A program made the translations under genes and the position numbers. This document shows positions 1-49,525 of a DNA stretch of 49,525 bases, in pieces. Source of the DNA: a virus (lineage: Duplodnaviria > Caudoviricetes). The first letter of the stretch is position 1; every line of letters begins with the position of its first letter. Location of the stretch: IMG/VR virus record IMGVR_UViG_3300035670_000319, positions 1 through 49,525 of that record; one strand, written 5' to 3'. Under the pieces are notes generated by a model. It was given only the letters and a program-made list of their open reading frames with translations. It did no database searches and was not told the DNA's origin.

Positions 1-102
1 GAAATCAACCGCCTTTCCGTGCTTGGCGAAGTAAGAGCGGACAACCCAGGCGGCGCCAAAGCCGTCCGCGCAGTTGCCGTGGTAGATGCAGAGAATGTTC
101 AT
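1..102 (-). CDS. DHH-family phosphoesterase, N-terminal fragment (runs off window start)
   Basis: Minus strand from ATG 102 reads MNILCIYHGNCADGFGAAWVV, the YH..C.DG motif typical of phage DHH phosphohydrolases. GAGG upstream. The C-terminal part is at 49080-49525. Confidence 0.85.
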   Translation of the reverse strand, partial: MNILCIYHGNCADGFGAAWVVRSYFAKHGKAVDF

Positions 103-112
103 GTCGTCGTCC

Positions 113-421
113 TCAAAACAGCGGCTCGTCGCCGTCGAACAGATCGGAGTCGTCGCGCTTCGGCAGCGTGCCGGTCGGGCTGCGGCGGCCCTCCTCGTCG
201 GGGATGAAGGGGTCTTTGAAGTGGAGGATGTACTCGCCGCGCGCTCGCATCTGCTCGTGGCGGCGCTTGCCTGCGACCTGGGCGACCTGTGAGGGCGTCA
301 GGGACTCGCGGGTGCACATGCGGTCACTGTCACCGCGGCGGATCCGCTCCCTTAGCCGGCGGTCACTCACCGTGCGGGGCGTCAACGGCCGCAGACGCTC
401 GAATCGTTCGTTGGTGGTCAC
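113..421 (-). CDS. Small basic hypothetical protein, paralog 1 of the ERF..LR.L.P..SD family
   Basis: GTG at 421 overlaps the upstream stop (GTGA). Clear similarity to 33584-33805 and 47218-47421. Confidence 0.7.
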   Translation of the reverse strand: MTTNERFERLRPLTPRTVSDRRLRERIRRGDSDRMCTRESLTPSQVAQVAGKRRHEQMRARGEYILHFKDPFIPDEEGRRSPTGTLPKRDDSDLFDGDEPLF

Positions 422-822
422 GGGTGGGTCGCCCTGGCGATGGCGGCGCGGGCGTGGTCGGCTGCGATTGCGAAGGCGCCCGCTGGTGCGTGCCCGCCCA
501 GTCCTTCCGGAGAGGGGCACAACGAAATAAATCGATGCAGCGCCGCCAGCAGCTCGTCGCACTGGACGCGCAGTCGTGCCAGTTCCTTGTCAGCCGTCAG
601 GGCGTCCGCGTTCATCGTCTCGATGGTCCGCGCGGGGTCATACATGCCCGCGCAGGCGTTGACGCAGGCGACGATGCGGGCGGCGTTCGCGCGCTTCTCG
701 GCTGCGGACCCAGCGCAGTGAGCGATAGGCGCGCAGCCGCGGCGCTCTCCATCGGCGTCGCATACCTGACCTTTGTCACCGTGATTGACCTGCCACGGCT
801 CCGGCGTGTGCTGGCCGCTCAT
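418..822 (-). CDS. Phage hypothetical protein (HTPxPW / ANAARIVACVNAC type)
   Basis: MSGQHTPEPW start with ATGA overlap. The motif is common in phage early genes. Confidence 0.75.
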   Translation of the reverse strand: MSGQHTPEPWQVNHGDKGQVCDADGERRGCAPIAHCAGSAAEKRANAARIVACVNACAGMYDPARTIETMNADALTADKELARLRVQCDELLAALHRFISLCPSPEGLGGHAPAGAFAIAADHARAAIARATHP

Positions 823-1001
823 GACCGGGCCTCCTGCGCGATGCGGAAGGCTTCGGCACTGTGGCGGCGCGACTCCTTGGCGCAAGCGATGCGGTAAGAG
901 GTCGGCAGATTAAAACCACGATCCTCAAACATCGCGCGGGCCGCCTCGCACTCGCGCGCCAGTTCCACGATGCGGGCCTTCTGCTGTTCGGTCATGTTCA
1001 T
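819..1001 (-). CDS. Hypothetical early protein
   Basis: First ORF after the leftward promoter, translationally coupled to the next gene. Confidence 0.6.
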   Translation of the reverse strand: MNMTEQQKARIVELARECEAARAMFEDRGFNLPTSYRIACAKESRRHSAEAFRIAQEARS

Positions 1002-1039
1002 GTGTGCTCTCGGTTGGTTCGGTTGGTGCGACGGTTCCC

Positions 1040-1067
1040 ACTATAGGCACTTTGTTCCTCTTTGCAA
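1040..1067 (-). promoter_or_regulatory. Sigma70-like early promoter
   Basis: Minus strand TTGCAA-16 nt-TATAGT upstream of ORF 819-1001. Confidence 0.55.
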
Positions 1068-1092
1068 GGGGTCGGACGTTAAGTGCTTGAAA

Positions 1093-1398
1093 TTAAAGCA
1101 AATTTAGTTCGTACAGGAGGCGGGTTCGCAGGGCCGCGTTGAGCGTGTGCTGACTGAGCACGTCGCGCAGCAGTCGCTCGATGGCTTTGCTGCGCTCCTC
1201 GGTCATGACGTGCATGGTCAGCGTCGTGCGGATCTCGTCGTAATCGCGACTCACGGTGCGCTTGAAGTAGTCCTCGGTCAGGTGGCCATTGATGAGGTTG
1301 TTGGTCAGGGTTCGAGCCAGCGCGTAGTGCACCATGCTCTGTACGTTGCCGACGTTCTGCTCCTGCGTGTGGACATGCGTGGCACTTACGATGGGCAT
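1093..1398 (-). CDS. Hypothetical protein
   Basis: ATG 1398 with GGAG upstream, 101 aa. Confidence 0.6.
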   Translation of the reverse strand: MPIVSATHVHTQEQNVGNVQSMVHYALARTLTNNLINGHLTEDYFKRTVSRDYDEIRTTLTMHVMTEERSKAIERLLRDVLSQHTLNAALRTRLLYELNLL

Positions 1399-1402
1399 GG
1401 CG

Positions 1403-1702
1403 CTACTCCAGGTTGCTGAGGGCGGACTGCACGTACTGCGCGGCCATCTCGTCCAGGGCGTCGCGCTTGGCCGGGTTGATGCCCGTCTGCTGCGCACTGG
1501 ACGTGCAGGTGATCGCGATCATCACCAGCGTCTCGCAGCGCCGATAGCCGCGGGGGTCGCGCACCTCACGGGCGGCACGGTGCCCAAGGGCACGCCAGCC
1601 CTGCGCCGCGCCTGGCGGAAGGTCACGGGCGCGCTCGATGAGGGGCTTTAGTACCCCATGCGGCTTCAGGCTATTGATGAGTTCGTCAGTATACGGATGC
1701 AC
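1403..1702 (-). CDS. Hypothetical protein
   Basis: GTG 1702 preceded by AGGGAG. The longer upstream extension in the ORF track runs through non-coding repeats. Confidence 0.55.
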   Translation of the reverse strand: MHPYTDELINSLKPHGVLKPLIERARDLPPGAAQGWRALGHRAAREVRDPRGYRRCETLVMIAITCTSSAQQTGINPAKRDALDEMAAQYVQSALSNLE

Positions 1703-1812
1703 GACTTTCTCCCTATTGATGGGGTGGTCAGTATACACAAAATTTCGTATTGACCAGCTCGGCAGTAAAAACGGCACGATGGTCCTGCTTATTGACCACC
1801 TAGGCAGTAAAA
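1671..1812. repeat. Four operator/iteron-like repeats TATTGAY-N6-GKCAGTA
   Basis: ctattgatgagttcgtcagtatac (1671), ctattgatggggtggtcagtatac (1713), tattgaccagctcggcagtaaaa (1748), tattgaccacctaggcagtaaaa (1790). Spacing 42/34/42. Confidence 0.8.
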
Positions 1813-1853
1813 GCTGTCGTAAAAATCGGGTCTGTAGTAAACGAAAAATGCGG

Positions 1854-2058
1854 TAAGTGACTGAAATCACAGGATAAAGTCGCAATTTACTACTGTACTA
1901 CGGTACTACACATGCCTCAACTCTGCGCCGGTGGCGCGGTACACACACACGGTGTGTTGTATTGCTGTACGTATACATGCGTACATTACATATCATATAT
2001 ATATTATATAGTAGTAGTGTAGTAGAGAGTATATAAATCACGAGGAATCAATGACTTA
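1854..2058. promoter_or_regulatory. AT-rich control region with IHF-like sites (candidate origin or packaging site)
   Basis: AATCAATGACTTA at 2046-2058 matches the IHF consensus WATCAANNNNTTR. Inverted near-match at 1854-1866. TA-rich tract at about 1982-2010. Confidence 0.5.
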
Positions 2059-2116
2059 GAGTTTTGGTCCTGTCGGTGTATTTCCGTTTGTTTGGATTGC
2101 AACTGAAACTGTGGTA

Positions 2117-2659
2117 ATGGCGACCACCCATCGAAGACTGCCGGACCCCCGGCTCGAACGGTTCTGCCGCGAATACGTCGCGACAGGCAACGGCGCGCTC
2201 TCTGCGCGACGTGCTGGCTACTCGCGCCACAGTGCAGGCGTGATCGCCAACGAGGTGCTAAAGCGCCCGTACGTCATCGAGCGCGTACAGCAATTGCAGC
2301 TCGCTCGCCTAGAGAAAATCGCTGATGCGTGCGATGACGGCGTGATGAGCGCAGAGGAAGTGCTGCGGCGTCTCAGCGTGCTTGCCGGTGCGGATCGTCG
2401 CGAGCTCGTGGACGAAGACGGCGACGTCAAGTCACTGCACGAGATGGACGAAGACACCGCGATGGTGATCGAGCAGTACGAGCAGACCGAACGCTTCGCA
2501 GAGGACGGCACGCGCGAGACGAAGCGCAAGGTGAAGACCGCCAGTCAGCTCCAGGCGCTGCGTGTGCTCGGCGAGTACCACAACCTGTTCAAGGATCACG
2601 AGTCGAACAAGGCTCCTGCCGTAACGGTCAACATCGCAGGCAAAGATGCCGAAGCCTGA
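2117..2659 (+). CDS. terS: Terminase small subunit
   Basis: RFCREYVATGNGALSARRAGYS...A..L HTH signature, immediately upstream of TerL. Confidence 0.9.
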   Translation: MATTHRRLPDPRLERFCREYVATGNGALSARRAGYSRHSAGVIANEVLKRPYVIERVQQLQLARLEKIADACDDGVMSAEEVLRRLSVLAGADRRELVDEDGDVKSLHEMDEDTAMVIEQYEQTERFAEDGTRETKRKVKTASQLQALRVLGEYHNLFKDHESNKAPAVTVNIAGKDAEA

Positions 2660-4091
2660 GCTAGACATCAGCGCGATACGTCCCGCGCGCAACAGTCGCC
2701 TGCACAAGATCATGGCGCAGCTGCCGCAGGCTTCTACGGTCACGGCACGTCCCGAGTTCAAGCTCACGCCTGCGCAGGACAAGGCGCGCGACGTGCTTAT
2801 CTCGGACGCGATGTACATCGCAATCGCGGGCGGCTCGCGTAGTGGCAAGACGTTCTTGCTCGTGCGCCAGGTGATGATGCGTGCGTTCCGTTCGCCCGGC
2901 TCGCGGCATGCGATCTTCCGTTTCCGCTTCAACGCCGTGAAGCAGTCGATCGTGCTCGAGACGCTGCCGAAGGTCTTCGACCTGTGCTTCCCTGGCGTGT
3001 GGGAGCACTGCACGCTCGACAAGACCGATTGGTATCTCAAGCTGCCCAACGGCAGCGAGGTGTGGTTCTCGGGCCTCGACGACAAAGAGCGCGTTGAGAA
3101 AGTGCTCGGTAAGGAATACGCCACGCTCTACTTCAACGAGTCGTCGCAGATCCCCTATCAGTCCGTCACGCTCGCTCTGTCGCGTCTGGCGCAGAAGACC
3201 GAGTCGCTCAAACTCAAGTGCTTTTTCGACTTCAACCCGCCGAGCAAGCAGCACTGGACGTATCGGCTGTTCGTCGAGCGTAAAGACCCCGACACGCGCC
3301 AGTCGCTGCGCAACGCGCACGAGTACGGCTTCTACCTCATCAACCCGTACGACAACCGCGAGAACCTCGACCCCAAGTACCTGCAAGTCCTTGAGGCGAT
3401 GCCCGAGAAGCAGCGCAACCGCTTCCTGCTGGGTCGCTTCGCAGACGCGAGCGAGGGGCAACTGTGGTCGGACGAACTGCTGGGTACGTCGCGCGTGCTC
3501 AACGCCAAGGACTTCCCGACCTTCCAGCGCATCGTGATCGCTGTGGACCCGAGCGGCTGCAGCGGCCCCGAGGATACGCGCAGCGACGAGATCGGCATCG
3601 CCGTCTGTGCCCTGGGTACGAATGGTCACGGCTACCTGGTCGAAGACCTGAGCGGGCGCTACGGGCCGGCCGAGTGGGGCAAGGTGGTCGTCGAGGCGTA
3701 CCGGCGCCACCGCGCGGATCGGGTCATCGGCGAGAGCAACTACGGTGGCGCGATGGTCGAGCACGTCATCCAGTCGGTCGACGGCGACATCCCCTACCAG
3801 GACGCGCAGGCCACCCGCGGCAAGGTGCGGCGTGCCGAGCCGATCGCTGCGCTCTACGAGCAGGGCAAGATCCACCACCTGGGATTCTTCCCGGAGCTGG
3901 AGGAGCAACTCTGTGGCTTCACGCCAGCCGGGTATACGGGCCTTCGTTCCCCTGACCGGGCGGACGCCGCGATCTGGGGATTTTCGGTACTATTCCCCGG
4001 CATGACGGTCCGCCAGGAGGAACAGAACTGGCGCCCACCCGCAGTGCATGCGCCCACCCGCAGTGCTGCGCGCTACACGTATCGGAGGTAG
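2646..4091 (+). CDS. terL: Terminase large subunit
   Basis: Walker A GGSRSGKT, Walker B LYFNE, FNPP coupling motif, RNase H nuclease IAVDP...SPDRADA. Confidence 0.95.
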   Translation: MPKPELDISAIRPARNSRLHKIMAQLPQASTVTARPEFKLTPAQDKARDVLISDAMYIAIAGGSRSGKTFLLVRQVMMRAFRSPGSRHAIFRFRFNAVKQSIVLETLPKVFDLCFPGVWEHCTLDKTDWYLKLPNGSEVWFSGLDDKERVEKVLGKEYATLYFNESSQIPYQSVTLALSRLAQKTESLKLKCFFDFNPPSKQHWTYRLFVERKDPDTRQSLRNAHEYGFYLINPYDNRENLDPKYLQVLEAMPEKQRNRFLLGRFADASEGQLWSDELLGTSRVLNAKDFPTFQRIVIAVDPSGCSGPEDTRSDEIGIAVCALGTNGHGYLVEDLSGRYGPAEWGKVVVEAYRRHRADRVIGESNYGGAMVEHVIQSVDGDIPYQDAQATRGKVRRAEPIAALYEQGKIHHLGFFPELEEQLCGFTPAGYTGLRSPDRADAAIWGFSVLFPGMTVRQEEQNWRPPAVHAPTRSAARYTYRR

Positions 4092-4093
4092 CT

Positions 4094-4399
4094 ATGAGCA
4101 GCGCCAAGAAAGCGATCGGTAAGGCCATCCGTCAGATCTCGACGGCCTCACCGACGCGTTACCTCATCAAGAAAGTCACCGGTAAGGACGACATCGGCCT
4201 CACCAACTGGGTCGGTCGCAAGCTCGAGGGTGGCCAGGGGCGCAAGGGTGCACCGGCCGAGACGCTCGAAGCGCCCACCGTGGACAACGAGGAACAGCGC
4301 GCAGCCGCGGCGCGTGAGGTGCAACGGCGGTACGCACGTCGCGGACGTGCAGGAACGGCCCTGTCGGCAGCGACGGGCGGCGACTCTTACCTGGGATGA
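4094..4399 (+). CDS. Hypothetical protein between terL and portal (possible virion protein)
   Basis: GGAGG SD. C-terminal RRGRAGT.LS...LG resembles small pre-portal proteins of podoviruses. Confidence 0.7.
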   Translation: MSSAKKAIGKAIRQISTASPTRYLIKKVTGKDDIGLTNWVGRKLEGGQGRKGAPAETLEAPTVDNEEQRAAAAREVQRRYARRGRAGTALSAATGGDSYLG

Positions 4400-4405
4400 A
4401 CGATC

Positions 4406-4708
4406 ATGCGCGCAGTCTCCAATTTCTTCAGCGGCAACCGTAACCGCAATCGCAACCAGGGCTCGCAGGAGCCTGTCTCGATTGCCCGTCCGGGCTTCCA
4501 GCGCCGCGAGGCGACGGCTCCGTCGGCCAAGCGCCCGCCCGCTACGTTCGCTCCGAAGCCGCCGGTCTACGCCGAGCCGACCAATCCGCCCGAGGGTGGC
4601 GGCACGTTCGCTCCGAAGCCGCCGGCCATGCGCCCGGCTGATGACGAGGCCACCACCTCGCCGATGGCTGGTCGCCGTCGTCGCGCGCCGACCGTTACGC
4701 GCCTCTAA
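4406..4708 (+). CDS. Pro/Arg-rich hypothetical protein with TFAPKPP repeat
   Basis: Fills the gap in the operon. Identical 22-nt repeat at 4544-4565 and 4604-4625. Confidence 0.55.
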   Translation: MRAVSNFFSGNRNRNRNQGSQEPVSIARPGFQRREATAPSAKRPPATFAPKPPVYAEPTNPPEGGGTFAPKPPAMRPADDEATTSPMAGRRRRAPTVTRL

Positions 4709-4722
4709 CCGGGGAACCGCCC

Positions 4723-6297
4723 GTGCCCGCACAGTCCGTACAGGAAGTCATCAAGCACAGCGACCACCTGTTCGAGCGACAGGCGTCGATGGTTGCCCTG
4801 TGGCAACTGCTGGCCGACAACTTCTACCCGGAACGTGCGGACTTCACGGTCGTGCGCAACGTCGGTCAGGAGCTGGCCGATCAGCTGATCGACTCGTATC
4901 CGATCATCGTCCGTCGCGACATGGGCAACTCGCTGTCCGCCATGCTGCGTGATGGTGAGTGGTTCTCGATGACGACGGACATAGATCCTGACTACGAGGC
5001 GCGCGCCTGGCTCGAATGGAGCACCAAGCGCATGATGAAGTTCATGGGCGATCGTGCGTCCAACTTCACGCGCGCCACGAAAGAAGGCGACCACGACTAC
5101 GTCACGTTCGGGCAGTGCGTCATCAGCGTCGAGTTGAACAAGCTCCGCAACGGCGTGCTGTACCGTTGCTGGCACCTGCGTGACTGTGCGTGGTTCGAGG
5201 ACGAGACGGGCCAGGTGTGCAGCGTGCACCGCAAGTGGCGACCCACGTACTACCAGCTGCTGCAGCAGTTCGGCGCCGCCAAGCTGCACCCGGACTGCGC
5301 GCAGATGGGCGTCACCAAGCCGCACGAGGACGTGCAGTGCCGTGTGATCGTCATGCCGGTGGGCATGTATGGTGACGAGCGGTACATGACGCGCTTCAAG
5401 TACGTGCGCCTCATCGTGGACGTGGCGCGCATGCACCTGATCGAGGTCGTGCCGCTGCGTGCGATGGATCACCTGGTTCCGCGCTTCCAGACCGTGGCGG
5501 GCTCGCAGTACGCGTACAGCCCTGCGACCGTGGCGGGCCTGCCGGACGCTCGTCTGCTCCAGGCCATGACGCACACGCTGCTCGAGGCTGGCGAACGGTA
5601 CGTACGGCCGCCGCTGATCGCCACGCAGACCGTGGTGCGCAGTGACGTCGATCTCAACCCGAACGGCATCACCTGGGTCGACAAGGCGTACGACGAGCGG
5701 TTCGGCGCGGCGCTTCGTCCGCTTGAGACGCAGCGTGGCGCGTTCCCGATCGGCCTTGAGATGCGGGCCGACATCAAGGAAGCACTGTCCTCGGCGTTCT
5801 ACCTCAACAAGATCAACCTGCCGCCCGTCGATTCAAAGGTCATGACGGCGTACGAGGTGCAGGAGCGGATGAAGCAGTTCCGCCGCGAGAACCTGCCGCT
5901 GTTCGCGCCGATTGAGGCGGACTACAACGGCCAGCTCTGCGAGATCACATTCGAGTTGCTGTTCCAGAACGGCATGCTCGGCTCGTATCTGGACGTGCCC
6001 AAGTCGCTTCAGGGCCGCAACGTGATCTTCAAGTTCAAGTCGCCACTGTCCGCTGCGGACGAGGAGCGCAAGGCCAACCGCTTCGCGCAGATGCGCGAGA
6101 TCCTGGCTTCGGCGGTCGACCTGGACGACTCGCTTGTCGAGAACGTCAATCTCGACATTGCCATGCGTGACGCCATCGAGGGCATCGGCGCACCGTCGCA
6201 GTGGCTCGCCTCGGTCGAGCAGGTCGCTATGCGCAAGCAGGCCCGTCAGGAGACAGCCGTGGCGATGGCAGCGGCTGAGGCTGGGGTCGCGGAATGA
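4723..6297 (+). CDS. Portal (head-tail connector) protein
   Basis: 524 aa with YAYSP, RPPL and MTAYEVQER motifs typical of T7/epsilon15/BPP-1-type portals. Confidence 0.92.
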   Translation: MPAQSVQEVIKHSDHLFERQASMVALWQLLADNFYPERADFTVVRNVGQELADQLIDSYPIIVRRDMGNSLSAMLRDGEWFSMTTDIDPDYEARAWLEWSTKRMMKFMGDRASNFTRATKEGDHDYVTFGQCVISVELNKLRNGVLYRCWHLRDCAWFEDETGQVCSVHRKWRPTYYQLLQQFGAAKLHPDCAQMGVTKPHEDVQCRVIVMPVGMYGDERYMTRFKYVRLIVDVARMHLIEVVPLRAMDHLVPRFQTVAGSQYAYSPATVAGLPDARLLQAMTHTLLEAGERYVRPPLIATQTVVRSDVDLNPNGITWVDKAYDERFGAALRPLETQRGAFPIGLEMRADIKEALSSAFYLNKINLPPVDSKVMTAYEVQERMKQFRRENLPLFAPIEADYNGQLCEITFELLFQNGMLGSYLDVPKSLQGRNVIFKFKSPLSAADEERKANRFAQMREILASAVDLDDSLVENVNLDIAMRDAIEGIGAPSQWLASVEQVAMRKQARQETAVAMAAAEAGVAE

Positions 6298-6542
6298 GCG
6301 CCCCGATCGAGCTGGTCGTTGAGCCCCTGACGAAAGAGGAGCACCGCGCGTTGCGGGCGTTGCGTGAGGGCAAGGCTGACGCTGGTCAGCAGGGCCTGGC
6401 GCTGCAGGTCATCGTCAACAAGCTCTCCCGCACGCATGATTTGCCGTACATCCCTGGCGATCCCAACGCCGGGGTTTTCCTAGCAGGTCGGGCCTTCGTT
6501 GGGAAGCAGCTGCTCAAGGCTTTGAACCTCCCCGTTGAGTGA
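6294..6542 (+). CDS. Small hypothetical protein (Bbp19-like position)
   Basis: ATGA-coupled to portal. F..GR..VG motif. Confidence 0.7.
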   Translation: MSAPIELVVEPLTKEEHRALRALREGKADAGQQGLALQVIVNKLSRTHDLPYIPGDPNAGVFLAGRAFVGKQLLKALNLPVE

Positions 6543-6546
6543 GAAC

Positions 6547-7533
6547 ATGACTACGCAAGCGCCACCCGCGGCACCTGCCGCGCCCGCTGCACCGGCTGCA
6601 ACCCCTCCCGCTCCTGCCGCCCCGGCTGCTGCGCCCGCATCTCCCCCGCCGACTGCACTGGCCGCTGCGCCGGCACCGGCGGCTCCTGCCGTACCGGCCT
6701 CGCCGACCGCGGCTGCCAACCAGCGGTTCTACGAGTCCCTGCCGACCGACTGGCGCGAGCAGATCGCCACGGGTCTGCAGCTGGACGAGGGCAAGACCAA
6801 CATCCTCGGCCGCTATCAGTCCTTCCCGAAGCTGGTCGAGGCGTTCTTCCACGCCCAGGACAAGATCCGCAAGGGCGAGGCCAACGCTCTGCCCGTGCTG
6901 CCCGAGAATCCGACGCCTGAGCAGCTGACCGAGTACCGCACCAAGCTCGGCCTTCCGACCAAGGTCGAGGACTACAAGCTGACGCTTGAGCAGGGCTTGG
7001 TGCTGAGTGACGAAGACGAGCGCATCATGGGCAGCGTCCGTGACGTGGCGTTCGCCAACAACGTCAAGCCGGGCGTCATGAGCCAGCTCACCAACGCCAT
7101 GCTCAAGGCGCGCGAGCAGGAAACCGAGGCCATGATGGCGCGGCACGGTGTCGACGCGCAGACGACGCAGCGCACGCTGCGTGAAGCCTGGGGCTCCGAC
7201 TTCCAGACCAACATGAACATCGTCGCGAGCCTGCTGGCCCGGCTGCCGGCCTCGGTGCGTGAGGTCTTCGAGTCGGCCACGATGGCGGACGGCAAGCTGG
7301 CGTTCAACTCGGCTGAGGTGCTGGTGTGGCTGGCCGACATGGGGCGCGAGATCAACCCCGTGGCCACCGTGCTGCCCAACTCCAGCGCCGGCACGCAGGC
7401 CCTGGACGACGAGATCAAGCAGCTCGAGGGTCGCATGGGCACGCCCGAGTGGTACAAGGACGAGGCGGCCCAGAAGCGGTACCAGCAGCTCATCACCGCT
7501 CGCGAGCAGCTGGGCGCTCGCAAAGCGGCCTGA
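6547..7533 (+). CDS. Capsid scaffolding protein
   Basis: Pro/Ala-rich N-terminus, DWRE, KLGLP..Y and L..AWG.DF motifs, located upstream of the capsid gene. Confidence 0.8.
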   Translation: MTTQAPPAAPAAPAAPAATPPAPAAPAAAPASPPPTALAAAPAPAAPAVPASPTAAANQRFYESLPTDWREQIATGLQLDEGKTNILGRYQSFPKLVEAFFHAQDKIRKGEANALPVLPENPTPEQLTEYRTKLGLPTKVEDYKLTLEQGLVLSDEDERIMGSVRDVAFANNVKPGVMSQLTNAMLKAREQETEAMMARHGVDAQTTQRTLREAWGSDFQTNMNIVASLLARLPASVREVFESATMADGKLAFNSAEVLVWLADMGREINPVATVLPNSSAGTQALDDEIKQLEGRMGTPEWYKDEAAQKRYQQLITAREQLGARKAA

Positions 7534-7555
7534 CGTACGGTACGATCGTGACGTG

Positions 7556-7910
7556 TGGCCCCTACGTTACAGGGGCGCTTTGAAGGATGGCGGTGGCCTG
7601 CGCGGCGACGCGGGTTCCTCGCCGGGAGTGGAACGGCTGACTGGATGCGTTCCGGGCTGAACCATCGGCCGCCATCCTTGAGGGCGAACGCGCGTCCGCT
7701 GGCGCGCACGGTGGCGCCGTAGTTGATACCGGCAAGTATCGATGAGGCGCCGCAGGTTCGACTCCTGCATTGCCATAGCCGGAGATCAGCACCGGCCGCC
7801 CTCAAATTCCGGCCTCGCTCGCTGCTTGGTCAATTGTGTGGCTGCCGCGCGCCCTAACAGTCGCGGTGATGCGAGCCGCATGGTCCCGGCGATACGGGGC
7901 GACATCGAAG
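7556..7910 (+). ncRNA. Putative structured RNA modules, 5' part of array (includes tRNA-like element)
   Basis: Long stem AAGGATGGCGG/CCGCCATCCTT, pairing TGAGGGCG/CGCCCTCA, T-arm GCAGG-TTCGACT-CCTGC followed by ATTGCCA. No credible ORF. Confidence 0.6.
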
Positions 7911-7927
7911 ACAGGAGACGCGCAGCA

Positions 7928-8173
7928 ATGCACTACAGGAACGGTCGCGAAGCGAAGAACGGGGACAAGGTCGTGCAGTTGGACTACGCCGGCAACGTCA
8001 CCGCCGTGGGCGTTCTGTACGGCGCCACGCCGGGGAACGACTACTGCAACGGGCAGATTGCGCCGATTCAGTCGGTGAACACCACCGCCTGCATGGTGGA
8101 CTGCCTGCACCTTGACGACGTGAAGGCTATGCTGGCCGAGAAGGGCTTGGACAAGCGTCCGCCGGGCAAGTAG
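7928..8173 (+). CDS. Small hypothetical protein (MHYRNGREAKNGDKVV) embedded in the RNA array
   Basis: AGGAG SD at 7913-7917, 81 aa, GC3-rich codon usage like neighbouring genes. Confidence 0.8.
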   Translation: MHYRNGREAKNGDKVVQLDYAGNVTAVGVLYGATPGNDYCNGQIAPIQSVNTTACMVDCLHLDDVKAMLAEKGLDKRPPGK

Positions 8174-8174
8174 T

Positions 8175-8741
8175 ACCCGCGCTGCCGAAAGGCATCGGGC
8201 ATTCGAGACTGCACAAAGGTCCGTCCAGTGCAGCCAGCGTGGTCCCGGTCTGGCAACGGGGCGCCTTGAAGGATGGCGGTCGCGGCACCGGCCCAAAGGC
8301 CACGGGTTGCGGTCGAAGCGGCCAACGCCGCCATCCTTGAGGGCGCAGGCTTCTCCCTGCAACGCGATAACGGGTTCGGAGAGTATCCAGACCGCGCGCA
8401 CCAGTGGCCGAGGATTCCGGCCGCCCTCAGCCAATAGCGAGCCAGGCGCTCCGTCGCGGGACGGCATCCTGGACACGCCCAGCCGGCGGTGGCGTGCACG
8501 AGAAAAACACCGGCAGCCGCTGCTCCCTCTGCTAGCTGATGAAACTCCTTGGGGAGTGAGGCGGCACCTACTTGCGGTACGTGCGCGACGAGCGTACGCT
8601 GCAGTTCTCCCTAGCCCGGGCACATTGGTCCTCCCCAACCAGACCGCACGGCCCGGGCCACTGGAGACGGTAAGAGCAGGCGCTCCTCGCAGGGCGCAGG
8701 AATGCAGACAGGGCGGCATGAGCGACCGCCCCGACCGTCTC
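8175..8741 (+). ncRNA. Putative structured RNA modules, 3' part of array
   Basis: Second copy of the same closing stems (8258-8346, 8417-8429), a GAAA tetraloop hairpin, a pseudoknot (8474-8514) and a multibranch unit closed by GAGACGGT/ACCGTCTC. Confidence 0.6.
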
Positions 8742-8771
8742 AACCCGGCCACTTGCGCCGGGTTTTTTTTT
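8742..8771 (+). terminator. Rho-independent terminator
   Basis: AACCCGGC-cacttgc-GCCGGGTT followed by a T run (T9 in total). Confidence 0.85.
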
Positions 8772-8781
8772 GCGGTACGGT
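8753..8781 (+). promoter_or_regulatory. Possible promoter for the capsid gene, overlapping the terminator
   Basis: TTGCGC-17 nt-TACGGT. Confidence 0.4.
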
Positions 8782-8918
8782 TGGCTTGACGTATGGGCGT
8801 AGACCCCAACGCACACTGATCGGCCCGCTGTGGCGGATACCCCGAATCGGATGCTGCGAAGGACACCTCGAAGCCGCAATCGAGTCCCCTTCCAATCCTT
8901 TTCGCAGGAGAGATCCTC

Positions 8919-9749
8919 ATGGCCGATACTGCCTTCCAGACGATGTATCGTCAGGAAACCATCATGGGCTTCGAGAAGCGCCAGTCGCTCGCTCGTCGCT
9001 CCGTCACCACCAACGTCCAGCTCCAGGGCAACACCTGTGTGTTCCTGGTCGCCGACTCGGGCGGCGCCACCGCCGTGACCCGCGGCGTCAATGGCGACAT
9101 CCCGACCCGTCCGGACAACCTCAACCAGTACACCGCGCAGCTTGCCGAATGGCATGACGTGCCGGAGCGTACGAACTTCAACATCTTCTCCTCGCAGGGC
9201 GACGCCCGTCGCATCATGCAGGAGACGTCGATGGCGGTCATCAACCGCAAGATCGACAGCGACATCCACACCGAACTGTCGAACGCCACCGTGACCTGGG
9301 GCGCCGCGGCGGCGGCCACGCTGACCCTGATCTCGAAGGCCAAGACCAAGCTCGGCAACGCCTTCGCGGTGCACGAGGCCCCGGTGTTCGCCCTCATCAC
9401 GCCGGCCTTCCACGGCTACCTGATGGGCATCCAGCAGTTCACCTCGGCCGACTACATCAACATGAAGCCGTTCGAGGGCGTCGGCAAGGACCGCGCGTTC
9501 TCCTGGTACGGCGTGAACTGGATCGTCGACGCCGGCCTGCCGGGCGTGGGCACCGCCAGCGCCACCTGCTTCATGTACAGCCAGGCTGCGATCGGCCACG
9601 CCGTCAACACCGAGACGATGGCCACGTTCGTCGGCTATGACGAGAAGAACGACAAGTCGTGGGCTCGCCACTCGATCTACATGGGCGCCAAGCTCCTGCA
9701 GAACGCCGGTGTGGTCAAGATGCTGCACGACGACTCGGCCCTGTCGTAA
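8919..9749 (+). CDS. Major capsid protein
   Basis: Follows the scaffold, strong AGGAG SD, strongly biased codons, AVINRKIDSDI helix, 276 aa. Confidence 0.88.
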   Translation: MADTAFQTMYRQETIMGFEKRQSLARRSVTTNVQLQGNTCVFLVADSGGATAVTRGVNGDIPTRPDNLNQYTAQLAEWHDVPERTNFNIFSSQGDARRIMQETSMAVINRKIDSDIHTELSNATVTWGAAAAATLTLISKAKTKLGNAFAVHEAPVFALITPAFHGYLMGIQQFTSADYINMKPFEGVGKDRAFSWYGVNWIVDAGLPGVGTASATCFMYSQAAIGHAVNTETMATFVGYDEKNDKSWARHSIYMGAKLLQNAGVVKMLHDDSALS

Positions 9750-9776
9750 TCCACCCGGGAATCAGGAGAACATTCA

Positions 9777-10064
9777 ATGGCTTACAGCACTTCCAATCCC
9801 CCGGCCCTGATCTCGCAGCTGGTCGGCGGTGCGTTCCGCGAGTGGATCTACCGTTCGGCCGATCCGGCTGCCACGGTCGATACCGCGGGCTACATCACCA
9901 ACGGCGGCGCGCTCGGCATGCGGGTCAACGACCTGGTCAAGGTGGTCGACACCAACCTGGGCATCATCACGATGCACAAGGTGGCGACGGTTTCCAGCAC
10001 CTACCCGGGCGCCGTGAACCTGGCTGACGGCACCGTGGTCGGCAGCGCGACCAACACCGACTGA
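9777..10064 (+). CDS. Virion protein (possible capsid decoration protein)
   Basis: AGGAG SD. YRSAD..ATV..AGY...G...GM...D motif. Directly after the capsid gene. Confidence 0.65.
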   Translation: MAYSTSNPPALISQLVGGAFREWIYRSADPAATVDTAGYITNGGALGMRVNDLVKVVDTNLGIITMHKVATVSSTYPGAVNLADGTVVGSATNTD

Positions 10065-10140
10065 CGGCTGATCCGGTGGCAAGTCGGGGTGCCGCTCCCT
10101 ATACTCCGGGGGCGGCACCCTGTATCCATCGGAGAAGTCC

Positions 10141-10578
10141 ATGTCAATCCCCAAGTCCCCGCTGACGACCGCCTGCTACGGCCTGGCCGAGCACACGTTC
10201 CGTCGCCACAGTGTCATCCCGCCGGCCAACTACACCACGGCCGACCTCGAGAGCCCCATCACCTGGGCGCATCTCCGCACCAAGTTCAAGATGCACGACG
10301 AGATCCGCGCGATCGCCGAGGATGGCTCGTGGATCGCCAACCTGCTCGTCGTAGCCGCCGACAACGGCGTGGTGCGCGTCAAAGAACTGTTCCGCCTGCC
10401 GATCGACCTGGGCGCCGTCGCCAAGGCCGAGCAGCACCGCTACGTGGTGCAGCAGCGCGGGTCGCAGGGCTGGTGCGTGGTCGACACCGAGGAGAACCGC
10501 GTGATCCGTCAGGGCTGCAAGGCCAAGTCGGACGCCGAGAAGCAGCTCGAGGATCATCTGCTGGCGCTGTCGAGGTAA
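10141..10578 (+). CDS. Hypothetical protein
   Basis: GGAG SD, in operon. Confidence 0.75.
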   Translation: MSIPKSPLTTACYGLAEHTFRRHSVIPPANYTTADLESPITWAHLRTKFKMHDEIRAIAEDGSWIANLLVVAADNGVVRVKELFRLPIDLGAVAKAEQHRYVVQQRGSQGWCVVDTEENRVIRQGCKAKSDAEKQLEDHLLALSR

Positions 10579-10584
10579 CGACCC

Positions 10585-11760
10585 GTGGCGATCGACAAAC
10601 TCTCACTCTACAACGAGGCGCTCCGGATCATCGGTGAGCGCCGGCTGTCTGCCGTCGACGAGGCTCGCGAGCCGCGGTACGAGCTTGACTCGGTGTGGAA
10701 CCTGGGAGCGGTCGACGCCTGTCTCGAGATCATCAAGCCGCGTTTCGCCACGGTGGTCGACAAGATCACCGTGGCGAGCACGAGCACCGAGACGGAGTTC
10801 GCGTACTACTACTCGCTGCCCACCGACTACGTCGCGATGGTGCAGCCGTACAGTGACGCGCGTCTTGATGAGCCGATCACCCGCTTCCTGATCCAAGGTC
10901 GCCAGCTGGCGGCGGATCAGACGCCGCTGTACCTGCGCTACATCAGCCGCTCCGGTCCGATGACCGAGTGGTCGCCCAGTTTCGCCCGCTTCGTCGGTGC
11001 GTACCTGGCTATGCAGATCGGGCCGCGCATCAAGCCGGCCGACATCGAGCGCATCAACGCCACGTACGAGGCGGCCCTGTCGTTGAGCCGCGACCGGGAC
11101 GCGTGGGAGGAAGCCTCGCCGCGCGCCAAGCCGCGCGTCCGTACGCTCACGACGCCCTGGTTCCAGATCTACAACGACGCCATGCACTGCATGGGCCTGC
11201 CGCAGCTCATCAGCGTCAACGATGATGCCGAGCGCCGTGTGGCTATCGATGCTGTGCTCAACACCGGCGCGGTCGAGTACCTGCTCGAGAACACGCAATG
11301 GCACTGGGCGAACACGTCGATGCGGATCGACAACGACCCGGGCCTCGAGCCTGAGTGGGGCTATCGCTACGGCTTCAACAAGCCGACCGACATGGCTCGC
11401 ATCGCCGGTGTGTTCTCGGACGAGTACATGCGTACGCCCATCCGTGACTACACGGATGAGGGCGACAACATCTTTTGCGACCTGACCACCATCTACCTGC
11501 ATTACGTCTCGGAGGACATGCTGACCAATCCGCTGCTTTGGCCCATGTACTTCCGCAAGTTGGTGGCGGCGTACGTGGCGCGCGAGGCGGCCGGTCGGCC
11601 GGACGTCGGTGGAGATGCGGCGCGCGCCGCCGCGCTGTACGAGGAGCGCCTGGAAACGGCGCGCAACAATGACGCGATCGCCTCCCCGCCGCGGCAGATC
11701 AGCAACGGCAACTGGACCCGCGCTCGCACCAACTACAACGCGAACCGGCGGCGTCCGTAA
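10585..11760 (+). CDS. Tail adaptor (tail tubular A-like) with two tandem domain copies
   Basis: N.AL..IG / Y..P.D / F......LA motifs occur twice. Precedes the nozzle gene. Confidence 0.8.
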   Translation: MAIDKLSLYNEALRIIGERRLSAVDEAREPRYELDSVWNLGAVDACLEIIKPRFATVVDKITVASTSTETEFAYYYSLPTDYVAMVQPYSDARLDEPITRFLIQGRQLAADQTPLYLRYISRSGPMTEWSPSFARFVGAYLAMQIGPRIKPADIERINATYEAALSLSRDRDAWEEASPRAKPRVRTLTTPWFQIYNDAMHCMGLPQLISVNDDAERRVAIDAVLNTGAVEYLLENTQWHWANTSMRIDNDPGLEPEWGYRYGFNKPTDMARIAGVFSDEYMRTPIRDYTDEGDNIFCDLTTIYLHYVSEDMLTNPLLWPMYFRKLVAAYVAREAAGRPDVGGDAARAAALYEERLETARNNDAIASPPRQISNGNWTRARTNYNANRRRP

Positions 11761-14414
11761 TGGGTCAGCGCACCTACAACAATCGCTTCAACCGTGGCGA
11801 GATCGACCCGCTGGCGCTGGCGCGCTCGGACGTAGAGCGCGTTCGTGATTCCGGCGCGTTCATGGAGAACTGGCTGCCGATCCGTCTCGGTCCCATGTCA
11901 TTTCGGCCTGGTGTCGAGACGATCGTCGAGAGTGAGTCGATCGTTGACGGTCGTCTCATCCCGTTCGTTGCTGGCTTGAACGATCGCGCGTTGATCGAGT
12001 TCGATGTCGAGACGATTCGAGTGCTCGACGATGCGACCAGCTATGTCACGCGTCCGGCGTCGACGACGGTCATCACGAACGGTGCGTTCACCACTGACGT
12101 GAGCGGCTGGACGGATGTATCGGAAGTCGGTGGCACCGCCGTGTGGACTTCGGACTACGGCGGCGCCGCGTCGCTGTCCGGCAACGGTCGAGCGATCGGC
12201 GCGTTGCGTCAAGACGTGGCGACTGACAGCAACGACATGGGCGTGCAGATCAACATCGTCGAAGCGCCCGTCAAGTTGACCATTAGTGACGTTGCGACGA
12301 GCAGAGTCATTTTTGAAGACGTGCTGTTGCCTGGCACGCATTCGTTCCTGGTGTCGCCTGCTGCGAATACGCGTTTTGAGATTTCCAACTCGACGCTCTA
12401 TCGCGCAGTCGTGCGGTACATCACGATCGAAAGCGCCGGCATCATGGAACTGCCGATCGCCAACTTTAATGTCGCTACGACCTATCGTTACGCGCAATCG
12501 TTGGACGTGCTGTTCGTTGCCAACGGCTTATTGCCGCCGCAGCGTATCGAGCGTCGTGGTAATCAGAGCTGGTCGGTCGTTGACTTTCGTGCTGACGACG
12601 GTCCGTTCGAGACGATCAATTCCGACGGTGCGACCCTGACCGCCAGCGTGCTCCAGGGCAACGGAACGCTGACGTCGAGTCGTGCACTGTTTGACCGTGG
12701 TGGTCTGGTCGGCTATGTCGGCACGCTGTTCAAGTTGCAGTCGAGCGAACAGAACCGCACGCAATCTGCCAGCTCTGACAACGTGCAGACGCTGTCGATC
12801 AAGGTCACGGGTATCGGTGAGGCGCGGCGCTTCACTGTGACTACTAGCGGCGTGTTTACTGCAACGGTCACACTGCAACGGTCGGTCGATAACATCGCCT
12901 GGACGGACGTCAAGAGCTACACGACCGCGACGACCGACAACTACCTTGATGGTCTGGACAACCAGGAGCTGTTCTACCGGCTCAACGTGAAGACCGGCAA
13001 CTACACGTCCGGTACGGTCACGATGAGCCTGGCGTACAACAACGGCTCGATTACGGGTATCGTCCGCGTGACTGAGGTGGTGTCCTCGACGGTCGCCAAG
13101 ATCCAGGTGGTCGAGCCGCTCGGTAGCACGGACGCGACGGCTGATTGGTATCACGGTAGCTGGTCTGGCCGGTACGGGTTCCCGAACGCAGTGGCGATCT
13201 TTGAAGGTCGCCTGTGCTGGGCCGGACTCAACAAGGTCTGGATGTCGGTCAGCGATACGTTCGACAGTTACGACCGCGACATCGAAGGTGCCAGTGCATC
13301 CATCCAGCGTACCGTGGGATTCGGCACGGCTGACAACATCGAGTGGCTGTATCCCACCTCGCGCATGCTGATGGGTATGGCGTCGCATATCGTGGCGGTG
13401 CGATCGAGCAGTTTCAACGAGCCGATCACGTTCACGAATGCCAACCTGCGGCGCGCGAATACCCAGGGTAGCGCAGCACGCGATGTGGTCGAGGCCGACA
13501 ACCGCATGTACTTTGTGCAGCGTTCGCTGCGCAAGATTTTCGAGATCGACTACTCCGGCGAGCCCGACACGTACGAGGCACTTGACCTGATGGTGCTCGC
13601 GCCGGATCTGGTCGGCACCGCGACGATCAAGCGTATCGCTGTGACGCGTCAGCCCGAGTCGCGCGTGTGGGTGTTGCTCGACGACGGCACCTTGCTGGTC
13701 TACCTGCACGAGCCGACCGAGGATGTCCGCGGCTGGTCGCGCATGCGTTTGGCTACGGGGCACCTTGCCGCCGATCTGGTATCGATGCCGGGGGTGCTTG
13801 AAGACGACGTGTACCTTCGCGTCTTCAATGGCAGCCGCAGCTACATCACACACCTGGCGTCTCAGCGTGACGCGCTGGGCGGCAACCTGTCGAAGCACTT
13901 CGACATGCAATACACCTTCACCAGCCCGGGCGGCACGCTCACGGGGCTGGATGCGCTCGCTGGCGGTACGGCACGCGTGTGGGCAGACGGGAAGGATCGC
14001 GGCCAGGTCACAGTCAGTGGCATGGGTACGGTAACGCTGGATTCTGCGGCGTACACCAACGTGACGATCGGCAAGCCCTACACGGCCAAGTACCTGAGCA
14101 ACAAGCTGTCCGACTACGTCGACGGCATGGTGTTCAACCAGAACAAGCGCGTGACGCATCTCGGCGCGATCATGAAAAACGTCGTGCCGCAATTCTTCCA
14201 GTACGGGTCCGACGAGTCGCACTTGCAGCCGATGCCCAACCTCGAGGACGGGACCAGCTACGACAAGACCGTGCGTCGCGATTATGACGAGCTGCCCTTT
14301 GAGTTCGATGGCACGTACGACTCGGACTCGCGGTACTACCTGCAGACGACCGCGCCCTGTACGGTCCTGGCGGTCACGGTGGTGGTCGATGACCCCAACT
14401 ATCCGCCCGCTTGA
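11760..14414 (+). CDS. Tail nozzle (tail tubular B-like)
   Basis: FNRGEIDP N-terminus, RPG, YAQS.D and GFPNAV..FEGRL motifs. Confidence 0.9.
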   Translation: MGQRTYNNRFNRGEIDPLALARSDVERVRDSGAFMENWLPIRLGPMSFRPGVETIVESESIVDGRLIPFVAGLNDRALIEFDVETIRVLDDATSYVTRPASTTVITNGAFTTDVSGWTDVSEVGGTAVWTSDYGGAASLSGNGRAIGALRQDVATDSNDMGVQINIVEAPVKLTISDVATSRVIFEDVLLPGTHSFLVSPAANTRFEISNSTLYRAVVRYITIESAGIMELPIANFNVATTYRYAQSLDVLFVANGLLPPQRIERRGNQSWSVVDFRADDGPFETINSDGATLTASVLQGNGTLTSSRALFDRGGLVGYVGTLFKLQSSEQNRTQSASSDNVQTLSIKVTGIGEARRFTVTTSGVFTATVTLQRSVDNIAWTDVKSYTTATTDNYLDGLDNQELFYRLNVKTGNYTSGTVTMSLAYNNGSITGIVRVTEVVSSTVAKIQVVEPLGSTDATADWYHGSWSGRYGFPNAVAIFEGRLCWAGLNKVWMSVSDTFDSYDRDIEGASASIQRTVGFGTADNIEWLYPTSRMLMGMASHIVAVRSSSFNEPITFTNANLRRANTQGSAARDVVEADNRMYFVQRSLRKIFEIDYSGEPDTYEALDLMVLAPDLVGTATIKRIAVTRQPESRVWVLLDDGTLLVYLHEPTEDVRGWSRMRLATGHLAADLVSMPGVLEDDVYLRVFNGSRSYITHLASQRDALGGNLSKHFDMQYTFTSPGGTLTGLDALAGGTARVWADGKDRGQVTVSGMGTVTLDSAAYTNVTIGKPYTAKYLSNKLSDYVDGMVFNQNKRVTHLGAIMKNVVPQFFQYGSDESHLQPMPNLEDGTSYDKTVRRDYDELPFEFDGTYDSDSRYYLQTTAPCTVLAVTVVVDDPNYPPA

Positions 14415-14733
14415 GCGCCGTGATCTGGGCGACCTTGCCGGCACCGCTACGGCGCGCGGCTGGGCGGTAGACCTGGACGGCAAGACGATTTGCGTCTGTG
14501 GGGTCATGTACACCCAGACGTTGCAAGCCTTCAGCACGGTTGAGCCGGAGATGAAGCGGTATCCCAAGATGATCGTTCAACTGGGGCGGCGGGTGTCTGA
14601 GTTGTGCAAGAATATGGACGCTCCGGTGTTTGCCGTTCCCGACAGTCAGATCCACCCGGGGGCCTGTCGGTTCCTTGAGTTCCTCGGTTTCGTCCGTGTG
14701 GATGACGACCTGTATTGCTGGGAGGGTCGATAA
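14389..14733 (+). CDS. GNAT-like virion assembly protein (T7 gp13-like position)
   Basis: IRP...D N-terminus and A.RFLEFLGF C-terminus. Confidence 0.7.
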   Translation: MTPTIRPLERRDLGDLAGTATARGWAVDLDGKTICVCGVMYTQTLQAFSTVEPEMKRYPKMIVQLGRRVSELCKNMDAPVFAVPDSQIHPGACRFLEFLGFVRVDDDLYCWEGR

Positions 14734-15219
14734 ATGGGTCAGATGGCGGGTGCAATCGTCGGCAATATCGGCAGCAAGGTATCGGCCTATGGCCAGTACC
14801 GTGCGGGTCGTGACACGCGCGAGGCCAAGCGCCGTGAAGCCGAGCAGATCGAGCGCAACGTGCGCAACCAGTACGCGGCCGACATCCTGCAGGCGCGCGA
14901 GGTTCGTCGTGAAGGCGACCGACTCATCTCGGACGCTCGTGCCGCCATTGCCGCATCCGGCGGTGTGACCACCGACGCCGGCAGTATCGACATCCTCTCG
15001 AAACTGGATCGTGACATCGAGTACAACCGGATGGCCACGCTCTACGACGCTGAGTTCCGCAAGCGTGGTGGATTCGCTCAGGCTGCTGCCGTCCGCAAGG
15101 AAGGTCGCAACGCGTTCCGTGCCGGACTGTACGCCGCCAAGGCAACGCAGATGGCCGGCAGTGCGGACACCATGAACAGCTTTGGTGGCATGATGGGCGG
15201 TATGGGTGGAGGGGGCTGA
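14734..15219 (+). CDS. Internal virion/ejection protein (gp14-like)
   Basis: Ala/Gly-rich helical sequence with RAAIAASG, in the expected position. Confidence 0.75.
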   Translation: MGQMAGAIVGNIGSKVSAYGQYRAGRDTREAKRREAEQIERNVRNQYAADILQAREVRREGDRLISDARAAIAASGGVTTDAGSIDILSKLDRDIEYNRMATLYDAEFRKRGGFAQAAAVRKEGRNAFRAGLYAAKATQMAGSADTMNSFGGMMGGMGGGG

Positions 15220-15220
15220 C

Positions 15221-16846
15221 GTGCCGATCATTCCAACATCCGCGGACATTAAGCGTCGCATTCCGACCGGCCAGGCGCCGGTCGCTGTCGTCAGCAATCC
15301 GGGCGCCATCGGCCAGGCGCTCGCACAGGTCGGGCAGGGTATCTCGGCAGCTGGTCAGACGATTGAGAAGACGTTCGAGAAGCGCGACAACTTCGCTGCG
15401 GCGCGTGCCGAGGCGGACTACGTGTCGGCGCTCGACAAGCTCGACAAGGAAGCCGAACTCGACAACGACCATGAGACGTTGAGCGAGCGGTACACCAAGC
15501 GCGCCGAGGAACTGCGCAACGAGTTCGGCGCCAAGCTCAAGAGTCCGTTCGCCCGCCAGAAGTTCAACAACGACACGCAGACTCTACGCGATCGTGCTTC
15601 TACGCGATTCGGCTTCGTGGCCGAGAAGAAGTGGCGCCAGTCTGAGATCGACACGCTCAAGCTCAAGTCTGAGGAGCTGGGCGACGTTGCGGCCAACGGT
15701 GACATCGAGTCTGCCGCCGGCGCGTACAACAAGATGGTGGACGCGCTGTACGAGACGGGGGCGATCGACAACGAAGCGCAGGTCGAGATGCTCAAGGACC
15801 AGTTCGCGGACGATGCCATCACACGTCGCGCCAGCACGCTCAAGGGCTCGCAGCTGATGGAGTTCCTGGACAGCCCTCTGGCGCAGCGTCTGCCGGCCGA
15901 TAAGCGCGAGCAGCTGCGTGAGGCTGGGCGCACCAAGTACACGCAGGAGGAGTCTCTGCGTATAATCGATGAGTTCGAGATGCGGCGCGTGCCGATGGCA
16001 GAGCGCACCATGCGCATCAACGAGATCGCCAAGAAAGATCCGGTGCTTGCCGAGCAGATCCGTACCGACACGGCGCAACGTGCCGCACGTATCGAGGCGG
16101 CACGCAACCGCGCCAGTGCGCAGATGTACGACTCGCTGGTGCCGGCTTTCATGGACCCGGACCCCAACAAGCGCATGACGCTGCGTGACCTGACGCCCGA
16201 TCAGCGCCGCACGCTCGGCTCGGCCATGACGAGCCTGCAGAGCGTTGAGAAGTCCTGGCTCGAAAACAACACGCCGTTCGGCAAGTACACCGATCCGGCC
16301 CTGACTACGCGGCTGCTCGAGATGAACCGCAAGCGCGATTGGGTCGGCATTCGCACCACTCTTGGCGCTACGCCGAGCACCAAGATCACCGAGACGGACT
16401 TCGAGAAGTGGATGAAGGTGGGTATCGACGGCGGCGGCGCTGGCGCCGTCAAACCCTACTTCGACGCTCAGGAAATTTTTAAGCGTCAGATGAAGTCCGC
16501 CAAGATTAAAGAGGGTGATCCTCGCTACACGCTCTATGAGTCGCGCTTTGCGGAGTGGTATGACCGGCAGGTGGCGTTGGGTGGCAAGGTCGACGACAAG
16601 GCTGCGCTGGTCGAGATCAACCGCCTAATGGTCGAACGTGACATTACCCCTGGGTCTTCATGGAACCCTAAAAACTGGGGCGGTAATGTCACACAGGCTG
16701 AGATCGAGGGCGGTGCAACAGCCTGGGCGACCATCAGCAAGAACGATCCCGAGGCGGCGAGCGCATTGGATCGGTCCTATCCCAACTCGAGCGAGGTAGA
16801 CAAGGTCCGCATCTATCGCAACGCGATGGGGCTCGACCGTGAATGA
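15221..16846 (+). CDS. Internal virion/ejection protein (gp15-like)
   Basis: MPIIPT start and IGQAL..VG motif, helical, in the expected position. Confidence 0.75.
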   Translation: MPIIPTSADIKRRIPTGQAPVAVVSNPGAIGQALAQVGQGISAAGQTIEKTFEKRDNFAAARAEADYVSALDKLDKEAELDNDHETLSERYTKRAEELRNEFGAKLKSPFARQKFNNDTQTLRDRASTRFGFVAEKKWRQSEIDTLKLKSEELGDVAANGDIESAAGAYNKMVDALYETGAIDNEAQVEMLKDQFADDAITRRASTLKGSQLMEFLDSPLAQRLPADKREQLREAGRTKYTQEESLRIIDEFEMRRVPMAERTMRINEIAKKDPVLAEQIRTDTAQRAARIEAARNRASAQMYDSLVPAFMDPDPNKRMTLRDLTPDQRRTLGSAMTSLQSVEKSWLENNTPFGKYTDPALTTRLLEMNRKRDWVGIRTTLGATPSTKITETDFEKWMKVGIDGGGAGAVKPYFDAQEIFKRQMKSAKIKEGDPRYTLYESRFAEWYDRQVALGGKVDDKAALVEINRLMVERDITPGSSWNPKNWGGNVTQAEIEGGATAWATISKNDPEAASALDRSYPNSSEVDKVRIYRNAMGLDRE

Positions 16847-19382
16847 GTTCGAGGAGCTGGTCGCCAAGCGTCGTGGCGTTGATACCGCTGCGGGTGCTGC
16901 TGGCGGCAATGAGTTCGACCAGCTCGTCGAGTGGCGCCGCTACCAGAAGCTCGACTCCTCGCTGCTGCAAGCTCAGGACGAGCCGGCGCGTGCGGCTGAG
17001 ATCGAGCGGTTCGCGGCCGAGCGGCAGATCACGGTCGACTCGGTACGCAGCAATCTCGACACGCTGCGGCAGCAGAAGCGCCAGGACGAGATCCGTGCAG
17101 CTGAGTTGCCGAAGACGGCGCCGGTCACGGCTGAGTTCCTGTCCGACCCGAGCAACGCTGCTGTGGCCGGCAACGAGTGGTCGCTGCTGCGCGATCTGGA
17201 GTACGTCATCAAGTCGCCCGTGACGGCCATCACGGCGGGCATCCCGCGTGGCGTACTCGGTACAGCTAAAATGCTGATCGAAAACTTTGACCCGACCCTG
17301 CGCGCACGTCAGGAAGACGAGCGCATCATGGCGCGGGCCAACGTGCGCACCCGGGCGTTGCTTAACGTGCGTGAGGGTCAACCGCTGCGCGGTATTCGCC
17401 CCGAAGACTATGAGGAGGCGGCTGACGCTGCCCCCGTGGTCGAGAGCGAACTGAGCGCATCGCTCGGCGCCAGTTCTGCGGAGTACCGCGAGGAAGCCAA
17501 ACGGTTCAATCCAGTCGAGGGCGTAAGTCGTCCGGCACAGATCATCGGTGGCGGCGTGGGTAGCGCGGCGCAGACTCTGGCGACCTTGCCGGTGGCGCTG
17601 TTCACGTTGCCGGCGATCGCCACGGGTGAGGCGTACCTGAACGCGACCGAGCAGGGCATGCAGCCGTCCAAGGCGTTTGGGTATGCCGCTACGCAGGGTC
17701 TGATCGAGTACGGCACCGAAAAGCTCGGTGTCGAGTCGCTGCTCAAGGGTCTGAAGGCATCCAACCCGATGGTCAAGGTGGCGCTTGATTTCGGCAAGAA
17801 AGAGGTGATTGGCGAGCAGGTCGCTACGGTGCTGCAGGATTTCAACGACTTCGTGAGCCTGCCGGAGAACGCCGACAAGACGATCAACGACTACATCGCC
17901 GAACGCCCTGGCGCTGCTGCCGAGACGTTGCTCGCTACTATCGCGGGAGGTGCCGCACAGATCGGCGCGGTCGCCGGGCTGCGCAAGCTGTCCGAGCTGG
18001 AGCAGACGCTGCGTCGCGACAAGGGCGATCAGGACTCGCTCGACAAGATGATCGACCTGGCCACGCAGAGCAAACTGCGCGAGGTGGATCAGGAGCGGTT
18101 CAAGTCCTTCCTGCAGTCCGCCAGCGGCGGCCGCACGGTCTACGTGGCGCAAGAGCAGGTGCAGAAGCTGGCCGACACCGGCCTGGCGCTCCCGGAGGAC
18201 ATCACCAAGCAGCTCGACGGGTCCGGCGCCGATGTGGCTATCACGCTGCGCGACGCGCTCGGCAATCCGGAAATCGCCGCCCAGCTGCGCGACTACATCC
18301 GTATTCGCCCGGGCGGCGCCACGCGCAGCGAGCTACGTGACGGCGGCAAGACGCTGGTGCAGGAGATCATGGCGCGCGCTCAGGCCGAAAAGGACGAGAC
18401 GACCGCCATCGATCAGGTCGCCGAGCGCCTGACGAACGAGCTGGTCGCGACGGGACGCATGACCCAGACCGAGGCGGCCACGTCGACTCAGCTGATCCGC
18501 AGTTACGCTACGCGCGTGCTGGCCGACCCGGAGTACGCTACCAAGGGTCTGACCGCTGACAAGCTGACCGAGATGCTCGGCCTGAGCGTGCAGCGCATGC
18601 CCGAGGACGGTCAGCCCGCGCCGGCCGCGGCGCGCGTGCTCGAGCAGGAGGAGGAAGACGTCGCGGTGGCCGGTGCCACCACCCCGGACGAGCGTGCCGA
18701 CGCACAGCGCGAGTGGGCGGTCAACCGCACCGAGTCGCCCTACTTCCGCCGTTGGTTCGGCGACAGCAAGGTGATGGACGCCGAGGGCAAGCCGCTGGTG
18801 GTGTATCACGGGACCAGCCGCAGCTTCGATACATTTGACCGAAAGGCCGGGCTCCGTTTCACCAGCAACAAAAAGGCGGGAATCGACACGCTCGGAAGTT
18901 GGTTTACCAAGAGCGCGGACACTGCGCGTGAGCTGTACGGCAACTTCATTGTGCCGACCTACCTGTCGATCAAGAAGCCGATCTCAGTCGATGGAGACAC
19001 GGCATTCAAAGCGATAAAGGTGGCGATGGAGCGGGCCGGAGGGCCCGAACAGTACCGGGAACGCATGAAAGCGATGGGGTATGACGGCATCGTTCTTCGT
19101 GATGTGAATCTTGACGGCATCAAGCAGACGGCCTACATCGCCTTTGAGCCCGAGCAGATCAAGTCCGCTATCGGCAACCGCGGCACGTTCGATCCGACCG
19201 ACCCGAACATCTTGAACCAGCCGACTGTCGACGCTCGAGGTGTGACCATCAGCGAGGAAGTGCAGGTTGCCGAGACGGGCGATACGGTCGTGGTAGAGCG
19301 TGACGCGGAAGTGGCGTTGCGCCAGACCGAGAAGCGCCTGCAGATGCTGCGCCGCATCCAGGAGTGCCTGAGCCGTGGCTAA
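16839..19382 (+). CDS. Large ejection protein, N-terminal part, with an ADP-ribosyltransferase-like (ART-PolyVal) domain
   Basis: PLVVYHGT...FDTFD...GSWFT...A..YG...P.YLSIKKP...GYDGI...F.PEQIKS..GN.GTFD at about 18700-19220. Confidence 0.75.
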   Translation: MNEFEELVAKRRGVDTAAGAAGGNEFDQLVEWRRYQKLDSSLLQAQDEPARAAEIERFAAERQITVDSVRSNLDTLRQQKRQDEIRAAELPKTAPVTAEFLSDPSNAAVAGNEWSLLRDLEYVIKSPVTAITAGIPRGVLGTAKMLIENFDPTLRARQEDERIMARANVRTRALLNVREGQPLRGIRPEDYEEAADAAPVVESELSASLGASSAEYREEAKRFNPVEGVSRPAQIIGGGVGSAAQTLATLPVALFTLPAIATGEAYLNATEQGMQPSKAFGYAATQGLIEYGTEKLGVESLLKGLKASNPMVKVALDFGKKEVIGEQVATVLQDFNDFVSLPENADKTINDYIAERPGAAAETLLATIAGGAAQIGAVAGLRKLSELEQTLRRDKGDQDSLDKMIDLATQSKLREVDQERFKSFLQSASGGRTVYVAQEQVQKLADTGLALPEDITKQLDGSGADVAITLRDALGNPEIAAQLRDYIRIRPGGATRSELRDGGKTLVQEIMARAQAEKDETTAIDQVAERLTNELVATGRMTQTEAATSTQLIRSYATRVLADPEYATKGLTADKLTEMLGLSVQRMPEDGQPAPAAARVLEQEEEDVAVAGATTPDERADAQREWAVNRTESPYFRRWFGDSKVMDAEGKPLVVYHGTSRSFDTFDRKAGLRFTSNKKAGIDTLGSWFTKSADTARELYGNFIVPTYLSIKKPISVDGDTAFKAIKVAMERAGGPEQYRERMKAMGYDGIVLRDVNLDGIKQTAYIAFEPEQIKSAIGNRGTFDPTDPNILNQPTVDARGVTISEEVQVAETGDTVVVERDAEVALRQTEKRLQMLRRIQECLSRG

Positions 19383-20136
19383 GGTCGTCAGCATCTCGGA
19401 GCTGAGTCGACTGGCGCGCGACGGCGCGAGAATCGTCAAGCGTGAGAAACCCAACCCGTTCGCGGCTGAGATCGAACGGTTACGCGCCGACCTGCAAGCC
19501 CTGGCCGAGCGACCCGCCCCGGTGCCCCAGCCGGTGGTGATGCCCGACTTGCCGCCCGTGCCGACTGCTGCTGAGATTGCTGCGCTCGTGCATGTACCTG
19601 CGCCGGTGCTGCCGGATCTGCCGCCGGCCGACGACGTGCAGGACGTGACGTACGATGAGCGCGGCCGCCTGCGCATCAAGCTCAAGAGCGGCAAGCAGTT
19701 CGAGGTTCGCATCTCCGGCACGACCACGGTGGTGCAGAGTGGTCCGACGCTATCCACAGTGGTCGTCAACCCTGACAATACGCTCACCTTTACTTTTTCC
19801 GATGGCTCCACCATCGATTCGACCGGAGCGATCAACGTGCCCTTCGACGACTATAGCGAGGTCGAGTACCTGGCTGACCAGACCAGCGCCGGCACTGTGC
19901 TGACGTTCTCTTTTGTCAACGGCCCTGTCCAAAAAGTCTGGGTCGAGATGCAGGCTGCCGACGCCGACGACACGAGCACGGGTCGCGTTCGTGTGGATGG
20001 CACCGATCCGACCGCCACGGTCGGCACGTTGCTGCACGCCGGCCAGGTTCAACCCATTAGTTCCCCACCCACCAGCACGGTCAAAGTGCTCGCGCCTTCC
20101 GGTAAGGTCGTGAGTGTCTACGGCTACCGGAGATAG
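19375..20136 (+). CDS. Hypothetical protein (coiled coil, Pro-rich linker, beta-rich C-terminus)
   Basis: Overlaps the upstream stop, in operon. Confidence 0.7.
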   Translation: MAKVVSISELSRLARDGARIVKREKPNPFAAEIERLRADLQALAERPAPVPQPVVMPDLPPVPTAAEIAALVHVPAPVLPDLPPADDVQDVTYDERGRLRIKLKSGKQFEVRISGTTTVVQSGPTLSTVVVNPDNTLTFTFSDGSTIDSTGAINVPFDDYSEVEYLADQTSAGTVLTFSFVNGPVQKVWVEMQAADADDTSTGRVRVDGTDPTATVGTLLHAGQVQPISSPPTSTVKVLAPSGKVVSVYGYRR

Positions 20137-20138
20137 AC

Positions 20139-20585
20139 ATGAGCAAGGGTAATACCTTTGAAGACGACATTCTGAAGCTGCTGCTCAATGGCACAGCTAT
20201 CGCCAACATCGCGGACAACGCCGCGTCGTTACCGTTGACTGTCTTGTACCTGTCGCTGCATACAGCCGACCCGGGCGAGGCGGGGTCGCAGACCACCAAC
20301 GAGATCGCCTACACGGGCTACGCGCGTCAGTCGGTCGCGCGTACTACCGGCGGCTGGACGGTCAGCGCGGGTGTCGCGTCCTTGGCTGTTAACGTCGATT
20401 TTCCGGAGATGACGGGTGGTGCTGGTGGCACCGTCACGCACTGGGCGGTCGGTACGGCATCGAGCGGCGCCGGCAAGATTCTGTACAAGGGCGCCGTCTC
20501 TCCCACCCAGGTTATCGCGACGGGCGTTATCCCGCGCATCAAGGGCACGCCGAGCGGGACGCCGTCGACGATCAGCGAGGATTGA
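20139..20585 (+). CDS. Virion fibre/decoration-type protein (LY..LHTADP.E family)
   Basis: LYLSLHTADPGEAGSQTTNEIAYTGYARQ motif, widespread in phage structural modules. GGAG SD. Confidence 0.75.
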   Translation: MSKGNTFEDDILKLLLNGTAIANIADNAASLPLTVLYLSLHTADPGEAGSQTTNEIAYTGYARQSVARTTGGWTVSAGVASLAVNVDFPEMTGGAGGTVTHWAVGTASSGAGKILYKGAVSPTQVIATGVIPRIKGTPSGTPSTISED

Positions 20586-20588
20586 TAC

Positions 20589-20783
20589 ATGTCCTGGACC
20601 AAGGATTCGGTCAGCGAAGCCCCGAAGGTCGTCTATACCCCCGGACCTGAAGGGCCTATCGGTTGCACGAAACTGGTCTATGACCCTAACGCTCCTGCGG
20701 AACAGCGCCTCACGGCGTACTTCTCGCATCTGACGGTGGTCAACGAAACCTTGCAGCAGATCGAGACAGCATTAGGACTGTGA
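20589..20783 (+). CDS. Small hypothetical protein
   Basis: GAGG SD, fits tightly between its neighbours. Confidence 0.65.
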   Translation: MSWTKDSVSEAPKVVYTPGPEGPIGCTKLVYDPNAPAEQRLTAYFSHLTVVNETLQQIETALGL

Positions 20784-20784
20784 C

Positions 20785-21744
20785 ATGGCACTGGCCAACG
20801 GCACGACAACGATGTACCTCCCGATCGCCGGCTCTGCCGGCGCTTCGCTTTGGGGTACTGACGTACGGGCCATGCTCACCTCACCGGACGGCACGGCGGA
20901 CACCAGCTCGACCTTGACGCACGGCACGGGCGGCGACACCCGCTGCACGGTCGACCCTTACACCGCCAGCTCTACGGATGCGGCACAGGACGCGTACGGT
21001 TGGGCGATCAACCCCGCCGACGTGGCCGCCGGCATGGGCAGCACGTCAACGCTCAAGCGCAAGATGGCGGCCGGCAATCACGTCTGCACGTTGCGTCTGT
21101 CTCACAGCGCAACGCTCGGCGACAGCACGGCCACGCTGCACTTTTTCGCCTATCGAGTCGGGCCGTCGCCGGGGCGCACCCGCACCTTGCTGGGATCTGT
21201 GGATCAGGCCATCAGCCTTGGCGCGCTTGGAGCGGAGGCGACCTACAACGCGACGATTGCCTTGGGTGAGGTGGTCTTCGACAACGACGAGACGATTCAG
21301 TACAGCTACGAGATCACCGCCACGGGTCAGGTGGTCAGTGGCGCCAGCACGACGTTCCGCACCGGCACGAGTGGTGGTGTGGCGGTGCGGGTGGACTTCC
21401 CGGAGTTGCGGACGATCACGGAGATGGTCGGATCGTCGGCGGGTGTCGCTGCGGCCAATGGGGTGACCGGCAAGGTACTGCCGGTGGCCGGCTCATCGGC
21501 CGGTGTCGCCACGGTCGCGGGTGTCCTGGGCGCCACCAAGGGCACCGTCGCCTCGGCCGCTGGCGTGGCGGTAGCCGCGGGGGTGGCGGCGGCTGTCAAG
21601 GGCACCGTGGCTTCGGCTGCCGGTTCGGCAATGGCTTCGGCTAATATGGCGACAGTCAAGGGCGTCGTGGGCACCGTTGACGTGGGCGCGGGCGGGGGCA
21701 CTGTGGTGCGCCGCAAGCGGATCATCATTTACGACAAGGCATGA
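20785..21744 (+). CDS. Putative structural protein with C-terminal Gly/Ala/Val ~20-aa repeats
   Basis: KGTVASAAGVA-type repeats. AGGA SD. Confidence 0.65.
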   Translation: MALANGTTTMYLPIAGSAGASLWGTDVRAMLTSPDGTADTSSTLTHGTGGDTRCTVDPYTASSTDAAQDAYGWAINPADVAAGMGSTSTLKRKMAAGNHVCTLRLSHSATLGDSTATLHFFAYRVGPSPGRTRTLLGSVDQAISLGALGAEATYNATIALGEVVFDNDETIQYSYEITATGQVVSGASTTFRTGTSGGVAVRVDFPELRTITEMVGSSAGVAAANGVTGKVLPVAGSSAGVATVAGVLGATKGTVASAAGVAVAAGVAAAVKGTVASAAGSAMASANMATVKGVVGTVDVGAGGGTVVRRKRIIIYDKA

Positions 21745-21747
21745 CAC

Positions 21748-24700
21748 ATGGCGCTCAAGGATTGCATCGGCAAGGCCGGTAAGGCTCTCGACCGTGACGA
21801 CGCGGACGGGATGCTGTCGCTCGTCGACCAGGGCGTCAGCGAGGCCGATGCGGTCACGCAGCAGATCGTCGCGGTCGAGCAGGAGCTGGCGGATCTGCGG
21901 CAACGTGCGCTCGCTGCGGGCGCAAAGGAAGTGCGTTCGCTCTTCCAAGGTTACGGCCCGGGCGGCGGGCAGCCAGATGCCGCAGCCGTGTCCGAGTACG
22001 CTACCGAAGCGCAACTGGTCAAGGTGGGCACGCGCAAGGTTGGCGCGGGCAACGTGCGCACCCCGGAAGACGCAGCACGCGCTACCGCATATCTTAGCGT
22101 CAACGGTGTCGAGCGCATGGACGCCCTTGTGACCGACGCCAGCGGTAAGGTGCTCGCCGTAGTGGGCGGGTTCAAGGGTACGGTCGACGCGGCTTCAGTC
22201 TACAAGCGCACTATCATCGGCGAGGTGTTCGGCATCCCTGGCGCCGCGAACGTGTGGCTGTCACACAACCACCCCAGCGGCGAAGCGTCGCTGAGTGATG
22301 CTGACCGTCGCCTGATGTCGGAGATCGCGCGTACGTTCGAGGGTACAAACGTCTCGGTGCGCGGCATCCTCGCCATTGGTGCGGGTGACGGCAATCAGCG
22401 TCGGTACACGTTTGATGCTCCTGGCGCCGACCCGATGGTGTCCGGAACGGTCGAGATGGTTCCCGGTAAAACCAAGCCGGTGCTCGAGCGTCAGATAACG
22501 CGGTTCGGCACGCTTGGTCCGGCGATTAGTTCGCCCGACGTCGCGATCGCGGCGGTGCGCAACATTGCCGGCAGTACACCCGGCGTCGTCATGCTCAACA
22601 CGCAGAACGCCCCCGTGGGGTTTTTGCCGTTCGCACCGGAACTGGCCGCCAAGGTCAAGGGTACAGGTGGACTCGAGCAACTGTACAAAGCGTTCGCTCT
22701 TGCCAACGCCAGCGGCGCCATCATCGCCAATCCGGACGGTGCGTATACCCGCGAACAGATCGACAATCTGGCTGGCGCCATTCAGTTCGGAGGACTCGAG
22801 GGTCGCCCTCTGGATGCCATCGCGTATGACTCGACTGGTACGGGTGGCATGTCGTCGGCATCACGCGGGCAGATGAATCCGACCCGGCAGTATCAGCAGT
22901 CCGTAAGTACTCGACTGCCGACCGCCAAGAAAGCAACGGAGAATCCTCTCGAGCAGATGCTGGTTGTTGGTCTAGAGTCCTCGAAACTGGACCCGGATGC
23001 GTTTGCGACTAATGTCGGTCTGATCTCGAAGTACGTCAATTTTCCTGCCGGAGTCAAGACGAAGTCGCCCGACAAGCGTGCCGAGATTTTCATTGACGAA
23101 GTCGTTGAGAATCTTCTGTGGCTGCATGACCAAGTGCCGCCTGAGACTCGCGTCAGAAGCAAACTCTGGTACGACGGTGCTCGAGCGATTGTTGATCGCT
23201 GGGTGGAACAGTACGGTATTACCGATGCCCAGGCGTGCGGCATGATCGCAGTGCTGTCGCCACAAAAGGACTGGTATCAGAACGTCAGTCTCGCGGAACG
23301 CGTGGTGAGCATCTTGAAGTCGAAGAGCGAACACGTCTGGGACGACAAGATGACGCAGACCGCCAAGACAATCTTGGCGAAGCCGGAATACGCGGAAGAT
23401 CTCGGAGAGATCACCGGGAAGTCCCTGTCTCAACTGACCAGCCCGTACCTGAAAGCCATGTGGTTGCGCGTCTATGACCAGACGTACAACGAGCGCGGCT
23501 ATCACATCTTGACGCCCGAAGGTGACAAGGCCGAGTGGGCTGTCAACGCGGACGGCGTTACTCGCAGCAAGACTGCGTGGGGATCGTTCAACGAAATCGG
23601 TAAGGCCATCTCGATCTTCGAGGACGGCAGCATCGCTAATATCAGTGCCAGCCTCGGTGAGCAGCACAAGGTTCGCAACTTCTACAACAACATCTTCAAC
23701 CCGCAGAGTCAGCACGGCGATGTGACCATCGACACTCATGCGGTGGCGGCGGCATTACTGCGTCCGTTGTCTGGTTCGTCTATTGAGGTGAGTCACAACT
23801 TTGGAGGCGGCGGTGCCGCTAGTTCCAGCGTGTTTGGGTCCAAGGGCACCTACGGAATTTATGCTGAAGCGTATCGTCGGGCCGCCGCGCAACGCGGAGT
23901 TTTGCCGCGAGAGATGCAGTCGATCACCTGGGAAGCAATCCGTGGTTTATACGCTGCTACTTTCAAGGCGCAGGAGTCGAACGTCACGGCGATCGACAAC
24001 GTATGGAAACAGTACCGTAAAGGGGAGTTGAGCCTCGATGAAACTCGAAACGAAATCGTCCGAATCGCCGGGGGTGTCACTGCCCCTGAGTGGGAACAAT
24101 CCGGTGGTGCAGCGGCTGAAGGCGCTGGGCAAACCGGTGACTCGCGAAAACTATCTGGCGCTGGCGTACCCGGAGGGCGCACCGGTTCCGCTGCCAGCCG
24201 AGGACGAGGCGATACTGGACGAGGCTCTCGAGAGCTAGAGCAACGCCCCGAGCAAGAGCAGCCGCGCGGTCGCATCAAGCTGTTCCCGGATGGTCGCCGT
24301 GTGATCGAGCTGGGTCAGGCGTCCGATCTGTCGACGTTCCTGCACGAGTCGGCGCATCTGTTCCTCGATCTGGAGGCCCAGCTGGCGGCTGAGTTCGGTG
24401 TGACCGAACAGCAGCAGCGCATCCTTGACTGGTTCGGCGTCGCGACGTTCGAGGAGATCACGGTTGACCATCACGAGCAGTGGGCTGAGACGTTCGAGGC
24501 GTACCTGCGCGAAGGCAAGGCGCCGAGCGTCGGCTTGCGTCAGGCGTTTGCGGCGTTCTCTCGCTGGCTGACCACCATCTACAAAACGCTGATGGGTCTG
24601 CCGAACAATAAGCTGGACGCAGAGGTGCGTGCGATCTTTGACCGCTTGCTCGCAACGCAGGAGGAGATTGACCGCGCCGCAGGCAACCCTATCTACGACC

Positions 24701-27700
24701 AGTTCTTCCGGTCGCGCGAACAGGCGGGCATGACGGATGCCGAGTGGCAGAAGTACCAAGAGAAGCGCGCCAAGGTGAAGCAGAGCGCGACGGTCACGCT
24801 GCAGGACAAGGCGCTGAAGCAGTACCGCAAGATGCGCGAGGACGAGTGGAACACTGAGCGTGCGCCCCTGGTCGACGAGGAGATGGAGCGTCTGGGCAAG
24901 CAGCCCGTGTACGAGGTCATCAAGGACATCAGCAGCGGCTACCCAATGGACTGGGATGCCACGCTCGAGGTGCTCGGTGCGGATAAGCCCACCGGGCGTC
25001 TGATCGGTAAGCTCAAGAAAGGCGGTGTCGACCCGGCTGAGTATGCCGAGCAGTACGGCTACCCGAACACGCGTGCGATGCTCGACGAGATTCTCGCTGC
25101 GCCCAGCCTCAAGGCAGCCGCTACCGCTGCCGCTCAGGTGCGGATGATCGAGAAGTACGGCGACATCCTCAACGACGGCACGATCGAGCAGGAAGCCCGT
25201 GACGCTCTCCACAATGAGGCCCAGGCGGACCTGCTGATCGACGAAATCAACGCGCTCGATCGTGCCCCTGCCAACCGTGTCGACCGTGAGTACCTGCGCA
25301 CTGAAGCCGTTCGGCTAATCGGTGGGCTCACGTATCGCGAGATCACGCCCGAGCGGTACTACCAGGCGGAGATCCGTGCCGCGCGTAAGGCGGCTACCGC
25401 ACGTACGCCGCAGGAGAAGCGCGTGGCCAAGGTGCAGCAGCTGGCCAACCACTATCTCTACAAGGAAGCGACCCGCGTCCGGCAGGAGATGGAAAAGCAG
25501 CGTCGTTACGTGCGCAGCGTGCAGACCCGCCAGTACGACACGAAGGAAGTGGAGCCTCAGTACGCTCAGGCCATGCGCGTGCTGGCCAACTTCTACGAAC
25601 TGCGTACCAAAGACCCGAACCGTGTCCCGCAGCTGGATGCGTACCTCAACTGGCACCAGACGCAACTGAGCGACCCGAACGGCTTCGTGGCCTCGATGCT
25701 CACCATGTACGACCCGTACCTGATCGCAGCTCTTGAGGCCAAGCGCCAGGGTCAGCCGATCAGCTACGAGATTCCTACGTTCGAGGAGATGACCGCCGAT
25801 CAGGTGCGTGGTGTGTACGAGCACCTGCGGCATCTGCGTTTCGTTGGTGGCAGCATGTCCGAGCAGGGTCGCGCCGAGTTCAATGCCGACAAGGCGTCTC
25901 TGGCCAACAGCATCGAAACGAACGGCGGGCGTGACGTGCGCCCCGCAGATGTCGTTGCCCCACCGCCGTCACGCCTCGACAAGCTGACGGATAGCCTCAA
26001 GCAGCTGGGTTTCTCTCTGGTCAACCTGCGCAACCTGTCGCGCCTCCTGGACGGCTTCAACGAAGACGGCGAGGCGTACCGCCTGCTGTATCGTCTGGTC
26101 GAGGATGCCGAGAACGTCAAGCTGCAGGCACAGCGCGACCTGTACGACAAGTACAAGCAGGAGATGGAGGGCATCAACCGGGTCGGCTTGAACCGGAACG
26201 AGATCACCATCACGACCGACGACGGTCGCCAGTGGACGACGGATGGCAATCAGCGTCTGATGCTGGCGTTGTACTGGGGCTCCGAGTCGAGCCGCGAGGC
26301 GATCCGTGAAGGGCAAGGTGTGACGGACAACGACGTCCTGCGCGTGCTTTCGACCATGACGCCCGATCAGCTGCAGCTGGTCAATGCGATCTGGAAAATC
26401 AATGAGAGCCTGTGGCCTTCGCTGTCGGCTGCGGCTGTCCGCATGTACGGCGTCGCGCCGCCCAAGCTGGAGGCACTGCCGTACACCATCAACGGCGTCA
26501 CCCTGACGGGCGGTCACATGCGCCTGTACTACCACAGTCTCACGGACGAGATGAAGGAAGTGCAGGACCAGGGCGGCAAGTTCATGTCGATCATGCCGTC
26601 GCGTGCGGGCTCGACCATCGCTCGTGTCGGCTCGGGCGGCAAGCCCGTGTTGCTCGATCGCAGCAATATCACGCGTGCGTACAACGACGCGCTGCACTTC
26701 ATCGCTTACGCCGAGCCGGCGCGTCGCCTGGCGGGCTTGGTCAACAGCGGCGACGTCAAGGGTGTCATCGTGCGCAAGCACGGTGAGGCCATGTACAAGT
26801 CGCTGGTGGAGAACCTCGAGGGCATTACGTCCAACCGCAACGAGCGAGAAGCCATCAAGTTTTTCGCGGACCTGTCGCGCCACATCCGCAAGATGGCAAC
26901 GCTACGTCATCTGGCGTACTCCATCCGCAACGCGCTGCAGGGCTTGTCGTCGATCAAAATCGCGAAGGACGAGGTGGGCGCTGCACGCCTGATGGCAGCT
27001 TACGCGCAGGTGGTCACATCGCCGCGCGAGACGATCCGCACGATCAACGAACTATCTGTGGTCATGCGCAACCGTGGCTCCCTGGTCAATCGGGAGTCGG
27101 CCGAGTTCCTGCGTGAGATGAGTTTCGGCGGCCCGGCCGAGGCGGGGTGGAACACCTTTGTCGCCGCCGGCTTTGCGCCGCAGAAGCTGATCGACTCGCT
27201 GATCGCCTATCCGGTCTGGCTCGCTCGCTACAACCAGTACGCTGAGGATGTGGCGAGCGGCAAGATGACGCAGCGTGACGCCGTGAGCAAAGCGGACGAG
27301 GCGGTCGCGGCGTCGGTGGGCAGCGGCCAGGATCTGCAGATGGGCGCCATTTTCCAGATGAACAAGCCGGAATGGGTCAAGGTCATGACTGCGTTCGGCT
27401 CGTGGTTCAACAATTACTTCAACCGTTTGTACCGCGAGAGCAAGGGCTTCAGCGGCGACGGCTTCAAGTCCTGGGGCTTCTACCAGGCCGCGCTGACCAC
27501 ACCGATGATTGTGGCTGTCATGTCCGCCCTGATCGTGGCGGACGAGCCGGCGGAAGACGAGGACTGGATGAGCTGGGCGCTGAAGCGGTACGGCGCGTTC
27601 ATGGCGGGCTTGTTGCCGCTGGTGCGTGACTTCGTGTCCGCGGCTTCTGGCATCCCGTCCCGTACGCCGCTGGCGATGGTGCCGGAGACGCCGGTGCGTC

Positions 27701-27915
27701 TGGCGCGCGAGATCAAGCAGACGATGGAGGGCCAACAGTCCTCCGAACGTGCCGTCTCCGACTTCCTCAAGCTAACTGGTACAGTAGCACCCATCCCGGG
27801 CCTGGGTAACGTCACACGTCTGCTGGACTACAAGGACAGCTATGACGAGGGCAACGAAGGCCCCGACTTCCGCTTCTACAACGCCCTTGTGGAAGGGCCT
27901 GACAGGAACAAGTAA
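21748..27915 (+). CDS. Giant polyvalent ejection protein: JAB/RadC-like domains, HhH glycosylase-like domain, zincin metallopeptidase, long helical C-terminus
   Basis: E...HNHPSG....S..D (JAB); WYD / LSPQ..W..N / KVRNFYNNI / VTIDTH (glycosylase-like); STFLHESAH...HEQWAETFE.Y (HExxH zincin). Confidence 0.8.
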   Translation: MALKDCIGKAGKALDRDDADGMLSLVDQGVSEADAVTQQIVAVEQELADLRQRALAAGAKEVRSLFQGYGPGGGQPDAAAVSEYATEAQLVKVGTRKVGAGNVRTPEDAARATAYLSVNGVERMDALVTDASGKVLAVVGGFKGTVDAASVYKRTIIGEVFGIPGAANVWLSHNHPSGEASLSDADRRLMSEIARTFEGTNVSVRGILAIGAGDGNQRRYTFDAPGADPMVSGTVEMVPGKTKPVLERQITRFGTLGPAISSPDVAIAAVRNIAGSTPGVVMLNTQNAPVGFLPFAPELAAKVKGTGGLEQLYKAFALANASGAIIANPDGAYTREQIDNLAGAIQFGGLEGRPLDAIAYDSTGTGGMSSASRGQMNPTRQYQQSVSTRLPTAKKATENPLEQMLVVGLESSKLDPDAFATNVGLISKYVNFPAGVKTKSPDKRAEIFIDEVVENLLWLHDQVPPETRVRSKLWYDGARAIVDRWVEQYGITDAQACGMIAVLSPQKDWYQNVSLAERVVSILKSKSEHVWDDKMTQTAKTILAKPEYAEDLGEITGKSLSQLTSPYLKAMWLRVYDQTYNERGYHILTPEGDKAEWAVNADGVTRSKTAWGSFNEIGKAISIFEDGSIANISASLGEQHKVRNFYNNIFNPQSQHGDVTIDTHAVAAALLRPLSGSSIEVSHNFGGGGAASSSVFGSKGTYGIYAEAYRRAAAQRGVLPREMQSITWEAIRGLYAATFKAQESNVTAIDNVWKQYRKGELSLDETRNEIVRIAGGVTAPEWEQSGGAAAEGAGQTGDSRKLSGAGVPGGRTGSAASRGRGDTGRGSRELEQRPEQEQPRGRIKLFPDGRRVIELGQASDLSTFLHESAHLFLDLEAQLAAEFGVTEQQQRILDWFGVATFEEITVDHHEQWAETFEAYLREGKAPSVGLRQAFAAFSRWLTTIYKTLMGLPNNKLDAEVRAIFDRLLATQEEIDRAAGNPIYDQFFRSREQAGMTDAEWQKYQEKRAKVKQSATVTLQDKALKQYRKMREDEWNTERAPLVDEEMERLGKQPVYEVIKDISSGYPMDWDATLEVLGADKPTGRLIGKLKKGGVDPAEYAEQYGYPNTRAMLDEILAAPSLKAAATAAAQVRMIEKYGDILNDGTIEQEARDALHNEAQADLLIDEINALDRAPANRVDREYLRTEAVRLIGGLTYREITPERYYQAEIRAARKAATARTPQEKRVAKVQQLANHYLYKEATRVRQEMEKQRRYVRSVQTRQYDTKEVEPQYAQAMRVLANFYELRTKDPNRVPQLDAYLNWHQTQLSDPNGFVASMLTMYDPYLIAALEAKRQGQPISYEIPTFEEMTADQVRGVYEHLRHLRFVGGSMSEQGRAEFNADKASLANSIETNGGRDVRPADVVAPPPSRLDKLTDSLKQLGFSLVNLRNLSRLLDGFNEDGEAYRLLYRLVEDAENVKLQAQRDLYDKYKQEMEGINRVGLNRNEITITTDDGRQWTTDGNQRLMLALYWGSESSREAIREGQGVTDNDVLRVLSTMTPDQLQLVNAIWKINESLWPSLSAAAVRMYGVAPPKLEALPYTINGVTLTGGHMRLYYHSLTDEMKEVQDQGGKFMSIMPSRAGSTIARVGSGGKPVLLDRSNITRAYNDALHFIAYAEPARRLAGLVNSGDVKGVIVRKHGEAMYKSLVENLEGITSNRNEREAIKFFADLSRHIRKMATLRHLAYSIRNALQGLSSIKIAKDEVGAARLMAAYAQVVTSPRETIRTINELSVVMRNRGSLVNRESAEFLREMSFGGPAEAGWNTFVAAGFAPQKLIDSLIAYPVWLARYNQYAEDVASGKMTQRDAVSKADEAVAASVGSGQDLQMGAIFQMNKPEWVKVMTAFGSWFNNYFNRLYRESKGFSGDGFKSWGFYQAALTTPMIVAVMSALIVADEPAEDEDWMSWALKRYGAFMAGLLPLVRDFVSAASGIPSRTPLAMVPETPVRLAREIKQTMEGQQSSERAVSDFLKLTGTVAPIPGLGNVTRLLDYKDSYDEGNEGPDFRFYNALVEGPDRNK
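24038..24238 (+). CDS. Nested +1-frame small protein (G.P.TRENYLALAY type)
   Basis: GGGGAG SD about 10 nt upstream of the ATG. Globular-looking sequence where the host frame is a low-complexity G/A/S/R linker. Confidence 0.6.
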   Translation: MKLETKSSESPGVSLPLSGNNPVVQRLKALGKPVTRENYLALAYPEGAPVPLPAEDEAILDEALES

Positions 27916-27917
27916 TC

Positions 27918-30167
27918 ATGCCCAGCAATCAGCAATCACGACTTGGGCAGGCGCCGGGATCGGGCGCAAAGGAACCGTGCGGGGCGTACTCGCAGGGCAG
28001 CCCGATCACTCGCAGCGGCCTGTACGTTCTGGGCGGTGTCATGCTCACCGAGGGCATGCGCGTACTGGACAAGGACAGCACTCCGGCCAGCAGCCGCGGC
28101 ATCTACGTGGCCAGCGCCGGCACTTGGGAGCGCGCCAAGGACTGGAACGCCGACAATGACCTGCGGTCCGGCACGATGATCCCGGTCCCCGACAAGGTCT
28201 ATCAAGTCCAGTTCGTCGGCACGCACGTGATTGACGCGACGAGCTACAGCTTCGCTGAGGCCGTGTCCTTTCAGTCGATCGTCACGGAAGAACAATCGCT
28301 GCTGACCGGCGCGACCACCTTCACGACTGCGACGCCGTTCAAGGCGACCGACAAGGTCGCTGTGTACATCAACGGTCTGCGCGAAGACGACATCACCCTC
28401 ACGCCTCCGAACACCATTACGTTCCCGGCGCTGTCTGCCAATGCCGACGTGCTGGTCGATCTGTCGATCGCCAGTGCCGCCCTGAGCGTGACGGACGCGC
28501 AGCTGCGCGCCGATCTCGCCAGCAACGTCAGCGGGAAGGGCGCTGCGCTCGTCAAGTTCGAGGGCGGCAGCAATACCGTGCAGGACTTGGCGGGGACGGA
28601 TTCGGGGGAAGGCGGATATCTGGTCGGGTACAAGCAGCGCAGCAGCACAAATGCCCCAAGCATTACGATGGGTCGTGATGCAGACAATGAAATCCATCTG
28701 TTCAATTATTTGAGCGACGCCGAATTAGCGGACGTTCTCGCCGGAACGCTTTTGGTTGACGTAACGGCGAAGGCGCAGCAAGCGTTTGATGATTGGATCA
28801 GCAAGGGCAACGCCAATCAGCGTGGTATGACGCTCGTGTTCCCAGAAGGTGAGGCGCTCATCACCGGCCTAAACATCGGGTTCGTTACGGGCGGCAGTGG
28901 ATCAGCGGCTACCCGTGATGTCTACAACAAGACATATCGCGGTGGCGGTCGCTTTGTCGGGACCAAGACCAATGGTCCCTTGGTCAACATCGAAGGCGTG
29001 CTCAACAGCGATTTGTATTCGCTGCGTGTAAAAAACCTCTCTGTGGCCGCAACGTCGCGTGCCGTTCGCATGGCCCGCTATTACGGCGCCAATTGCTTCG
29101 GCGGTCTGTTTACGGGTGGAGAAGCCGCGCTAGAACTGCAAGGCAACCTCACGAATTTCTACGGCACTGGATTCACCGAGGCCGGGACGGGCGTTCTCGT
29201 CACCGGCAGCACCGCGAACTGCGTCGGCATCAACCTCAATCAGTGCGATTTTGAGCGCAACACGCAGTACAACATCAACATCAACCGTACCAGCGGCACG
29301 CAGCCATCGATTGCTATCCGGGACAGCTATTTCGAGTCTGACTCTGCGTCAATGCTGGCGCATATCCGTCTCGCCAACATCCTGACGGCAAAGATCGACG
29401 GTAACTATTTCGGGTTCAATCGGACGATGGACGGTATCGTCATTGCCGGAACGCTGTCCGCAGCAACGGATATCAACGCGCTGGTCGGTCGTAACCAGAT
29501 TCGCATTTTGGACAACCTGGGATCTATCAACGTCGCCGCGATCAAGGTCAATTTCATCGCCCGCGAGTCGGGTACTGCTGATACTGCTCTACGCGGCGTG
29601 CGCTATCGGGGCAATCGTCTGCAAGGTAATACCAGCGCGGATACGGTTCTAGGTCCGACAGGGGCTTACTCCGGCAGCGCCAATGCCGGGCACGTTTACT
29701 CAATTAATGAGGAAGGCTTTCGGTTTCCTGTCAAGGTCGAGAATTTCGATTTCTCGTCGCTGTCTGGTGGCGCAGGCAGCGCCCCGAATAACTGGATCAA
29801 CGCTATTGGAGCAGCACCAACAAGTGCGGCGACCATCAGCCCCTACGGCGGCGGGAACTCGCTGGTCAAGGCAGACGGTTACGTCTACCAGCAGGTAAGC
29901 GTAAAGACGAACACGCTTTACAGATTCACCGCTTACACGCAGTGCAGCGCAGCAACTGCAACTGCACGCCTGCAAATCTTCAACACTGCTTTGAGCGTTA
30001 ACCTTGCTCAGTCGGACGGTTCGACTTCAACGACTCCGGTCCTGCAAGAAGTGTGGTGGTACAACACGACCGAGACAGCGGTGCGCCTGCTGCTGCGTGA
30101 AACTGCAGATAGTGGTGCAGCTTCGGTATCGTTCTCTGAAGTCAAGATGATCGACTACACGAATTAA
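27918..30167 (+). CDS. Tailspike/tail fibre 1 (beta-helix, C-terminal carbohydrate-binding-like domain)
   Basis: N-terminal NGIY-like/W.RA.D anchor, LA...GAALV motif, DVT...QQA.D...LVFPEG start of beta-helix, Asn/Gly-rich body. Confidence 0.8.
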   Translation: MPSNQQSRLGQAPGSGAKEPCGAYSQGSPITRSGLYVLGGVMLTEGMRVLDKDSTPASSRGIYVASAGTWERAKDWNADNDLRSGTMIPVPDKVYQVQFVGTHVIDATSYSFAEAVSFQSIVTEEQSLLTGATTFTTATPFKATDKVAVYINGLREDDITLTPPNTITFPALSANADVLVDLSIASAALSVTDAQLRADLASNVSGKGAALVKFEGGSNTVQDLAGTDSGEGGYLVGYKQRSSTNAPSITMGRDADNEIHLFNYLSDAELADVLAGTLLVDVTAKAQQAFDDWISKGNANQRGMTLVFPEGEALITGLNIGFVTGGSGSAATRDVYNKTYRGGGRFVGTKTNGPLVNIEGVLNSDLYSLRVKNLSVAATSRAVRMARYYGANCFGGLFTGGEAALELQGNLTNFYGTGFTEAGTGVLVTGSTANCVGINLNQCDFERNTQYNININRTSGTQPSIAIRDSYFESDSASMLAHIRLANILTAKIDGNYFGFNRTMDGIVIAGTLSAATDINALVGRNQIRILDNLGSINVAAIKVNFIARESGTADTALRGVRYRGNRLQGNTSADTVLGPTGAYSGSANAGHVYSINEEGFRFPVKVENFDFSSLSGGAGSAPNNWINAIGAAPTSAATISPYGGGNSLVKADGYVYQQVSVKTNTLYRFTAYTQCSAATATARLQIFNTALSVNLAQSDGSTSTTPVLQEVWWYNTTETAVRLLLRETADSGAASVSFSEVKMIDYTN

Positions 30168-30179
30168 GGAACCAAACAA

Positions 30180-31958
30180 ATGACCACACAACAAATTGAC
30201 ATTGCACAGATCGTCCAGCAGCCGGACATTGCTCGGCTTAGCGCGCTTGCTGGCGCGGGCGGTGCTGCGCTGATCGGCGGCAGTCTCCTACGCGTCGCCA
30301 ACGTGACAGCGGCGCGCGCTCTGACAGCCGCAACAGACGGCTCTGTTCTTTTCATCGACGGCAAAGACGGCGGCCTGTTCCGGCGCGATTCAACCGATAC
30401 GACGAGTGTAGAGAACGGCGCTAGTTTCTGCGGCACGATTATCCGCGACACGACCTACGCCACGGCCGGCGTGTGGAAGCGTGTATACGATGCCGAAGTT
30501 GATCCGCGCTGGTTTGGCGCGGCACTTGACGGCGTGGCAACAGATGACACTCCGGTTTCTTCCGCTCTTGCCGTTGGTGACACAGTTATTTCCAGCGGCA
30601 CCGCGCTGATCGACAACATCACCATGTCCACCGCCCGTCGGCGTCTTCGCGTTGCGCGTGGGGCGACACTGAAGCTCAAGACTCCGGCCGTTGCATTTAC
30701 CACCGGTGTGACGGTGAGTGCCAATGATTGCTCAGTGCTGATCGAAGGGACGCTAGACATTAACAGCACGACGCGCACCGGCATCGATGTAGGCGCTGAC
30801 CGCGTGACAGTGGACGTTGAGGAAATCGTAAACGGCACGGCGGATGTAGATTCCGGCGGTTCCGTTTCTGGCGTTCGCTTCAACAGCGGCGTGGATGGCT
30901 ACTGCATCATCCGCAAGGGTCGCAATTTCACCAACACCGGAAATACCAACGGCAGCACTCCACGCTTGCTGTCGGTTCAAGGCACGACGGATCGGTTTCA
31001 CTGTTCGCTGGTCAAAGGCTTCAACATTGGCGGCTCGACTGTTGTCACTGCGGGTAGCGGTGCTATGGTCTTTGGAACCATCGACACCGAGGATTGCGCC
31101 GATAACGGTCTGTACAACTTCGGCACGAATGTCACCGTTGACAAGATCATCTATCGCGGCAACGAAGAAGCCGTCATTAACGCAGGCGGACTGAATCTTG
31201 GTACGCTGGAACTGCGCGACAGCGTAGTGTCGGGGCTTGGTCTGCAAAGCGCCAACTACACGCAAGTAGACAACATCAGCATCGTGCCTGGCGCAAGCTC
31301 GGCCGTCACGCCACTATCCATCATGCGGACTCGCGCCGATAACGTGGCGAGCGGTCCCGTCACCATCGGTCGCGTCACCGGACGTCTGCGCGGCTCGTCT
31401 CTGTTCCAGCTTTCCACGGGCACGGTATCGCGTCTCGATCTTGGCGATTGGGATGTTGACTACGAATATGACGCAGGCGTGTCTGGCGTCATCACTTCGT
31501 GGGCGGTCATGACCGGCGTTCAGCAGTACAACGTGAATGACATTCGCGTCCGGATCATTGACGTCAACAACGTGCTGACCGGCGCAAATATCTTCCAGTG
31601 GCAGTTCCCGACCTCTGTGGTGGCCGACAGCTTCATCAAGGATATTCGGATCGGGCTGGTGAACGCGGATGAGACGACGGCCAGCGCGGCAACTCTCCGC
31701 ATGACCAGCATCGCGGTTGCCCGCGTCATGCTGGACGGCATCATCATTCAGGACGTTGCCGGCACGATCTACGGGAAGGAATATGTGATTGGCGCCGCGC
31801 AATATGGTGCGGCCGGTAACGTGATTCTCGGCACCGCTGCCCCTACGGGCGGGCATTGGAAGCAAGGCACAGACCTCGTGCTGGCAAATAAGGCGGCTGC
31901 GCCGTTTCGGGCTCGCTGCACGGTCACCGGGACACCAGGAACGTGGGTGCTGTACTAA
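30180..31958 (+). CDS. Tailspike 2 (beta-helix depolymerase-like)
   Basis: DGGLF..D...G.WKR and P.WFGA..DGV.DD motifs, C-terminal C...GTPGTW. Confidence 0.8.
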   Translation: MTTQQIDIAQIVQQPDIARLSALAGAGGAALIGGSLLRVANVTAARALTAATDGSVLFIDGKDGGLFRRDSTDTTSVENGASFCGTIIRDTTYATAGVWKRVYDAEVDPRWFGAALDGVATDDTPVSSALAVGDTVISSGTALIDNITMSTARRRLRVARGATLKLKTPAVAFTTGVTVSANDCSVLIEGTLDINSTTRTGIDVGADRVTVDVEEIVNGTADVDSGGSVSGVRFNSGVDGYCIIRKGRNFTNTGNTNGSTPRLLSVQGTTDRFHCSLVKGFNIGGSTVVTAGSGAMVFGTIDTEDCADNGLYNFGTNVTVDKIIYRGNEEAVINAGGLNLGTLELRDSVVSGLGLQSANYTQVDNISIVPGASSAVTPLSIMRTRADNVASGPVTIGRVTGRLRGSSLFQLSTGTVSRLDLGDWDVDYEYDAGVSGVITSWAVMTGVQQYNVNDIRVRIIDVNNVLTGANIFQWQFPTSVVADSFIKDIRIGLVNADETTASAATLRMTSIAVARVMLDGIIIQDVAGTIYGKEYVIGAAQYGAAGNVILGTAAPTGGHWKQGTDLVLANKAAAPFRARCTVTGTPGTWVLY

Positions 31959-32500
31959 TGACCCCCGACCAGCTTGCCCAGTTCGCCCCTGCTGCAGCCC
32001 GTTTCCACGCGGCGCTGCAGGACTGTTTCAAGCGGTGGGGGATCAACACCACGCAGCGGCAGTGCGCGTTCCTCGCGCAAGTGGCGCACGAGTCCGGCGG
32101 GTTCAAGTACGTGCGCGAGATCTGGGGGCCGACCGACGCCCAGAAGCGCTACGAGCCGCCCAGCAAGCTGGCGCAGCGCCTGGGGAACACCCAGCCGGGC
32201 GACGGCAAGCGCTTCATGGGCCGCGGCCTGATCCAGATCACGGGGCGGGCGAACTACTCCCAGTGCAGCCATGCGCTGTTCGATGACTTCGGCCTGCTGC
32301 TGGACACGCCCGAGATGCTGGAGCTGCCGGAGCATGCGGCCTCGAGCGCCGGCTGGTTCTGGTCCTCGCGCGGCCTGAACGCGATCGCCGACGCTGGCGA
32401 CTTCGAGAAGATCACCCGGCGGATCAACGGCGGCCTGAACGGCTACGAGGACCGGCAGCGGTGGTGGGCGAAGGCCAAGCAGATGTTCATGGTGCACTGA
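31958..32500 (+). CDS. Endolysin, glycoside hydrolase family 19
   Basis: FLAQVAHES, GRGLIQITGR.NY and TRRINGG.NG motifs. Confidence 0.95.
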   Translation: MTPDQLAQFAPAAARFHAALQDCFKRWGINTTQRQCAFLAQVAHESGGFKYVREIWGPTDAQKRYEPPSKLAQRLGNTQPGDGKRFMGRGLIQITGRANYSQCSHALFDDFGLLLDTPEMLELPEHAASSAGWFWSSRGLNAIADAGDFEKITRRINGGLNGYEDRQRWWAKAKQMFMVH

Positions 32501-32503
32501 CCC

Positions 32504-32740
32504 ATGAGCCTGAGCAGCCGCTTCCTTGAGCTTGTCACCGACAGCAGCGACGGCAAGCTGTCGTGGTCCAAGTGCGGGGCGATCATCGCCGGTACAGCCT
32601 TCACCTACAAGATGGTGGCCGACCGACCCGACGACTGGCTGCTGTGGACCATCTACATGCTGACCGTGGGCGGCTACGTGGTGCTGCTGAAACTGCTGAA
32701 CCTTCGCTATGGAGGCGGCAATGCCCGCACTACTCCTTAA
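32504..32740 (+). CDS. Putative holin
   Basis: 78 aa, two hydrophobic segments, GKLSWSK motif, lies between lysin and spanins. Confidence 0.65.
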   Translation: MSLSSRFLELVTDSSDGKLSWSKCGAIIAGTAFTYKMVADRPDDWLLWTIYMLTVGGYVVLLKLLNLRYGGGNARTTP

Positions 32741-33083
32741 CCCCTACGTCCTGCTCGGCCTGCTGCTGGCGCTGATGGGCTCGCACTGGTACGCCTACCG
32801 TACCGGCATCGAGCGCGAGCAGGACGCCCAGGCCAGCCGTGAACTGCTGATTCAGCAAGCGGCACAGAGTACCGCTAGCCTGACGGCCGAAACCATTGCT
32901 AAGATTGAGGTCAAGCATGTGACCATCCGGCAGATTGCGGAGCGCGAGATCCATGAGAAACCTGTGTATCGCGATTGCCGCCACACTCCTGACGGGATGC
33001 GCGTGCTTAACGCCGCGCTCGCCGGAACCGAGCCCGCTGGTGATCTCCAGCTGCCCGCCGCTGGTGGCCCTGACACGCGATGA
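32721..33083 (+). CDS. Rz: Inner-membrane spanin
   Basis: N-terminal TM segment, helical periplasmic part, PVY.DC motif, GGAGG SD. Confidence 0.8.
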   Translation: MPALLLNPYVLLGLLLALMGSHWYAYRTGIEREQDAQASRELLIQQAAQSTASLTAETIAKIEVKHVTIRQIAEREIHEKPVYRDCRHTPDGMRVLNAALAGTEPAGDLQLPAAGGPDTR

Positions 33084-33174
33084 CTTCGGTGCTACCACGC
33101 TCAAGCTCATCGATGTGGCAAGCCAGTACCACAAGTGCCGTACCGCGGCGCTCGGAAAGGATGCGAAGCCGTGA
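32953..33174 (+). CDS. Rz1: Outer-membrane spanin lipoprotein, overlapping Rz
   Basis: Lipobox LLTGC, Pro-rich, CP.L...Y..C motif. Confidence 0.8.
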   Translation: MRNLCIAIAATLLTGCACLTPRSPEPSPLVISSCPPLVALTRDDFGATTLKLIDVASQYHKCRTAALGKDAKP

Positions 33175-33587
33175 GTTCAACAACGCCTGGCGACCAGTTC
33201 ACTCGTCAATTCGAGCAAAAGCGTATGTCGGATAACGGCGAGCCGCGCATGTTCGTGTGGGACGAAGACACCCGCAAGTTCATCTCAAGCCTGGTCACGG
33301 AGCTGCACAAGCGAGCTCGTCAGGATATGGTGGCCGCATTCGGTGTGCTACCCGAGATCCACGCCGAGCAGCACACCACCATGCAAGAGCTGATCCCCTG
33401 GATCAAGGCGCAGCGCGACGTGGCCGAACGTCGCGCTGCGCTGTATGCCCGCATCACTACCGACGCCTTCATCGATGCGCTGCGATGGGCGATGAAGTGG
33501 GGCATCCTGCTGATACTGGCGTCCGTGGCGTACGGCATTCTGCCAGGCGTCAAGGCCATCGTCGGCATGATTCTCAGCGGCGGCTAG
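33171..33587 (+). CDS. Hypothetical membrane protein
   Basis: GTGA-coupled to Rz1, C-terminal TM segment. Confidence 0.65.
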   Translation: MSSTTPGDQFTRQFEQKRMSDNGEPRMFVWDEDTRKFISSLVTELHKRARQDMVAAFGVLPEIHAEQHTTMQELIPWIKAQRDVAERRAALYARITTDAFIDALRWAMKWGILLILASVAYGILPGVKAIVGMILSGG

Positions 33588-33805
33588 GCTCGCGTGCCGC
33601 GCAACCACGCGGCTTTCTCACCCGTCTTGCGCATCTGTTTGCTACGCGCTCGACCGGCGATCTGACACAACTGACTGGTGGTCAAGGCTGGCCGCGTGCA
33701 CTTGGCGTCGCTGTGCTTGCGTCGGATTCTTTCTTTCAGCGCGGCATCTGACACGCAAGGCGGCGTGAGCGGCCGCAACTTCTCGAACCGCTCACGATTC
33801 GTCAT
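33584..33805 (-). CDS. Small basic hypothetical protein, paralog 2
   Basis: MTNRERFEKLRPLTP..VSD..L.ERIRR, similar to 113-421. Confidence 0.7.
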   Translation of the reverse strand: MTNRERFEKLRPLTPPCVSDAALKERIRRKHSDAKCTRPALTTSQLCQIAGRARSKQMRKTGEKAAWLRGTRA

Positions 33806-33995
33806 CGAGCACCTTACGCTGCAGCCGGATCATCCGTTCGATCGTGACCTGTATCAGCGCCACGCCCAGGACGCCAGCGACCATTGCGACAGGTACGTCG
33901 GCCTGCAACATGGACCGTACGCTGACGCCGAGCAGGAACATGCTGACCGACAACTGCAGCAGGACCATCAGTACGGCACGTACCGGCACGATCAT
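33792..33995 (-). CDS. Small two-TM membrane protein
   Basis: Hydrophobic, translationally coupled. Confidence 0.6.
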   Translation of the reverse strand: MIVPVRAVLMVLLQLSVSMFLLGVSVRSMLQADVPVAMVAGVLGVALIQVTIERMIRLQRKVLDDES

Positions 33996-34138
33996 GACGT
34001 GCTCCCCATTGCGTGATCGATGACCACTCGCAGGTCTGCCACGAACTGCTCGTCCGTGTAGTAGTCAACACCCTTGCCAGCCTCGAACATCTCGATCAGC
34101 TTGCGCAGACGCTCCGCTGCTTGTTGTGCTTCGGTCAC
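33992..34138 (-). CDS. Small hypothetical protein (48 aa, below the ORF-track cutoff)
   Basis: GTG start overlaps the upstream stop. Reads MTEAQQAAERLRKLIEMFEAG. Stop overlaps the next ATG. Confidence 0.6.
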   Translation of the reverse strand: MTEAQQAAERLRKLIEMFEAGKGVDYYTDEQFVADLRVVIDHAMGSTS

Positions 34139-34389
34139 AGTCCTACTCCCTGGGCAAGTACACGCAGCACCACGATGATACCCGCGCTGAGGGCGATGTA
34201 AGCGCCGGTCTTGAACATGACACCGATCACGCGATCGGCGGTACGGAACAGCGCGTCTTGCTGCGCGATCAGCCCGGTGTCGCTGGGCTCAGGTTGCGGC
34301 GGCAACGTGACCGCCATCGGGCGCGAACCGAACATCCGGTCACGCAGCGTGAGGCGGAACTGCGGCGCCTGGTCGTGATAGATCATCAC
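34135..34389 (-). CDS. Small membrane protein
   Basis: AGGAG SD, C-terminal TM segment. Confidence 0.6.
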   Translation of the reverse strand: MMIYHDQAPQFRLTLRDRMFGSRPMAVTLPPQPEPSDTGLIAQQDALFRTADRVIGVMFKTGAYIALSAGIIVVLRVLAQGVGL

Positions 34390-34402
34390 ACTCTCCTAGT
34401 GG

Positions 34403-36367
34403 TTACTGGTGAGACTTGATCTTACTGCCCGTTGCGTCAATAAGCAAGCGGGCCTGATCGATGTAGTAGCGATAGTTGATATTGGTCCGATCGATCTGGC
34501 GGATGTCGTTGCAGACGTGGATCTTGTACCCGACCTGCAGACCCGTCCGGCGCGCTTCGTACACGCTCTTGTTCTTGGTGTGGATGCGCGGGTCGTGCAC
34601 GCCGGTCTGATTGAGCGTCACGTAGTCGCGATCCGACACGCCCGTGCCCTGCTTGTAGTCGCCGATTTTGCGGCCAGGAGGCGGCGGCATCGTCTTGAAC
34701 AGGGCCTGACCATCCGTCGACACATAGTAGCGGATTGTGTTTTGCAGGCGCGTGCCGTCCTCCAGTTCCAGACTGCTTGCCCTCGGAACCTTGGCACGCA
34801 ACATGAAGTCCATCACGTCGGGGTGCCCATAGATGTACTGCTCCAGGTCCGCACCTTCGATGAGTACCGCCTCGGCGGCTTTGGCCACGATCAGCTCGCT
34901 GTGGTCCTTGTGCCATTCGAGCACGTACTCGTACGCGCCCTTGCGCTTCACGCCCTTGCCGTTCTCTTTCTCGGCGATATAGCTGTTCACGTCGCGGATG
35001 AACATGCGCGAGTAGCGGGCTTCCTCCAAGTCCAGTCGAGTCAGCTTCTGCCACCATTCGGTGATCTGGTAGACCAGCGGCAACAACGTGCGCTTGACGC
35101 GTATGGTCATGCCGTCCGTGTTGATCTGCAGCAGTTGCAGATCCGGCAGGGTGAGCATTTTCTCGGCCATCATGCACAGCAGCAACTGCCCGTTGACGGT
35201 GATGCTCATCGTGTACTGCGGGTCATAGAACGGACTGTACGGATTGTTGCTGTCGCCATACACACCGTTGAGCGCCAGTTTCAGCATCGCGTTCTCTGCG
35301 CTACCTTTCTTGTACTGCACGCGCTGCGCCTTCATGTCCGCGTAGATGTCACAGAACTGATCGCCCAGATGCTGCGGATAGAAACGATTGACGATCGCCA
35401 GCGACGGGTAGTAGCTGGTGACGTCCAGGTCGAGAATGCACCACTCATCATCCGCCTCAAAGGTCTGACCCAGCACCGACCCGTGAATACCACCCGTGCC
35501 GAAGTGGAACGTGAAGCCGTGCACGGTGCATTGGACGTCGGAGAAAACCCCGATGGTTTCCTGGATCACCTGGGCGCGCAACCACAGCAGTACGCGATTC
35601 AGTTCGGGATGATCGAACTGCACGTACCGCAAGATCACGTCGTTGAGCGCGATCATCGGACGGTGCGTCTGCCGAGGCTCGCGCTGACCGGGCGGATAGC
35701 ACACGCCGGGCGTGTGTTCCTCCAGCTTCATCACGAAGTAGTCTTTGCCGATCTTGGTGTCGTTGTGGTTCGTGAAGTCGCGACCGTATCGTGCCGTGAG
35801 CTGGTCACGAAACTCGATCATTTCGGTCGAGTGATAGTAGAACTTCATCGTCTCAGCGACGTCGTGCAGGTTGTAGTGCAGGAGTGTCGGAACCTGATCC
35901 GCAGTCAGGAACGAGCCCACCGGGAACGGCAGGTCTTCGATGCTGTGACTGCGCATGTTGAACTCCAGCACTTTGAGGCTGGTAGCACGCGCCTTGTTGT
36001 TGAAGTGATGTATCAGGAACAGATCGACTTGTGGTATCAGCACTTCGTACGACGCAACGCGCGTGCCAAACTTGTCCTGGCTGCCGATGATCTGCTGCAC
36101 GCGCTGATAGATTTCCGCGGCTGTCTGCGTCCGTCCGGTCAGGATGTAGTGCAGGACCGGGTAGTCGAAGCCCACATTGTTGAAGCCGATCAACCGCACG
36201 CACTGCTCCTGGAGCCAGCGGCAAAACTCGATCAGCTGCCACAGGTCATTGCGCCAGTCGCTGATCTCGAACACGCGCACCAGACCCGTGTCGCACTGCA
36301 TGAACGTGGCGGTGAAGACGTTGGGGTATGTCTCGAGGTCATACACCCAGTTGAGAGGTTTGTTCAT
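34403..36367 (-). CDS. DNA polymerase, family B, with 3'-5' exonuclease
   Basis: YDLETY, GFNN..FD and YN.HD (exonuclease); DVTSYYPS, KLALNGVYG and NTDG (polymerase motifs A, B, C). Confidence 0.93.
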   Translation of the reverse strand: MNKPLNWVYDLETYPNVFTATFMQCDTGLVRVFEISDWRNDLWQLIEFCRWLQEQCVRLIGFNNVGFDYPVLHYILTGRTQTAAEIYQRVQQIIGSQDKFGTRVASYEVLIPQVDLFLIHHFNNKARATSLKVLEFNMRSHSIEDLPFPVGSFLTADQVPTLLHYNLHDVAETMKFYYHSTEMIEFRDQLTARYGRDFTNHNDTKIGKDYFVMKLEEHTPGVCYPPGQREPRQTHRPMIALNDVILRYVQFDHPELNRVLLWLRAQVIQETIGVFSDVQCTVHGFTFHFGTGGIHGSVLGQTFEADDEWCILDLDVTSYYPSLAIVNRFYPQHLGDQFCDIYADMKAQRVQYKKGSAENAMLKLALNGVYGDSNNPYSPFYDPQYTMSITVNGQLLLCMMAEKMLTLPDLQLLQINTDGMTIRVKRTLLPLVYQITEWWQKLTRLDLEEARYSRMFIRDVNSYIAEKENGKGVKRKGAYEYVLEWHKDHSELIVAKAAEAVLIEGADLEQYIYGHPDVMDFMLRAKVPRASSLELEDGTRLQNTIRYYVSTDGQALFKTMPPPPGRKIGDYKQGTGVSDRDYVTLNQTGVHDPRIHTKNKSVYEARRTGLQVGYKIHVCNDIRQIDRTNINYRYYIDQARLLIDATGSKIKSHQ

Positions 36368-36427
36368 TGCGTCATCCTGAGAAAGAACGGCCCGCCTCGC
36401 GCGGGCCGTCCGTGCTGCTGCTTGCCG

Positions 36428-37234
36428 TTACCGCACGCCGCCCGGCGGCACCATGAAGCCCGGGTTGGGCGCGTAGCCCACGCCCGGTGCCTGGGGCATG
36501 CCCGGCATGGTGGGGGCCGGGGCAGCGACCGGAACCTGCGGCACCGGAGCACCACCGACCGGCATGCCCGGCATGGTGGGAGCCGGGGCAGGTGCTGCCA
36601 TTGCCGGCATCGGCGTGCTGGCCACCGGCATGCTGCTGGCGCCCGGCGGCAGCGTGTAACCGCCGGCCTGGGCCAGCACGGCGCCGACGTCCGGACCCGA
36701 GCGGATCTCCTCGCCGTAGCCGCACAGCTGCACGAAGTCGGGATTCACGTAGAGCCCGGGGGTCTGGCTGGGGGCGTTGCCGCGGATGCCGACATAAGCA
36801 CGCAGGTAGTCGCCGCGCTTGATGGCCTTCACGTCGGTGATGGTGGTACGACCGTCCGGTCCGACGACCTGGTACAGATAGCCGCTGCTGATCTTGAGGA
36901 TGATGTGGCCGGCGAAACCTTCACGGTTGGCGTAGGGCTTGCCCTGCTTGTCCACGCCGTCACCGTCGACCATCTTCCAGGCGAAGGCCGGCGCGCTGTA
37001 CTGACCCTGCGGCCAGTCACGCTGGGCAGCCTGCACCATGAGCGGCCACACGGTCGCCATGAACGCGGGATCAGACTTGGGGAACGCCAGTGCGACGTAG
37101 ACCTGCTGCTGCTTGGTGCCGTCCGGCTTGGTCTTGGGCTGCTTGGTGCGGTCGTCGATGACGTCTTCGAGCTTGAGGGGGTGGCCCTGCACGAGACGAC
37201 CGACAGGGGTGAGGACGCGAATGGGGTCAGCCAT
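36428..37234 (-). CDS. ssDNA-binding protein-like, with Pro-rich tail
   Basis: TPVGRLV, F.WK..DGD and G.Y.N...VQL.G.G motifs. Lies between the Cas4-like nuclease and the polymerase. Confidence 0.75.
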   Translation of the reverse strand: MADPIRVLTPVGRLVQGHPLKLEDVIDDRTKQPKTKPDGTKQQQVYVALAFPKSDPAFMATVWPLMVQAAQRDWPQGQYSAPAFAWKMVDGDGVDKQGKPYANREGFAGHIILKISSGYLYQVVGPDGRTTITDVKAIKRGDYLRAYVGIRGNAPSQTPGLYVNPDFVQLCGYGEEIRSGPDVGAVLAQAGGYTLPPGASSMPVASTPMPAMAAPAPAPTMPGMPVGGAPVPQVPVAAPAPTMPGMPQAPGVGYAPNPGFMVPPGGVR

Positions 37235-38375
37235 GATGCTTTTCTCCGAGGATGCGAATGATGCGGTTGGGGTCTTGTTTCACCAGCTTGACGCCGTTGC
37301 TGGGAACCTCACTGTACGCGGCAATGACGGCATCGTCAATACCGGCAGCTTTGGCTTGCGTCGGCGTAATCGGTTCTTCTTTCACGATGCTCAGGCTGTA
37401 CATCGCACCCAGCGACTTGAGCATGTCGAGGGTGTACTCGGGCTTCCAGCGACGGCGGCCCTTGGTATCTTGCAGACCGTAACCCGGCACCGGCTTGTTG
37501 CTACGCAGGAACTGCTCGGCCTGGGCGCGCATAGCGGTGAGTCTGGCGTCAATCGCTTCCTTGGCGCGTTCGAGCAGATCCAGCTCAAACGATACCGCTT
37601 CGGGCGTGACCGGCTCGATCATGCTGACGCCGGCATAGTCAACACTGGCCATCGCCGCACGACGCGCGGTCTGGCAGGCGTGACGACCCGGGCAGAATTC
37701 ACAGTGCGAGCCGGACAGCGTCGGCGGGTTGGGCTGCAAAGCGCGGGTGGCAGCATCCTCCAGCTGGTTGATGTGATCGCGAATACTGTGGGCAGGAAAC
37801 GCCCACTTGCGGATCGGACCTTCGGCGGTAAAGCAGCGCGGCTGCACAACGCGAAACTCGACCACGGCCTCCAGGTCCGACACCTGTAGAGCGTCGAGGA
37901 TGCCGGTTGCGTACACGATGAGCTGATCGTTCTCGACGACCTCGACTTCCTTGTGGCCGAACTTGTAATCCCAGACGATCAGGCGCTTTTTGCCGGGGAT
38001 GTACAGGTACGCATCGGGCGTGCCGTAGCAGTGCTCCGCATGGATACGCGGGACTTTCACGGGGGCCTCGACGACGAGAGTCAGCGACTTCTCCGACTGC
38101 TCGTAGTGCTTGACCGTGGCGAGCACGTCGTTGGCGTACACCTTGGCGCCGTCGATCATCTCTTGCGACAGGAACACACCGTTTGGTGCGACCGTGCCGG
38201 GCGCCGGTTCCTTGTGTCGGCTGATGATTCGTTCCGCAACCCAGTGCGATGCCGTACCCTCGCGCGTGGCGTCCGTGTCGGCCTGCGGAAACATGGCGAC
38301 CATCACGGCATAGCTTGGGCAGCGCCGCCATCCGGCGGCGCTACTCGGAGCGAGGAAGGCGTGAGCGCCGCTCAC
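37227..38375 (-). CDS. Cas4-like PD-(D/E)XK exonuclease (DUF2800-like)
   Basis: HA.LAPS....W..CP, EGT..H, GTPD, DYKFG, QL..YA and C.FCP....C motifs. Confidence 0.88.
   Translation of the reverse strand: MSGAHAFLAPSSAAGWRRCPSYAVMVAMFPQADTDATREGTASHWVAERIISRHKEPAPGTVAPNGVFLSQEMIDGAKVYANDVLATVKHYEQSEKSLTLVVEAPVKVPRIHAEHCYGTPDAYLYIPGKKRLIVWDYKFGHKEVEVVENDQLIVYATGILDALQVSDLEAVVEFRVVQPRCFTAEGPIRKWAFPAHSIRDHINQLEDAATRALQPNPPTLSGSHCEFCPGRHACQTARRAAMASVDYAGVSMIEPVTPEAVSFELDLLERAKEAIDARLTAMRAQAEQFLRSNKPVPGYGLQDTKGRRRWKPEYTLDMLKSLGAMYSLSIVKEEPITPTQAKAAGIDDAVIAAYSEVPSNGVKLVKQDPNRIIRILGEKHHG
37311..37339 (-). promoter_or_regulatory. Internal sigma70-like promoter for ssb/pol, with overlapping operator
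   Basis: Minus strand TTGACG-17 nt-TACAGT, containing TTGAC-GATGCC-GTCAT. Confidence 0.55.
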
Positions 38376-39130
38376 GGCTGGGCCGCCTGCAGATCGGCAT
38401 GCAGCGCCGCGTGCAGGTCGGGACGGGTGGCACCCAGCGCCAGGACGGGCAGGCCGCGGGCGTTGGCGATCGCATTCAGCTTCTGGATGTCGACGCCGCG
38501 CATCATCGCTTCCTGCATGGCCTGGCACACGCGCGGCCAGTCGATCGTTTCAGCCGCAGCCGGCTGGGTCACGGGGGCGACGGGCGGGGCGACCGGAGCC
38601 GGAGCGGCAGCGACAACCGGCGGCGCCACGGGGGCAGCGACAACCGGCGGCGCCACGGGGGCAGCGACAACCGGCGGCGCCACGGGCGGGGCGACCGGGA
38701 CGGTGACGGGGGCGGGGCCAGCGACAACCGGCGGTGCCACGGGCGGGGCGACCGGGGCCGGCGCAGCGGCAACACCCTGCCGGGCGCGCAGTTCCGCGAT
38801 GACGCTGTTGTACACGCTGTCATGCACGGCCTTGCGGCGGCGCCAGGTGCCGTCAGCCACGAGCGCCTTGCTGCTGCTGTGGATGCGCTCGTCCCAGGGC
38901 AGACCTTCCTTGTCGACGCTCGGCGTCGGACCTGTGGGAGCGGTCGGTTCCGGAGTGTCGGTGCTCTCGGGCTGCGCTGCGCTGGCGTTGGCGGTGGCGA
39001 CGGTGGGTGCAGCAACGAGGGGCAGCGGCAGCTGGTTGGCGCCACCCTCACGATGGTCGGCCAGCTCGTTGAGGAACTTGCCGACGAGTCGCAGTTCGGA
39101 CGAGGTGTGAATGTCAAGACTGATGTTCAT
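38372..39130 (-). CDS. Pro/Ala-rich protein with D..G.PWDERIHS...DG.WR motif
   Basis: The motif recurs in phage replication modules. ATG 39130 has GGAG 9 nt upstream. Confidence 0.75.
   Translation of the reverse strand: MNISLDIHTSSELRLVGKFLNELADHREGGANQLPLPLVAAPTVATANASAAQPESTDTPEPTAPTGPTPSVDKEGLPWDERIHSSSKALVADGTWRRRKAVHDSVYNSVIAELRARQGVAAAPAPVAPPVAPPVVAGPAPVTVPVAPPVAPPVVAAPVAPPVVAAPVAPPVVAAAPAPVAPPVAPVTQPAAAETIDWPRVCQAMQEAMMRGVDIQKLNAIANARGLPVLALGATRPDLHAALHADLQAAQP
38607..38686. repeat. 27-bp coding tandem repeat x3 (PVAPPVVAA)
   Basis: Units of gcagcgacaaccggcggcgccacgggg, with a degenerate fourth copy near 38717. Confidence 0.9.
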
Positions 39131-39153
39131 CTGTTGCATCTCCGTATGGGTTG

Positions 39154-39196
39154 TTGACGGGGACGTCAGTGAACCATATATTGCCGGCATCGTCAA
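39154..39196. promoter_or_regulatory. Divergent promoter region with two operators
   Basis: + strand TTGACG-17 nt-TATATT. Operators TTGAC-GGGGAC-GTCAG (39154) and TTGCC-GGCATC-GTCAA (39181). Confidence 0.7.
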
Positions 39197-39207
39197 CAGG
39201 AGGTTCT

Positions 39208-39429
39208 ATGCGATTCGGGGAGCGGGTGATGGATGCAACTGTCGCTTGGCGGCAAAAGACAGGCGGACGTTACGACCCGTCCGTGCTGTACGTCGGCAAC
39301 GAAGCGCGCGTGCAGATGCAAGAAGAAGCCGAACGCCAGTACCTTTACGTCGATGCCCACGGGCGGGCGTTCTACCAGGGACTGCTTGTCGTTGTTGTCG
39401 ATCAGCCCAAGTGGCTTGAGGTCGGTTGA
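39208..39429 (+). CDS. Small hypothetical protein
   Basis: AGGAGG SD. Confidence 0.7.
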   Translation: MRFGERVMDATVAWRQKTGGRYDPSVLYVGNEARVQMQEEAERQYLYVDAHGRAFYQGLLVVVVDQPKWLEVG

Positions 39430-39434
39430 GTCAC

Positions 39435-41108
39435 ATGCAACTCAGACCCTATCAGGAAAAAGCCTCGATCGAGACGGATGCAGCGTGGAATGACGGTGCC
39501 CGCAATGCGATTGCTGTGATGCCTACGGGCGCAGGTAAGTCGCTATTTTCAGCAGCCAAGGCCAAGCAGAACACGACGAGCGGGACGTGTGTGATCGCGC
39601 ACCGCGAGGAGTTGACGAGCCAGATGGCGCTTGCTCTTGCCCGGTGCGAGGTGAAGCATCGCGTGATCGGTCCGACCAAACTGGTCAAGACCATCGTGCA
39701 GGATCAGCTGGCGGAAATCGGAACCAGCTACTTTGATCCCAACGCGCCGGTCGCGGTTGCCGGCATCGATACCCTGATCCGCCGCAAGGAACAGCTGGCG
39801 CATTGGCTGCCGCAGGTCGGGCTGTGGATCATGGATGAAGCGCACCACGTCCTGCGCGAGAACAAGTGGGGCGAGGGCGTGCAGATGTTCCCGAACGCTC
39901 GCGGCCTAGGTGTCACGGCCACCCCGATGCGTGCCGATCGCAAAGGCTTGGGCAGTCACGCGATGGGCGTGTTTGACGCGATGGTGCTCGGTCCGACCAT
40001 GCGCGAGCTGATTAACCAGAAGTATCTGTGCGACTACATGCACGAGGGGCAGTGTCATATCTACTGCCCGCCGAGTGACGTTGACCTGACGCGTGTCGAC
40101 GTCAGTGCGACCACGGGTGACTTCGTGCAGCCGCAGCTCAAGCAGGCGGTGCGCGAGTCTCACATCGTCGGTGACATCGTCGAGCACTACTTGCGCCTGG
40201 CGCGCGGCAAGCTCGGCGTGGTCTTCGCGACCGACCTTGAGACAGCATCGGACATTGCCGCTCGATTCAAGACTGCTGGCGTACGTGCCGAAGCGATCAG
40301 TGGCAAGACACCGCATGCCGTACGTGTCGACCTGGTGCGTCGCTTTCGTCGTCGCGAAGTAGAAGTGCTGGTCAACGTCGATCTGTTCGGCGAAGGATTT
40401 GACCTGCCGGCACTGGAGGTAGTCATCTTTGCGCGACCGACGCAGAGCTATGGACTCTACGTGCAGATGTTCGGGCGCGTGCTACGCCCTGCTCCTGGCA
40501 AGCTGTTTGGCATGGTCATCGATCACGTTGGCAACGTGCTGCGTCACGGCGGTCCGCCGGACATTCCGCGCGTCTGGACGCTGGACAACCTGAGCGACCG
40601 TCGCCCGCGCGCCGCGCATGACGATGACGAGATCCCGCTGCGCCCGTGCGCCAACTGCACCCGTCCGTACGAGCGGTTCCTGTCCGCTTGTCCGTACTGT
40701 GGTCATCAGCCGGTGCCTGCCGATCGGAGCGCGCCGGAGTTTGTCGACGGCAACCTGATGCAGATCGACCCCGCGTGGATCATGCGCATGCACGGTGAGG
40801 TGCGCCGCATCGATGGCGACTTCAACGACGTGGCCCAGGCGATGCGACGTGCGGGTGCACCGGAAGCAGCGGTACGCGGCGCCATGAAGCAGCACGAGCT
40901 ACGTCGTGACGCACAGGGCGCGCTGCGCGCGAGCATCGCGTGGTGGGCGGGGCATCAGAAGTCGCTCGGTCGCAGCGATGAGGAAAGCTACGGGCGCTTC
41001 TATCACAGCTTCGGAATTGACGTACTATCCGCGCAGACTCTCGGTCGGCCCGAAGCAATCGCACTGGCGGACCGCATCAATCAATACATCGGGAGGAACG
41101 GACGCTGA
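39435..41108 (+). CDS. SF2 DEAH helicase with C-terminal zinc ribbon
   Basis: LRPYQ, PTGAGKS, DEAHH, TATP, EGFD.P, QM.GR.LR and C..C...CP.CG motifs. Confidence 0.95.
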   Translation: MQLRPYQEKASIETDAAWNDGARNAIAVMPTGAGKSLFSAAKAKQNTTSGTCVIAHREELTSQMALALARCEVKHRVIGPTKLVKTIVQDQLAEIGTSYFDPNAPVAVAGIDTLIRRKEQLAHWLPQVGLWIMDEAHHVLRENKWGEGVQMFPNARGLGVTATPMRADRKGLGSHAMGVFDAMVLGPTMRELINQKYLCDYMHEGQCHIYCPPSDVDLTRVDVSATTGDFVQPQLKQAVRESHIVGDIVEHYLRLARGKLGVVFATDLETASDIAARFKTAGVRAEAISGKTPHAVRVDLVRRFRRREVEVLVNVDLFGEGFDLPALEVVIFARPTQSYGLYVQMFGRVLRPAPGKLFGMVIDHVGNVLRHGGPPDIPRVWTLDNLSDRRPRAAHDDDEIPLRPCANCTRPYERFLSACPYCGHQPVPADRSAPEFVDGNLMQIDPAWIMRMHGEVRRIDGDFNDVAQAMRRAGAPEAAVRGAMKQHELRRDAQGALRASIAWWAGHQKSLGRSDEESYGRFYHSFGIDVLSAQTLGRPEAIALADRINQYIGRNGR

Positions 41109-42136
41109 TGGTCTATTACAACGAGATAGATCCGTACGCGGCGCAGTGGTTGAAGAACCTGATCGCGGCCGGACACATCGCTTTCGGTGTCGTTGACACG
41201 CGAAGCATTGAAGACGTAACACCAAACGACTTGAGGGGGGCAACACAATGTCACTTTTTTGCCGGGATCGGCGTGTGGTCGTACGCACTACGCAACGCGG
41301 GGTGGCCTGATGAACGACCTGTCTGGACAGGCTCATGCCCTTGCCAACCTTTCAGCGCGGCAGGCAAAGGTGTTGGGTTTCATGACGAGCGGCACTTGTG
41401 GCCCAGCTTCCACTGGCTCATTGAACAGTGCCGCCCTGCAATCGTCTTTGGAGAACAGGTTGCGAGCAAAGACGCAGATCCTTGGATCGACCTTGTACAA
41501 GCTGACATGGAAGCCTTGGGGTACGCTTTCGGGGCCGTCCCGTTCCCGGCTGCGAGCATCGGCGCACCGCACATCCGCGACCGACTTTACTGGGTGGGTC
41601 ACGCCAACTACGCGCGACTGGAAGGACAGCGGAGCGGACATCAAGTCCAGAACGGACGGCTCGGAGAGGTTCGATCAGCTGCCGCGACAGGCGAATCTGG
41701 CGGGCTGGCCGACACCCATGAGCGGGGACGGCCCGAAGGGTGGGCCAGGACAGAATTCAGCCTACCTGACGCCAACGGCGCACCTTGCGGGCTGGCCGAC
41801 ACCGATGGCCGGGACTCCCGCGCAGAACGGCAACAGCGCCGCGGGGAATACAGACAGCAGCCGTCAGACCGCGGCGCTATGCGGAGCGCAGATCGCCGGG
41901 CACAAGCTGAATCTGACGGAGGCCTGGTCGGGCCCGGCCCGACTAACTGCTTCTGGCGATCTGCTGACTGGCTGCTCTGCCGGGATGGAAAGTGGCGGCC
42001 AGTTGAACCCGGCACATTCCCGCTGGCTCATGGGGTTGCCGGCCGAGTGGGACGCCTGCGCGCCTACGGAAATGCGATCAACGCGGAAGCCGCGCGTGTC
42101 TTCATCGAATCCGTAATGGAGTGCATGCCATCATGA
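41108..42136 (+). CDS. C5 cytosine DNA methyltransferase, alpha-like chain
   Basis: FFAGIG (motif I), SCPCQPFS (IV), GEQV (VI), H.RDR (VIII), LRAYGNAI (X). Confidence 0.9.
41382..42116 (+). CDS. Overlapping alternative-frame methyltransferase beta-like chain (start uncertain)
   Basis: GW.TP repeats and [17 protein letters not shown] (motif IX-like), which the main frame lacks. Confidence 0.65.
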
Positions 42137-42582
42137 CCCCTGAGCTATACGACTGGGCAGCACGGCACGGATTGTCGCAGTCAGCCGTGGCTGAGTTGCG
42201 CATGATCCTAGGGGCGGCAGGCAACGAGTTGCCGCGCCCGGAGATCCGCAACGACATGAGCGAGGCGGGCGTGCAGTCACGGGTGCGTCTCGAGGCCGCA
42301 CGCAAGGGCTACCTCGTCTTCCGCAACAACGTCGGCGCGATGGAGGATGTCAACGGCCGGGTCGTACGGTTCGGCCTGGCGAATGACTCCGCGGCGCTCA
42401 ACAAGCGCATCAAGTCCTGTGACCTGATCGGCATCAAGCCCGGTGGGCAATTCTGGTGTCGCGAGGTCAAGCACGCGTCGTGGCACTACACTGGTACGGA
42501 GCGCGAGGAAGCGCAGCTCCGATTCATTCAACTGATCCTGAGTCTGGGCGGCGATGCTGCCTTCAGCACCGGGGGGATTTGA
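42133..42582 (+). CDS. VRR-NUC family nuclease
   Basis: SEA.VQ, FRNNVG, DLIG, EVK and Q..F......GG.A motifs. Confidence 0.85.
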   Translation: MTPELYDWAARHGLSQSAVAELRMILGAAGNELPRPEIRNDMSEAGVQSRVRLEAARKGYLVFRNNVGAMEDVNGRVVRFGLANDSAALNKRIKSCDLIGIKPGGQFWCREVKHASWHYTGTEREEAQLRFIQLILSLGGDAAFSTGGI

Positions 42583-42608
42583 CCATCCGGTCAATCCAGA
42601 GTTACCCT
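42579..42608 (+). promoter_or_regulatory. Operator/promoter upstream of the TetR-like gene
   Basis: Palindrome TTGAC-CATCCG-GTCAA; TTGACC-18 nt-TACCCT. Confidence 0.55.
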
Positions 42609-42635
42609 TACCGTCACTTATCTAAGAGCAATTCA

Positions 42636-42944
42636 ATGTCCAATCGTACACGTATGTCGAAGGCGGATCGTACCGAGGAAATTCTCAAGGCGACGACCGA
42701 ACTGGCCGACCGTCACGGGCTGGCCGGTATCACGCGCGAGATGATCGCCAACCGCCTCGGCATCAGCACGGGGCTCATCAACTCGCATTACGGCACGATG
42801 CAGCAGCTGCGGCGCGCGGTGATGCGGCGTGCCGTCCAGGGCCGCAACCTCAAGCTGATTGCCGAGGGTCTGGTACTTAACGATCCGGTGGCGCGAAAGG
42901 CGCCGGACGAACTGCGCAAGGCTGCCGCTGCTGCCATCGTCTGA
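42636..42944 (+). CDS. TetR-like HTH transcription regulator
   Basis: R.EEIL.A...L....G....T...IA..LGIS.GLI..HYG. Confidence 0.85.
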   Translation: MSNRTRMSKADRTEEILKATTELADRHGLAGITREMIANRLGISTGLINSHYGTMQQLRRAVMRRAVQGRNLKLIAEGLVLNDPVARKAPDELRKAAAAAIV

Positions 42945-42955
42945 GGTAGCCGATT

Positions 42956-45352
42956 ATGCTACCTGTACCGCTCAGACCCCTGGCGGCGTACCGGCAGTTC
43001 ATCCTGTGGCGTCTGGCTGACGGGACCAAACTGCCCGTCTCACCGCGCGACGGCACGGTCTGCGACGCACATGACGCCAGCCATTGGGTCAGTTACGACG
43101 AGGCCCAGCAGTATCAGCGCCTGCACAATGCTACGGGGGTTGCGTTCGTCATCACCCAGGCGGCAGGCTTCTGGTTCCTGGACATCGACAAGTGCCTGAC
43201 GCCCGCCGGCACCTGGTCACCCCTGGCGCTGCACCTGTGTGAGCGCCTGCACGGTGCCGCCGTCGAGGTATCGCAGTCAGGCAAAGGCTTGCACTTGTTC
43301 GGCCGCGGCACGGTGCCGCCACACGGCTGCAAGAATGTCTCGCTCGGCATCGAACTGTACACCGACCGCCGCTTCGTGGCACTCACAGGCATCAACGCCA
43401 TCGGCAACGTCACGCACGATGCGAGCGCGCAGATCGCCAGTGTGGTCGCCCAGTTCTTCCCGACCGATGGTGAGGTGGGCGGCCCTGGTGAAGCGAACTG
43501 GCAGGATGTGGCCTCGCCCGACTGGTCTGGTCCGGCCGATGACGGCGAGTTGCTGACGCGCGCTCTGTCCGCCCGGCAGAGCGCGGCGCAGATCGTCGGT
43601 GGCCGTGCAACTTTTTCCGCCCTGTGGTATGGCGACAAGGCCGTGCTGGGCGCGGCGTTCCCGGACCCCAACGGTCGCCCGTACGATGCGTCCAGTGCGG
43701 ATGCCGCGCTGGCCCAGCACCTGGCGTTTTGGACGGGTCGCAACACCGAGCGCATGCGCCGGCTGATGCTGCTCTCGGCGCTCAAGCGCGACAAGTGGGA
43801 TCAGCACCGCAGCTACCTGTGGCGCACCATCCACAAGGCGTGCTCGCGGCAGCCCAAGGTACTCGCCGCCAAGCCGGAACGCCAAGCCGCACCGCCGCCG
43901 ACACCGATGCAGGAAGTGCCGCAGCGTGCCGGTGGTGACGAGCTGGTCGGGCGGATCAAGGTGGGTTCGCAGTTCATGACGCTGCAGCAGCAACTCGAAT
44001 ACTTCCGCGACTGTGTGTACATCAGCGATCAGCATCGCGTCGTCACGCCGATGGGTATCCTCAAGCCGGAATCGTTCAAGGTCATGTACGGCGGGTTCGA
44101 GTTTGCGCTGGACGGTCAGAATGACAAGGTCGGCAAGGACGCGTGGGAAGCCTTCAGCAACAATCGTGGCGTCGAGTTTCCCAAGGTGGACGGCGCATGC
44201 TTCCGCCCTGAAGCGGGCGAGTACAACATCGTCCGCGAGGAAGGGCGCCGGCTCATCAACGTGTACCGCGCGATCCACACGGAGCGCAGCGATGGCGACG
44301 TGACGCCGTTCCTGGCGCACATGACCAAGATCCTGCCGGTCGAGCGCGACCGTGAGATTCTGCTCGGCTACATGGCGTCGGTCATCCAAAACCCCGGCAA
44401 GAAACTGCAATGGTGGCCGGTGATCCAAGGCACCGAGGGCAACGGCAAGTCGGTTATCGCGCGCGTCATGGAGCACTGTGTCGGCAAGCTCTACAGTCAC
44501 ACGCCCAAGGCTGACCAGCTGGCGGACAGCGGCATGAAGTTCAACTCCTGGCTCGCGAACAAGCTGCTACTCATCATCGAGGAGATCCGTGTCGGCGACC
44601 GCGTCGAGTTGCTGGACGCGATGAAAGACCTGGTGACGAATGACCGCCTTGAGATCCAGGGCAAGGGGCGCGACCAGGTCACGGGTGACAACCGCGCCAA
44701 CGGCATCATGTTCACCAACTATCGCGACGCCATCACGGGGGCCAATCCCGACAAGCGCCGGTACTGCATCTTCTACACGGCCCAGCAGTCGCGCGACGAC
44801 CTGGAGCGTGACGGCATGGGCGAGAACTACTTCCCGCGCCTGTACGACTGGCTGCGCGGCGGTGGCTACGCTGCGGTCAACGGCTACCTGCGCCAGTACG
44901 TCGTGCCGGAGTGGATGCGCAACGCGGTCATGACGCGTCCGCCCGAGACGAGCAGCACGCGCGACAGCTACCGCGAGTCGCAGGGACCGATCGAGCAGGA
45001 AATCCAGAATGCGATCGACTCTGGTCGCGTCGGCTTCATGGGCAACTGGATCAGCGGTTACTGGCTGGATCAGCTGCTGCGTGAGATCGGGCGAGCGCGT
45101 GCTGTCTCGCACCAGCGCCGCACGCAGATCCTGCAGAGCATGGGCTACGTGCCCCATCCGAATCTGCCCGAGGGCCGTGTGACCAACCCGCTGCCGGCCG
45201 ATGGCAACAGTCGCGCCCGCATCTTTGTGCGCAAGGGCACGCTGCAGGCACAACTCAAGCAACCCTCTGAGATAGCATCGCGCTACCTCAAAGACCAGGG
45301 CATGGGCGTCATCGCGTACGCACCCTATGCCAAACCCCAGGAGCAGGTATGA
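42956..45352 (+). CDS. Primase-polymerase / SF3 helicase fusion (NrS-1-like)
   Basis: FLDIDKC, EVSQSGKGLH, IELY...RF, S.AD.AL...LAFW and G.EGNGKS...IEE motifs. Confidence 0.9.
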   Translation: MLPVPLRPLAAYRQFILWRLADGTKLPVSPRDGTVCDAHDASHWVSYDEAQQYQRLHNATGVAFVITQAAGFWFLDIDKCLTPAGTWSPLALHLCERLHGAAVEVSQSGKGLHLFGRGTVPPHGCKNVSLGIELYTDRRFVALTGINAIGNVTHDASAQIASVVAQFFPTDGEVGGPGEANWQDVASPDWSGPADDGELLTRALSARQSAAQIVGGRATFSALWYGDKAVLGAAFPDPNGRPYDASSADAALAQHLAFWTGRNTERMRRLMLLSALKRDKWDQHRSYLWRTIHKACSRQPKVLAAKPERQAAPPPTPMQEVPQRAGGDELVGRIKVGSQFMTLQQQLEYFRDCVYISDQHRVVTPMGILKPESFKVMYGGFEFALDGQNDKVGKDAWEAFSNNRGVEFPKVDGACFRPEAGEYNIVREEGRRLINVYRAIHTERSDGDVTPFLAHMTKILPVERDREILLGYMASVIQNPGKKLQWWPVIQGTEGNGKSVIARVMEHCVGKLYSHTPKADQLADSGMKFNSWLANKLLLIIEEIRVGDRVELLDAMKDLVTNDRLEIQGKGRDQVTGDNRANGIMFTNYRDAITGANPDKRRYCIFYTAQQSRDDLERDGMGENYFPRLYDWLRGGGYAAVNGYLRQYVVPEWMRNAVMTRPPETSSTRDSYRESQGPIEQEIQNAIDSGRVGFMGNWISGYWLDQLLREIGRARAVSHQRRTQILQSMGYVPHPNLPEGRVTNPLPADGNSRARIFVRKGTLQAQLKQPSEIASRYLKDQGMGVIAYAPYAKPQEQV

Positions 45353-45651
45353 CTATGACACCACCCAAGCCGCGCGTCAGTGCGCCGGACGTGCTGCAGG
45401 CGGGCGCCGATGCGCTGCGTGATCGGGCGGCGCAGCGTGACCAACCGGGCGGTGAGCGCAGCATGGCGCGGGCAGTGGCAGCCTTCAACGCCATGTACGG
45501 CACGCAGCTGACGACCGTGCAGGGCTGGCAGTTCATGGTGCTGCTCAAGATGTCACGGGCGGCAAGCAACCCGGCTATCTACCGGGCGGACGATTATGTG
45601 GATCAGAGCGCGTACAGCGCGCTCGCTGGCGAGGAGCACGGCAATGGCTGA
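45349..45651 (+). CDS. DUF6378-like protein
   Basis: R....D...ERSM, GWQFM.LLK..R and D...D...Y.AL motifs. Confidence 0.7.
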   Translation: MTMTPPKPRVSAPDVLQAGADALRDRAAQRDQPGGERSMARAVAAFNAMYGTQLTTVQGWQFMVLLKMSRAASNPAIYRADDYVDQSAYSALAGEEHGNG

Positions 45652-45868
45652 TATGGACCCGCAGATGCGGCAGATGCTCGAGCGCATCATGGTGGAGATG
45701 CGCGGCATGTTCCCGTCGCACTTCCGCCTCACGCTGCTCGCACGTAACGCGAGCCTGACGGCACCCGATCGCGACATCATGATTACCGAGGATCAGCTCG
45801 ACAAGGCCGTCAAGGCGCTCGATCGCATCCACATGGAATCGCTGCTCACCCGTGGTGGCCTGAATTGA
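45644..45868 (+). CDS. Hypothetical protein
   Basis: GAGGAG SD, coupled to neighbours. Confidence 0.65.
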   Translation: MADMDPQMRQMLERIMVEMRGMFPSHFRLTLLARNASLTAPDRDIMITEDQLDKAVKALDRIHMESLLTRGGLN

Positions 45869-46455
45869 GCCACTACGACACCCTGGGCGTCGACCCGGGC
45901 GCGAGCGCCGACGAGATCCGCAGCGCGTACCGACGTGCCGCTGCGGCGGCCCACCCTGATCGTGACGGCGGGTGCGCGGAGCGCATGGCGCAGGTCAACG
46001 AAGCCTGGGAGGTACTGGGCGATCCGGCCCGGCGCGCGGCGTACGATGAGGACGGGGCGGGCGATCCGGCCCGGCAACGCCTGCGCATGCTGTTCGACAG
46101 CTACCTGCAGTCGCCCAGCGAGCTGCCGCCATTTGCCAGCATCCTGTCGACCTTCCGCCAGCGCGTGCTCATGGCCCAGGCGACCCTGCAGTCCACGGGG
46201 GCCAACCTTGACCGCCAGATGACGCGGTTGCGGCGCGACGCGGGGCGCGTACGGCGGCGCGACGGGGTCGAGGCGGGGCTATGGCTCGCGGCGGTCGAGC
46301 GGCGCCTGGCGGCCCTCCAGCGCGACCGTACGGGGGTGGATGAGGAGACGACCATCAACGACCGTCTCCTGCAGCTGCTGGACGAATACGAGGATGCCTC
46401 GGGTCAGAGCAGCGACACGACCGTGACGCGCTCGATGTTGACGCCGCCGTGCTGA
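45865..46455 (+). CDS. J-domain (DnaJ-like) protein
   Basis: HYDTLGV...AS..EI..AYR......HPD......M..VN.A..VL.D...R..YD. Confidence 0.9.
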   Translation: MSHYDTLGVDPGASADEIRSAYRRAAAAAHPDRDGGCAERMAQVNEAWEVLGDPARRAAYDEDGAGDPARQRLRMLFDSYLQSPSELPPFASILSTFRQRVLMAQATLQSTGANLDRQMTRLRRDAGRVRRRDGVEAGLWLAAVERRLAALQRDRTGVDEETTINDRLLQLLDEYEDASGQSSDTTVTRSMLTPPC

Positions 46456-46790
46456 GTGACCGTCACGAGCGTGTCGTTGAAGACGAAGCGTTCACCCACC
46501 TCGACCACCGACTTGATCGCCAGGGTTGACTCGCTGTAGAGCTTGTCGGCTTCCTTGCGCATCCGTTCCGCTTCGACCCGCATCCGTTCGGCGCGCTCGC
46601 GCTGCTCCAGTGCGTTGCGCAGCTTGAGGCCACGGCTGCGCCGTATCTCATCAACCATCGCCATCGTCGCCTGCTGTTGCGGCTGCACCTGGCGGCACTC
46701 CGGCGGCTCCGGGTCATTCATATCCCAGGTGACCTGGCAGGTCGGGCAATACATCTGATCCGATTGTTGCGTGGCGTGACAGTGGGTCAT
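46404..46790 (-). CDS. Hypothetical protein with N-terminal Cys/His motif and coiled coil
   Basis: C.A.Q.SDQM.C..C...WD.ND..PP.C. AGGAG SD. Confidence 0.7.
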   Translation of the reverse strand: MTHCHATQQSDQMYCPTCQVTWDMNDPEPPECRQVQPQQQATMAMVDEIRRSRGLKLRNALEQRERAERMRVEAERMRKEADKLYSESTLAIKSVVEVGERFVFNDTLVTVTQHGGVNIERVTVVSLL

Positions 46791-46996
46791 GGGGTACTCC
46801 TGGCCTGAACGTACGACTCGAGCAGGTACTGCGTGGCGTACGAGAAGTGCGCGCGGCCCGTCTCGTACTTGCGGATCTGGCGGTGACAGATGAGCAGCTT
46901 GGTCGCCAGCTGCTTCTGCGTCATGCCGAGCGTCTGGCGCATGCTGCGAAAGTATTCCGGGTCGGGACGGTACTGCGCGGGGTCCGGCGCGTTCAT
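46787..46996 (-). CDS. XRE-family HTH protein
   Basis: R..LGMTQ..LA..L....RQI..YE.G. AGGAG SD. Confidence 0.8.
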   Translation of the reverse strand: MNAPDPAQYRPDPEYFRSMRQTLGMTQKQLATKLLICHRQIRKYETGRAHFSYATQYLLESYVQARSTP

Positions 46997-47214
46997 CGTG
47001 TAGCTCTCCTGAATAGGCGGCGCAAGCGCCACAGTGCAGCATCGTTGCGTAGTGCGGCCAGCTCGCGCGAGTCGATGACCACACTGCTGCCAGCCGCGAT
47101 CTGTACGAGCGTGGTGCGGAAGTCCGCCAGCTCCTGGTTACTGAGTCCGTTCTGCCCGTGACCACGCAGGAACTGCTTGCACAGCTCAGGGAACGAGGCT
47201 TTAGCTCTGGTCAT
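46993..47214 (-). CDS. Hypothetical protein
   Basis: Coupled ORF ending with D...WR.LR. Confidence 0.6.
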   Translation of the reverse strand: MTRAKASFPELCKQFLRGHGQNGLSNQELADFRTTLVQIAAGSSVVIDSRELAALRNDAALWRLRRLFRRATR

Positions 47215-47217
47215 GGT

Positions 47218-47421
47218 CTAGAACAGATGGCTGGGTTTGTGAGTACCACGACGACGCGAGGCGTTGGCGCGACCGGACTTGCGGGACGCAGCTGACTGCG
47301 ATACGGGCGAGAGGCACTCCGCGTCAGTCTTGCCGGCATCGATACGCATCATCAGGGCCTTGTCGGAGATGAAGGCCGGCGCGAGGGCACGCAGATGCTT
47401 GAATCGTTCCTGGCGGGTCAT
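47218..47421 (-). CDS. Small basic hypothetical protein, paralog 3
   Basis: MTRQERFKHLRALAP..ISD..L..RI..G..D..C. ATGA overlap. Confidence 0.7.
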   Translation of the reverse strand: MTRQERFKHLRALAPAFISDKALMMRIDAGKTDAECLSPVSQSAASRKSGRANASRRRGTHKPSHLF

Positions 47422-48326
47422 GTCGGCGCGCTCGGGCTGGCGGCTGCGGCGAGCATGTATCGCCACGCCTTGCTGGCGTCGTACCTCATTCGCCTCACCT
47501 GGGTTTCCTCCCAAGAGTCCGGCCATACGGAACCGTCTTGCCACGAAGCCATCCCCCGAGCGCCCTGGTCGATCATCTCTGGCGTTGGCTCCACCGGCAC
47601 CAGCTTCCACCCATCCGGCACTCCGGGCGCGCTCGGGCTGGCGGCGAGCGATTCGAGGTGGTTGCACAGCGCACCGAGCAATCGCCTCGACGAGAATGTG
47701 CGCGTGGTGAGTGGCGCGTGTTGCCCGATGAGCGTCAACGCCTCGAAAGCCGCCTGACGCAAAGTCTCGTCCGGCACTCCGGGTGCGGCGGGCGGGGCGG
47801 CACCGATCAGTTCGTCATACATGAACTCGGCTGCATTCCACACCGTAGAACCCGGAATGCGCTGGCAGAGGGCGACGATCTTTTCGATAGTGGCTTTACG
47901 ATCTGCCACCGCCTCCTGCTGCGCGGTGGGCAGGCCGGTGTAGAGAAACGTGCCCTTGGGCACATCTTGAAGCCACTCAATTTCGTAGCGCCCCTCTGAC
48001 TTGGCCGTTGCCGATTCACGAGTCCACGCCACCGCCTCCTGCTGCGCGGTCGCCGGGCGCAGGGCGTGGGCGGCGAGTAGTTCTGCGTCCTCGAATCGGA
48101 CTGCGCCTCTATAGAAACCTCTGCCCTTATCGCTACGCACATCACCGAGCACCCGCTCCGCCGCCTCGCGCAGTTCCTTGTCGGTCGTGGTGGTCGCCGC
48201 CATGGCCTCAAGCTGCGCCACGAACGCATCGCGCTGCGCCTTGATGCACTCGGGCCGGTCGCAGTAGTAGCTGCACGAGTGGATGTTATCGGTCATGCCG
48301 TCCGGCTTCGTGGTGGGGTTAGTCAT
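47418..48326 (-). CDS. Mosaic early protein (Ea/Ead-like modules)
   Basis: IHSCSYYC.RP.C, QEAVAW and VPDGWKLVPVEPTPEM motifs. Confidence 0.75.
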   Translation of the reverse strand: MTNPTTKPDGMTDNIHSCSYYCDRPECIKAQRDAFVAQLEAMAATTTTDKELREAAERVLGDVRSDKGRGFYRGAVRFEDAELLAAHALRPATAQQEAVAWTRESATAKSEGRYEIEWLQDVPKGTFLYTGLPTAQQEAVADRKATIEKIVALCQRIPGSTVWNAAEFMYDELIGAAPPAAPGVPDETLRQAAFEALTLIGQHAPLTTRTFSSRRLLGALCNHLESLAASPSAPGVPDGWKLVPVEPTPEMIDQGARGMASWQDGSVWPDSWEETQVRRMRYDASKAWRYMLAAAASPSAPT

Positions 48327-48589
48327 GGGGCCACCTCAGTGCGGATGTTTTCATCGTAGTGGCGAACGCAGCTTTTCCCGCATCGCTCGCTCTGCGTCGA
48401 GATTGTCTCCCCGCAGGTGGTGAAGTAGTGATAGCGTCCTGTGTCATAGAAGCGGTAAACGGCACATCCGTCCTTGTCGAACAGGTGCGTCACGTTGAAA
48501 TCGTCAGCGGCGCCGGTTACTTGTACCGGCGTTCCCTGCTTGGTGCAGGCCGCGCAGAGAATCGCAACAACAGCGATGATGTTTTTCAC
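48323..48589 (-). CDS. Small lipoprotein (DUF4884-like)
   Basis: Signal peptide with Cys, LF..DGC.VYRF.D....YFT.C motif. Confidence 0.75.
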   Translation of the reverse strand: MKNIIAVVAILCAACTKQGTPVQVTGAADDFNVTHLFDKDGCAVYRFYDTGRYHYFTTCGETISTQSERCGKSCVRHYDENIRTEVAP

Positions 48590-49083
48590 TTCCCGCCCTC
48601 CTTCGTCTGCGTCTGCATGGCGGCGTCGATACGTGCATTGACGATGGCATTAAACAAGTGCATGGCGGCATGGAGGTAGCCTTGAGGGCCGCACTTGACC
48701 GCGCGCTCGTACTCTTCAACCAGAAAGTCTCGTTCTGTTTTGTACCTCGCCGCGTCCCGCTCCAACTCCGCGATGCGTGCGACGGCTGCATCAAGTCGGC
48801 CCTGCATTTCGGCAAGGCGCGAGGCTTCGTACTGTTCAGCAAATCGCTGCGAGCGGCGGTTCGCTTCCGCCTCCCAAGTTTTGGCAGCCGCGTCTGCTTC
48901 CGCGATGCGCTGGCGCAGCGTGGCATTCTCAGCGAGCGCCGCTTCCTTCTCGTCCAGCAGGGCGGGGACTTGGGCGGCGACGGCGTAGGCTTCACGAGCC
49001 GGTCCCTTAGAGATCATCCAAGGAGGGATTTCCGCCAGCCTCGCGCACTCGGCGCGGAGTTCTTCGGGGGTCATGGTGCTCAT
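48586..49083 (-). CDS. Coiled-coil early protein (Ead/Ea22-like)
   Basis: VPALLDE, RIAELE.DA.RY and ID.AM motifs. Confidence 0.7.
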   Translation of the reverse strand: MSTMTPEELRAECARLAEIPPWMISKGPAREAYAVAAQVPALLDEKEAALAENATLRQRIAEADAAAKTWEAEANRRSQRFAEQYEASRLAEMQGRLDAAVARIAELERDAARYKTERDFLVEEYERAVKCGPQGYLHAAMHLFNAIVNARIDAAMQTQTKEGGK

Positions 49084-49525
49084 GCGTCGCCCTCCCAGCC
49101 GACAGGCATGGTGAAGCCGGAGGCGTTGCGGTGCCCACCACCGCCGTACTGCTTGGCGACCTCGGAAACATCCACCGCATCGGGTGCGCTGCGCAGGCTG
49201 AACACGCGGCCGGTGGGGGTGTCCCAGTAGCAGGCAGCGAAGGGCTCGTTCTTGCCCATGAGGTGGCCGGCGTCACTGGACAGCGTGTACGGCAGGTTCG
49301 CCACCGGCACGTCGTGCCCACCGATCTTCATGCGTCGGCGGGTCACGCCGACCAGTTCGGCGATGTCCTTGTGGTGCTTGCGCTCAATCGCCGCGCCCTC
49401 GGCGCGCAGCAACTGAACGTCGGACGCCATCAGTTTATCCCACACCTCAAAGTCGTACGGGTAGCTGAACACGTTGGCCTGGATCTCGCGCGTGCCCTCC
49501 AACTTGAACAGCCACAGGTCGCGGT
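49080..49525 (-). CDS. DHH-family phosphoesterase, C-terminal DHHA1 fragment (enters from window end)
   Basis: RDLW.F, FSLRS and DVS..A..YGGGGH..ASGF motifs. Confidence 0.9.
   Translation of the reverse strand, partial: RDLWLFKLEGTREIQANVFSYPYDFEVWDKLMASDVQLLRAEGAAIERKHHKDIAELVGVTRRRMKIGGHDVPVANLPYTLSSDAGHLMGKNEPFAACYWDTPTGRVFSLRSAPDAVDVSEVAKQYGGGGHRNASGFTMPVGWEGDA

Follow-up and report, generated by a model that had tools for sequence, protein, structure and literature searches.

Positions 7556 to 8771 of the window (the whole 49,525-nucleotide stretch of DNA analysed, which is the entire virus record IMGVR_UViG_3300035670_000319; Duplodnaviria, Caudoviricetes) form a mosaic of RNA modules that are found again in unrelated proteobacterial phages. 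The region is probably an insertion, a modular array of structured small RNAs that is likely carried on one precursor and likely cut by the host RNase III, a reading that draws on cuts mapped in analogous stems of Escherichia coli. One of its units, at 7679-7804, is a member of a widespread RNA family, here called X, that is absent from Rfam. An earlier note, made from the letters of the sequence alone, had described constant stems with variable payloads, which is what the X family displays, as its frame covaries and its inserts vary.

Setting of the array

The virus record is 94% complete. Its PHROGs-named genes include the terminase subunits, a head-tail adaptor in the portal position, the major head protein and tail proteins, and the genes that flank the array are head and tail genes. 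The 332-aa gene preceding the array has no function assigned by PHROGs, and the label "scaffold" is given to it by position only. The scaffold-capsid interval could be measured in 74 of 80 relatives of the capsid gene, where it ranges from 140 to 3389 nt; it does not exceed 223 nt in 44 of the 74, and the longer intervals hold unrelated cargo. Pattern searches for hairpin A, X, Proteo-phage-1 RNA or the frames of the window were negative in all 74 intervals, as was the X covariance model in the 26 long-interval loci on which it was tried. Since none of the 74 carries hairpin A, X or Proteo-phage-1 RNA, the array is an insertion in a variable slot. The modules are the following.

7556..7577, + strand: hairpin A, copy 1, with a 3' arm in competition with the outer part of stem B1
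7575..7687, + strand: stem B1, arms 7575-7593 and 7669-7687, insert 7594-7667; 12-bp core, extendable to about 19 bp
7679..7804, + strand: X family member with closing stem, P2, variable insert and P3; 53.8 bits with the covariance model
7806..7880, + strand: long stem-loop module, of which 7832-7871 was found in another contig with other flanks
7876..7901, + strand: hairpin A, copy 2, before the Shine-Dalgarno sequence 7913-7917; 22-nt exact motif in 8 viral loci
7928..8173, + strand: gene for an 81-aa member of a large phage protein family without a name (homologue search)
8175..8236, + strand: separate conserved RNA module, possibly pseudoknotted; compensatory changes, no Rfam match
8240..8263, + strand: hairpin A, copy 3 (hairpin pattern)
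8261..8346, + strand: stem B2, arms 8261-8279 and 8328-8346, insert 8280-8327; fold z -5.6
8338..8429, + strand: second unit with the same 8-bp closing stem and a different interior; not X by the model
8436..8518, + strand: Proteo-phage-1 RNA (Rfam RF03044), 51.9 bits against a gathering score of 42
8515..8741, + strand: four further predicted stem-loops; no family found
8742..8771, + strand: intrinsic terminator at the end of the array (terminator scan)

The strong terminator proposed earlier was thus recovered by the scan. A -10 box (TACGAT) had also been suggested at 7541, and it is unsupported because no sigma-70-like promoter passed the threshold in the promoter scan of the region. By eye, a promoter-like hexamer pair at 8753-8781, below the scan threshold, overlaps the terminator.

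Some side observations concern the same interval in the relatives. Ahead of the capsid gene, 66 of 74 relatives have a conserved leader, made of a short repeated motif and C-rich words, that immediately follows a promoter-like site; positions 8790-8918 of the window are a diverged copy without an Rfam match. In locus L004 the interval contains a 3.4-kb insert with two Rfam-scored tRNAs and one ORF with an apparent resemblance to RtcB.

Several known kinds of element were considered for the array and rejected. Each repeat has just two irregular copies and no toxin or cas gene adjoins, which speaks against a type III antitoxin or a CRISPR-like array; neither ARAGORN nor Rfam calls a tRNA in the window, so that it is no tRNA or tmRNA cluster; and no hammerhead or other ribozyme is matched in Rfam.

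Repeats, frames and modules

The repeats on which the idea of a recurring frame was founded are real: 7572-7597 returns at 8258-8283 (92%), 7668-7691 at 8327-8350 (92%), and an exact 13-mer lies at 7792 and 8417. The longest exact repeat within 7534-8790 measures 19 nt, compared with a mean of 10.3 and a maximum of 14 in 300 dinucleotide shuffles, and 13-mer repeats occur at 3 offsets, compared with a mean of 0.02 in the same shuffles. What had been taken for one frame with unrelated interiors is in both cases a two-part one. A stem B of about 19 bp, which encloses a first insert, leads with its 3' arm into the 8-bp stem that closes a second unit, so that the two stems overlap and are mutually exclusive, a property missed in the earlier note. 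In equilibrium folding, unit 1 keeps only the 12-bp core of stem B1 and unit 2 keeps the extended stem. That the region is almost wholly foldable is unexceptional as such, three long pieces giving z -1.6, -1.1 and -1.5; z -2.5 to -5.6 was reached by single units only, with unit ends picked by hand. The insert of B1 folds no better than its shuffles (z +0.6).

The hairpin-plus-junction element is confirmed at 7556, 7881 and 8240; its pattern occurs in 0 of 300 shuffles, a test that is partly circular because the pattern was written from these three copies. The middle copy does precede the Shine-Dalgarno sequence of the small gene. The 22-nt hairpin A motif is identical across phages of very different base composition (loci L212-L219), where start codons or tRNA-like RNAs follow it immediately; by eye, its copy in L214 seems to be placed between queuosine-pathway-like genes. 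Copies of the module at 8175-8236, in which two stems show compensatory changes, are present in L437, L439, L004/L438 and a contig of run X1. The 10-nt word at 8669-8678 is shared with enterobacterial B stems.

The single 81-aa gene is real, as its product has 6887 homologues with four conserved cysteines. This protein matches no Pfam or PHROG family, is predicted to form a small beta-sheet plus helix (pLDDT 81) and has a weak feature likeness to DUF7205 and YdfZ (0.86-0.87). X or hairpin A was found near its relatives in none of the 80 loci examined out of 411. The gene is a widespread cargo and has no tie to the RNA array in these loci.

A comparison with Rfam gave one family only, Proteo-phage-1 RNA at 8436-8518, which had been overlooked before; the rest of the region has no family above its gathering score. 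We know of no function for this RNA, which covers 83 nt of the 1.2 kb. It is not named in the main text of Weinberg 2017 (PMC5737381).

The X family

The X family was entered through a weak BLAST match of 7772-7805 to non-coding stretches of unrelated phages, one of them inside a tRNA cluster. A 19-nt pattern found 121 stretches in 6 of the 64 parts of the viral collection, which corresponds to about 1300 viral contigs in the whole of it. Among the 118 pattern matches with enough flank, a second conserved hairpin (P2) lies upstream in 87 distinct copies. A genome scan for the P3 hairpin returned mostly chance matches, with P2 present in 9 of 120, and these 9 together with the 87 pattern copies yielded 96 inserts, which fall into 77 clusters. 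Insert lengths range from 26 to 162 nt. The closing stem, which was not itself a selection criterion, is 94-98% paired at seven positions. In an alignment of 52 X sequences, chosen for inserts of 45-85 nt, two-sided changes were found at 7 of 7 closing-stem pairs and 4 of 5 P2 pairs, so that the covariation that the earlier note had asked homologues to show is present in the X frame. P3 and the pairs between the P2 and P3 loops are nearly invariant, partly because the search pattern fixed both. The loop-loop pairing, which is also predicted for unit 7679-7804, may form; its invariance in the alignment is partly a product of selection and no proof of it.

The window was outside the training set of the X model, and 7679-7804 matches this model with 53.8 bits (E about 4e-12), its P2 loop being a variant. 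In contrast, 8338-8429 gives no match up to E 5 and has nothing in common with X but its closing stem and a hairpin resembling P3. Canonical copies of X are without a match in Rfam. In the literature, neither X nor such arrays were found to be described, though the supplements of Weinberg 2017 and Fremin 2023 could hold X as an unnamed candidate; in the part available to us, a preprint on the Pas sRNA has no bearing on X.

X is often found among tRNA genes and in the early-left leaders of lambdoid prophages, and 1640 of 5426 complete E. coli genomes contain a match to an X-bearing stretch. In L152 and L157, X and a tRNA adjoin an array in which a different long stem frame is repeated at least three times around unrelated inserts. 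One insert type (L088, L186) is similar to 16S rRNA over 29 nt (86% to E. coli rrsB) and two near-identical inserts have a 13-nt match to 16S; an origin of the inserts from captured rRNA was rejected, as these were the only such cases among the 96 when compared with one E. coli rRNA operon.

The company of tRNA genes, the T-arm-like hairpin at 7752-7768 within the insert of unit 7679-7804 and a weak tRNA-Sec score (E 0.4) would be expected if the array were processed like a tRNA operon, by RNase P, E or Z at tRNA-like arms. The window itself holds no tRNA, however, X inserts show no enrichment of T-loop words (3 of 96 against a shuffle mean of 1.9), and the analogous cuts in E. coli are dependent on RNase III. 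Such processing, or an unprocessed array that works as one long RNA, is therefore improbable.

The two-part frame in other phages and the exchange of units

Of 94 distinct X copies, 35 are preceded by an enclosing stem whose 3' arm continues into the closing stem of X. Such a stem occurs in 0.1% of shuffles and in none of 71 offset controls; both frames of the window attain the score used for these 35, and the remaining 59 copies lack a strong upstream stem. In a P1-type phage-plasmid, three X or X-like units alternate with B-type stems behind tRNAs, and the same stretch is present in phages P1 and D6. In lambda, a B stem and then a closing stem follow tR', with a different interior, which parallels the second unit of the window. 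Exact searches for the window's own frame returned chance matches only (4 viral loci, 8 metagenome loci, a further 4, and 14 viral loci); because exact patterns miss covarying stems, they show only that the stem sequence of the window is rare.

Relatives differ by whole units at repeated joints, as seen in single contigs of metagenome DNA runs at a depth of 4-9. In one contig, 7791 is joined to 8417 across the 13-nt repeat with 625 nt deleted, a deletion that may be an assembly collapse at the repeat. Such a collapse cannot explain the replacements. Thus, a contig of run X3 has kept 7885-8264 and 8338-8428 but carries 293 other bases in place of unit B2, as well as an extra copy of the closing repeat upstream, and in a contig of this run unit B1 stands by itself between new flanks, with another hairpin of P2 type downstream. 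The insert 8288-8322 was found within a different frame in a contig of run X4, that frame being also present in L152 and L157, and the module 8192-8234 stands in another context in a contig of run X1. These contigs and the family data support the shuffling at junctions that had been proposed.

Evidence on the proposed processing by RNase III

In the dicBF region of E. coli, double cuts were mapped at 1649182/1649251 and 1649454/1649584, and they depend on RNase III (Altuvia 2018, PMC6212723, in the sections available to us). These pairs lie within a stem of B type and within the extended closing stem of a unit that resembles X only distantly (23.8 bits), and the second pair leaves a 2-nt overhang. 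RNase III sites were reportedly described by Daniels in 1988 for the lambda late region and by Faubladier in 1990 for the dicBF operon. The proposal that the units are cut from one precursor has indirect support in this way, as the mapped cuts are those of the analogous E. coli stems.

Stems B1 and B2 of the window each extend to a 19-bp duplex with one G:G mismatch, in keeping with the criterion of about 20 bp of near-continuous duplex, and these duplexes compete with hairpin A and the closing stem. RNase III cuts are predicted before 7586 and 7679 in B1, and before 8272 and 8338 in B2. With the matrix from PMC6212723, 30 of 35 family stems have their best downstream cut 7-10 nt ahead of the junction, at the start of the closing stem, compared with 33% in pair-shuffled controls; the count of 30 overstates independence because the 35 stems are partly related. 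On the same matrix, the best downstream cut lies 8 nt before the junction in both stems of the window. Their scores (-9.8 and -8.6) are within the range of real targets and not above that of random perfect 19-bp stems (-8.1 +/- 0.5). The matrix is that of E. coli, and the RNase III of the host of the window phage may differ; our implementation gave -22.6 where -23.9 was published.

A further indication comes from sRNA-17 of E. coli K1 RS218, a 193-nt RNA by RACE and northern blot (PMC7719688, in the part available to us). According to the primers given there and our alignment, it starts with a canonical X unit, which is thus expressed at the 5' end of a discrete RNA, and continues, unlike the window, with another insert and a DicF-like terminator domain. 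In L422, a homologue of sRNA-17, counting 193 nt back from the terminator leads to the first base of the closing stem, a position equivalent to the mapped dicBF cut. Its authors take the 5' end as a transcription start, and the same part of their paper describes neither the frame nor a family.

These data also bear on whether X, or the whole array, might be a cis-acting antiterminator like HK022 put, as its frequency in early-left leaders could suggest. On the contrary, in sRNA-17 a terminator at which the RNA ends follows the X unit within about 70 nt, the window array itself ends in a terminator, and no known antiterminator is matched in Rfam, and we regard this idea as very improbable.

Proposed mechanism and role

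According to the processing model that we favor, the array would be read through from the portal-scaffold operon and end at the 8742 terminator. Stem B would fold first around insert 1 and be cut by RNase III in both arms, giving RNAs of about 93 and 66 nt, and the downstream cut would free exactly the 5' arm of the closing stem of the next unit, which could then pair with its 3' partner. As a result, the new 5' end would be base-paired, and the units of ~126 and ~92 nt would become stable clamped RNAs. Hairpin A, as a competitor for the outer arm of stem B, might modulate the cutting, and units would be gained, lost and exchanged by recombination at the 13-26-nt repeats. By virtue of release and 5'-end clamping, the frames would be processing and stabilising carriers, and the most probable role of the inserts would be that of trans-acting small RNAs, by analogy with DicF.

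On the other hand, the modules might be no more than cis-acting punctuation or stabilisers of messengers, with inserts that are neutral filler subject to drift and recombination, and the array as an accumulated by-product in a tolerant slot. The dispersal of the 96 inserts over 77 unrelated clusters, the indifferent folding of insert B1, and the capsid relatives, of which 44 of 74 have a short interval and none the frames, are consistent with this explanation, which we nevertheless consider unlikely: several inserts and modules are preserved with hardly any change in different frames and phages, and most units here flank no gene to stabilise. As for more specific functions of a processed array, no support was obtained for the decoy, antitoxin-mimic or antitermination roles that had been suggested. 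A shared platform, in which an RNase III stem and a self-clamping kissing-loop X scaffold would release and display swappable payloads, some of them captured from host RNAs, as decoys or regulators against host defences, with a repertoire evolving by the exchange of cassettes, is a speculative extension that we hold to be doubtful.

Relation to known systems

Non-coding stretches of phages are mostly unannotated. The description of the region as an undescribed system is to be tempered because its modules and two-part layout recur in P1, lambda, Qin and many other phages and one module is in Rfam. The array would work like RNase III-punctuated operons and belongs to no catalogued array family. 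In rRNA operons and T7 early RNA, the RNase III stalks are long-range stems that likewise release enclosed RNAs; their cargo is fixed and, unlike here, there is no overlapping second stem to clamp the new 5' end.

Among the closest likenesses is dicBF of the Qin prophage in E. coli K-12, where RNAs of 69 and 130 nt are enclosed by long stems in phage-derived non-coding DNA; one stem is B-type, the other closes a distant X-like unit, and the cut geometry agrees with that predicted for the window. It differs in its stem sequences and in its place, the early-left operon of a lambdoid prophage as opposed to the late head operon of an unrelated podophage-like virus. Moreover, in the portions of the reports available to us, the dicBF stems are treated as single DicF processing sites and not as a cassette family (PMC6212723; bioRxiv 10.1101/2023.04.14.536235). 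The ncRNA arrays of UG27 reverse transcriptases, as far as the available text of their report goes, are also phage units of conserved structure and diverse sequence that are gained and lost, but they consist of uniform 135-167-nt units templating cDNA beside the RT (bioRxiv 10.64898/2026.09.22.753630). The units of the window are heterogeneous, and no RT-like ORF was seen in it by eye, ORFs beyond 14.4 kb having been inspected in this way only.

If the proposed processing is correct, P1, lambdoid prophages and unrelated environmental phages would share one processing-and-clamping layout for exchangeable small RNAs, and the mapped dicBF cuts and the 5' end of sRNA-17 would be cases of one design. 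The exact cut sites that it predicts could be tested in laboratory phages, and the frames would offer a natural stable scaffold for short RNAs.
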